Positions 1 through 64,000 of a stretch of DNA of 64,000 bases are shown one piece after another. Source of the stretch: Narcine bancroftii (Eukaryota); NCBI RefSeq assembly GCF_036971445.1, contig NC_091471.1, forward strand, positions 119,598,001-119,662,000, in the 5' to 3' direction. Every line of letters begins with the position of its first letter. Position 1 is the stretch's first letter. Below the pieces are notes generated by a model, which saw only the letters and a program-made list of their open reading frames with translations, was not told where the DNA came from and ran no database searches. A program made the position numbers and the translations under genes.

Positions 1-1040
1 GAGCCTCTGTACCACACTCTGAAACTGGTTCCTTGACTTACTCATCGGTAGATCACAGTCAGTATAAATTGGAGATAATGTCTCCTCCTCATTTATAACC
101 AACACAGGATGTGTGCTTAGTCCACTGCTCTACTCTCTCTACATCCACTATTGACTAACAAGGCACATTCAAATGCCATCTGCAATTTTTGCTGAAAAAA
201 CCAAAGTTGTAGGCAGAATTACAGATGGCAGTGAGGAAGTGCATAAGAGTGAGATAAATCAGCTTGTTGTGTGGTTTCACACAACAATAACTTTGCACTC
301 AATGTCAACAAAACTAAGGAAATAATTGTAAACTTCAGGAAGGGGAATCCGAAAATACACAAACCATTTGCCATAGAAGGAGTCAGCAGTGGAGAGGGTA
401 AAGAAATACAAATTCTTGGGCGTCAACATATCTGAAGATATATCCTGGGACCATCATATTGATGCAATTATGAAGAGGACTTATGAGCGGCTATATTTCA
501 TTTGGGGTTTGAGGAGATTTGGTATGTCACCAAAGACTCTTGCAAATTTCTACAGGAGTGCAGGGAACAAATTCTGACTGGTTGCATCATTATCTGGTCT
601 GGAGGTGTCAATGCACAAGACAGGAACAGGCTGCTGAAGGTTGTAAATGTTGCCAGCACCATCATGGCCTTAGCCTTCACTCCAATAAGGACATCTTTAA
701 GAGGCAGTGCCTCAACAATGCAGCTTCTACCATCAAAACCCTCACCACCCAGGCCAAGCTCTTTTCTCACTATTAACATCAGAAAGGAGGTACAGGAGCC
801 TGAAGACACACACCCAATGTTACAAAAAAACAACTTCTTCCCCTCCTCCATCAGATTTCTGAATAGACAATGAACTTATGGACACTAACTCATCTTTTTT
901 TTTTTCGCAATGGTTATTTAGTTTTTTTAAACAATCTTATATTTATGGGATTGTAATTTTGTATCTTGCCTGAACAATACTGGTGGAATGAAACAACAAA
1001 TTTTGTAACACATTTATGACAATAAACCTGATTCTGATTC
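1..1040 (+). mobile_element. Rex1/Babar-type LINE, decayed 3' part (RT C-terminus and 3' UTR)
   Basis: ORF fragments ERVKKYKFLGVNISEDISWDHHI and EQILTGCIIIW are typical of Rex1 RT; frameshifted; ends AATAAACCTGATTCTGATTC (ATTCTG tail). Homologous to 28200-29895. Confidence 0.9.
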
Positions 1041-1329
1041 ATTGCCCATCACAAGGCCAGCAAACTTAAATTGTCCTCATGCCCCCACTCCATTGTGTCT
1101 AAAGGTCTATTGCATGTCCTTTGAAGGTGGGAATCTGACTGCTTCTCACTGTGATTAATGTCATTGTAAATAACAGGCCTCTGGGAAATGAAATGTTCTC
1201 CCTCTGCGTCAGTAATTAAAATGTGCTTCACCTGAAAGAAATAAAAGGAGAAGCACATAACTTATTTTATAGAGTTATTCACAAGGCAAATATCCTCAGA
1301 CAATCATCCTCAAGTTGCAGCATGTAGAT

Positions 1330-2484
1330 TGATCGCTTCTCTGTATATGTGTGATGTTTGGTTGGGTGTTTGCATGTTTTGCACCAATGATTGGAGAACA
1401 TTGTTTCATCGGGTTGTACTAGTACTGTGATGGATGATGCTATATTTTACATTGTATATAGATATGTTTTAAAGGAGATGAATTGTGGCAGGAATTTTAG
1501 TTTAGATCACATACAAACACTTCAAAATTTATCTCATTTAAAATGCCAGGGCTCCGCTCAAGCCAGACAGTCCAGGCTCTACGTGCCTTTGCAAAAGCTT
1601 TGAAGAATGCCTATAAGGACTTCACAAGTAGGTGTTAATTGGACATGCTATGGAGTAATGGATTATTGTTTTGTAAAGCAACAGATGAAGATTAGATCCA
1701 GTGCCACAGTCTGTCTGAATGCAGTTTGCTGTTCTAGGAAGTTCATGTGGTTTTGCAAGTAAAGAGAGTTAAACAGGCTTTTCTCTGAGGGGGTGGGGGG
1801 AAGAGAAAGAGATTTCAGTTCTACAGCAGCAGCAGGGACTGGAACATGATAAGCTTGTTGGAAAAACCCCATTTGGAAGACGGGTTGTAAGTTCTTAGCT
1901 CACCCTGTTGAAAGCCCTTGTGGTCCATACAAGAAGAGATGGATGGCTGTATAATGTTTCACTTCAAGTAAGGGAAACAAAAAAGGAACTCTGTGGTGAC
2001 CTGAATGAAAGAGGTTATCAACTTGAAAACCCTGATGGGGGAAGTTTATTCCGCAAGACACTGAAGTGGCTGATCAGAAGGAATCAGCTTGCATCCAATG
2101 AGCAACAAGTCTCTCTCTGAAAACTGACAAGAACCTTCCTGAGCGGTAACCATTTATCTTTCAAGCACCAAAGCCTGGTGAAGAGTCATAAATGTTAAAT
2201 TCTGTGCACAGTATAAGAATCGCCTGCAGCCAATGAGAAGTGAGATTGGACTGTGAATCAAAGAACTTTTCTGAACTTATTACATATAAGTGCGCTTAAA
2301 ATTAGAAGGGTGTTAAGTTAGGTTAAGTTAATAGTAATAAGTTAAAGTTTGATCCTGTTTTTATGTTTAAAGATAATTAAAAATAACTTTTGTTTCAGTA
2401 ACCATTTGTCTTGGTGAATTTATGGTTTTGTGATCCTCTTGGCCCATAACAGAACAATTGGATAATAATAAAGTTGAACTTGAA
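1330..2484 (+). mobile_element. Short LINE/SINE 3' tail split by a solo LTR
   Basis: ...GGGTTGTACTAGTAC (to 1425) resumes after the LTR as AATTGGATAATAATAAAGTTGAACTTGAA, a polyA signal plus short tandem tail. Confidence 0.55.
1426..2451 (+). mobile_element. Solo LTR (~1.03 kb), probably Gypsy
   Basis: Termini TGTGATGG...CCATAACA (TG..CA, imperfect inverted repeat); flanks GTAC/GAAC fit a 4-bp TSD with one mismatch; interrupts a retroelement tail; no coding capacity. Confidence 0.75.
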
Positions 2485-3559
2485 GTAATTCCTCCCTGTT
2501 TCTCAATATTATCCAGCTTTCACTTTTCCCACAATCTTTCCTGCGAGAGACAGTGGATCCACCAAAAGCATGTGGCATAAATTTAAAGAATTACACACAT
2601 TTCTGACTCTCATTTGTTAATTGAAACCTACTGAAGAAATCCGCAGCACAGCAGGATCTAATTGAAGGATTGCCCTGATGGAGAACCATGACAGTCAATC
2701 TCATAGACTCTGTCTGTTTCGCTTGTCAAAATATTTCACTGTTTATCCTTGCAAGAAAGGATTCAACTTTTAATGCTTCCTCAGTGTGTTGTATGAAAAT
2801 GATTGCACCATGTCAATTTTTGAATCTCACAGAGCTACATAACACTTTGGATGAATGTTTAATGGACGTACATTAAATTTTCCACATACTGCAAATATTT
2901 TATAGAATGTCAGATTGTTCTAAACTTCATCTTTTGTATAACCTTCCAGAATTTCACTTCAAAGATGTCTTGAATTATATTTTATTCCATTACCAAATTC
3001 ATATAAGTATTAATCAGTTAATTATGTTTTTTAAATATAATTTGGAGGAGTAAAATCATGCAAATAACGTATAATGAGTTGCATAATGCAGTAAACTATT
3101 TGATCCTGCTGTAGTCTGGTTGACTAAAAGTGCTCTGAACTGATGTCATTGATATACCTTTGCAACTTTATATCAATGTCTATCCTTTCACTGAGATCAC
3201 ATCCTGTGCTATAATTTACCAATGTACATTAACACAATCCCTCACAAAACTGAAATGACAAGTAGGGCAAATGTATTATTTTAATATTTCTCTCAACAAA
3301 GAAAACATGCCACAGAATTTATTTAATTTTTTTAAACATCCAACTTGGAGGTAAAAGTCTGATTTAAAATTATAATAATATCAATTTAGAAATATGCATT
3401 TTTTGCAATAAATATTACATTATAAGTACTTTAATTACATATTAGACAAAAGACAATTGTCTTAGAAGTGCTAAATGGTTTTTGACATGAATAAATAAAT
3501 CCCATTTTTTGTATATTTTACTATAATTATGTTTCAGAATTTATAGAAAATTAGGCTCA

Positions 3560-4760
3560 TGAGAAGGAATAAGCCATTCATTGAGATCACGGTTTACCTC
3601 CATAATGGCTTCAGCCACTTTGATGAAATCTATTTCATCATCTACATTTGCAAACATTTATCAATTTCAGATTTTAATTTTCCATGTTAGTCAAAAAATG
3701 CATGTTTATATGTGAGACAGCCATACTTTCACATGCTTTGCATTCCTTCTTTAATGGCTTGCGCTTATAGGATAAATAGTCTAAAATCATCTCTCATGGA
3801 CTCGCCAAACAATGGAACTTTTTTTCATCTCTTATCAAGATTTTATAAACTTCAATATCATTATCCTTTGCTTTTTATATTCAAGATAATTAAAGTTTAT
3901 GTAATCTCTAGTCATAGACTATTCTAGGAAACAGGTAACTTACTGCTGAATTGGCACTGGACTCATTCCAAAGTCAGTATATTCATTCTCAGATGTAGTG
4001 CATGGAGCTGCATAAATCAGCCAAGCAGCTCTCCAAACAGGGTTCAGTGTAACGTTAGACAAATTTTATTTCCTTTATGCTGATGCCCTCTGCATGATAA
4101 TGCACAGATTCAATTAGGTTAGACCTTTCAATGATCTTATCTGCTTGATAAATCACTGTTTTAGTCATCTACATTTATGGATCCCCAAACATCTCTAGAC
4201 TCCATATTCCAAGCTTTTCATAATTAATATTTAAATTAATTCTTTTTGTTCCAAAATGAAAGACCACACAGATATGTATGCTGAAATCTGTCACATTCCC
4301 ATTCAGTAAATTAGGGTTTTATTTTTGGTAATTTCATAGATCCTAACACACCAGATAGTACTCACTGATCCATTGATCATGAGCAGAATTTTATATCACA
4401 AACAGATGCACCAAATCATTGATATCCTAGCATGCATAAGTGTCGGACATTTTCAATCACTTATTTCAATTCTGAATACATTTGTCTTCTATTCCCAAAA
4501 TCTAGACTCGAACAAAAGTTTGCCTTCGCTTCCAAGTAAGTTGGATTGTACCTAATGTTTTCTGAACCATTACATCTGGAAGCTCACAAAATTCATCATG
4601 CCTCCTACTTTAATTCAGTGAGGCTTGTTCGACATGAATCATCCTTTACAAATGCATGTTGGCTTCCTCTCAGTCAGCTGAAATTCCTCTTAAATCCTCA
4701 GTCCCTAATTACAGATTGTACTAACTGCCAACAACAAATATTTGATTAACAGGTTTCCAA
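3560..4760 (-). mobile_element. Very old, decayed CR1-like LINE remnant
   Basis: Patchy resemblance to the minus-strand CR1 3' region elsewhere in the window; no ORF retained. Confidence 0.3.
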
Positions 4761-5929
4761 TTTTCCATCTTGGGTTGTCAGTTCAGCCTTTGAAAATGCT
4801 GTCACTCTTGAACTTCTGTGCATTTACTAACCAATGTGGAGGACATCAACCTCCTGCCAGATTAGAAAGGCCACATGAAGTTCAAAAGCAGAGCTGGGCC
4901 TTGCTGCAGTTCCCCAGCATTAACAGAATTGTTACATGAACCCTGAACCAGGACCTGGGACCCAATTAATTTTAATGGGATTGCAGGGCAATTAGGAGGA
5001 AATGGAGCACTTTAGTTGTGCTTTTCAATTAGTTTGATTTACAAAAAAATATTTTTTAATACTGACAAGTAGCGATGTGTTTTCAAGAATTTCATTTTAA
5101 ATCACTATTTTGTTGAATTTAAGCAAAGCTCGTCAAAGTCAATGCAAGCTGTCAAAGGCTATCAGTATGTTACTGGGGTAGAGCCTCCACATTTGTGCTT
5201 CTGGAGACTCTGTTACAGCTGAGGGTGTTCTACTGGGCTCTAGGAAGTGTGGTGGGTTGCATGGTGTGTCATCTGCATTTGGATCAGGTAAGTGAAGGCT
5301 TGGGCAGACAGTGTTGGCTTAAAGAAATGTCTTCTTGTTTCTCCAGTAAACTTCGTTACAAATGAAAGTCCAAGCTCCAATTAAAGTTAACCACATTCTC
5401 TTTATTTTTTTTTGCTATCTCACATCCATCAGAGTAATCATTTCAATGGTGAATGGAATGTTTTGACATCTTGTGGAAACAATTTTTAGTTAACTGCACT
5501 GAGATGGACCGGTGTTGCCAGGAAGTACTGAACAAAATAAGATAGCAGGGTATCAATGTATGATTGCCAATAAGAAACAAGCACAATGTTGAATTTTCTG
5601 TATGATCAACAATTATCAGATGTGGCAGGCCATCAGCCTGAACAATATTAGCATTGTACCAGATGAGATGGCTGGAAGAATACAAGGGAAATGTTTGGCC
5701 AGATTTGCTTGTGCCAATAACAGCTGGTCAAATGTCACCAGCGGCAGCCATGGGTGACCATAAATTGATCCAAACAAAACTTCTATTTATGCAAATAAAT
5801 ACCAACTAAGCTGGATTTGATGCAATTAATTAGATTAAATGATGTCAAGGAGCTTTATTTTTGAATGAATTAGCCATGTGCAAATCCCAGCACAAGGCTA
5901 CCATCAACATACAGGTGGCAGAATTAGGA

Positions 5930-6030
5930 AGTTAAACACAATATGCTGGAGGAACCCAGTGGATCAGGCACCATCAATGGAAGAAAAAGAATGGTCAATG
6001 TATGAGCTAAAACCCTTCATCAAAACTAGT
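5930..6030. mobile_element. Penelope-like terminal-repeat remnant
   Basis: ATGCTGGAGGAACCCAGTGGATCAGGCA...AACCCTTCATCA resembles the motifs at 13215, 22900, 24728 and 61473. Confidence 0.55.
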
Positions 6031-7134
6031 GGGGGAAGGGGGGGGAACTCCACAATAGCACAAACCTCACACCTACATGACAATATCGATTATTGTTGTG
6101 TAAATTGTCTGAATTACATTAAATCATTCAATTAGCATTTTGCTAATGACCGTTAAGAGTCACAGGCTTACTGCTTGGAAGATGTATACAGTCATTGAAA
6201 CAAGGCCTGTCTGGTACAAATACATTTTAGAATGAGAGAAATAAACTAATTATCTTAAATGGTAAAATCGTAAATGTAATAGAAGAGCAAAAGGAATCCA
6301 TTCAATATGCTGATGTCTCACTGCCAATATGCACACTCCTCTGCAAAAAGTGGTGGATGTAAACTACTCAGTTACTTTTCATCATCTAAGCTTGAATCCA
6401 TATTTGTGGTTACAAAGTATGTTATTAATATCATCAATTTGCTAAATTCTGTTTATTTATATTCCTTATAACCTCATAAACCTTAACAAGAGCCTGCAGA
6501 GCCTTCTTTTCTCCAATGTAAATATTTGGGGTTCACTGAGTGCCAGCTGTTTCGGAAACGATGAAGGTGTGATGAAACTCTTTTAGCAGTTTATGCATCG
6601 AGTGGTCAATCAGAGGACCACTCCATTTTTTTTAGAAAGCTTTTCCTAAAGTTCCCATTCTAAATACATCAAGTGCTCAGTAGAAAATGACAAGGATTAT
6701 AAGTACATCTTGTAAATTTTGTTTTCTGATCCAAGCAATGCAGTGGCTTTAGCATATTAACAGTCTGGTCATTTCAGGAATGGAGCAGCCATATTGTTTT
6801 TATGGGAATGGGAGATAGCAACCAGTCATTGATTTATTGGCTCCAATATGTCTACTACATCCCGTATTAATTTTAAATAATAATGGCACAAATAATTTCT
6901 ATGCTATATTTAATTATTTAATGCTTTATGACATTTGCAATAATGATAGGGAGCTTATATTTGGCAAAATGACTATTTCAGAGTGACTCAAGCTTCACAA
7001 ACTATTTAGCTCAGGGCAGCAAGGCAATAAACAAGTCAAGGGAGAAAAATTAAATCCTCGCACAAGTTGGAATGGTTGTGGGGAATGGGAGTTGGGTTCA
7101 GGTCCAGCATTTTGAATGATGAGTAACAGAGCGT

Positions 7135-7370
7135 AGCCTCAAAGAGCAGCATTTCCTCCTGCTGCCTCACAGCTCCAAGGACCAAAGCTCAACACTCATG
7201 CTGGCTATGCAAAGTCTGCACATTCTCTCCATGAGGTTAACTCATCACTGAACATTACCTCTTCAAAGTGTTAAGGGATAAAGAGAGAGTAAATTGCAGG
7301 GGTGCGAGAAAATAGAAAAGGGAAGAAGTGAGACTAATGTGGTTTCTCTCTAGGGAGCCAGTATGGACCT
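7135..7370 (+). mobile_element. Decayed tRNA-derived SINE
   Basis: CTGCTGCCTCACAGCTCCAAGGACC...CTGCACATTCTCTCCATG resembles a V-SINE head and core. Confidence 0.45.
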
Positions 7371-7904
7371 GGTGATGATGAACATGGATTGAGGAAGGTC
7401 ATATTTGACAAATTTACTGGAGTTCTTTGAGGAATAAAGGGCAATGGAATTCAGAAGGTGTTCAATAATGTGCCTCATGAAAGATTTATATAGAAGACAA
7501 AAATAGATGGAGTTGAGGGTAAAATATTACTATTGATAGAAGACTGTTTGACCAATAGAAGGCAGAGAGTTGGCATAAATGTATACTTCTCTGGTTGACA
7601 AACAGCAGTGAGTGGAGTGCCAGAGGTCAGTGCTTGGTCCTTAGCATGTAATTTATTAATGATCTGGAAGAGGGGACAAGGAAAGGCATGTCTAAGTTTG
7701 CTGAAGATACTAATCTGAGTGGAAAATGAAAGTGTGCAGATGATGCAGAGAGATATTGATTAGTTAAGTGTGTGGGCAAGATTCTGACAGATAGAGTACA
7801 TAGTTGATAAATGTGAGGTCATCTACTTTGGAAGAAAGAAAAGATAAGGTCAGATTATTCTTTAAATGGTTAAAGATTGCAGTATGCAGTTGTGCAAAGG
7901 AACT

Positions 7905-8145
7905 TTTAAAAAAAAATTACGGCACAATAGAAGCTGTTTCCAACCATTTAATCCCGTGCCAAAAAATTACATCCAAATTAAACCTCAACCCTGCACATTT
8001 TGAAGGGTGGGACGAAACCAGAGTAACCGGGAAAAACCCACTCAGGCATGGGAGAACGTACAAATCCTTATAGGCTGCACCAGATTTGATCCCGGGTTGC
8101 TAGAGCTGTGATTGCATCACACTAACCACTACAGTAACCATGCCC
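7905..8145 (-). mobile_element. V-SINE (HE1-like, tRNA-derived)
   Basis: Minus strand has a tRNA-like head with B-box-like GGATCAAATC and V-domain GATTTGTACGTTCTCCCATGCCTGAGTGGGTTTTTCCCGG; homologous to 28030-28195. Confidence 0.8.
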
Positions 8146-8371
8146 TCCTTGCTTGGATCACAGAAGGTTGGCTTGCAGCTGCGGCAGATAACCAAGAAAG
8201 AAAATGGAATGATGGCTAGAGGGTTGAGTTAAAGAGCAGGGAGTTTCTGATGCACAGGTGAAGCCACACATTGTGTACTGTGTGTCATTCTGGTCCCATA
8301 TTTGCAAAAAAATATACTGGGTTTAGAGGCTCTGTGGGAGGTTCATCAGGTTGTTCAGATTTCAGATTTAT

Positions 8372-9135
8372 GGTCATATTACATAGCTGATGTCACATAC
8401 AACCTCAAATTCCTTTTCCGGCAGGCCAGGCAGAATTACCACTTACTGGTAGTGCAAAACAATGTGCCCAACCTACACATGTAAACAAAAAACTGTAAAC
8501 AAACTGAATGCCCAATACCAAAAGGAAAAAAAAACAATAAATCGCAAAAGTTACAATCCTTAAATCAATCTTTGATTGAGTTTATTGTTGAGGAGTCCGA
8601 TAGAGGAGTGGTGGTAGCTGGTGAAGTGAGTCTTGTGGTGCCTATATCATTTTTCCTAATGACAGCAGAGAAAACAGAGCATGCACTGGGTGGTGTAGAT
8701 CCCTGATGATTGATGTTGCACTCCGATGGCAGCATTCCCTGTGAATATTCTCGATGGTGGGGAGAGGTTTTGCCTGTGATGTCCTGGGCTGTGTCCACTA
8801 CATTTTTCTGGGCTTTATGCTCAGGGGTATTGGTGTCCCCATCTCAGACCATGATACAGCTAGTCAGCATGCTTTCCACACACATATTTAGAAATTTGCC
8901 AGGGTTTCCAATACCATATCAAACCTCTGCAAACTCCTGATTTCTTCACCATGCCATTTATGTTGGGTCGAGGAAAGATCATCCGAGATACTGACTCCCA
9001 AGAAATTAAAATTTCTCACCCTCTCCTCGTCTGATCCCCGCAATGATCTCTGGATCGTATATCTCTGATTTTACTTTCCTGAAGTCAACTATCATCTCCT
9101 TAGTTTTGGTAACAATGAATGCGAGGTTGTTGTTG
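8372..9135 (-). mobile_element. Rex1/Babar LINE, 5'-truncated
   Basis: Minus-strand RT C-terminal remnants and (ATCTGAA)n tail; same subfamily as 49395-51390 and 59640-59960. Confidence 0.85.
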
Positions 9136-9481
9136 CTGATTCCAGAGATGATGTGGTTATACCCATTAGAATTCACAGAAGAATGTAAGAGGATCTTACA
9201 GAAATAGGTAAAATTACGAAAGGAAGATGTCCACTGGTAGGTGAGACTAGAACTAGGGTTCTAGCCTTAAGATTCAGAGGATGGGAATGAGGAGGATTGC
9301 TTTTCCCACAGAGCAGTGAAATTGTGGAATTTTTTTCACCAGTAAGAATTAAAGGATGCCTCATTAAGTATGTTAAAGATCAAGTGAGATTTTTGCATAA
9401 GGCTTTTCGGGGAAGGCATGGAGGTGAATTTGATTCCACAGCCAGATCAACCAAGCTTAGTCCTTTTTCGATATTTTATGC

Positions 9482-10490
9482 TAGAACCAGAAAACTGTAG
9501 CACAGAAACAGGTTTCTGTTGGCCCACCCAGTCCATGCCAACCTATTTACCACACATGCTGGCATATAGGATGACTCATGTATAAGATGACCCCCCTGAA
9601 TTTCCACCTAAAAGGCAGATTTTGAGCTACACTCATTGTATAAGACTACCAAATCTGGCACTTACCGGTGAGCAGTGGAGTGCTGCTGCTAGGCACATTT
9701 AATATATCGTACATCCATAGATTCTTGCCCAAATTCTGGCCACACACCATCCAAGCTCACGACACCTCGAACACGGACTTAACACTCATCCCAACCACCC
9801 ACCTAAGCTCCTGATGTCCGAAGCAATGCCGGTACTTACGTGATCACAAGTAGTATGTGTGTAATAGTTGACCTTCTAAATTTTACCCTAAAAATTGGTC
9901 CACAAAATTCAACTATTACATTTGTATATACAATTCACAATTTTAAAAAGCAAATTACACAGTAAAGGTGCAAATTTTATTAGCATATTTTAAAATAAAC
10001 CACCATTGGCTCCTTTAACATGCCAAATAGAGCCTGTACAGAGCCCAAGGCAGTCAGTGTGGGCTAATGGACCCCTGGGGATGTGCCAAAGCTTTGCTGT
10101 GAAGGTTCAGATTTTATACTTGATGTAAAAATTACCTCTGGTTTCTGGGTGACGTGTTTAACATTCAAGGACCGTCTTAAATGCCATATATGATATTCCA
10201 TTTACTCCCATAAACCTGCAGCTAGACCATAGCCCTCCCATCCATGCACTTACCCAATCTTCTCAAATGTCAAAAAAAGAAGCTGCATCCATTACTTCTG
10301 CTAGCAGCTCGTTCCACACATTCACCACCCTAAGTGAAGAACTTCCTCCTGATATCCCACTTAAACATTTAATCTTTCGCCCTTAATCTATATCCTCAAG
10401 TTCTTGTCTCCCCCAACCTCAGAGGAAAATGTCTGTTTGCACTTACTCTATCTAGACACCTCACAATTGCGTAAAACTCTTATCAAAATT
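9482..10490 (-). mobile_element. CR1 3' end interrupted by a DNA transposon
   Basis: CR1 tail at 9482-9549 joins seamlessly to 10196 onward when 9550-10195 is removed; compare the intact tail at 40770-40870. Confidence 0.75.
9550..10193. mobile_element. Non-autonomous Tc1/mariner-pogo (Tc2/Tigger-like) element with an internal end at ~9934
   Basis: TA flanks at 9548-49 and 10194-95; left end CCACACATGCTGGCATATAGGATGAC and right end GTCTTAAATGCCATATATGA are CpG-decayed inverted repeats; extra TIR-like TATTACATTTGTATATACA at ~9914-9932. Confidence 0.65.
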
Positions 10491-10494
10491 GTAT

Positions 10495-10690
10495 TGACTG
10501 CCGATTCCCTATCCTTCTCTAATGGTCACTCGACCATCTATCTCCTGCCTTTTAGGTGTGACTTCCTCCCTGTAACTCCCATCTATCACCCCCTTGCCTC
10601 CCAAATGATCTGAAGTTCATCAGCTCCGGTTCCAGTTTCCTAACATTGGTTTGTATTGAGCTATAGCTCGATTAACTTCTTGCAATGTTT
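10495..10690 (-). mobile_element. CR1 ORF1-region fragment
   Basis: Similar to 22245-22420 of the near-full-length CR1. Confidence 0.6.
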
Positions 10691-11734
10691 TTGTGTTCTT
10701 ATTAAATAATGGAGCAGGCTCAATGGGGAGAATGTCTGCACTCCTAATGTAGAGATCCATAAGCTCCACTACTTAGCTAAAGGGAAGGTCAGATACACCT
10801 GTGGAACAGCTCCATCATTCAATTCCATTCAGCAGTGTTTTGCTTTTTCCAATCAAAAGCACCTTTCAGGCATGGGCTGACCTCCATATGACATGGTCAA
10901 ATCCAGCAAGATTAAGAGCTAGCCAATGCCTCAAACATGTTGTTCATCTAATTTTTATCTGAATTCTGCAACACAAAAACATTAGTACTTTTTTTTCCTC
11001 TCATATTCTTTGGTTTCTTTCCAGTATTCCTATTGTCATTTCCTTTCACTGTTTTATAAATGTTAGTTTCTAATTTGTGTATGACTGAATGTTATTTTTT
11101 TATAAACAATGCCTAAAAATACAATTCTGTTTAGTGACATGATTGAAATACCATTTTTTTTACCCCCAGAGTGAAAACATTGAAGAGGCACGATGAATCA
11201 GTCACTAGAGCAACATTGTGGCCCGAAGGGCCAGTACTGTGCACTAACATTCTATTTAACATTCACTGTACTTGCACACTAACTTTCAACACACCAAAGC
11301 CCTCCACTTTTCAAATATCTGCAATCTCCTGGCATTTAAATAGTGCACCAGATGCACTTAGTTCTACAGCCTTTCAACTTTATATCAGGGATAGATGATG
11401 TCTGAATGGTGACCACATTTATTTGAAAGAGGTTGTAGTCTATATGGCAAATGATAAATCCAAATACGTGGAAGTATTATTGTACTTTATTCGTCTCATT
11501 TTACTTTAATATATTTAATGTCTGTGAGTAGTTTAATCTGTGCTAAACAGTTTAAAATTTTTTTTTAAATGTAATTGAATATTTTATGTATCATCTAATA
11601 TAGATAAAATAACATCAGAAGTTGTCAAAAGCCATCAGTGACCTAGGAATGACCTCTGCATAAACTGCACAAGGACTGCTCATTACTCAGAGCTTGTTCT
11701 ATCTCAGAAGATGCCTCCCAGATGGATACCATCC

Positions 11735-12790
11735 TATATAACCATATAACAATTACAGCATGGAAACAGGTGATCTTGGCCCTTCTAGTCCGCACTGAAC
11801 CAAAAACTCTCCTCTAGTCCCACCTACCTGCACCCTGCCCATAACCCTCCCATCCAATTTTTCCTTAAATGACAAAATGGACCCTCCTGCCACTACTTCT
11901 CCCAGAAGCTCATTCCATACAGCCCCCACTCTCTGAGTGAACAAGTTCCCTCTCATGCTACTGCTAAACTTTTACTCCTTAACTCATGACTTCTTATTTC
12001 ACTCTATCCTATCCTCAGGGGAAAAAGCCTATCTAATTCAACTCTATCTATCCCCCTCATAATCTTAAATATATCTATCAAATCCCCTCTCAACCTTCTA
12101 TGCTCCAAAGAATAAAGACCTAATCTGTTCAATCTTTCTTTGTAATCTAGATTCTGAAACCCAGGTAACATTTTTGTAAATCTTCTCTGCACTCTTTCTA
12201 GTTTGTTGATATCCTTCCAATAATTTGATGACCAGAACTGTACACAGTATTCCAAATTTGGCCTCACCAATACCATGAACAATCTCAACATCACCTCCCA
12301 ACTCCTGAATTCTATGCTTTGATTTATAAAGGCCAGTATAGTAAAAGCCTTCTTCACCACCCTATTCACATGAGATTCTTGCTTCAGGGAACAATTAAAC
12401 ATTATTCCTAGATCTTTCTGCTCTACTGCATTCTTCAATGCCCTCCCATTTAAGTATGTCCTGTTTTGATTATTCCTTCTAAATTAAAGCACTTCATACT
12501 TCTCAGCATTAAACTCTATCTGTCATCTTTCAGCCCACTCTTTTAAACAATCCAAATCCTTTTTGCAATCTTTGAAAACCTTCTTTATTATCCACAATTC
12601 CACCTATTTTAGCATCATCCACACATTTACTAATCCAATTTACTACCCCATCATCCAGATTATTAATGTAAATGACAAACAGCAAGGTACCCAATACAGA
12701 ACCCTGAGGCTTGTAACCAGCCTCCAGCCTAACAAACAGTTAGTCTCTGGCATCTCCCTTCCAGCCACTGTTGAATCCATTTGATTACCT
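11735..12790 (-). mobile_element. CR1 LINE, 5'-truncated (RT C-terminus and tail)
   Basis: ORF 12004-12438 ...LVRPNLEYCVQFWS...LERVQRRFTKMLPG...RRLRGDLI; ORF 11753-11956 FTQRVGAVWNEL; (TTATATGG)n tail. Confidence 0.95.
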
Positions 12791-13055
12791 CTTCTGATAA
12801 AGACAGATCTATTCATTCTTACACGTAAAAATGAAAAAATATGTATTGAGATAAAGAATGTGTTTATATAGTAAAGTTTATGATTCCAATATTACAGTTT
12901 TGTGCCACTAATTAAAGTGTGGGTTCTGTGATACCATAGAGAAGGAAATGATTATTTCATCCGGCTGTACCAGAAAATGAATGAGAAAAATAAAAAAGAA
13001 ACATGAACCTCAATGTTAAACAATTTCAACATCCTGGTTCTCTGGTTTTAAAAAA

Positions 13056-13057
<2 letters not shown>

Positions 13058-13110
<53 letters not shown>
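13058..13110. repeat. (GT)n microsatellite
   Basis: About 26 perfect GT units. Confidence 0.99.
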
Positions 13111-13111
<1 letters not shown>

Positions 13112-13211
13112 TGGTGGAGGGGTGGGAGGGGGGGGCTGTACTATTCTGCCCACCAGGGCAATGCAATTAATTGTGTGGAACATGAAAGTGTTCAGACACT
13201 GCTACTGTCGT

Positions 13212-13422
13212 TAAAAAAATGCAGAAATGCTGAAGGAACTCAGCAAGTCTCACAGCACCTATAAGAGGTAAAAATATATTACTAATATTTTGGGCCTCTG
13301 AGCACTTCATAAAGGTAGCTTGAAGATAGTGATACCTTGAAGATGGGGTTCAGGCCCAAAATGTCAGTAACCTCCTATGGACAGTATTTCTATAGGCCAT
13401 TCCTCCACCATTTCTATTTTTT
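13212..13422. mobile_element. Penelope-like inverted terminal-repeat pair with decayed minimal hammerhead motif
   Basis: GAAATGCTGAAGGAACTCAGC... mirrored by ...ATTCCTCCACCATTTC; CTTGAAGA-TGGGG-TTCAG-GCCC-AAAATGTC at 13336-13365. Confidence 0.7.
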
Positions 13423-14043
13423 GTTAATGCAATTCATTGTTTGTTCCAGAAAATAGCTGTGGAATTTTGAACTCAAACTCTTGGATCAATGTTATGAGTG
13501 CTGTCCTTGAACCTAGAGAGAAATAATGTTGGGATATGATTTACTTTTTCACTACTCTCGACTTAGACAAATGCAATAGTTTATAGTCAATCTCTGGAAT
13601 CCTTAAATAAGAATTATTACACTCAGACCAAGATTGGAGATCAAAAAAGTTAAAATTTGCTGTTCATGTACACGAATGCAGAATGTCGTTTGGATGATCG
13701 AGTAAGATCTTCCAGAGCACGTGATGCTGATCTCCCAGAATGGCTGCCTCCTTGAGGAGATGAGAGTTATGGAAAACCCATCAGAAGAGAATAATTGAAT
13801 CAGAAAACTACCTACATGGAACTAAATCTGGCCTGTTGTTATGTGATGAAGTTGTCTAACATGTGATGTCAAATTTAGAATCAAACTGATAGCTGCAAAA
13901 TAGGGAACTTGAGGTCACTAGAATGTGATGATCTTGTAAATGGTTTAATACATAGCCAAAAAAATAAGCATTAAATCCATTACTCAATGAACAAAGGAAA
14001 ACTGTCAGCATTTGACTTATTGTGAAGCAATAGATTAATATAT

Positions 14044-15928
14044 TGATGCATAATACACCATAAATACATCACAAAAGTGTGAAGTTATGAAACTGATAGG
14101 CTTTTTTGAACTTTAGACTGGAACAGCCTTCAACATCATAGACTGATCAAGGCAAAGTGGAATGGGCAGCATGCAAAAGGCTCTGGGTAGGATCAATCTC
14201 AGGTGTGTCCAGCCAGCAGAAGCCATTTATGGCATTACAGTGGTTGACCGGATTCACCCCTCCTTTTTAAGAAGAGTCATGCGGGGTGATTAAAAAATAA
14301 GAAACAATTATACATGCATACATTTTACAGATTAAGTCTGTCAGTGGGTCTTCTTTGCTGCAGCAAACAACGTGGTAATGGTTGGGAACTGCTGTAACGT
14401 CCTGAGCAGTTTATGGGGTTGGCCTGTCATCATCGGTTATAGTTCATCAAGGTGGTGTGGGGGGGGTGGTGAAACAGGTAAGGGACTGAGGGAGTGTGGT
14501 GCTGGTGCATCACGGGTGACAACAATAGCTTTGGTGGAGACTGGACAGCTGCAGACTCAAGGACCCATAGGTAGCAGTGTCTGTTAGTGGATATTGGTGG
14601 CCAGAGGTGCACCTGATGGTGTCAGATCCCAGTTCGAGACCTTGTACTCATGCCCACCAGGGAAGGTAATGTAGGAATATGGGAAGCTAGTGTGGAAGAA
14701 GTGGAACCTCTCAACCAGTGGATCAGTCTTAAATTGCTTGGCATGCTTCTGAAGCAGGACTGGTCTTGGGGACGTAAGCCAGACGGGCAGCGTAGCCCAT
14801 AATGCAGACTTCCTAGGAAAGCAAACATCCATTCATGAGCCATGTTGTTATTGGCTGTACATAAAAGTGACCGAATGGTGTGGAGTGCATCTGGGAGGAC
14901 TTCTTGCCATTGGAAGATGGGGAGACCCTGTGACCTCAGACCAGGAAGATGGTTTTCCTGATCATGGGATTCTCCTTTTCTCCTGGCCCATTTCAAGTAG
15001 GGTTGAAGCTGGTAGTCCTGCTCATGGCAATGCCCCTGGCCAGCAGGTACTACCACAGCACATTACTCATGAAGGAGGTCCTCCAGTCACTGTGGATGAA
15101 GCCAGGGTACGCAGAGCATGAAGATATTGTGGTGGGCCTTGATAGCTGTGGCCATGGTCCTGTCTGGGCATGGGATAGCGAAAGGGAAATGGAAGTATTC
15201 ATCAATGATTGTAAAGTTGGAGGAGGGGAGGGGCCCCTTGAAATCAATGCTTAGGTGCTTGAAGGGGTGGGTTGTTTTGATCAGGTATGCCTTGTCTGGT
15301 CTGTAGAATTGCAGATTGCATTCAGCGCAGACCTGGCAGTTTTTAGTCATTATCCAGACTTCCAGAATGTTGTACATTAAGTTCCAGAAGGTCCGCAGGT
15401 ACTTGGTGCTTGACTCAGTGGGTCACTGCTTTCTGGTGGCCAGAATGTGCCTTTCTTGCGATACTGGGCCTTCCTAGCCTCTTTGGCCACCGGGTATGAG
15501 CTGGCATGGCTGATACTCAGGAATATTTGGGGTCCCACTCACGAGAAAAGTAATCTCAGTTGGTTAGCATCCATGGTGATAACATCTGCGACTGCCACCA
15601 GAAGACTTCAATGTAGCCAGAGTTTGAATGTGTTCTCGCCATCCGGCAATTGAGGGTCGATGATGAGCTTCTCAGGTTTCTGGTACTGTTTCATTTTTTA
15701 ATGAAAATTATAGTTAATAAAATTGATTCACCATCAATAATCACAAAAAGATTGAGGTTGTGAAACTGATTGGATTTTATTAATTATAGACTGGAACAGT
15801 CATCAACCTGATTGACTGATCAAGGCAGAGTGGAATGTGGTGCATCCAAAGAGCTATGGGAAGGATCAGTCTCGGGAAGCACGTCCAGCTGGGAGCAGCC
15901 AATCACAGCATAACAGTGGTTTACCACA
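14044..15928 (-). mobile_element. Internally deleted Gypsy LTR retrotransposon (gag N-terminus joined to integrase)
   Basis: Direct repeats of ~205 bp at 14044-14252 and 15724-15928; PPT GGAGGGGTGAA on minus next to the left LTR; gag start at 15694 (MKQYQKPEKLIIDPQLPDG...); integrase CQVCAEC...LSIDFKGPLP...IIDEY (15087-15377). Confidence 0.88.
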
Positions 15929-16899
15929 TTGGAGTAGCACCTGTTCTGTGAAAAGTATATTTTGTGGTTTTAGCTAAACAGATATTCCAGTGCTCTTAAA
16001 ATAAATTACAATAAATCAATGGAAAAATGTAGCTTTTAATTTCTCTGTTTTGATGCAAATTATGTTTGTGTTAAAACTTACCACTCTAGAAGAAATTGCT
16101 TTCCCTTAACCCCCACTCACAAGTGCACATCTCATTTAAAAGTCTTGCAGATTGTCATAATGAAGTGGTGATCTGCCTGTCTTTTGTACTTACCCAAAAT
16201 ATACTTCATATGGAGGAAGTGGTTGACAAGGAGGAGTCATGGCAAAAGTAACAGGAATTGATTCCAATATAGAAGCGTAACAGTCTTTAAATTCAGTTTG
16301 ATTTTATGGCCCAGATTTTTCTGAGTGGAGTCACACACTCACCTTTTTTACTATTCCCCACAATCATGTACGTTGCTGGTTCAAATCCAAAGGCTGAACT
16401 TGCCAGCCAGAATTCCTGGACTTGCTGAAAATGAACCCATGTGGTTCCTGACAACTTTACACACATTTTGAATACTCTGCTAGGTTAGTAAAAGCACCAG
16501 CCATGAAACTGCTTTGGAAACCTTTGAAAGAAGCATCCAGCTATTGAATTTAGCAAGTTGGTGCAACAACATTGGATCCAATGTGCAATTTAACAGTTGC
16601 CCATGTTGACAGATTTTCCCACTTGAATGCATCATTCATTGCATGTACATATGCCAAAGTCCAAATCATTGCCCTCATGGACTTTAGAACATTTTGCTTG
16701 CTAAGCTCTGTACGCCAAACATGGTCCTTTAATATTCCGGCTAATCTATTCCAAGGTAATAATTACATTGGCATCCACCAGCCAGCATGGAAAATGATCC
16801 CAGACAAACAACATTGTTGAAAATTTGCAAAAATCATGGCCTGTCACTTAATCATTTATTAGTCCTCTCCTGCTTATCAGTTAAAAAAAAAACTGCCAC

Positions 16900-17400
16900 T
16901 CACCAATAATCTACTCAGTCTACTCAGTTCTGATCCTGCAAAAGCCATACCATTCATCATGGCCTTGATCTGGACTACTACAAAAGCTGAATGGCTGAAT
17001 TAATGTTATCAATGGGGACCAAAAGAAAGTCTTCAGAGGCTAGAGCAATAGATATTGCACAGAAAGGTCATTGTGATTATTTGAGGGAGCCATTTCACAC
17101 CCACAACATCATTGCAGCAACTTATTAATAAAATAGCCTTGTCCCTATCATTTTCAGCTGTTGCCTCAGCTCATTTTCATCATATGATCAGAAGTGGTAC
17201 TGTTCAATGATAATTCCACAATGCTTTCTTTGCTTCATTTGCAATTACTCCAATAACAAAGCTGTTCTTGGCAGCTTATATCAGGATTTGGACTACATTC
17301 AGGTTTAAGATGACAAGTGGATGGTGACATTTGACCCATGCATTGGCAAAGATCAGTATTTTCCCTGATCTGAACAGCATCATCATTACCAGGTAACTTA
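16900..17400 (+). mobile_element. Ancient LINE RT remnant
   Basis: Faint resemblance to the RT core region of CR1-group LINEs; heavily decayed. Confidence 0.35.
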
Positions 17401-18029
17401 TCAACAAGTTTTGTGTTAGTATTAGTTTAAAAAGAGACCACGTCAAGAGCTTAGCCTCAGCACGAGGCTTGCTTCTTGGCAGTGAGTGCTTCATCTCATG
17501 ACTAAACTGGCAATCCAGCTTTGAACAAAATGTAGTTTGTTTCTTGCAATCCTCCACTGAGATATCTATTTTATGCCAGACGGAACAGCACATTTCTGAA
17601 GAATACCACTTTGCAGATTTGTTATTTTTAATCTTGGAAGTGCTCATGATAGCTGCATTAAAGAAAAATTAAAGTGAGAAGAATAAATGTTATATTTTAT
17701 CCAGATTTGTTTTTATTTAAATAAAGCAATTCAACATTATTAGTGTTAGACTTTTAATAGAATTCTTTCCTCATTTAAAAAAATGATACTGGTCATCATG
17801 GTGTGGCACACTGTAAAATAAATCTTGATCCAAGTTGGCTTTGTGAAGCAAGAAATAATTGAGTCAGGCTGCATGAATTATAATTTATTTTCTTTTAAGA
17901 CCTTGGGTGAGAACATGTTCAAATAGTGTTTGGTGTGTCATTTTCTATTATGCACGATGCTCAAAGACCTGTTCACGGTAAAACCACTCACACAAGTGTA
18001 ATCATTTTACTTTCTCCACCACAGCAGGG

Positions 18030-18450
18030 AATAGTATGACAGAAGTATGTTGTCCTCATGGAGGAGGAGGAGACCGTGATGAAGATCAGTGAAAAGTGCA
18101 AATGTAGGGGAAGACGGCTTGGAAAAAGATTCAGGATAAAATCAGTGAGATGGAAGGAGGACCTCAGGGGAAGTGTTATTTTACTGATGAGTTGGAGAGA
18201 AAATTTGCAATGATGTGTTGGGTTAAGGCTAAGGGTAAGGGCAGTGGCAAGATGACTGAGTGGCCGAAGAAGACTGTAGTATGGAGGAATGACAGGGGAG
18301 CCTGAAAGAGCTCAGGGTGGAAGATTAGCAGTTCAAGAGGTGTGTCAGAAAAAGTGATCAGGGGTTAAATCAGGGGAATCCATGGAGAAGATTAAAGGTA
18401 AGAGACCAAATGAGCTTCGGAACTCACATTTGGAGGATAGTGACTAAAAT
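18030..18450 (-). mobile_element. Possible decayed L2-like LINE fragment
   Basis: Strongly purine-skewed segment as seen in antisense L2 bodies; no ORF. Confidence 0.3.
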
Positions 18451-18809
18451 GGGAAAGAAGAAAGAGTGGACATGATCATTCCGAATTTGAGATGTACGTG
18501 ATTACATTTCAGGTTTTTGAGACAAATATTCTTTTTGATTAGAACTTGTTGATAAGACAAAATGCAGAAATCTAGAAAAAGACTGAGTAAACACAGACTG
18601 TTTAAATGGGGAAAAGAGCTTTGCTGATGGAAACTAAGAAAAAAGAACAAAATAAACTAAATTTTAGTCGTTTAGATTTTTTATCAAAAGAAAAACAAGG
18701 AGCAAAAAATCCTTGAAAGCAGGCTGGACAATGGAATAGACTGTGACAAGGCTCTACAGACATGTCACATTGTTTATGGTGATATGATCATGTAGAAATA
18801 TTTAATTAT

Positions 18810-21800
18810 AGAATCATGGTAACATTGCAGCACAGAAACAGCTCCCTTCAACCCTTCTAGTCTGTGCCAAACTTTTTTTTAGCCTAGTCCCACTGACCAG
18901 CATCGTCCATAGCCCTCGATACATCTCCCGTCATGCACCTGTCCAAATTATTTAATATTAAAATTGAGCCCACTTTCACCACTTCACCTCGCAGCTCATT
19001 GAATACTCCCACCACCTTCTGTGTGAAGAAGTCCCAGTCATGCTCCCCCTAAACTTTTCCACTTTCACTCTTAACCCATGTTCTCTCATTTGCATCTTAT
19101 CTACATTTACTCTGTCTATACCCCTCATAATTTTAAATACCTCTATCAAATCTACCCTCATTCTTCTACACACCAGGGAATAAACTCCTAACCTGTTTAA
19201 CCCTTCCCTGTAACTCAGTTCCTCAAGTCCAGACAACATCCCAGTAAATCTCTGCACTCCGTCTAACCTATTGATATCCTTCCTGTAGTTAGGAGACCAA
19301 ACCTGCACTCAATACTCCAAATTTGGCCTCACCAATGTCCTATACAACTTTACCATAACATCCCAACTCCTGTACTCAATACTTTGATTTATGAAGGCCA
19401 ATATGCCAAAAGCTCTCTTCACAACCCTATCCTCCTATGATATTATGCATCTCTATTCCCAGATCACTCTGATCTACCAAACCCCACAGTGCCCTATCAT
19501 TTACCACGTTATGTCCTTTCTTGATTTGTCCTTCCAAAATACAACACCTCATACCTTACTGCTATTTTTTTGCTAATTTTTCAAGCTGGTTCGGATCCTT
19601 TTCCAAGCTTTGAATAACTTATTCACTGTCCACAACTGCCCCAAATCTTAGGGTTATTTGCAAAGTTGCTGATATAGTTTACCACATTATCATCCAGATA
19701 GATAACAACAATGGTCCCAGCACTGATCTCTGAGGCCCACCACTAGTCACAGGACTCCAGTCTGAGAAGTAATCATCCACCACTACTCTCTGGCTTCTCC
19801 CATCCAGCCATTGTCGAATCCAGTTCACTATTTCACCTTAAACAATGAGTGTCTGAACCTTCTTGATTAACCTCCCATGTGGGACCTTGTCAAAGGCTTT
19901 ACTAAGGTCCATGCAGATAATATCCACAACCTTTCTTTCATCAACTTCTGTGTAACCTCCTTGAAAACTCTCTAAGATTGGTAGCACACAACCTACCACA
20001 TACAAAGCCATGTTCACTATCCCTAATCAGTTTCCAGCTATTCAACTTACTGTACATCCGATCTCTTGGAACACCTTCCAATAATTTACAAACTACTGAC
20101 ATCAGACTCACCAGCCTATAATTTCAGGGATAATTTTAGAGTCCTTTTTAAACAACAGAACAACATGAGCTACCCTCCAACCCTACAGCAGCTCACCCGT
20201 GGCTAAGGACATTTTAAATATTTCTGCCAGAGCCCCTGCAATTTCTCCATTAGCCTCCCTCAAGGTCTGAGCGAATATCTTGTCAGGCCCTGGTCATTAT
20301 TTGCTTTAAGACAGCAAGCACTTCCTGCTCTTTAATCTATAACAGTGAGGTTGCATGACTTCAGTTGTAAGGAAAAAACTCTGTGCCCACTTCCTGAAAG
20401 AATACTTAGTGAAAGAAAAACATTTAAGATCATCCCCCATCTCTTTTGGCTCCATATAAAGCCGAACACTCTGATCTTCAAGGGGATGAATTTTGTTCCT
20501 TACTATCCTTTTGCTCTTAATATAGGATTTTCCTTCGCATTGTCTTCCAAAGCAAGCTCATGTCTTCTTTTAGCCTTCCTGATTTCTATCCTGAGGTTTT
20601 TCTTGCACTTTTTAAAATATACCTCAAGTACCTCATTTGCTCCATATTGCTATACACTTCTCTTTACTTCTGAACAAGATCCTTAACATCCCTCAAAAAC
20701 CAAGGTAACCTATGCCTGTTAACCTTATCTTTAATCCTCTGTACTCTCTGAATTTCAGATTTGAAGGTTCTCCACTTACCTTGTGCATCCTTGCCCAAAA
20801 TAAAAACTTATCCCAATTCACACATCCTGGACCCTTTCTCATTTCCTCAAAATTGGCCATTCTCAAATTTAGAAGATCAACCCAAGGCCCAGACTTATCC
20901 TTCTCTATAATTAACTTGAAACTACTGGCACTGTGATTGCTGGATCCAAAATGTTCCCCTACACACACTTCTGTGCCTGTCCTGTCTCATTCCCTAATAG
21001 GAGATCCAGTATTGCACTCTCTCTCGTTGGAACTGCGATATATTGATTTAGGAAACTTTCCTGAATATATTTGACAAACTAGAAGCAATCCAGACCTTTT
21101 ATGATATGGGAGACCCAGTCAATATGTGGAAAATTATAAACCTACTATCACAACCTTATGTTTCCTGCAGCTGTGCTACCTCTCTACAGATTTTCTCCTG
21201 CAATTCTCGTTGACTATTGGGCAGTCTATAATACAACTCACAAGTGTGGTCATACCTTTTCTGTTCCTGAGCTCCACCCATATAGCTTTCGTAGACAAGC
21301 CCTCTGGTTTGTCCAGCCTGAGCACCGCTCTGATATTTTCCCTGATAAGCAATGCTACTCCTCCCCCTGTAGTCACATCCTGTTCTATCATGTTTAAAGT
21401 AACAGAAGCCCAGAAATCTAAGCTTGTCTACCTTTCCTATAATACTCCTTGCATTGAAATAGATGCACCTGAGAACATTTCCACCATATACAACCTGTTG
21501 ACTTCTAACAGTGTACGCAATTTTCACCTCACCTTTTACCTCCTCCACTCCTCTATCTGCTCTGGCATTCTGGTTCCCATCCCCCTAAAAATCTAGTTTA
21601 AACCCATCAGAGCAGCACTAGCAAACCTTCCCACAAGGATATTAATCCCCTTCCAGTTCAGGTATAAATTGTCCCATCAGAAAAGATCCCACTTTCTTTG
21701 GAAGAGAGCCCATGATCAAGAAACCTGAAGCTGTCCCTCCTGTGCCATGTCTTTAGCCACATGTTAAGCTGCATTATCCCCCAATTTCTATCCTCACTAA

Positions 21801-22600
21801 CATGTGGCACATGCAGCAATCCTAAGATCACATCCCTGGAAGTCCTGTCCTTCAACCTAGCACTTAACTCCCTGAACTCTCTTTGCAGGATGTCCTCACC
21901 CTTCCTACCCACGTCATTGGTCCCTACCTGAATCACAACATCTGGCTGCTTACCCTCCCTCCTGAGAATGCCGTGAACTTGATCTGAAATATCTCCAACC
22001 ATGGCACCAGGGAGGCAACATACCATCCAGGATACTCAATTTCCACAGAAACCTCTTATCTGTCACCCTAACTATGGAATCCCCTATCACAGATCTTGCC
22101 TCTTCCCTTCTTAGCCACAGGACCAGACTCCATGCCAGAGATCAGATTGTCCTGGCTTGTTCCTGGTAGGTTGTACGCCCCCCCAACAGTATATAAAATT
22201 GTATATTTGTTATCGAGGGTGATGGTCACAGGGGTGCCCTACACTGCCTATCTGTTCACTTTCCCTCTCCTGTCACCCACCTACCCTCCTCCTGCCCCCT
22301 AGGTGAGATAGTGTCATGGTAATTCCTCTCTATCACTCTCCTCTGGCTCCAAAATTATCCAGTCCAGCCTTAATTCCTTATCTCAGCTTATCAGGAGCTG
22401 CAGCTACATGCTTTTCTCGCAGATGAAGACATCAGGGATGCTGTAGCTTTCCCTGATGATCCATATTCTGGAAGAGAAGCATTTCACTGCCTTGGCTGCC
22501 GTTCCCACGGTTTATGACTAGAGGAAAAATAAATGATATCTGAAACTTGCCCTTACCTGTACCTACCTGCTGAATCCTTTTTATCCTAGATGAGGGGACG
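18810..22600 (-). mobile_element. Near full-length, decayed CR1 LINE (ORF1 esterase, APE, RT)
   Basis: ORF1 SGNH-like VCCLPGA...VVIQVGTNDVG (21658-22026); APE CIYFNARSI and TGGGVALLIRE; RT/C-terminal WSPNYRKDINRL...RMRVDLIEVFKIMRG; many stops and frameshifts. Confidence 0.95.
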
Positions 22601-22657
22601 CTTTCTTACTTCAAATATTACTGTCCCTCTCCTCTTACCTGTTCTCACCAAAGCCTG

Positions 22658-22675
22658 TGATAGATAGATAGATAA
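22658..22675. repeat. (GATA)n short repeat, probably a retroelement tail
   Basis: GATAGATAGATAGATA followed by ATCTTTATTGTCA (minus-strand TGACAATAAAG). Confidence 0.7.
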
Positions 22676-22894
22676 TCTTTATTGTCAAGTACAATGAAAT
22701 TGAGTGCACAGCCAAAGCATTACCACTGACTCAGCTCACTGCAATGATGACTGCTCCAATGATGTTTGCAAAACAAGAGACAGGCTTCAGCAGGAGTACT
22801 GTTGCCAGATCAAAATGTTTCAGTTGTGAAAGGATGTCAAGACTTTTAGCAGAAGAAAAATTGGAAGCAGGGAAGAACTACAGAATTACTTAAT

Positions 22895-23235
22895 ACACAG
22901 AAGTGGTGGAGATACTCAGCAGGTTCCACAGCGACCATAGGAGGCGACGATATATAACCAAAGTTTCAGGCCTGAGCATCTCACCAAGGCACGAGCAAAA
23001 AGCGGACAGGTGCCTGAATAAAAAGGTGGGGGAACAGCAAAGTGAATAAAGCTGGCGATATCATCATGGGTGCATGAGGTAGACCAATGCAGTCATCAAG
23101 GGAGAGGAGGAAGAGTTGAGGAGCCTTGCCTGTGTCAGCTAATAGCATGGATTGTTCCACATAGCCAAAAAAAGGCAGGCATAGCTAGGTCACATGTGGG
23201 TACCTCTTTGATTTGGAGAAAGTGGGAAAGTAGAG
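22895..23235 (-). mobile_element. Penelope-like element remnant (RT fragment and terminal repeat)
   Basis: Minus strand reads HFLQIK...GTHM.PSYACLF.GYVEQSM, a Penelope/Poseidon RT motif; terminal motif GGTGGAGATACTCAGCAGG. Confidence 0.8.
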
Positions 23236-23414
23236 TCATTGTATGTTAACTCCAGAGGGACACCAGTTTTGGAGAAATTTATTCTTAGTTCAGAGAAGGG
23301 TAAATGACATTTTATATTGTCATTTGAAATAACCGTTCCCATTACAGGAGAAAAAGAATCCAGTAGACATTGATTTCAGTAAGTTTAGAAAAGTTGTGAT
23401 TTCAAAGCAAAAAT

Positions 23415-23595
23415 ATGTAACTGCTATGGATCTAAAATAAAAAAAAACACAAAATGGTAAAAAAAATAAAACTCAGCAAATCAGGTGGTATCTTTCAATG
23501 AAAGGTCATCAATCTTAAATGTTGCCTTTGTCTCTACTGATACTGCATGACATGCTGAGTAATTCCAACATTGTATTTGGTTTTATTTCTGCTAT
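23415..23595. mobile_element. Penelope-like inverted terminal-repeat pair
   Basis: AAACTCAGCAAATCAGG mirrored by TGACATGCTGAGTAATTCCAACATT. Confidence 0.55.
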
Positions 23596-24564
23596 AATTT
23601 GAAAAGTGCTGCCTGAAAGAATAGTGGAAGAAGATTCAATAATAATTTTAAAAGTGTATTTTATAAACTCTTGAAAAATAAATGGAGTAAGAGCAGGTTG
23701 GACAATAACAAAGTAGTTATTTTTTAAAGGAATATTGCTACATGATATAATGTGGTTACATGATATAATGTCATATTTAAACTTAGAGAAAATTTGATGC
23801 AACATTAAAGACAGAAAGTTTCAATTTCAAAAGATGTGGAGCCCATTCATAGAATACTATCATTTGGTAGATTTAAGTAATTTGGATGCTCTGGCGATTC
23901 TCTGTCTGGTGTCTGAAGGTCACTATTCGATTCATATCTTTTTTTTACATAAATTAACCTTGATTAGAGGAAGGGGCTAAATTAGATTTAGTTTTTTTTT
24001 GTGTTTTCACTTTTTTTAATTCATTTTTTTTAGATTAATTGATTATATACGGGTTTATTTATGGTTCTCCTAGATCACACATGTCAAACTCTGGCCCGCG
24101 GGCCAAATTTGGCCCGCAATATAATTATATTTGGCCCGCAAGATCATATCAAAAATGTATTAGAGGTGGCCCGCTGGCCACTGCGCCAGTATAGCGCATG
24201 CACAGTAACCGCTGTGTCCCAGGGTGAGAGAGAGAGAGAAAAATCCTGGTCCTTGAAAAGTAGTGGTGGGTGGTTTTATAAACACGCTGTCGTGTCCCCC
24301 CCGCCCACCCCCCCCCCCCACTGCAGCGCAGCCTGGCCGATGTCAGGGGAAGCCCCAAGGCCGCTTTCCAGCGCCCGGAACCCCAGTGGCACAGCGTTTC
24401 TTGGAGCTGCAGATGGAGTCGGGACGCCGGAGGGAAGATTGGGGCTCCCCGCCGGGCGATGGCGGCGCCGGCCGCCGGCCGCCCTGCACCTTCCCACCGG
24501 ACCAGCAGTGGGTGCCCGGAGTACACGTGGAGAGCGAGGCTGGATCGGGATTAGCCGCGCTCAC

Positions 24565-24630
24565 CTGTTCCTCCACCGCTGACCGGGATCCCAGCGCGGT
24601 CCTGAGCGCGGAGACTGCCCTGGAAAGGTC
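24565..24630 (-). pseudogene. Putative captured 66-nt exon (DLSRAVSALRTALGSRSAVEEQ in phase 0)
   Basis: Minus-strand acceptor CTCTTCTTTCCGTGCCGGTGTCCCAG|G and donor CAG|GTGAGC; length divisible by 3; no stops; CpG-rich. Confidence 0.55.
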
Positions 24631-24855
24631 CTGGGACACCGGCACGGAAAGAAGAGCAGGGTCCGTAGAACATTACAGATCAGAAACAGGCCCTTCGGCC
24701 CTTTGACTCTACCTCGTGAAAACCCAACACTGGAGAAACTCAGCGGGTTAAACCGTATCCTTTATCCAGCAGAGAGGTACCTGACAATGTTTGGCCCTTG
24801 ATCCCCCTCATCAATGTATGAGCGAAAGTCTGTGGTTCTCGTAAAAACACCAGAA

Positions 24856-25150
24856 GGGAGAAACTCAGCAGGTCAAAGGGGGTCCGGGAGAAACTCAGCA
24901 GGTCAAAGGGGGGTCCAAGAGAAACTCAGCAGGTCAAGGGGAGGGTGTCCGGGAGAAACTCAGCAGGTCAAGGGAGGTCCAGGAGAAACTCAGCAGGTCA
25001 AGGGAGGTCCGGGAGAAACTCAGCAGGTCAAGGGAGGTCCGGGAGAAACTCAGCAGGTCAAGGGGGGTCTGCCAGAAACTCAGCAGGTCAAGGGGGGTCC
25101 GGGAGAAACTCAGCAGGTCAAGGGGTGTCCGGCAGAAACTCAGGGGGGGC
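24856..25150. repeat. 30-bp minisatellite, about 10 units
   Basis: Unit GGGAGAAACTCAGCAGGTCAAGGGAGGTCC. Confidence 0.97.
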
Positions 25151-28029
25151 CTGACCTCGCCAGGACCGTTGCCCACTCCCCCTCCCTGCCGCAGGCCGAC
25201 CCGCGACTCACGGTGACGGGGCCGCTGATCCGCCGAGATGCCGCCCTGCAGCGAGAGCCGATGTCCCCGCACTGTCGTTGTCCAACCCGATCGCCCGCAA
25301 ACCCCACCCTCCCGCACACAGGCCTGAGTAAGTATTATGAACTTTAATCTCAGGATAAAACGATCTTCCAATAGTTTCATGTCACAGTGATAAATATATT
25401 CCTGGTTAAAAATGGTCCTGCACCTGGATACAAGCTCATTAGGCATAAAACTTGAAAAGTGTGTAAATCAAAGGATATCTGTACGAATGGAAAAAGGGCA
25501 TGGCAAATAACCCTGCAAGAGTTCATGCCCACAATCAGTCACCCATTTGATTGTTTCAGGAATCATGTTATTCTCCCACATTCTCAATAGCCCTCAGATT
25601 TTACTATTCGACAGCACACTAGCAACATTTGACAAATCCTCTATAGAGAAGTATTATTTATTGAATATTTTATTTCTCATTTGTTAATGCTTCTGGAAAG
25701 AGTTTATCCAAAACTATTATTAAACATTTATTTTAATAAGAAAAAGTTTAACATTACATATGTTGAAAGAAGAGAAAACATGCAGATGTTGTTGAAAATT
25801 TTCAATAAATATTTAGTTCGGCCCTCGACTTAGTCCAAGTTTTTAATTTTGGCCCTCCGTGAATTTGAGTTTGACACCCCTGTCCTAGATCATAATATCA
25901 AATTAGACAGATAGTACTCTCTGTTATGACCAATGCTTGCTATATTGTAACTCATTTGGTTTCTATTCAGAATTTTTTTTAAGAAATAATGTTTAATGAA
26001 CAATTATGTATGGATTTGAATTACATTTTTATTAATTTGTGATATGTAATTTTCTTTTTTATGCTATATTAGTAGTCTTTGTATGTAGGATTAATATGTT
26101 AAACTCAGTATAAATATTTTTAAAAAGAAAGAAATATTACAATAAGCCAAATTGCTTCTTTAGAATCATCTATGCAACTGTTCTGAGAATATCATTCTAT
26201 GTTAATGAGATTTTGACAAATTCCGTGCATTAATAATATATAGATATATATAGATATATATAAATATAAATATTTATTTATTTGTTTATTCTCCATATTA
26301 TTATCATAAAAATATGTGGACATCAATCAGCATTGCACAGATTTGAATTCAAATAAAATCCCTTAAATCCCCTTGAGCCGATTTAGTGAGTGGGGGTGTA
26401 GTATGCATATATATATAAAAGGAAAGTAAACAACCAATATGTTCCTTTTTCTATGCATCATTTTTATATCTTATTAATGACAGGCTTCAACGAATGAACA
26501 ATCTAACAAAAAGCAGCAAATGTTTAATCAAGTTTTATACAAAAATTCATGTGCTTTTCTTAAATAACTTCCACTTTGGTATGAGGTGTCATTTCTGATC
26601 TGTTTTCTATTTCCACACATCATTATCCTCATATTGCTCATTTGTTGGTCAACTGTGTAATCAGTTGTCAGTTTTTAGTGGATTGTTGATCGCTGGGAAC
26701 TGCTGTATGGTCAGAGGATGTTGATAGTTGGGATGGGTCCTGGTGTTAAGAGAAAGGGTGGTGGAAGGATTGGGGGGGACGTGGTTGGATGATTCTCTGT
26801 TGGGACAGGTCAAACATGGGTCTCAAACTTAGTTGGGATACATTTGGGAGCCTAAAGAAGTGCCTTCTATTCCCAAGGAGATTTACTAAATGAGCATCAC
26901 AAGAATGTGAAGAACAAGGTCTCAAGGAGCATTTAAGTTCTGCCTCTGAATGACTTACCCATGGACAGCAACTGCAATTAAAAATTATGAATGTCTCCAG
27001 CCATGCATCCCATGCTGTTTGGCATCACCATGCATGTTTCATGTTCTCTCATACTGTACATTGGCAGGCCATATGCATGGAAGAATGAAAATGTACAATT
27101 TCCAGTCTGTGATTTTCAGTAACAATTCCTTTTTTTTTTGGATATTGGAAAATAGGTGACACAATTCAATGTCCTCACTATTTTAAAGAATATGTATTTA
27201 TAATACAAAACTGTACAATTTACCTTGGATACCAGGGAAAAAGTTAATGCTGTCATAATTAAAATGGTGAAAGGTGAAGATCCAAATCCATGACAGAACC
27301 AGAAAATCATGGACATGGAAATGAATCAAAAAGAATTGCAGAGCTAAGATTTGGTAGGAGAAGGAAGGGATTGTAGTGGAAAATGCATAATAGATGACTT
27401 GAATTCAAAACAAATTGTAGATAAATGCATTTTAAACAATTATCCTCAGCTGGGCTTCAAATCTTCCCTCCCTTTATTAAGGTACATAATCTGTTCACCT
27501 CAACCACCTCATCCCCTGCCTCCCCCACCCCCGCACCAAAAGCAACTTTGTTTCACCACCCTCCCACCATACCTCCCACTCTCAACCCTGTCTGTTCCTA
27601 CTCCCCAAACCTTGGATCACATGTTGTCATGTTATCCAATTCTATCCAACTTAACTGCAAATGCTTCCCATTCCCTACAATCACTCCTGTCACAGGTCCC
27701 ATGCTCTTGGGATGACTTATCCATTTATAATTGGACATGGAAATCTGATGACTGTCGGATATGTCTTCCCAAGACTATTTCCAAACCCTAAATCTTAATC
27801 ATTAATGGACAATGTCCCAAATATACCTGCAGCCAACTTCCCAAATCCAGTCTTGGGATTCAAGTTTAAATAAGCTGGTGGCTACATCAGGCCTTGAAAC
27901 CAAGTGTATTCTGATGTGGTGAACAAACCAGTTATGACTCATTATCACCAACTCCCCTATGGGATACCATTTAGCATTCCCTATGATTCTGGATATTTAT
28001 TTCATGAAGGTAGAAATTAAGTAGGTGAT

Positions 28030-29990
28030 ATGGGTGGCATGGTAAGCACAGCAATACAATGTAGTGCAAGGCAATACAGTGACAGTGACCTGGGTTTGAA
28101 TCCGGCATTGTCTGTAAGGAGTTTGTATGCTCTCCCTGTGTCTGCATGGGTTTCATCCAGATACTCCAATTTTATCCCACCTTTCAATACAAGATACATG
28201 TCTGCTATGGCAAGGAATGCAGACCATTACAGCCTACAAAGCAAAGGTGAACACTATAGATGCTTCACAACTCATTGAGTTGAACACCCCCTACACCCAC
28301 TTTGAGAAGAAGAACCAAACAGTGCCTACTAGAATCTCTGAAAAGGCTAAGGACTCTGTGATATCAGTCTTTGAAGCCAAAATAAGAACATCATTCAAGG
28401 GGGTGAACCCTCGTCAGGCATTAGGTCCTAACAGCATACATGGCAGTATACTGCAAATCTGCACCAAACAACTAGCCAGAGTATTCGCAGACATTTTCAA
28501 TTTTTATTGCTGCAGTCAGAGGTTCCCACCAGCTTCAAAAGGGCATCAATCACCCTGGTAGCCAAGAAGAGTATTGTGAGCTGCCTCAACAACTACTGCC
28601 CAGTAGCACTAACTTCTTCTGTGATGAAATGCTTCGAGAGGCTGGACATGGCCAGAAAACATACCTAAATGTGCATATGGACCAACTGCAATTCACCTAT
28701 CATCACAATTTTTCCACAGCAGATGTAATATCACTGGTTCTCCACTCAGCTCTAGATCACCTCAAAAACAGCAATTCATACAATATGGCTGCTTTTCATA
28801 GACTAGCTGGACCTTCAATACTATTATTCTCTCAATGGTGTTCAAGAAGCTACCAACTCTAGCCCTCTGTACTCCACTCTGCAACTGGATCCTTAACTTT
28901 CTCATTGCAAGACCACAGTCAGTATGAATTGGAAACAACATCTCCTCCTCACTGATCATCAACACAGACGATCCTCAAGGATGTGTGCTTCAACCACTGT
29001 TCTACTTGCTGTACACCCATGACCATGTGGCCAGGCAGAAGTCCAATGCCATCTACAAGTTTGCCGATGACACCACAGTTGTCAGTAGATTCACAAATGG
29101 CAATAAGGAAGCGAACAGGACGTAATAGATCAGCTCTTTAAATGGTGTAATGACAACAACATTGCACTCAACATCAGCAAAACACAGAAGATGATTGTGG
29201 ACTTCAGGAGAGAGTCAGTTGAACATGACCCTGTCCTCGTCGATGACTCAGTAGTGGAGAAGGTCAAGAAATTCAAATTCCTGGGGTAAAAATCTCTGGG
29301 AATCTGTCCTTGAGCTTCCACGTTGATGCAATCACAAGAAAGGTTTGCCAGCGGCTATACTTTGTAAGGTATCTGAGGTGCTTCAGTATGTCACCGAAGA
29401 CTCTTGTAAACTTCTAAAGGTGTACCGTGGAGAGTATTCTGGCTGGTTGCATCACTGTCTGCTATGCAGGTTCCAACTCTCAGGACAGGAATAAGCTCCA
29501 GAGGGTTGTTAACTTGGTCTATGACATCACAGGCACTAGACCTTACTGCATCAAGGATGTCTGTAAGAGGTGGTGTCTTAAAAAAGCACCCTTTATCCTC
29601 AAAGACCCCCCACCATCCATGCCATGCCCACTTCAGTCTGCTACCATCAGGGAAAAGGTACAGGAGCCTAAAGACAAGCACTCAGCTGCACAAGGACAGC
29701 ATTTTCCCTGCTGCCATCAGATTCCGGAATAATCAATGAAGCAAAGATGTAGCCTTACCTTTTGTGCAATATTATTGTTATTATTTCATTATATTTTGAT
29801 AGTTTTGTTGTAAACTGGCTATAATATTGCTGCTTGCACTGTGATGCTGCCACAAAACACTGAATTTCATTACTTGCTCTACACCCTGATTCTGAGATGA
29901 GGTTGTCAGTTAATTTGGGTGTAATTGGGCAGCATGGGTTTAAATGGCCAAAATTGGCTTCTTCTCTGTGGTTAATAAAATCTAAAACTT
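28030..29990 (+). mobile_element. V-SINE split by a Rex1 insertion
   Basis: Head with B box GGTTTGAATCC and V-domain at 28030-28195; tail GGTTGTCAGTTAATTTGGGTGTAATTGGGCAGCATGGG resumes at 29896. Confidence 0.8.
28200..29895 (+). mobile_element. Rex1/Babar LINE, 5'-truncated
   Basis: CTKQLARVFADIFN, PQGCVL, YKFADDTTVV, ESILAGCITV motifs; CCTGATTCTG tail. Confidence 0.92.
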
Positions 29991-30269
29991 AAAAATAAAC
30001 TTTGCTTTGTAAATGTAAGTGTGGTGTTTACACTTAGCAATTACATGGAGTATGATGTAGCATAGTTTTTGCCATTAAAATACCATCTAGTAATTGTTTT
30101 ATCTTCCCAGCCTGAAGTTATCACATTATTACTCCCTGTGGTACCTACTTGGGAACACAAAGTGACATTTATGGGAGGAGAGTCCTTACAATTATGTCAA
30201 GGATAAACACATCTGGATGAAAGAGCGATGTCTTAATTTTTAATGAAGATTCAAAGGAGCTAAAAGGGA

Positions 30270-33200
30270 AGCTAAAAAGATCCTTTAAAAGGAGAGTTCA
30301 GGGAGTTAGGTGCTAGATTGAAGAAAAGGACCTCCAGGGTGGGGTTCTCACGATTTCTAACTGTGCCACGTGTGGGTGAGGTTAGAAATAGTAGGATAAT
30401 GCAGGTTAATACATGGCTAAAGACATGGTGCAGGAGGGAGGGTTTCAGGTTTCTCGATCATTGGGTTCTCTTCGGGGGAAGCTGGGACCTATTCCAATGG
30501 GATGGTTTGCATCTGAACTGGAGAGGGACAAATATCCTTGTGGGAAGGTTTGCTAGTGATGCTCTGGTGGGTTTAAATTAGATTTTCAGGGGAAAGAGAA
30601 TGAGAGTGACAAAACAGATGGAGGAGTGGAGGAGGGAAAAGATGATATTAAAATTGAATACACCGTTAAAAGTCAATGGGTTGTACATGGCGGAAATGTT
30701 CTTATGTGCATATATTTCAATGCAAGGAGTATTGTAGGAAAGATGAATGAGCATAGAGCATGGATTAGCACATGCAATTATGATATTATTGTCATTAGTG
30801 AAACTTGGTTGCAGGAGAGGCAGGACTGACAGCTCAATATTCCTGGCTTCCATTGTTTTAGATGCGATAGGATGGGGGGATGAAAGTGGGAGGAGTGCAT
30901 TGCTCGACAAGGAAAATATTGCAATGGTGCTCAGGCATGACTTGAATCCTGAAGCTATATGGGTGAAGCTGAGGAACAAGAAAGGCATGACCACACTCTT
31001 TGGGTTGTATTACAGACTGCCCAATAGTCAATGAGAATTGGAGGAGCAAATTTGTAGAGAGAATAGCAGACAACTGCAGAAAACATAAAATTGTGATAGT
31101 AGGAGATTTTAAGTTTCCACATATTGACTGGGACTCCCATACTGTAAATGGATTGGATGGCTTGGAATTTGTCAAATGTGTTCAGGAAAGTTTTCTAAAC
31201 CAATATATAGAGGTACTATCTAGAGAGGGTGCAATAATGGATCTCCTATCAAGGAACGAGACAGGACAGGTGGCAAAGGTATGTGTGGGGGAACGTTTTG
31301 GGTCCAGTGTTCATAATGCCATTAGTTTCAATTTAATTATGGAGAAGGATAGGGCCTTGGGTTGAGATTCTAAATTGGATAAAGACTACATTTGAGGAAA
31401 TAAGGAAGGATCTATAATTCATAGACTGGGATGTTATTTTATAGCAAGGATGTGCAATATAAGTGGAAGAGATACAAAGGTGAAATTCTGAGAGTACAGA
31501 GTGTGTATGTTCCTGTCAGGATCAAAGACAAGGTTAGAAGGCACAGGGAACCTTGGTTTTCAAGCGAAATGGGGGATCTGATTTGGAAGAAAAGGTAGGT
31601 GTATAATAGGTATAGGCAGCATGAAGAATATGAAGTACTTCAGGGGTATATAAAATGCAAGAAAAATCTCCAGTAAGTAATCAGGAAGGCTAAAAGAAGA
31701 CATGAGATTGCTTTGGCAGACAATGTGAAGGAAAATCCTAAGGGTTTCTACAGATATATTAAGAGTATATTATTAATGGACAACATTCATCCCCTTGAAG
31801 ATCAAGTGGTTGGCTTTGTATGGAGCCAAAGGAGAAGGGGGGATCTTACATGGTTTTTCTTATCAATATTCATTCAGGAAACAGGCACAGAGTTATGGGA
31901 AGTAATGAAAACAAGCAATAGTATCATGCAACACTATAGAGATTAAAGAGGAGGAAGTGCTTGTTGCCTTACAGCAAATAAAGGTAGATAAATCCCCTGG
32001 GCCTGACATAATATTTCCACGAAACTTGAGGGAGGCTAGTGAAGAAATTGCAGAAGCTCTGGCAGAAATATTTAAAATGTCCTTAGCCCACGGGAGTGGT
32101 GCAGGAGGATTAGAAGGTAGGTAACATTGTTCCATTATTCAAAAAAAGGCTCCAAAATTAACATGGGTTTATGCATGGTAGATCATGTTTAATCAATCTT
32201 ATAGAGTTTTATGGAGAGGTTACCAAGAAAGTTGATGAAGGAAAGGCTGTGGATGTTGTCTTCATGGACTTTAGTAAAGCTTTTGACAAGGTCCCACATG
32301 GGGGGTTAGTCAGGAACGTTCAAATGCTAGGTATTCATGGTGACGTATTAAATTGGATGGCTGGATGGGAGGAGCCAAAGAGTTGTGGTGGATGACTGCT
32401 TATCAGATTGGAGGCCTGTAACTAGTGGTGTGCCTCAGGGATGGGACCATTGTTGCTTGTTATCTATATCAATGATCTGGATGATAATGTGGTAATTTGG
32501 ATCAGCAAGTTTGCAGATGACCCTAAAATGGGAGGCATTGTGGACAGTGAAGAAGGTTTTCAAAGCTTGCAGGGGGATCTGGAGCAACTGGTAAAGTGGG
32601 CTAAAAAATGGCAGATGGAATTTAATGTGGACAAGAGTGAGGTGTTGTATTTTGGAAGGACAACCAAGAAAAGACATACATGGTAAATGATAAGGAACTG
32701 AGGAGTGTGGTAGAACAGAGGGATATGGGAATACAGGTACATAATTTCCTGAAAGTGGTGTTACATGTGGATAGGATTGTAAAGAAATCTTTTGGCATAT
32801 TGGCTTTCATAAATCAAAGTATTGAGTACAGGAGTTTGGATGTTAAGTTAAAGTTGTATAAGACATTGTTGAGGCCAATTTTGCAGTATTGCATGCAGTT
32901 TTAGTCTCCTAACTACAGGAAGGATATTAATAAGACAGAGAGGGTGCAGAGAAGATTTATTAAGATGTTGCCTGGACATCAATGACTGAGTTACAGGGAA
33001 AGGTTAAACAGGTTAATACTTTACTCCCTGGACCATAGAAGAATGAGGGGTGATTTGATAGAGGTGTTTAAAATTATGAAGGGGATAGACAGAGTCTATT
33101 ATGAAGGGGATAGGCGTTTTTTTCCATTGAGGGTGGTTGAGATTCAAACAAGAGGTCATGGGTTAAGGGTGAAAGGGGAAAAGTTTAGGGGGAACATGAG

Positions 33201-33436
33201 AGGAAACTTCTTGACTCAGAGAATGGTGGGAGTGTGGAATGAGCTTCCAGCTGAAGTGGTAGATGCAGGCTTAATTTTAATATTTAACAGAAATTTGGAC
33301 AGGGACATGGATGGGAGAGGTATGGAGGGGTATGGAGTGAGTGCAGGTTAGTGGGAATAGGCAAGATAACATGGTTCAGCACAGACTATAGGGGCTGAAG
33401 TACCCTGTTTCTGTGCAGTAATTGTTCTATGCTTCT
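30270..33436 (+). mobile_element. CR1 LINE (end of ORF1 plus decayed ORF2)
   Basis: WCRREGFRFLDHW...DGLHLNWRGT; CIYFNARSI; GDFKFPHIDW; DFSKAFDKVPH; SKFADD; RGDLIEVFKIMKG; TTCTATG tail. Confidence 0.96.
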
Positions 33437-34441
33437 ATGGTACACAGTGAGGGACAGGGCTTGTCCAATCCAAAGAACAATAAAAAAAATGAACAGATGA
33501 CAGTTTTACAAGTCTAAATACAGTAAATGCACACCGAGTCAAGCTGTCAGTTGTAAATAAGGAGAGTTGAAAACATATCTTCCACATGGGTAACTTGTGA
33601 CTGAGCAAACTGACTCCACCTGTGGCCAAGAAATAAGATCATGATATCTTGAACAGTGAAATTCCTCTTAATAGAAAAAAAATCTCATTGTTCCAAGGAT
33701 AAAATATTCAAAAAAACCATGAACTCTTCATGGTTAATTATTGGATTATATTTCACCTTCAACAAACCAGTGTAACAGATGGCCCACCCACAGTAGATCC
33801 TGCCTAATTCTTAGGTTATGAAATAAAGAACAGGCAAGTTGAGTAACAGGCAGATGATCCTCATCACCAGATTGCTGCCAGGGCAGCGAAGGTGAAAATT
33901 TATCCTGTTGAGTCCCAAGAAGCAAATGGAACACTGCAGTCTTTTAGAGGTAAAGGTTATTATGATGGATCACTTGGCTCAAAAATAAAGGTGATGCACT
34001 GATCTAATCTAATTTCTTTTTCAACTTGAACATATGCAAATGGAAAAATAAGAATCTAAAAATAAAAATTATTTTGCTTTTGAAATCATTTCACATACCC
34101 TGAGCAAAATTTGGTGATTTTTTTTTAATGTTAATTGTCAATTTCATTTTAATAAAATCCAAACATCATGAAACATACCAAAGGCTTAACAGTTTTGGCA
34201 GCTCTCTGGTCTCCAGTAGTTTCAGTAGATGAAGTTTGTTCTGACTCATCAACATGATACAATTATGTCACATGAGATCCTGCTGCCTTGCACAGATTTG
34301 CCAATCAAGTTCAGAAAGTACTCAGTCTGCAGGCCTTCAAATTAAAACTGGGTAAATAATGGGCAATAGGAAATCCAAATATCAGGTGTGGGTCCCATTT
34401 GGCAATATTCAGGCCTATGTAAATTACTTCAGAGCCTAAAG

Positions 34442-34701
34442 CAGTGGTTTTCAAACTGCCCCCCTAAAGTTACATTCCACCTTAAGTAATCCCTATGCCA
34501 TAAGTGCTCTGCTTAAGGTGGTATGTGAGTGGGAAGAAAAAGGATTGAAAACCACTGCTTTAATCATTCCTAATTGATTCATTAAGTGCACTGTTTCAAA
34601 ACTCTGATGGAAATGGACCAATGACAACTTTTCTCAAGCAAAATATTTCAGTAACAAATGGGTCTCGAGCAATGGTTCTCAATCTTCCCTTCCCAGTCAC
34701 A
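34442..34701. mobile_element. Composite hAT MITE, right end truncated
   Basis: Unit 1 CAGTGGTTTTCAA...TTGAAAACCACTG (34442-34557), 112-bp spacer, unit 2 starting at 34670 and cut off by CR1 sequence. Confidence 0.85.
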
Positions 34702-37332
34702 TGATGCATGAGGAGATCCTGCAATGAGAGTTCAGAGAGTTGGGCACAAAGTTGAAGGACAGGACCTCCAGGGTTGTGATCTCAGTATTGCTATCCATGC
34801 CACCACGTGCCAGTGAGGTTAGAAATACGAGGATAATGCAGCTTAACACATTGCTAAAGACATGGTGCAGGAAGGAAGGCTTCAGGTTTCTTGATCATTG
34901 GGCACTCGTCAAGAGAAGGTCGATCTGTTCCGAAAGGACTGTTTGCATCTGAAGTGGAGCGGGACTGATATCCATGTGGGAAGGTTTGCTCATGCTATTC
35001 TGGGGTAGTGGGAGGGGAGGGGAATTGAACTAAATTTGCTGGGGGATGGGAACCAGAGGGGCAGAGCAGATAGAGGAATGGAGGGGTAAAAATATTATGT
35101 GAAAATTGCATGCACTATGGTGGAAATGTTCTCAGGTGCATCTGCCAGGACTGGCAGCTCAATGTTCCTGGCTTCTGTTGCTTTAGGTGCAATAGAACAG
35201 GAAGGATGAAAGGGGGAGGGGGGCACTGCTCCTCAGGGAAAATATCAGGCAGAACAAAGCAAACAGCTTGTCTACTCAGGCTATATGGATGGAGCTAAGG
35301 TACATGAAAACTATGACCAAACTCATGGGGTTGTATGTTAGATAGCCCAATAGTCAACAAAAATTGGAGGAGCACATCTGTAGAAAGATACCAGGCAGCT
35401 ACAGGAAACAAAAGGTTGTGACAGTAGGAGATATTAATTTTCCATATATTGACTGGGACTCCCATAATGTGAAAGGGCTGGATGGCTTTGAGTTTGTCAA
35501 ATGTGTTCAAGAAAGTTTTCTAAATCAATATATTGAAGTACCAACTAGAGAGAGTGCAATACTTGATCTCCAATTAGGGAACAAGACAGGTCAGGAGAGA
35601 GTGTAGGGAAACATTTTGGGTCCAGTGACCATAAGGTCATTAGCTTCAAGTTATATATGGAAAAAGATAAGCCTGGTCATCATGCTAGGATTCTAAATTG
35701 GAGGAAGGCAAATCTTGTGGAAATGAGAAAGGATCTAGGAAGAGTGAATTGGGATATGTTATTTTATGGGAAGGGTATGTTACATAAGTGCCTTCAAGGG
35801 CAAAATCATGAGAGTGCAGTGTTTGCATGTTCCTGCTAGGATTAAAGGCAAAGTTGCCAGGCATAGGTAACCCTGGATTTCAAGGGATATTGGTGATCTG
35901 GTTAAGAAAAAGAGGGGAAATGTATAGCAAATATAGGCAGAACTGAGCTAATGAGGTACTTGATGAGTACAGAAAATGCAAGAAAATTCTCAAGAAATGA
36001 ATCAGGAAAGCAAAAATAACACATTATAGGCTGGTGAGCCTGATGTCAGTAGCAGATAAATTATTGGAAGGAGTTCTGAGAGGCAGGATGGCTTTGTGCA
36101 TTGTAGATTGCATTTAACAAACTTTATAGAGTTTTTTGAGGCAGTTAGAAGGTAGATGAAGGAAAGGCTGTGGATGTTGTCTACATGGACTTTAATAAGG
36201 CCTTTAAGAAGGTCCCACATGGGACAAGAAGCTTAAAGACTCTAGGTATTCAAGGAGAGGTTGTACACTGGATTTGAAATTAGCTGAATGGGAGAAAATA
36301 GAGGGTGGTAGTGGATGGTTGCTCCTCAGATTAGAGGTCTGTGACTAGTGGTGTGCCTCAGGCATCCATGTTGGGACCATTGTTTGTTGTATTTATGATT
36401 ATTTGGATGATAATGTGGTGAATTGGATCAGCACGTTTGCTGATGACACAAAGAAAGGTATTGTGGACAGTGAGGAAGATTTTCAAAGCTTGTAGAAGGA
36501 TCTGGACCAGCTAGGAGAATGGGCCAAAAAATGGCAGATGGAGCTTAATGCAGACACATGTGAAGTGATACATTTTGGCAGGGCAAAGTAAGATAGGAGA
36601 CATACGATAAATGATAGGGCACTGAGGAGTACAGAGGAGCAGAGAGATCTGGGAATACAAATACATTGTTCCCTGAAAGTGGCATCACATGTGGACAGGG
36701 TTGTAAAGAAAACCTTTGATATCTTAGCCTTTATAAATCAAAGTATTGAATACAGGAGTTGGGATGTTATGTTGAAGCTGTTTAAGACATTGGTGAAGCA
36801 AAATTTGGAATATTGTGTGCAGTTCTGGTCATCTAACTACAGTAAGGATATCAACAAGATTGAAAGAGTGCAGAGAAGACTTACTAGGATACTGCTGGGT
36901 CTTCAGGAGTTGAGTTAAAAGGTAAGATTTAACAGTTTAGAACTTGATTCCTTGGATCAAAGAAGAATGAGGGGAGATTTGATAGAGGTTTACATTATGA
37001 GAGGTATAGAAGGAGTGGGTGTGAATCGGCTTTTTTCCACTTAGACTGGGGAGATAAATATGAGAGGTCATAGATTTAAGCTGAAAGGGGAATGTTAAGG
37101 GAAAGTTCTTCACTCAGAGAGTGGTGGGAGTGTGGAATGAGCTGCCATCTGATGTGGTGAATGTGGGCTGTATCTTGTGTTTTAAGAGGAAATTGGGTAG
37201 GTACATGGATGGGAGAGGCATGGAGGGTAATGGAATGGGAGCAGCTCAGTAGGACATAGGAGATGATGGTCAGCATGGACTAGAGGGGCCAGATTGCCTG
37301 TTTTTCTGTGCCATAGCATTGTGTAATTCTAT
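34702..37332 (+). mobile_element. CR1 LINE, decayed with internal deletions
   Basis: ORF1 end (KDRTSRVVIS), GDINFPYIDW, LEYCVQFWS, CR1 tail. Confidence 0.95.
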
Positions 37333-37642
37333 GAAAAGAGACAGGACCAGTGACTGAAGCATATTTGTGTGGGGGAACCTTTTGAGTCCAGTGATCATAA
37401 TGTGACCATTAGTTTCACGTTAATTATGGAGAAGGATAGGTCTGGGCCTTGGGTTGAGATTCCAAATTGGAGAAATGACAAGTTTGAGGGCATGAGAAAG
37501 GATCTAGAATGTGTGGATTGGGATAAGTTGTTTTCAGGTAAGGATGTGCACAGTAAATTAGCCGGCATAGGGAATCTTGGTTTTTGAGGGATATTGAAGA
37601 TCGGGTTTAGAAGAAGAGGGAGCTGTGTTGCAGGTACAGGCA

Positions 37643-38581
37643 TATTACATGCTCCCAATTTCAGTTATTTTCATTTGAAAGGGACTAAAAATTTAAGTGA
37701 ACAAATAAAGTTGCAAGCCCTACAAGATATAGGAGATTGACTGTGAATTGACAAGCTGAGGACAGGATGTACCCAAATTTGACACTTATGAGGAGCGAGG
37801 AAGTGCCTGGAAGCCCAGGTGCTGAGACCATGAGACCAACATGTTAAACAGTACACTGTTTCTCAGGGGCCATTTTAAGGAGACAGCACAAGAGCAAGCA
37901 GCTCTTGGAAGTGATACTGTGCTGACGTGGCCTCGTATAGTAATAGACAATTTGTCTGATTTCTTCGTAATATAGGGGAATGAGATTGCAACACCGTGAC
38001 CAAAAGGGAAGGTTACTTTGAAAGGATGACACAAGAAAGGGTTCTGGAATCATGGAATTCTGCAGTTGAGATTGTGACCACTGTGCAGGTCACTTGGAAT
38101 GGCTGATCCACAAAAGGGTTTTGGTAGCAGAAGAAATACGCTTTTCGGCTGACCCACGAAAGGGTTCTGGAAGCTTTGTGAGAATCACTTGCTTTGTGTC
38201 CCTAACATAAAGAAGAGTTTTGATTGCCACTCGTCTGAATAGGACATTTCTCTGTAAGCACCCCAACAAGGATTTTGTGAGTTTATAAACAGTCTGTCAC
38301 CTGGTCTCACCCGCTTACTTCATGAATATCTTTGCATCCACTTAAAGCCTGTGCGTTAACACTCGATTTCTGAAACTGAACTTTGAACTGCCTTTCCAGA
38401 ATTATGCCTGAGCTGTAGTAGCTTGGGTATTCCACACACAAAAGTATATTCACACATAGTTGGGAGTTACGTAGCGAAGCTTAGATAAATTAGATAAGGT
38501 GTTATATTATTGTTAATTAATAATTTTAAATATTATTTTGAATATAGACTCATTTCTATGGCTGCTGCCTGGTATGCAACA
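37643..38581 (+). mobile_element. Solo LTR (~940 bp) inside CR1
   Basis: Termini TATTACAT...ATGCAACA (decayed TGTTACAT/ATGTAACA); GGCA/GGAA 4-bp TSD with one mismatch; CR1 continues across it; layout similar to 1426-2451. Confidence 0.78.
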
Positions 38582-39264
38582 GGAAACATGGAGCAAATTA
38601 GGCACTTGAGGAGTTAGGCACAAATTAGGCACTCAAGAAAACCTCACGAGAAATCAGGAAGGCTAAATAAAAGAAGTCAAATAGTGTCTTTGATAGACAA
38701 TGTGAAGGTAAAGGTCTATTAAGAGTGAAAGAATAAAAAGGGAAAAAAATTGTCCCCTTAAAGATCAGAGTGGTTGGCTTTGTATGGAGCCAAAAGAGAT
38801 GGGGATGATCTTAAATGTTTTATTTTTAATCAGTATTCACTCAGGAAATGGCCACAGAGTCATGGGAAGTAACAAGAAAGAGCAGTGAGGTCATGGAATC
38901 TATGCAGATTAAAGACAAGGAACTCTTTGCTGTCTTAAAGCAAATAAGGGTGAATAAATCCCTAGAGACTGAAAAGATATTCCCTTGGACCTTGAGGGAA
39001 GATAGTGGAGAAATTGCCGGGGAGCTGTCAGTACTCCCCGAGTCTATTAGGCAATCGAGAGTCTCAACATTCACCATTCACAGAATCAGGGCCAATGACT
39101 GAATAGGGATAGACAACATGGCTTTGTGTGTGGTAGTTCAAGTTTAACTAATCTTATAGAGTTATTTGAGGCGGTCACCATTTAAGTTGATGAAAGAAAG
39201 GCTGTGGATGTTGTCTACACGAACTTTAGTAAGGCCTTTAACAAGGACCCACATCAGAAGTTAG

Positions 39265-39590
39265 CACGGTCGATGCCAGGGGTGGAGGGCACTTAGCAGG
39301 CATAGCCCTTCCTTGCGAGGTGCTGTTCCCCCATATGCTGACAACCATCGCTCACTATTAGACCTGCCGCTGCCCATGTCACTAGCATGTGTCAAGCATC
39401 ACTAGTGTTTAGTTTGACGCAAGCTAGTGACTCTCCACGCAATAAAAGCAGCGCTTTTGGCTGCTACGTCAGAGGGACAGAGAAGGTTTACATCTGCTTG
39501 GCAGGTATCCCACCACCAGCACCCCCAACTCCATTGAGCAAATTTATGACTGTTGGACTGTGCCCCACCTGGTTATTCTCGGCTGACCCT
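39265..39590. mobile_element. Unclassified 326-bp insertion
   Basis: Flanked by AGAAGTTAG/AGAGGTTAG (9-bp TSD, one mismatch) inside CR1 RT. Confidence 0.75.
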
Positions 39591-40767
39591 AGAGGTTAGT
39601 CAGGGAGGTTCAGGTATTTGGTATTGATGGTGAAGTAGTGAACTAGATTGAACAATGGCTAGACAGGAGAAGCCAGAGAGTAGTGGTGGTTGTTTGCTAC
39701 TACCACCACTACTCTCTGGCTTCTGCAGTCTAGCCATTATTCAACCTAGTTCACTACTGGAGGCCTGTGATTTGTGATGTGCCTCATGGATCAATGCTGG
39801 GACCTCAAAATTGTTTTCAAAGCTTGCAAAGGGATCTGGACCAGCTGAAAAAATAGGCCCAAAAATGGCAGATGGAATTTAATGAGTCAAGTGTGAGGTC
39901 TTGTGTTTTGGAAGGACAAAACAAGAAAGGACATACACGGTAAAATGTAGGTCACCAAGGAGTGCAGTAGAACAGAGGGATCTGGGAATACAAAATGGTG
40001 TCACTGGTTGACCAGGTTGTAAAGAGAGCTTTTGCCTTATTGACCTTCATAAATCAAAGTGTTGAGTACAGGAGTTGGGATGTTATGGTAAAGTTGCATA
40101 AAGCATTGGTGAGTTCAAATTTGGTTACCTAAATAGAGGAAAGATATCAATAAGATAGAAGAAGTGCAGAGATTTACTATGATGTTGCCCAGACTTCAGG
40201 AACCGAGTTACAGTGAAAGGTTAAACATGATTAGACTTTATTCCCTGGAGAATAGATGAGAGGAATTTTGATAGAGGTTTTTTAAATTATGAGGGGGATA
40301 GACAGAGTAAATATGTGTAGGCTTTTCTCCACTGAGGGTAGGTGAGAAACAAACCAGAGTCATGGGTTAAGGATGAAAGGGGAAAAGTTCAGGGGGAGCA
40401 TGAGAGGTAATATCTTCAAGCAGAGAGTGGTGGAGGTGTGGAACAAGCTGCCAGTTGAAGTGGTGAAGGTGGGTTCCATTTTAACATGTAATAAGAATTT
40501 GGACAGGTACATGGATGGGAGAGGAATGGAGGGCTATGGGCAGGTTGCAGGTCAGTGGGACTAGGCAAAGAAATGGTTTGGCACAGACTAGAAGGGCCAA
40601 GGGGCTATGTTTTTGTGCTGCAATGTTCTATGGTTGTAAAGTACTAGCTGAGTTGCTATAATGTATTGGATTGGGTCCAAAAATAAAGATGGTATTCTAT
40701 TTTAATAATCTCATTATCATTTTTTGCTCTCACTTCGGAGCTGCATCTTGTGGTCTCAATGGATAAA

Positions 40768-41152
40768 TAGAACCATCGAACATCACAGCACAGAAAACAG
40801 GCCATTCGACATTCTAGTCTGTGCCAAACTATTATTCTGCCTAGTCCCAGTCCATAGGCTTCCATACACCTCCCAGCCATGTACTCTCCAAATATTTCTT
40901 CAATGTAAAAATTGAGCTTGCATTCAGCCCTTCAGCTGGCAGTTCATTCCACATTCCTCTTATGTTTCCATTAAGTTCTCCCCTTTCACTCTTAATCCAT
41001 GTCCTCTGATTTGTATCTAACCTACCCTTGGTGAAAAATACATTGCATTTACAATATCTATATACCTCATAATCTTGCATACCTCTATAAAATCTCCCCT
41101 CATTTTTCTTTGATCCAGGGTATGAAGTTCTAACCTGTTTAAACTTTCCCTG
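40768..41152 (-). mobile_element. CR1 3' end
   Basis: WNELPAE motif on minus strand and typical tail. Confidence 0.9.
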
Positions 41153-41829
41153 CCTATTTTATGCTAATTTCTCATGAGTTCAAGGGTATTTCTTCACATC
41201 AATCCATATTATCCAGTCACATTATCAGAATGACAGAACTCCTTTCATTCTGGATGGCATGGTGATGAAATAATCTTTTTCACCAAGAAGTCTGAGCTCA
41301 TTACAAAACTAAGACCAAAAACACAGCACTCTGTAATTAGGACCCCTCTGTGAATTTTGCATGATCAATCAACACATCTCCTCTATTGACTTAATATCTA
41401 TCTATCCCATTAATGGTTACTTCATATGCTCTCCACATGGATTCCTCCTATCCCTCACTTTCCCAATCTCCTCCTTTCTCAGTCTCCCTCAACACTGACT
41501 TCTAACAAACAGCCTAAATTAACTTAGGATTGAGGGTCTACTACAATACATTCTGAGGCAGTTGTTATTGGAACTGCGTTATACAACCATAAATTCTCAT
41601 TGGTCTGGTCATATATTTAATCAGTTATCTCCATCAAAAATACAGCCACTGGTGGTCCTTACTGGGGGAAAGGAAGCTGCTTTCCAGCACTTTAGAAAGT
41701 ATCTCTGATAGCTAACGGTGCCCAATCATTACAACTTCCAAATGACAGAGCTACTCTTCTAATGCCCCTGGCAAGACAAAATCTATATTTTTTTATTGGT
41801 AGCAGAGACGACAATATCATGACAGGCAA

Positions 41830-42128
41830 ATACCATGGAGAGATTTCTGGCTGGTGGCATCACTGTCTGGTATGAAGGCGCCAACTCTCAGGACAAGAAT
41901 AAACTCCAGAGGGTTGTTAACTCGGCCTGCGACATCACAGGCACTAGACTTCACTCCATCAAGGACATCTGCAAGAGGCAGTGTCTTAATAAAACAGCCT
42001 CTAACCTCAAAGACTCCCACAACCCCGGCCATGCCATTTTCACTGTGCTACTGTGAGGAAAAAGGTACAGGGAGCCTAAAGATGAGCACTCAGCAGCAGA
42101 AAGATAGCTTATTCCCTGCTGATTCTGA
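41830..42128 (+). mobile_element. Rex1 3' fragment
   Basis: ERFLAGGITVWY...NKLQRVVNSACDITG; close match to 29423-29715. Confidence 0.9.
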
Positions 42129-42996
42129 ACTTGGCACCTTTCCAAACCAGTTCTGTGCTGAACTGTGTTGATCTCAGGAGATTAAAACAAACGTTCTGAA
42201 ACTGGTTAAGGAACTCTTGTCCCCAAGGACTGACATGTTCATGTAACATCTGTTCAGCCTCCAATGGAATCCAGGAAGCAGCAGTTTATAACAGAATAAA
42301 TGTCACATATTAGTATCAGCTCTTCACTCTAATTTTTTTGCATAGACCCAGTCATAGCTACATTAAAAAGTCCACTGATAGGAAACTAATGTATTTAGAT
42401 GTGTTTTTTTTTCAATGCTAATGAAAAATACATTTGCACTAAACTCTTCTCATTCTACCAGGTATAAAATCACAAATTAATTTAAGCTTTGATGCCAAGA
42501 ATCCTTAAGGAAAATCTACCATTGACTTCAATGTTGGTTTTCTGTTGTTATCAGCACAGTTTCCAATGTTCTGCAGATAAGTTTGATTGCAAGCACTTTC
42601 TTGAAATCACCAATATCCAAATATAGGAGCAGAAATTCTGGCCAACTTCTCTAGATCACCCAGATCTACATATCTTCAGTAGGTACCAAGTAACAGAAAA
42701 AAGAAAGGATCCTCAAATTACATACTGAATCATTGCTCTCAAAAGTTTGATTTCAATTGTCTTTGGAATTTTCGACCAATGTGCATTGTTTACATATTTA
42801 TATCTATATATATACTTGATTATTCTGGAATTGTCCCAAAAATGATGGAAATTTGGACAAATGGAAAATCAGATCTGTGAGGTATCAACAACAGGAAGAA
42901 TAAACAGGGCGTCTGTTTTGCAAAGCACCTCAGTTTTAAGCACAAATACAATTATTTTGGGTTACTTTGATTTGCCATCTTATTCTTACTCTAACT

Positions 42997-43257
42997 CAGT
43001 GGTTCTCATTTTTAAAAAAGTTTGAAAACTACTGTTTTAATCATACCTAATTGATTCATTGTGTGCACGGTTTCATAACTCAAAAGGAAATGGGCCAATG
43101 ACAATTTCTCTCAAGCAAAATATTTCAATAACTATTGGGTCTGGATCAGTGATTCCCAAGCTTCCCTTCCCACTCACATACCACTTTAAAAAATCCCTTG
43201 TTAATCACAGAGTACCGATGGCATAGTAAGTGGAAAGAAAAAGATGGAAAACCACTG
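42997..43257. mobile_element. Composite hAT MITE with TSD
   Basis: Perfect TSD CTCTAACT at 42989-42996 and 43258-43265; outer TIRs CAGTGGTTCTC and GAAAACCACTG; internal TIRs end at 43034 and start at 43147. Confidence 0.92.
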
Positions 43258-43379
43258 CTCTAACTACTTCATCCTCAGAAGCCCAACACAAATCTAAGAA
43301 GCACAACTCACAAAAGAAAAAAAAAAGACTTTTCAGGCACAAATACTCTGTACTTTGCTTGAGGCACCACTGCTGCAAT

Positions 43380-43900
43380 GTCCTGCAATGCTTATAAACA
43401 TCATACACCCTAGAATTGTCCTTATTTCCTTAAAGGGAAACAAGTCCCTGGTCCAGATCACAAGATGAGTAGATACAAAGTTTCAGGCTGGTATGGCCAG
43501 GGTAGATCAGGGTGCCAAACATGTCAGATTATAATCTCAGAGGATAGGTTAGGGATTGGAAGGCCATTACTGTACTGGATCAAGTATTGAGGATCTATTT
43601 AAGTTCTGTTCTCGTAAAGTCACCTTTCAGCCAATCCCTCTCAAATTTTGTTATCAGGGTGTAATGGATGTCCAAAGCATCTTCACCCATTACGTGCAGA
43701 AATATAGGGACTTTCCATTTTCCATCAATCTCTCCAATTTCACCAGCTTCTAAATAAATGTGGAATCGCTGTTTGAAGCATTTACAATTATTGGCTAGAT
43801 TGCCTATAAACTGCATCTGTGTGGGAGGACTTCACTTATCAATACTCATGAACTTTTGTCTACTTTTACTCACTCAGACAGTTCTGACACCATGTTATGC
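43380..43900 (-). mobile_element. Gypsy gag remnant
   Basis: ORF 43595-43816 GNLANNCKCFKQRFHIYLEA...LHVMGEDALDIHYT parallels the gag N-terminus at 55150-55380. Confidence 0.65.
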
Positions 43901-44579
43901 TTGTTCTTTCAAGATTAACACTCAACCAACCTCCAAGGAATCATGACTGCAACTGCCATCATATTACACTTCCTGTTTCTGCCCGACCATAGCACATTAG
44001 ATGCTGGTAAATGAAGTTCCTATTTACACACATAACACAATTATCACTCGCTGAGAGATGGTGAATGGGCAGGAAATTGGTGGGGGGGGGGGTTGTGGGT
44101 TGGAATGGAAGGGAGGTTGGAAATTCAGGAGAGACGATCTACGTTGGATATTATGCCCATCAAGGGATTTACAGCTAATCACATCAGTTGCATGAAAGAC
44201 CTGAAAGGAAAACAATGAGTTCATGCGATTGAGGAATAACGGCATTGATTAATTCTAGATTACGCCAAACTCCTTTCACATGTCACTTTAATTATCATTT
44301 CACATTCATTTGAACCTATAATAATACATAAATAGGACCACCTCCAGGAAAAGTATTGATTTAAACATATCCATTAATTCTTTACTTGTCCGATTACTAA
44401 CTTCAGGTTCCTGGTGACATCATCCATTTTCATATTCGATTTTTCTAGTATTCCACCCGATCACTGACCTTCCTTTTTTGTTTGCTTAACCCTCTTTCTC
44501 AGCACTATGTCACTTGTTTATCTCTAATACTTTGAATTTTTGCCAAAAAGGTTACTGGAGAGAAAAAAAAATGGAAACA

Positions 44580-44850
44580 GTACTGCCGTGATGGCAGTGC
44601 TGCCGCTGGTGCAGACCCGGGAGAGTGGGGAGCGGAGACACGGTGCTGCTCCACAGGGTCCTATCACAGGAGGCGAATCCAGGACACTCAGTATTTCTGA
44701 AGGGATTCTCTTTTGCTTCTCTTTCTGCTTTTGTTTGGGGCACTGGGTGACTCTTTGTTTGCCTTATGACAGACAGAAGATGAAGTATATAATGTATGTT
44801 ACATTTTCAATATATTATTATGTGACAATAAGAGGAACCTTTGAACCTTT
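44580..44850 (+). mobile_element. Short non-autonomous retroelement
   Basis: GC-rich head, then tail TGTGACAATAAGAGGAACCTTTGAACCTTT. Confidence 0.55.
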
Positions 44851-45929
44851 TATCCAAAATATTAACTTTGCACTTTTATTCTCTCTTCAAATGCTGCTCA
44901 ACATGCTTGCTATGATCTTTTATTTTTCCCCAAAGTTTCATTATGAAATTTGACCTCACTTCCAGTCCACAATAAAATGACCATCTGAAGCTAAAGTTTC
45001 TGGAGAAAATAATTTGCTTATACATTTACTGTAACACACGTTATCTAATATACAGTAAAGGCCATGGATAGAAGAGGGTCAAACTGTATAGGCTGAGGTG
45101 TGTTTTGGAAGGAAACCCCACCTGGTTTTCAAAACTCATCTCAGAATTTCAATGCTTAAGTGTGTGCCTTTTGGCCTGACATGATCTACTGACAACATGT
45201 TGCCTGATTTAGACATGTGGAGAATAACCATGACATGGAGGAAGTAGAGGGTTGGGAGATCTGATCTATAATCTGCGATCGGCAGGGGAGTAGGCAGATT
45301 GAGATTGCAAGCAGCACAATACAGGAGGTATCATTGATGTGATTTTTCTGAGGATCATGAATCCTTTCAGTCCTATCCCATTTTGGGAATGGGAATACTT
45401 AAAGGCCTTAAATTCCAGTTATTTCACTTCCAAGATAATAGATTTCCACATCTAAAAGTAGTGGAATTTTTAAAAAAATAAATCCCAAAGGGGGAATTTA
45501 GAGGTAAGTGCCTCATCCACATGAGCTGGATGTTCACACATCATTTAAATAAGGGTTTTGGATGGGTTATAATTCAGTTTATCATATGTTTTCTGCAGTT
45601 CAAAGTAAAGCTAAATACCAGCAAAGCCACAGACTCTGCTTGGCAGATTAACTGATGAAAATCAATCACTTTATAAGGCTTTGATTAGAAAGGGTTAACC
45701 TTGATTAGTAAAGGTTATGGGAAGAAGGCAAAAAATGGGGTTGTAAGGAAAAATACATCAGCAATGGTTTGAAATGTGCAACAGATTTGATTTTGCTCTT
45801 AGTCACCCTTTTATTATCAAGGTAATTTGCATATCTTTCATAGATTTACCCTGTGCTCAAAACTCAATGAAATCCTTGTGCTCTGGTGCTTTCCAGTCTG
45901 ATGTCTGGGAACTGAGAGAAACTCGATTC

Positions 45930-46465
45930 TTTAGTTTAGTTTAGTTCAGTTTAGTTTATTTATAGTGCACATTTAGAATAACTCACATTGACCAAAGTGA
46001 TGTACAAATCATAAATTACATCTCCACTTAAGCAGCTATTTAAAGAGCAGTATAAAACAAGTACCTGAGGTTCAGAATTGTACATACAACATGGTAACAA
46101 TCAACAATCATCTCATAACGCATGCGAGTAAAAATATAACTTCAACCTGGATTTAAAAGAGTTAAAGGAAGGGGTTAATTTGATGGAGGGAGGAATGCTG
46201 TTCCACAGTTTAGGGGCTGAAATAGCGAAGGCGTGATCTCCCCTAAGTTTGTGATTTGAATGCGGAACAGCCAAACACCCTATATTGGCAGCTCTGAGGG
46301 GTCTTGAAATGGAGTAGGGCATTAGGAAATTGATGATGTAGGAGGGGCATAGTCCATTCAGGACTTTCTAAGCAAACTAGAGAACTTTAAAATCTATTCT
46401 GAGCCATACTGCAGCCAGTGAAGAGAGGCCAGAATAGGGGTGAAATTGTCCCTCCTCCTGGCTTC
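45930..46465 (-). mobile_element. L2 LINE 3' end
   Basis: PYSISRPLRA...LAVP...RGDHAFAISAPKLWNSIP...FKSRLK, an L2 C-terminus; (CTAAA)n tail. Confidence 0.9.
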
Positions 46466-46479
46466 TTTACATATTATTC

Positions 46480-46795
46480 GCTGGTACTGTGTTTTGTGGC
46501 AGGGGTAGGACAGAATGGGGGGGGGGGGGTCTTTTTTTTCTATTTTCCTTTATAAGTAGAAGAGTTTAGTCTAATTAGATATCCAACAATGAATATGTTG
46601 TGATATTAGAATATGAGGTGAAGTTTTCATAAGGGAATTTCCATTTTATTCGTGCATTGTGTACAAGACAATGTATCAATTACTTATGATTCATATTCTG
46701 TACTGCATTATATAAAAGTTATATAACTAATATGAAGACAATATATAATGTAATATTTCTCTACAAATCAATAAAAATATTTTTAAAAGAAAATA
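46480..46795 (+). mobile_element. L1-like 3' UTR remnant
   Basis: Ends CAATAAAAATATTTTTAAAAGAAA, like 26100-26132. Confidence 0.45.
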
Positions 46796-49054
46796 AATTC
46801 TTACATGAAGTTATTCTGCCATGTCTCTGATTTTACTCAAAAGCTTGAGTGTGTCCCTTCTTATTTTACAAGAGTAAGCAAGAGATAGTCTGTTTCTTCA
46901 CAGCACAGAAAGTGAAGAAGTACAAGCAGCCATTCTGAGTAAGTTGCTTGTGCTTTGAGCACTGGAATTAATCTAGTTGCCTATGCTAGTCTCTTGCTAT
47001 ATGACACTGCTGTGTTCAGCCTGCCAAGAACCATAATAATCAACACTATTGTCGATCAGTTCACTTACAATTAGAGAGAAGCTGATGAAATTACAGAAGG
47101 GTTAATAAACAGGTGTACCAATTTCAAAGCTATACCATGGAAACCTGAACACGGGTCAATTTCAGCACATTCTAATTCATTAGTAAAGTGATTGGCATTC
47201 AAGCTTTCTTTAGTAATGTGCTAATGTGCCACTTGTTTCAGTTTCCCATGCATGGCTGAAGTCACTAAGCGACATGACTTGGTACTTGTGTTTGAAGTTC
47301 TTCCTTCCACTTAACTATTGACAGCCCTTGCATATGGAAACCAATCTACAATTTCAACATTTGTTATCAACCATACACACATAAAACTATGCAGATGACA
47401 AAAGTCTGAAATAAACAGGAAAAATAGTGCAAATACTCGACAGTTAAGTCAACTTCCATGAATATATAAACAGATATAATGCTACAGGTCTTTGAAAGAA
47501 TGGTATTTCAAAGCACCTTATTAATTAAAGAACATAGGATCACTGATTACCCCCTTGTCTATGTGACTTTGATCCCCTTCTGGCCAAAACTCTTTTGGAT
47601 GAATGTCAAGAAAAACTTTGTTTTGGTCACAATGTTTATAGCTTCCTTGGACAAGAAAAAGAGCTGCTTCTTCTGCTAAAGATAAGCCCTTGGGCTCTAG
47701 CACTGAAGGGAGTGTAATATTGGTTAGGAATAATCATAATTCCTTTAAAGCTTTTACCTTTTTTAAGAATTATGCCAGGTAACTATTAGTCTACAGGATT
47801 TAATAGCAATATAGTACATAATGGCAATACATTTATGAAATATTCCCAAACTGACAAATGTCTTGTTCAGTTAAATACTGGAGAAGTTACAAAATCATTT
47901 CAACTTAGTACCATCAGAGACTATGGAAAATTATAAGTTTAGAAAGGGGCAACAAGAGATCAGGACTGATGATTAGTGACCACAGTTGCCCAAAAAGATT
48001 TTTTTTTATGGCAGTTTCTAAATGTTTCTTGATCATATGCTAACAGTTAGAGTTGTGTGTGGGCATACTGGATGAGCATACTCAATGCAAGTTACTTAAT
48101 ACACAAGAGTTAATATTTATGTGGTCATGCAAAACATATTTATCAACTTGGTCTCTGAAAATATAAAGGTGTTTCAGAAGGTAAAGAATGTTACAGGTTA
48201 CAGACCAAGTGGGGGATCTCCAATATTAAGTCTGAATCATGTGAATGTGAGTGGTACAGCAGGAAATCTTGTTGCTGTTGTAAATGCAATCATTCAGTAC
48301 AGGTCTGTCAGTTCAAAACAGCAAGATATTTCAATTGTCAATAGCAAGAGTGCAGTGCTAACTAAAGGAAAACAAGCCTTAACCATGGGAGCCCAGCACT
48401 GATGAATGTAAAGGCATAATTACAATTGAATATCACAGAAACAAGGTTTACCTAACATCGAGGAGTGTATTTCAAACAGTATACATCCCATGAAAGTGAT
48501 TGAAAAGGAAATAACAATTTCAAAATCAAAGGTTAATAACTATGGTATGAAAACTGAATTGGCCGCAAGCTGTTACATTATGACAAAGACATGCATAACC
48601 AGAACTTTAGGGAAATGACACTACCAGAAGCACATTATAATGCAGAACATACTTTAATGACTCCATGGGAGTATCAGGATAAATGGATAGTGGCTAATTA
48701 TCTCAACAGACTGAGTCAGGTAGGAAGAGAACCATTTGAAACAGGAGATAATAGATTAGAAAAAAATGTATTCAGTGTAAGCATTTCTTCCCTATATTAA
48801 AAAAATGTTTCTGGAAGAACACAATATTTATAGATGCATACATAGGCATCAAGGGCCAAACTCATAAAAAATGAAATGGCATTTCTATTTTGCCAAGTTA
48901 TAATCAATTAATGGGTTTTATGAACTACCATTAGGTAATTAAAATGAAGGATGATTTCAATCAATTTATGTTTTTGTTAAAGGTGAATAGGCAGGGGTGG
49001 GGAGGAAGTTGTGAGAGAGTACAAATAAAAAAAAAAGTTAAATTAAAAAAAAGA

Positions 49055-49367
49055 GTGGCACAGTGGCTCTGTAAAAAGTGCCACTGGCTTACAGTGATTA
49101 AGGTGTAGGTTTACTCCGGATCTTGGATGCTGTCTGTGTGGAGTTTACATGTTCTACTTGTGATACATGGTTCCTAGTTTTCTCCCATATCTCAAAAAAC
49201 ATGGGGTTGGTGGGATAATTATTTACTCTGAATTCCCCTTGGTGTGCTAGTGAATTGTGATTCTGGAGGGAAGTTAATCAACTTGGGAGAATAAAAAAAT
49301 GTGTTTGCAGTAGAATTGGTGTACATGAGTCAGCAAAGACTTAGTGGACCAAAGGACCTGTTTCTAT
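49055..49367 (+). mobile_element. V-SINE
   Basis: GTGGCACAGTGG head; GCTGTCTGTGTGGAGTTTACATGTTCT core; CR1-like tail GGACCAAAGGACCTGTTTCTATG. Confidence 0.75.
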
Positions 49368-49394
49368 GGTGTCTTCCTTCATAACTCCATGCCA

Positions 49395-51390
49395 TGTCGA
49401 TATGTTGTTAAGCAAGACTAATGGATTGGGAAGGAACTCAGATGAGGTTCTGAATGATTACACAAGGATTACAGATTTTATCAAAATAGTTGTGGGTGAG
49501 TTTGTGGACACTAAATCATGCAGGAATTTTCCTAACCAGAAGCCATGGATGAACAATGAAATCTAGAATCTGCTAAGAGCCAGGTCACAGGCATTTAAGA
49601 CCAGAGATCCAGAAAAACTAAATAATGAGCATGTACAATCTCTGAGAACCCATCTCCCAGACAACGTGGAGATTCCAGGTGTGAATGGAAAAAATGAAAG
49701 GTACCCGACATCTGTGGCAGGCCCTAAATGACATAACATGCCACAAATCCAAATACAGTCCAGAAGGAGACAGCAAAGCTTCACTCCCAATTTGACCACC
49801 AGAACAAGGAAGAGCCACTGTGCATCTCCATGTCCCTAATGATCCTCTACTGTCAGTATCCGAGGATGACGTGCAGGCTGCCGTCAGGAAATTATTTGGT
49901 CATAATGGAGTATACGGCCGAGCATGGAAAAACTGTGCTGACCAATATGCCAAGGTATTCATGAATATCTTCAATATCTCAGTCCAGCAGAGTTTAGCAC
50001 CCACCTGCTTCAAACAAACCTCAATCATACCTATGCCCAAGAAGAGCGAGGTAACCTGCCTAAATGACTACCAACCAGAGGCACTTACATTCACAGTGAT
50101 GAAGTGTTTTGAGAGGCTGGTGTTGGACCATATTAGCTCCTGTCTGAGTAGAGACATAGATCTTTTAAATTTCCCCAAGATCGATAGCAAATGGCATCTC
50201 ACTGGTTCTACACCAAGCTCTGGAACACTTAAACAGCAAAGGCTATTAGGATATATATTAGGGTATACTTTATCGACTACAGTTCAGCATTCAACATCAT
50301 TATCCCCTCAAAACTGATCAGCAAAACCTGGGCCTAACATTCCACTCTGTAATTGAATCATGGATTTCCTCACCTCCAGACCACAATCAGTGAGATTGGT
50401 AAAGATATCTTCTCAATTTCCATCAGTACCCAGAGCACCACTGGGCTGCATTCCTAATTCCCTGTTCTACTTGCTTTATATCTATGACAATATGGCTCAG
50501 TATGACAATAACACCATCTACATATTTGCTGATAATACCATGGTAGTGGGTTGTATAAAAATTGCTGATGAGTCAGCATACAGCTTGACTGAATGGTGTA
50601 CCAGAAGAAAAAAATAACACTCAATGTCACCAAAACCAACGAGCTGATTGTGAAATTTAAAAAGGGAAAACCAGAAGTGTATGATCAATGATTATTGGGG
50701 GAATCAGAAGAGGAGAAGGTGAGCAAATTTGCATTCTTAGGACTCACTATCTCGGAGGATCTTTCCTGGACACAGCACACAAATGTCATCAAGAAAAAGC
50801 ACATCAACACCCCTATTTCCTCAGGAGTTTGCAGATGTTTGGTAAAACATCAAAAATTCTTGGCAAACTTCCACAGATATGTTGGGGAAAGTGTGCTGAT
50901 AAATTGCATCACAGCCTAGTAACGGGGCACCAATACCTCTAAGTGGAAAACCCTGCAAAAAGTAGTGGTCACAGCCCAATACATTTCAGGGAAATCTCTC
51001 CCCAACTTCAAGAAAACCTACATGAATTGTAACTGTAGGAGAGCAGCAGCAATCATCAGGAAGCCACACTGCTCAAGACAGGTTCAGGAACAGTTGCTAC
51101 TCCTCCACTATCAAATGCCTAAACAACAAATTCAAATCAGAGACTCTTTGAAGGACTCTTACTTTGCGCATTATTTATTATTGAATATTTATTTTCTGTA
51201 TTGCACAGTTTGTTTACACTTCTTTCTTTATTTACATTTTTCTCTTGCACACATACCTTTCCCTTGAATATAGTTTCTTTTTTGCACTACCAATAAATAG
51301 AAATTCTGCCTGGCCCACAGGGAAAAGAATCTCAGGTTGTATGTGATGCAATGTCTGTACTCTGACAATAAATCTGAACTTTGAACTTTA
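49395..51390 (+). mobile_element. Rex1/Babar LINE
   Basis: FPNQKPWMN, CADQYAKVFMNIFN, CLNDYQPEALT..VMKCFERLV, IFADNT; tail GACAATAAATCTGAACTTTGAACTTT. Confidence 0.93.
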
Positions 51391-52789
51391 ACCTATAAAC
51401 TGAAGATTCGGCTTGAAGATAAACAAAATTAAGGCCCCTGAGTTCTGTTGGGCAATTCCCAAAGTGTTGCAGGGTCCAAGGCAAAGAATAGCATATGGTA
51501 CTGCAGAAATGAAAAAAAAAGATGATAAATGAGCAACAGATGACAAGCAATAACCTCCCAATACGTTTCCAGATTATGATCCAAATTGGTTGGAGCAAAA
51601 GCCTTTGTTACATTGGAATTGTCCCAACTTTACGTCCATCTTAATTTTAATGAGGAAGGTCAATATTACTTGGTAATTAAGACGGGCAAGGTTGTGCTTG
51701 ATTGTACTAATCTACGAAGCAAGTGTATAGGGTAAATTTTTCAAAGAGAACAACATGAATGGGTCCAGCTTTCAGAGGTCACAGAGTTTGCATGTTTGAG
51801 GAAGTATTCAAAGACTATATTAATTTGTGCTTGGGGAAAAAAAAGAAAATACTTTTATGATTAAATAATTTTTTTAAATTCAGGTCTTTGAGTGAATAAA
51901 AATGGGCTGCAGTCAATTAAGGCGAAATATTGAGGCCATTATCAGCCTCTAGAAAAGCATTATTGAGTTCTGGTTGTTTACATGCACAATCCAATATTGC
52001 ACCACAGTTGACCTGCATTTAATTGGTTTTAAAGGCCATGTCAGTCGGATAAAAAACACAGTAAAAAAGCATCAACAGCAAATGTATCTTGATGCATTAT
52101 GACAATAACCAACTAATAAATCTTATTTGCAATGTTTCAGTTATACTATGAGCAATGATCAACTATAATAATTGATAGTGAATACAAGAAGCCTATTGCT
52201 TAAACACTATGAACATTAACCAAAACCAAAAGAAAATTAAGCTCTCATAGGGAAGTTGGATAAGATTTGGAATTATAAAGATTCAACAAATTTTACTAGA
52301 AGCTTCTGCACATTACTTATTTGCCAAAAGTAACATTTAACCATTTTGGGCTAAATGTTTGTTATTGCCATGGTGGTGGAATCAAGGATGCAAAAGCTAA
52401 CCATCCTTCTGATCTGTACGATTAAATCATGGAGTATCAGGCATAGAAACAAAATATTACAGCAGATGCTATCATGAGATGCCTCATGGTGAAACCACCA
52501 TGAATATTGGGAACAAGATATATACACTGCAAGCTGTAGATGGTAAATTTATGGTTTTGAATGTGGACATAACTGCTCAAATGCACAAAAATTCGATGGA
52601 CGGATGCAAACACAGATACACATTTTTTTCCACCTCACAGACAAAAAGTACTGTCCACCAATAAGGAATGTTTGAAGTTGGGACAAACGATAGTGATAAA
52701 GGACTTCAAAAGTATAATAATGAAAAGTTCCATGAAGAACACCCAGTTAAAGTAAATAAAATGAATTTGTGTGGATTAAAGCAAGATGT

Positions 52790-55646
52790 CACTTCTCCTT
52801 TTCATGAAGTTTTCAATGAGGAACATGACACTTAAATACAGTATTCCTGCAATTTAAAGTTCAACACAAACATAAACACATCAGCAGCACAAACGTTTTT
52901 AAGCACGCAGTTCCATTTCTTTTAGAGATTCAATCTGTTAGGTGCTTTGTTAACACGTGTGGATCTTCCTAGCACAGGTGCTTGTGTCCGCTCTGATGAT
53001 GAAGTTTCCTCTGTTGCTGTGCAGGCTGGATCTTCCTTCTGCCTTCGTCTGTTCCTGCAGAGTCTCTTGCGTTTTCAGCAGGCTCTTTTGATTCCTTCTC
53101 AGTAATTGATTATCCTCTGTTCTGTCAGTGTAGGATCTTAGATTTATTCTCTCCAGAGCAGTAGCCTTTAGGTCCCAAGTAATGGAATCTCAAAGTCTCA
53201 CTGTGTCATGTTGTGCAAGTGGCCCTATGCTTTTTTTTCTGACTTGTCATAGTTTGCTTTTTGACTCCATTGCAGTCACTTTTGTTTCCATTCAACATCT
53301 CTGTTTTTGTTTGGGTCTGCAGAGTAGGGAAGTCTGGTGTATAGTCTATGTCCCATCAGAAGCTCAGTAGACAAGTGGTGAAGCTCTGTAACTCGATGGA
53401 GCTAGATATGGATCTGAGCCACCGTTTAGTGCTTTCCTGAACATCTGCTTATCTATGTGCACTCCTTTCTCTGCTTTACCATTTGGATGCAGAGAACTTG
53501 AAGTTACATGTAGAAAATCATACTCTTCTGCAAAGGTTTGGAATTCTCTACAGTCATAGTATGGTTCATTGTCACTGTAGACAACTTGAGGAATTTCATG
53601 TCTTGCAAAGCTCAATTTCATATATTTGATCGCACAAGCTGCAAACATATTAGGACACAGTGCAATCTCTGGATAATTCGATAGAGAGGCAATAACCAGC
53701 AACTAATTATTTCCATCCATGTGGAAGAGATCAGTCCCAACTTTCTGCCATGGTTCTGTCAGTTATTATCATGGGTTCCTTTGCCTGCTTTGTGTGATGT
53801 TTCAAACAGGTCTCAAAGCTGGAAACTATCCAGTCAAGGTCAGCAATTATCCCTGGCCAATAAACAGCAGTTCTGTCCCTCCTCTTGCATTTTCCCATTC
53901 TAAGGTGTCACTTCTGCACCCTTTTCAGCATCATTTATCACAGTGATTTAGGAATAATAATCCTGCTCTGTCTGAGTAGAAGCGCACGGACAACTCTCAA
54001 CTCACCACTGATGTAGTATGGCTGACATTCCACCTCTCGGCCATCCTTCATTCAGATTCTTGATGACCTTCTGTAGAACTGTGTCCTTTTCTATTTCAGC
54101 TCTAATCTGTTTCAATTTCATGTCAGATAGGTGAAGAGATCCAGTGATCAGGTTTATGTGGAAATTCATATCTATGGCTGTTGAATTCTCATTATGGGCA
54201 TCATTCTGGATTGCTGGCCTGAATAACACATCCAGAAAAACAATAGGTTTCCCTGGTGTGTCAACCCTCTTGACTAGGCTTAAATATTCGCATGCTTTGT
54301 CACCCAGGAGTGATTCATGTCCATCTGAACCTAAGGTGGTGCCCTTATCTTTAACTTTCTCCTTGAATTTACCTGTACCTTTCATGTCAATCCTCAGCCC
54401 ATTGTAGGCTTGAAGTTGTACAGGATTTGCATCTTCATTGCCCTGATCTCATGCTCAAAAATCCCCCTGGATCCAATTTGAAAAGGAACACGTGTACCAT
54501 TTGTACGCAATGACACAGTCCACTTGTCCTACTCGACTCTGTTCAAGCTTGGCTGTTCGGTGTCTGTTGGTTTATAAACTTTCTGCACTACCATGCCCAT
54601 GATGATTGCAGTGTGCACGTTTTTACTTCTGTTTTGTTTCGCTTTAGAAAAACACTGCTTTGCATAGTGATTCTGCCCTTTGCATTTATTACAGTCTTTT
54701 CTATAAGCCATTGTTTTAGTGCATGTTGAGTGCCTCATCGTTGTACTTAAATGTGTCTTCATCTTTTTGTTCTTTCTTTTTTTTTGTTTATGTGTGTGAA
54801 CAGACACTGTGGCTATGACTATGCCTTCATTTTCACTGGCTTTTACACTCTCAACAAACCTTTTGGCATGCTCCAGAACTAATTCACGGGTATTACATAT
54901 CTTCACAGCTCCAGCTAAGGTAAGCTCTGGCTCTTGCATTAACTTCTCTCTCATTTATTATAAATAATCCCAAATGCAATTTGACAACAGATCATTGAAT
55001 CTTGCAGAGATCCAAAATTGCATGTTCTTGCTTTTAATTTCAAGTCTGCTATCAAAGCTCACTCCTTGCAGCTCCATGCACAAGCAAAACACATAGCTCT
55101 TGGACGTTTAATTTTCCTTTGGTGAACAGTGTTCATTAAACATCGCATTAACCTTGTTGAACTTACCCTGGTCTTTTGCCTCGTCAAAGACAAATGTACT
55201 GAAAACCTCTAGTGCTTGAGGCCCCACCATGTTAAGTAGCAGTACAATCCTCCATGCTTCATGTTTGCTATAGTTTCCAATGAATTTCCATGTACAGCAT
55301 TAATCATTGTTTGAACAATCTCCACTCATGGTCAACATTTCCAGTCCAATTTACAGCATCAGGAGACTTTACACTCTCTATATCTCTGCTGATAAAGACT
55401 AATACACACGCTGCACACTCCTGGTGTTTCTTCCACTCATGGTATCATGTGATGTTTCTTTTATTGTAATAAAGAAATGTGGGATATTTTAAAACAACTA
55501 TACTTTATTTGCCAAAGAACTTACTCAGGACCATGTGGAGGCATCCATCTTGAATCCAACCAGGAGCTGTCACAAATTAATCTTGATTCCCTCTAGTGGT
55601 CAGGAGGATCACTAGCACTCTATCATTAGAGAGCAGATAGATCACA
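52790..55646 (-). mobile_element. Gypsy LTR retrotransposon, RT/RNase H deleted, 3' LTR not found
   Basis: 5' LTR 55448-55646 (TGTGAT...ATCACA); gag with CNKCKGQNHYAKQC zinc knuckle; integrase FARHEIPQVVYSDN...NGKAEKGV; PPT-like AAAAGGAGAAG on minus near 52792-52802. Confidence 0.9.
55433..55447 (-). promoter_or_regulatory. Primer-binding site, tRNA-Leu(TAA)-like
   Basis: TGATACCATGAGTGG directly after the 5' LTR; 13/15 match to TGGTACCAGGAGTGG (complement of the vertebrate tRNA-Leu-TAA 3' end, recalled from memory). Confidence 0.65.
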
Positions 55647-58600
55647 CAGATAAGGAGACATTGAGAAAATAAATATGAAAGGTTTATCTGACATCATGCA
55701 ACATTGATTTGCAGATTTATATTTTTCCCAATGTCACATCTCACAACATGATTTATTTCTGCTGAAATGTTAATGAATTAAAAACTCAGATCTTGGTTGA
55801 GCCATGTCCAAAGCAATCAGAATAAAAAGCAGAGAAGAAGCAACAAAAACAGGGATGGTATCTTGATGAAGAGGCATCACGCAGATCAGAGATAAAAAGA
55901 AGAGACAATGGAGAAATAACTTATATTGATGAGTCAAGGAATTTCCTCGTGAAATTGGAGAGTCATTGTGTCAAGTCCCTTTTGACTAATGAATCCACTA
56001 AACAGTACTCAGAAAATGAAAAAAGGAGATTGTGAGATCGAAAGAATTTAATGCAAGTCTATCGTTCAACTGAAATCATCATATGGGGTTTTAGGTAAGA
56101 TTCAAAATGTGAGAATCTTGTTAAATCTAAGCATGGGGAATATGCCATCAAAACCAGGTTCATCTCAGATGTGGATACAATTAACATTGACACTGTTGAA
56201 ATGATCACAAAGAGTAGAAACTAACTTGAATTTGTAAACCTTGAAAACCAATCAATTAAATTTACTTCTGTTAAAACAGGTAAAGTGGCATGTTTATTTG
56301 TTATGAACAATCATTATTTTAAAACTACCTTTCCATTGATTAGAACTATTCTTGCTTTTAAACAAAGTCTTATACAAAGTTCTTGCATCATTGAAATGGT
56401 CTTGAGTAAGCTATCAACGTTTAGTTGAGATCCTTGATCTCAAGTCCAACATTTTCCAGTTTTCACTTCCCACATGACCATCTGAGTTTACAGAACCATT
56501 ACTCCAGGCTTCTGGGGATAGTGGCTGAAGAACAAAATTTGTGTGGACCCTCCAGCTTGTCTCAAAATACAATATGATGGAAATTATAACATTACTTATT
56601 CTACTGAACATGGTTAAATCATGGTTAGGAAATATTGAATATTTAAAGTTTATAATTAAACATCACAGATTATCGGGCTTGATTTTTTTTTTGTCTGAGG
56701 ATTCATTTTTTTTCAAGCAGATTGTGTGTCATCTCTTTGCTGGAGTTTAATTTTTAACTTCCAAAAAGGCTAATACTTTTGTGTTAGTACATACATGGAC
56801 AATTCCAAGGTGAGTTTAATATTCCTTGAACTTCTAAAGAATGCTTTCATTTTTCTTTAAAAAGGATGTAATGTGACTAGAGAGTGTTGATTATTTTTGT
56901 TACATTGGAACCTTAGTTTATTTTTGTTATTGTTTTGTTCTGCCAATAGTGATGTTCAAAATTAGTTATTTCTTCATAAAGAATGTGATAAAAGAGATAA
57001 AGATAAAGATTTATTTTTGCTTCCTCACTCGCATATCCAGGTCTTTTATTGGTTATGCTGCGTGTTCCCAACACATTGGGCCCAATTGGATCCTGATTCT
57101 CATCATCTTTGTATACTTTTCACTACTGGACTAAATTCTTAATTTGATCTGAATAGGATTTTCATCAACTACATGATGAAAAATAATGATATACAAAAAT
57201 AAATTTATCCAACCAAATTGCATTGATAATTACTGCCCTAGACTAGCAATGTGATACAAGAAGCTGAAGGTTCAGAAATGAGGGATGGGGTTGAACAAGA
57301 GAATTAAAAAAGGTGTAATGTTAAGATTATGTCAATGACACTTGTATTTGCATTTAACAAACAGGTAAGAATTAAGTAAGGAAGAATAGAATGAAATGTT
57401 TACACTAAAGACTAAGTGAAGGTTTTCCACTCATTGTTGGCATTTTTCCCTTACTGATTTTGCATTACAGCAACTTTAATTTCCAGGGTTAGAAACCCTC
57501 TAACATTTATTTTCTAAAAATTTTATAAAAATTAAAGTATGGAAATTATGTTAATGTTTTGAGGCAGTTCACTATCATTAAAATGAACCTTATCAGCTTA
57601 CATGCAAGGTAACAAATCTTGGATGTGCCTGTCACATTTGTCCTCTGTCAGAAGCATGCTCAGAAAACAGAGTGAGGATGCAGATGTGCACAGCTGCAGA
57701 TTTTTATCTCTATTCATGGGGTCACATTAGAGATGAAGAATTGTTCTGCTCCACAATGATTATTACTGACGTACAAAAGTTGCCATCCTGACTTCTGATG
57801 TGACTATTTCCACATTTCTACATCTATACTTTTAGAAAAGGATGTATCTGTCAGAACTTGTGCTTCTAAACACAAAATATCGGCATGAATAAATAATAAG
57901 GAAATACAAAATCATTTGTGGATGTGAATGGCTCTACAGTCTAGCAGCTGGTCGTTAAGGCGACATAACAAGGCTTGAACAGACCACTGAACACAAGTAG
58001 TAACAGTTTCAGATGGGCTGGGCTGTGCGCACAAAGGGATAATTTTAACTCCCTGCCAGGAAAGTGACTGAGTGAACATTCAGTTGATCCAATGGTGACA
58101 GTCGGCAGTCCAGCTGATGAAAAATGATTAGGAGCCCAGCTGCCTAATAAGTGGGCTGCTCACCAGCTTCCACACCAGTCATCATGAAGCTGCTACTGAG
58201 TTGCTAAAACTTGGTCACTCAGCTATGGTGGAATGTAAGTACAGGAATGCGTGGTGTCCATGACATGTTCCGGGCAAGTTTTCAACACAAGGGCCCAGAG
58301 TGTGGATTTGGTTTGTAGTGGCTGCTGGGGGAAGCCAGATGCATAGATCAAGCAGGAAGGGCCTGCCGTGTACTCCACCTGGCCCCCTAGATATGAAATA
58401 AATACCTGCCAATACTTTTTCTCCTTTAACAACTATCCTCTACTCAGACCAATGTTGGAGTAACATTTGGCTCCCAGTGATGTGTGTCTGAAATCTAGGA
58501 TCATTCTGGTTTTGGGCAAGTGTTCGGAATTGGTCATTATTAGAATCTGGAAGGCTTGCCTGCATTTATGATCCTGCTCCACCTTAGATGCACCTTGCAG

Positions 58601-59635
58601 AGGCAGTGACTGTTAAATGTGCAGCATAGAATTGAGTAGAGGTAAAGGGAACTCCAACCACTGAATACTCTTGCTGCTCTACTGCTTGTTATAAATGGGG
58701 TCCTGTGCTGAGAAACCTGCAAACCTTCCTTTGGTAACATGCCTCAAATATGTAGCAGCCCAAAATATTTGGTCAATGTCAAAGGAAATTTTCATTATCT
58801 AAGTTGGTGGAGTACAATCTTCCTTACATTTCTTAAAATGAAAAATTCTCTCCCTAGGCTCTATTACTGATATTCACGTCACATTACCTCAGAAACAAGA
58901 GGGATATGGCAATATTATGAATTTATGTTCTGGTTCTAAGTAAAAGAACATCAGAAATATGGCCCATTGGTGCTTCTTGTTACATGCCTCTTGGCATTGC
59001 CAATGTAAAATGCAAACATTAAAATGATGAGAATTACCACTGACTATAGTCTCTACTTTTTTGCACGAGTGCAGTTCTTATGAGGCATGGAAGGCTTAAC
59101 ACTATCCAAGACAAATCAGTCTGTTTAATTAGCACCTCATTTTTCACCCTAAGTATTGAGCCGAACTCAGTGCTAGTGTAGAATGTTCGCAACGTGTGCA
59201 ATCAAGATAGACTTAGCAATTCATGAAAGCTTCTTGGATGGCATCTTTGAAACCTGCAACAAAGGGAGCTTGAAAGTGACAGCACCCCCTGATCCATTTA
59301 TCATTTATATATCATGGAGGGAACAGAGGGAACAAGTGGAACAAGTGGAGGGAACATTCTGACAGTGAGTGAGCGTAAGAATGGGGAGGGCAGCCAGAAG
59401 GTGAGAGATGAAAGGGGACTTCAGCTATATGAGAAAAGAGGGCAGAGTGACAATGAGTGTAGAAGGCAGTCCATGACACTTTCTAACACAGCAAATCCAT
59501 CAATCCCATTCTCTCAAGCCCTCTCATTTCCCCGTTACCCTTCAACATATTTTCAAACTAGATCATCAACTCTAGTTTGATTCTTTTCCTACTTGCCAAA
59601 ACTGGGGGCTGATATACAATTACCAGTTAACATAA

Positions 59636-59965
59636 AATTTCAGATGCTGTCAGAGTACACACAGTACATTATATCACATAAAACCCAGAGATTCTCCTAC
59701 GGGCGAGGCAGAATTACTACCCATTGAAAATGCAAAAAAAAAACTGTACTCAATGTAAGCAAATAAAGAAATGTAAATAAACTGACTGTGCAATACAGAG
59801 AGAGAGAAAAAAAAATCAATAGTACAAAAGTCCTGAAATCAGTCCCTGTCTGAATTTGTTGTTGAAAGGTAACAGCTGTTCCGGAACCTGATGGAGCATG
59901 TCTTCTGGCACCTAAACCTCTTTCCTGATGGCAGCAGCAAGCATACCTGGAATGTGGGTTGAAGC
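59636..59965 (-). mobile_element. Rex1 3' end
   Basis: Matches 8372-8700 and 51070-51390. Confidence 0.85.
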
Positions 59966-61439
59966 AGTTCACATGGAGAATTTGCAAACATCAAGATCAA
60001 ATCAATGTTCTGGGGCTGTGATGAAGCAGTGCTAACTGCTATGTCACTGTGTCATACTTTGAAGGTATCTTTTCAAGTCACAATCCATCCTGACATAAAT
60101 ACATGTCATTACTTTGTCCTTGTCAATGATGTAACTGTCATACAGCAATGCAAGAGTAGCATCATCTGAGAAACTATTATTCACCTGCCTTTGGCCACAG
60201 AGTTGATGGAAAATACCTAAAATTAGGTTGGGCATTGTCATTGCACCATTGCCTCATTTCCTGATGTCAGAATTGTATTTTAGAATTAGGAGTTCAATTG
60301 AAAACTGCATGGAGGCACAGTCCAAGTCAGCATCCTTAATGTTCACAAGTTAAATTTCAGTTGAAAAATTATTCAACTTCACGATGCTTTAGAAGTTACA
60401 AAACAATAATCAGTAATCAATAAAACCAGGGAGTAAGAAATAAAATATTACCAGTGATATTTCACTCGTGTTATTCGTTTAAAGCAATATCTCTCTCAAA
60501 GACATGCAAAGGATTTTATACTGTCCATTGTTTCACCAAGCCTTATTAATGTTGCCTGTCCCAGAGGTGTATAAGCTTTCACATTTATTGTTGCTTTACT
60601 TACTTATATACTGAACAAGGATTTATCCCATGGTAATCTGATATTCACAAGATAGTAAATCCCTTGGAAACATGGGACAAAATATATCCTTCTTGTATTC
60701 TTTTACTTCTGTCACTTGATCCTGTGTCAATGTCAGTGTTTTCAACACTGTTAATTCAAGCCTATTTTAAATTAAAACATTCCAAGGGATGGAACTACAA
60801 CTCTAATTTAAGTTACTTTAAAGCACTAGAAAGGCAGATTCAATCCTGACCTTGAGTGCTGCCAAAGTGGAGTTTTCTGCTTCTCCCTGTGGCCTCATGG
60901 GTTTCCTCCAGTACTTTGGGTTCCTTCCATCCCAGGCATGTTTTTAAATGGAAAATTTTATTTTGATTAGAAAAATAAAACAATATAATCAATATGAATT
61001 GAAATTATTTTAAAATAAAAAAACCTCACATATGTGAACAAATTCAGCAATTTATCGATACTGCAGTTGAAGCATTTTCTTTCTAAACAAAAATGTTTCC
61101 ACATTAATCCATTACCAGATTAACGATCTGTCTTTAATAATTAAAGAAACTGATTACATTCGATTTCAGCTCTGTTATTAAAGTTTGTGCATCAGTATTA
61201 AGAATGCATTTGCACAAATTACATCCTTCCACTGGCAATGTTTTCGGATCTCATCAGTGAGTGTCATACAACATGATTTAAAAAAAGTTAACCCTGGAAA
61301 TATTTTAACTGTAGTAAAGTTACATAAACAAAAAATCCTCATGCACCTCGATGGTGGAATCTGACATTTCTCTTGTTGTTTTAGCTGTGAGTTAGAGGTT
61401 CTTTTCCTTGGGAAGGTGGACACTTTGTTTATCTGGAGT

Positions 61440-61706
61440 AAAACATGAAAATCTGTAGACACTGTAGTTGAAGTAAAAACGCAATGCTGGAAAAACTCAG
61501 CAGGTGAAACCCTAATCCCAAAGACATTTGTGCTGGTCGATAAATTTGCCATTGTAAATTGCACCAAGTATGTTGGTGAGCAGTAGAATTGAGAGGAGTT
61601 GATGAGAATAAGGGAGAAAAAAAAAATGAGTTAACGAAGAATTAGTGTAAAATGGGTGATTGATAGTCTGTGCAGGTTTGGTTGGCCAAAGGGTCTGTTT
61701 CTATGC
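61440..61706 (+). mobile_element. Penelope terminal motif abutting a SINE 3' half
   Basis: GTAAAAACGCAATGCTGGAAAAACTCAGCAGG, then CCCAAAGAC...GGCCAAAGGGTCTGTTTCTATGCT. Confidence 0.6.
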
Positions 61707-62286
61707 TTATCACCCAACTCCAAAGCTACAGAGTGCTGAACCATTGCCCAGTACAGGATGGACAGCTTACGAGAGTGCAAAAGTCAAGCCATTCTTGACT
61801 TCTTCCTCAATTATGCATTGCAAATGGGAAGTCAGGAATGTACTGGAGAGCTAATGCCAGTGCATCTGAGCTCATGCTCCACAGCTGCAACATGTAATGT
61901 GTACAGCTTGGATTTCATTTGGTCCATCAGCATTAGTGATTCACTTAGATGTGGTAGTTCACACCTTGATTGTAACATGTAGGCAAAGTTTTCATTTTAT
62001 ATTTTATTGAAGTTCAAAGTTTTAGATATATTGCTATATTCAATGTGTTTTAAATCAATATATTGCATTTTTTTTCTTAATCTATTAAGAATCATTTTCA
62101 AATGTCTCTGATTATACAGCAACATTTAGAAATCTTAAGAATATTTTGAGAGCAGCAAGTTGTCAGACATCCATCAGCGTGCCCAGGAGGAACCATGCCT
62201 GAGGTCAGATCACCATCCATGAATTGTTCTGCTTTACAGTGTCCATTTTAATTGCTGCAGTTCTTCTTGTGAAGGCTGTCCCAAAC

Positions 62287-63325
62287 TGCCCCTTTTACAA
62301 TGCCAACCATCTAAATAGGTGTGTAAACGATCCGTGTTGAAATACAAAGTGGGCCGCTCACACTGAACTATGAAATCCCACGTCCGTGTGCACTTTAACA
62401 TTAAATACCCGGTATTGCTGAGCTAAGGTTGGGGGGGGGTGGTGCGGGTCAACCTCCAGTGATGACATCCTGAGACACATATTACATATGAGCAGGGGAG
62501 TTAAATCATATTAGAAATAAAGCTCATACATGCACAATTTATAAAAGAGCGTGGGGAAAAACATATACAATTTAAGAAAACATATCTGCACAATTAATAA
62601 AAGAGTGTGGAAAATCTACAGCAGTGGGCTTCAGACTGTTCAAACTGAGAACAAACCTACAGACCAGCTCCTTCATAATCAGGCAGACCTACTGTCAAAT
62701 CTAGGTCTCTGAGCCTACAGGCGACCCTCTCATATAACGGGCCATCCTTCACAGTGCCTGTTACATGTTTGGAGATTTCCTCTTCACCCCTTATCAAGAG
62801 GAGCTTGCACACCTCCCAATCCCCCCAGTTGGCCACTATTATCACAACACTAATGCTAAACTACACTAACAATAATATTACACACTAATACCTACCCTAA
62901 AAACCTTTGGAATATAACTACATTAATGCTAAAAGTATACTAGCCACTACATGTATCTTATCATGACTACATAAACACCTACAGAAAAAAACCTTTGAAA
63001 ACTGAACACTAAACTTAACTACACTGAAACACTGACCTTCCCTCCAAACAACCTGGCCAGACTGACACACACGCGTAGGCAATGATGTCACAAATGCTAT
63101 CTGGCATTGCAGGTGGCCCGTACACATTGGAGCTGAGTCAACTCAGCTCAGATCTGATGCAACATCCTGAGTTGTATCCATCCAGGGTTGATTTGTACCA
63201 CCCCTCCACACCCCCACCCCACCACCCCACTTGATTCGGAGTGTTCACACTGGGCAGATGAACCACTAAATTCCAGGTAAATTGCCAGGTTCAACCCGCT
63301 TTCAACTGGCAGTGTGAAATGGGCT
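62287..63325 (-). mobile_element. PIF/Harbinger-type non-autonomous element retaining a Myb/SANT-like ORF fragment
   Basis: Imperfect TIRs TGCCCCTTTTACAATGCCA and TGGCAGTGTGAAATGGGCT; subterminal TCACACTG repeats; ORF 62657-62845 NWGDWEVCKLLLIRGEEEI...LYERVACRL resembles the trihelix Myb/SANT domain. No clean TSD seen. Confidence 0.75.
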
Positions 63326-63497
63326 GTTAGTGGGGTTCTAGACACAGCAACAATGAACAAATTGCAAGCTATTTCTAAGTCAAAGGTACTTGTAAGTAGT
63401 GTTCCCAAAATCCATCATGGTAGTCAAGGTTATCCTGGGTGTAGTTGCAGGGTATTTTGCAGGTGATCCATACTATAGTTACTAGTACATCTTTGGA

Positions 63498-64000
63498 AAC
63501 CTCACAAAGATTAGCGTCTACAGAGCCATTGTCATACCCACACTCCTGTTCGGCTCCGAATCATGGGACCTCTACCGGCATTGCCTACGGCTCCTAGAAC
63601 GCTTCCACCAGCGTTGTCTCCGCTCCATCCTCAACATTCATTGGAGCGACTTCATCACCGACATCGAAGTACTCGAGATGGCAGAGGCCGATAGCATAGA
63701 ATCCACGCTGTTGAAGATCAAACTGCGCTGGGTAGGTCACGTCTCCAGAATGGAGGACCATCGCCTTCCCAAGATCGTGTTATATGGCGAGCTCTCCACT
63801 GGCCACCAAGACAGAGGTGCACCAAAGAAGAGGTACAAGGACTGCCTAAAGAAATCTCTTGGTGCCTGCCACATTGACCACCGCCAGTGGGCTGATATCG
63901 CCTCAAACCGTACATCTTGGCGCCTCACAGTTCGGCGGGCAACAACCTCCTTTGAAGAAGATCATAGAGCCCACCTCAATGACAAAAGACAAAGGAGGAA
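63498..64000 (+). mobile_element. Young RTE-clade LINE, 5'-truncated, runs off the window
   Basis: Open frame TKISVYRAIVIPTLLFGSESW...LERFHQRCLRSILNIHW...LRWVGHVSRMEDHRLPKIVLYGEL...RYKDCLK with no stops; CpGs retained. Confidence 0.95.

Follow-up and report, generated by a model that had tools for sequence, protein, structure and literature searches.

The element at positions 24076-25882 of the window, by which we mean the whole 64,000-nucleotide stretch of Narcine bancroftii DNA analyzed here, is a non-autonomous hAT transposon carrying captured host DNA. The capture was demonstrated for segment a2 (24383-25146) only, the parental copy of which is unlinked to the TIR element, and this identifies the element as a multicopy Pack-TIR. 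The subfamily to which it belongs, designated A, numbers several hundred copies. As a Pack-TIR it is of a known kind, with a copy number far above those of the vertebrate cases that the animal survey describes in the text drawn on here (PMC8277862); exon shuffling was not demonstrated. We consider it highly probable that A is a young non-autonomous hAT subfamily that has carried a 0.8-kb cargo of host CpG-island DNA to hundreds of sites, likely using a transposase acting in trans, and that the reading frame inside it is likely a non-functional patchwork.

Anatomy of the element

The element is 1,807 bp long, encodes no transposase, and is flanked by the 8-bp target site duplication (TSD) TCCTAGAT, present at 24068-24075 and, with the same letters, at 25883-25890 (both plus strand). 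Its TIRs are imperfect, with 12 of 16 bases matching each other. Of its last 17 nt, 16 agree with the right-hand TIR of a local family of hAT transposase elements, whose products include a Spin-doc zinc finger, DUF4371, and Dimer_Tnp_hAT. A Pfam profile search of 88 frames without stops, drawn from copies of A, B, C, and D, identified no family, its sole row (E = 0.067) falling under the cut-off. A sequence-only reading that preceded this work had described this arrangement, with a perfect TSD and Charlie-type TIRs enclosing no transposase. We take the hAT group to be Charlie/SPIN-like, and the element shares with such transposons the 8-bp TSD with a central TA and a TIR matching a local transposase family. 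It differs in that A has no transposase, and a cognate autonomous element did not turn up among the best candidates scored, which comprised 72 hAT transposase loci and two long-frame candidates.

Alignment to the cargo-free subfamily E limited native hAT DNA to two ends. The left end (24076-24208, plus strand) consists of the TIR and subterminal repeats and is truncated, with parent subfamily B retaining 198 nt; the right end, from about 25641 to 25882 (plus strand), carries its TIR and is common to E and F. No alignment was obtained between the GC-rich interior and the native 5′ region of E; an alignment to that region of an autonomous hAT would have undone a capture reading. The GC content of the interior is 71-72% and its CpG o/e 0.82-0.84, whereas CpG o/e is 0.21 in the window as a whole and 0.30 in the flanks of 29 copies. 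This interior had been proposed as foreign, as we found, with limits at 24270-25320. Those limits proved too narrow: since native hAT DNA is restricted to the two ends, the AT-rich stretch at 25326-25640 is also cargo.

The cargo is composite. Segment a1 (24209-24329) is the second of the inserts specific to subfamily A, and is missing from B, from E, and from 400 kb around the a2 donor. It is followed by a block of subfamily B cargo (24330-24382) that is 51 nt long in B and 53 nt here, forming most of the predicted "exon 3". Segment a2, read on the minus strand, stands in place of 9 nt of B. To its right lie the GC-rich cargo of B (25147-25325; CpG o/e 0.82), which includes the predicted "exon 1" with its GT at 25211, is common to B, and is absent around the a2 donor, and then the AT-rich cargo of B (25326-25640), which is missing from E, C, D, and F. 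Changes private to this copy are a 52-nt deletion in predicted intron 2 and a 2-nt insertion near 24353. We considered, and rejected, an ATPase-motif resemblance in 25511-25684.

Host origin of segment a2

The sequence-only reading had interpreted the element as a Pack-TYPE-like hAT that captured genomic DNA and had suggested looking for a TIR-free parental locus. Such a locus exists for 24383-25146, at G000:C5:192,434,054-192,434,896 (192.434 Mb), and is the only one without any part of the element among the 143 a2 loci examined. It is a CpG island and adjoins a minisatellite array of 46 kb. The donor shares 98% identity with the family majority, with substitutions at 10 of the 524 bases aligned outside repeats, and none of its 80 CpG positions is changed, compared with about 9% in the copies. 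A TIR-free donor this similar, keeping every CpG that the copies are losing, establishes the capture. The contrast between donor and copies also provides a natural experiment on the methylation of a relocated CpG island, in which the copies would be methylated and decaying neutrally.

Within the element, in order of window position, the captured segment contains a 23-nt predicted donor exon (24384-24406, minus strand), which ends in GT at the donor locus and lost that GT at capture. It continues with a predicted donor intron (24407-24564, minus strand) of 158 nt here, 210 nt in the family majority, and about 240 nt at the donor, and with a 66-nt predicted exon (24565-24630, minus strand) that has an acceptor and a CAG/GTGAG donor. 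Next are a LINE 3′ tail with a piece of a dispersed repeat (24667-24768, minus strand), both present at the donor locus and missing from the A-short derivative, and a 30-nt minisatellite (24856-25143) that is a copied edge of the 46-kb array. At the donor, one uninterrupted stretch holds the 66-nt exon with both its splice sites, intron 2, the LINE tail, the repeat piece, and the minisatellite. The collinearity of the predicted intron, LINE tail, and minisatellite with that locus indicates DNA-level capture with introns kept rather than a retrocopy.

The LINE tail, repeat piece, and minisatellite had been read as a CR1 tail, a Penelope remnant, and a minisatellite within captured DNA. Their captured origin holds. 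The first is a LINE 3′ end, matching eight non-element loci, one of them just behind an RVT_1 open reading frame, and is presumably CR1. The Penelope assignment fared less well: the piece is a dispersed repeat with 22 non-element loci, for which Pfam gave no retroelement label.

We also weighed whether the locus on contig C5, rather than being the parent, could be an A copy that was truncated and whose minisatellite then grew to 46 kb. Minisatellite length does vary among copies, with predicted intron 1 ranging from 294 to 824 nt, and truncated copies do occur (loci L261 and L375). However, apart from a C-type copy that lies separately at a distance of 21 kb and some short matches to repeats, the 400 kb around the locus holds no hAT or B sequence; the left limit of donor homology coincides with the A/B junction, which had been defined independently; the flank beyond that junction completes the GT and runs on as GC-rich DNA with a further strong exon-like unit; and the locus shows no CpG decay. 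About half of the A loci have lost the LINE tail and repeat piece, both of which the donor retains. We regard a truncated copy as extremely improbable and treat the locus as the parent of a2.

The left a2 junction is blunt and without microhomology, and so points to no one repair mechanism. Capture may have proceeded by template switching where the 46-kb minisatellite of the donor ends, during gap repair or stalled replication. How a TIR element captures host DNA, with a breakpoint at the edge of a giant minisatellite, becomes testable in one genome. By our own heuristic score, the predicted splice signals at the donor are strong for the 66-nt exon and the next acceptor, and 650 nt of the island contain two top-scoring splice donors, against 0.04 expected (1 of 1,000 shuffles). 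The captured DNA likely includes an exon, which may derive from a real spliced host transcript. No protein homologue of the donor gene was found in searches with two frames that include exon 2, one of them the frame originally predicted.

The predicted spliced gene inside the element

A single captured gene fragment with three spliced exons had been proposed on the minus strand, together with a role for the element as an exon-shuffling vehicle. The splice signals are indeed present. Across 53 copies, the four dinucleotides are intact in 50 (GT), 53 (AG), 52 (GT), and 51 (AG), and the joined frame is open in the copy at 24076-25882. The frame is, however, open in 21 of the 53 copies and broken in 32, and its tail requires the private 2-nt insertion. 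At that site this copy has 77 nt where 48 of 53 copies have 75, so the C-terminal peptide first predicted is not that of the family.

Nor do the exons share one source. The 66-nt exon and intron 2 were copied together from the donor, as the proposal implied, but "exon 3" is host-derived for 23 nt only, since the cut falls one base inside the GT of the donor, after which older cargo follows. "Exon 1" likewise belongs to the older B cargo and is absent from 400 kb around the a2 donor, making "intron 1" chimeric. The proposal of one spliced gene fragment is therefore not supported.

The joined frame has no upstream Met, and the changes in exon 2 fall 17, 40, and 27 by codon position, with no third-position bias and no codon constraint. 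There is thus neither a start codon nor a frame conserved under purifying selection. Searches with the family exon-3 frame, the originally predicted frame, and a second exon-2 frame, and against PDB, returned nothing above the cut-off, which is weak evidence. The spliced frame is likely a non-functional patchwork.

These observations bear on exon shuffling, under which copies would be transcribed with exon 1 spliced to exons 2 and 3, or the 66-nt exon would be donated to host genes, giving functional chimeras. The near-complete retention of splice dinucleotides (50-53 of 53 copies) is compatible with this, exon 2 keeps two strong sites and a length that is a multiple of three, and Pack-TIRs are often transcribed as chimeras (PMC8277862). 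Yet intact sites are expected anyway at about 1% divergence, and the missing start codon, the frame broken in most copies, the codon-position pattern, the roughly 9% CpG decay, the separate source of exon 1 and the exon-3 tail, and the want of a homologue all argue against it. We judge exon shuffling quite improbable, and the finding does not demonstrate a new gene. Among contigs from four runs of one study, not on record as RNA, 12 joints were listed, none of them at 25212/24630 or 24565/24406, while 24382>25147 and 24171>25243 match the genomic B and C junctions; such contigs show presence only, among the listed joints, and so have no bearing on expression.

Subfamilies, other cargo blocks, and related systems

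The right end of the lineage has 3,889 exact matches in the genome. Both element ends were located at 54 of 60 loci (with the copy at 24076-25882 counted twice), where the TSDs were identical in 44 cases and carried one mismatch in nine and two in one. This yielded 53 distinct full copies of the same cargo, with TSDs that differ from site to site and prefer a central TA. The suggested check of termini and cargo against the genome thus returned hundreds of A copies at distinct TSDs, and the same termini with other interiors. On contig C1, the first 30 lineage copies comprised 11 B, nine C, five D, three A, and two unclassed. Among 44 A loci classed, 20 were short, lacking the LINE tail and repeat piece, and 16 were long. 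Non-CpG divergence of A copies from the majority is about 0.7-1.5%. After capture, amplification would have been by cut-and-paste, the transposase likely being supplied in trans.

Terminal sequences are common to the cargo-free E and to B, C, D, and F. Subfamily E is a deletion derivative with a 32-aa remnant of a transposase N-terminus, 43% identical to that of the local hAT family. Subfamily A is B with 9 nt swapped for donor DNA and with a1 as a further replacement close to the left end. Capture was serial, and the order of events can be reconstructed as cargo-free E, then B, then A and C. One hAT lineage therefore combines traceable capture, ordered events, and thousands of young copies.

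The same termini enclose four further CpG-island-like interiors unrelated to a2; the five cargo blocks have GC contents of 64-72% and CpG o/e values of 0.82-0.98. The GC-rich interiors of these sister versions were likely captured too. An alternative would derive the interiors of B, C, D, and F from other repeats or from an autonomous element that was not recovered. Pattern searches for donors at the left junction of a1, at the left junction of B, and for the "exon 1" region of B (the last partly judged from matched letters) gave element copies or chance matches only. At the right cargo junction, a first search gave 86 matches (72 sequences checked, the rest judged from matched letters) and a further search gave 124 (24 checked among the best 100), with no donor in either; for the F interior, 30 loci checked from 40 of 286 candidates were all element copies. 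Consistent with a repeat origin, no donor of B or F was located, 27 nt of B are identical to part of a dispersed repeat copy on contig C16, and D includes part of another small repeat. Against it, the interiors align neither to the native 5′ region of E nor to the 72 hAT transposase loci, are mutually unrelated save for a short B remnant in C, and equal in CpG o/e the block sourced from a unique island. We consider repeat origin unlikely and favor capture from host CpG islands. The repeat alternative concerns the sister cargos and not a2. Two loci tried as donors proved to be an interrupted (L242) and a truncated (L261) element copy, and a minisatellite on contig C29, tried as a source of B, shares only 17 nt, the level of chance.

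A broader interpretation, which we find possible but on balance doubtful, would place this lineage alongside full-scale plant Pack-MULEs, with CpG islands of at least five host loci serially captured across thousands of copies, CpG-island cargo favoring amplification, and some copies lending promoters or the 66-nt exon to host transcripts.

Vertebrate Pack-hATs have already been described, and animals have multicopy Pack-TIRs such as Pack-hAT-N8_XT of the western clawed frog, which carries CAPSL 5′ UTR sequence (PMC8277862). Like that element, ours has non-autonomous hAT ends, distinct TSDs, high-GC cargo, and a TIR-free parent that lies unlinked on a different contig. The survey text cited here reports four multicopy cases among 370, the frog example having three copies and another five, a bias of multicopy cases to high GC, and a model of template switching followed by transposition (PMC8277862). 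Here, by contrast, one cargo is present in hundreds of copies, the lineage in thousands, and capture was serial. The survey's filter, which requires a unique top match, would likely miss families such as this one. Our literature search returned no relevant paper linking Pack-TIRs to sharks, on CpG-island capture by a non-autonomous hAT, or on elasmobranch hATs. In plants, Pack-MULE, Pack-CACTA, and Pack-hAT elements include single terminus pairs with several unrelated interiors and mosaic cargo, as here, with maize hAT clusters exceeding 100 elements (PMC8903248). Our case differs in its vertebrate host, and in that captured coding sequence and a chimeric transcript were not identified.

It differs from bat Helitrons as a cut-and-paste hAT with 8-bp TSDs rather than a rolling-circle element; Helitrons have neither TIRs nor TSDs. 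The two are alike as vertebrate DNA transposons that amplify promoter-proximal host DNA through sequential captures, those of vespertilionid bats reaching about a thousand copies each and including HelibatN3, which carries the promoter and first exon of NUBPL (PMC4224331). A bias of high-copy cargo to CpG-island DNA has been reported for bat Helitrons as well, and why it should exist becomes a testable question within this one genome.

A multicopy element family

The element at 24076–25882 is 1,807 bp long and flanked by identical 8-bp target site duplications (TSDs), and its two terminal inverted repeats (TIRs) agree with each other at 12 of 16 positions. No Pfam match above cut-off was found in 88 frames taken from four subfamilies, and the sequence-only reading of a TSD-flanked hAT lacking transposase was borne out. 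Its contrast between a CpG-rich interior and CpG-poor surroundings was likewise recovered: the interior is CpG-island-like, with a GC content of 71–72% and a CpG observed/expected ratio (o/e) of 0.82–0.84, against 0.21 for the window. The junction between cargo and right end (25639–25646) resembles the lineage's own target site, and another family member has inserted there in one copy (L221).

When the 3.33-Gb genome, whose repeats resemble those of cartilaginous fishes, was searched with the whole element, the top matches had full coverage at 91–94% identity on many contigs. Both ends were present at 54 of 60 loci examined (the window copy counted twice), where TSDs were identical at 44, had one mismatch at 9 and two mismatches at 1, with a central TA preferred. 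These comparisons place the window element in a family, rather than marking a single event. We distinguish six subfamilies, A–F, of one hAT lineage, A being that of the window element. The last 35 nt gave 3,889 exact genome matches, and 32 of 52 A copies carry this exact right end; a rough extrapolation from these figures puts the lineage at ~6,000 elements. The first 30 right-end matches on contig C1 were classed as B (11), C (9), D (5), A (3), and unclassed (2), from which A would make up about 390–520 of the exact right-end matches (interval 135–1,154). The cargo search returned 1,064 first-look candidates; subfamily E, which is cargo-free and about 680 bp long, had 759 candidates, and F, with a different GC-rich interior, had 286. 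Non-CpG divergence from the column majority was about 0.7–1.5%, a figure biased low because the copy sets were picked by similarity.

Native sequence and replaced cargo

E has kept its native 5′ region together with a 32-aa remnant of a transposase start. This remnant shows 43% identity to the N-terminus of a local hAT family, which encodes a Spin-doc zinc finger, DUF4371, and a hAT dimerisation domain. The right TIR of that family matches the window element's at 16 of 17 bases; no autonomous partner of the lineage was found among the top candidates scored (72 hAT transposase loci and two long-frame candidates). The GC-rich interior might have been simply the native 5′ region of a hAT, but only 24076–24208 and about 25641–25882 align to E, so this alternative fails.

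B, the cargo-bearing parent of A, has 198 native bases followed by cargo. A is B with two replacements, a1 (24209–24329) and a2 (24383–25146), the latter replacing 9 nt of B. C has a short B remnant and then a cargo of its own, and the interiors of D and F are unrelated. The first cargo bases of B include a 27-nt exact match to a dispersed repeat on contig C16, a hint that B, too, was assembled from more than one template. In all five cargo-bearing subfamilies (A, B, C, D, and F), the GC-rich blocks have 64–72% GC and a CpG o/e of 0.82–0.98, a composition that suggests CpG-island capture across the lineage. Among the cargos, a2 is the one traced to its donor; no donor was located for a1 or for the B, C, D, and F cargos.

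Several other arrangements were seen. At nine distinct places (L182, L201, L216, L223, L228, L238, L245, L296, and L327), a D interior is followed by a whole nested B, which suggests that D is a deletion derivative of a D+B composite that transposed as a unit. Pieces of a small repeat that also forms part of the D interior lie in the window at 34510–34627 and 43015–43252. E elements L212, L213, L187, and L191–L193 carry reverse-transcriptase LINE fragments, which we take to be RTE; these differ in length but share one internal site, immediately inward of the right end, and L212 contains a 690-codon open frame. F (L214, L448–L476; elements of 0.8–2.5 kb) has a separate minisatellite, GC-rich with a 22-nt unit and highly variable in length, a second instance of a minisatellite travelling in the lineage.

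The a2 donor locus and a proposed origin

For the left end of a2, a junction-exclusion search gave 13 places, among them G000:C5:192,434,054-896, which matches a2 throughout without any element sequence and was the only element-free place among 143 a2 loci compared. Capture of genomic DNA by the hAT, proposed from sequence alone together with a TIR-free donor locus to be sought, is on this sequence evidence confirmed for a2. Outside the repeat, 10 of 524 donor bases depart from the family majority, and the donor also has a 30-nt poly-C insertion. Because 0 of 80 CpG positions differ at the donor, against about 9% in the copies, the direction of transfer is settled: a CpG-retaining island was copied into elements now losing CpGs, a loss in which methylation of the copies is probably involved. 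The LINE tail, repeat piece, and minisatellite of the cargo are all also at the donor, the first two having since been lost from about half of A loci. The left junction of a2 is blunt and the right lies inside a repeat unit. The minisatellite at the donor forms one margin of an array spanning 46 kb (192,388,200–192,434,340).

This region of C5 (L381–L386) is a single array of a minisatellite with 30–31-nt units that seems to descend from a dispersed repeat; given its position between a strong GT splice donor and a 66-nt exon, it likely expanded inside one intron. Pfam places NAGLU and two homeodomain genes upstream. The homeobox pair, arranged in tandem, each three-exon-like and apparently Vent/Nanog-like, lies on the minus strand at C5:192,351,700–192,371,000 (L418, L419, L380), adjoining NAGLU. 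Exons downstream of the donor we assume to be RNF167-like, a label for which Pfam and PDB gave no confirmation. Two more promoter-like CpG-rich patches lie ≤12 kb from the donor island, at C5:192,440,400–600 and 192,446,500–900 (L387).

Across the loci compared, the elements have their ends in common and carry insertions of the replacement type; the donor is unlinked to them, the copies were amplified with distinct TSDs, and their CpGs are decaying. We propose that a B element, after a break caused by excision or a stalled fork, would have taken the C5 island, where it meets the array, as template for about 0.8 kb before switching back, and that the resulting A element would have been mobilised by hAT transposase in trans. 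Such an origin fits the template-switch-then-transposition model in PMC8277862, and for a2, subfamily A has the defining features of a Pack-TIR. That survey counts 370 Pack-TIRs in 100 animal genomes, of which 208 are hAT and only 4 multicopy, the multicopy ones being biased to high GC. In bats, Helitrons have multiplied promoter and first-exon sequence to around a thousand copies (PMC4224331), and maize has large Pack-hAT clusters (PMC8903248). No comparable case in sharks or rays was found in the literature searched, which was largely open-access. The CpG richness of the cargos might reflect either open germ-line chromatin or a mobility advantage.

Splice signals and predicted frames

The window copy shows what was described from sequence alone: on its minus strand there are four splice dinucleotides and a joined frame that is open. 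On the corresponding strand, 650 nt of the donor locus hold two top-scoring splice donor sites, both paired with an acceptor, where 0.04 would be expected (1 of 1,000 dinucleotide shuffles); the opposite strand has none, as scored by a heuristic made for this analysis. Because of these signals, exon 2 (24630–24565, 66 nt) and the exon-3 acceptor (exon 3 from 24406, after intron 2 at 24564–24407) are likely real host features, and this much of the suggested single spliced gene fragment survives.

The remainder does not. Exon 1, ending at 25212, lies in B cargo, which does not occur in the 400 kb surrounding the donor, so the predicted 581-nt intron 1 (25211–24631) is a fusion of two cargos; copies differ in its length (294–824 nt). 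Capture cut off the GT of exon 3, which passes into B cargo after 24 nt. The C-terminal peptide rests on a 2-nt insertion private to the window copy, and the joined frame, with no Met back to the upstream stop, is open in 21 of 53 copies. Changes in exon 2 fall 17/40/27 at codon positions 1/2/3. A role as an exon-shuffling vehicle is not supported. Searches for protein homologues found none, which is weak evidence. At the donor, predicted exons of 66, 23, and 48 nt, together with a small one ahead of the array, one bearing an ATG, and a terminal one, would give a predicted 79-codon frame that differs from the one joined in the window copy and for which no protein homologue was found. Elsewhere, at C29:36.576–36.578 Mb (L445), a 31–32-nt G-rich minisatellite having 17 nt in common with B cargo lies within a CpG island next to an exon-like frame that resembles a cytochrome P450 N-terminus.
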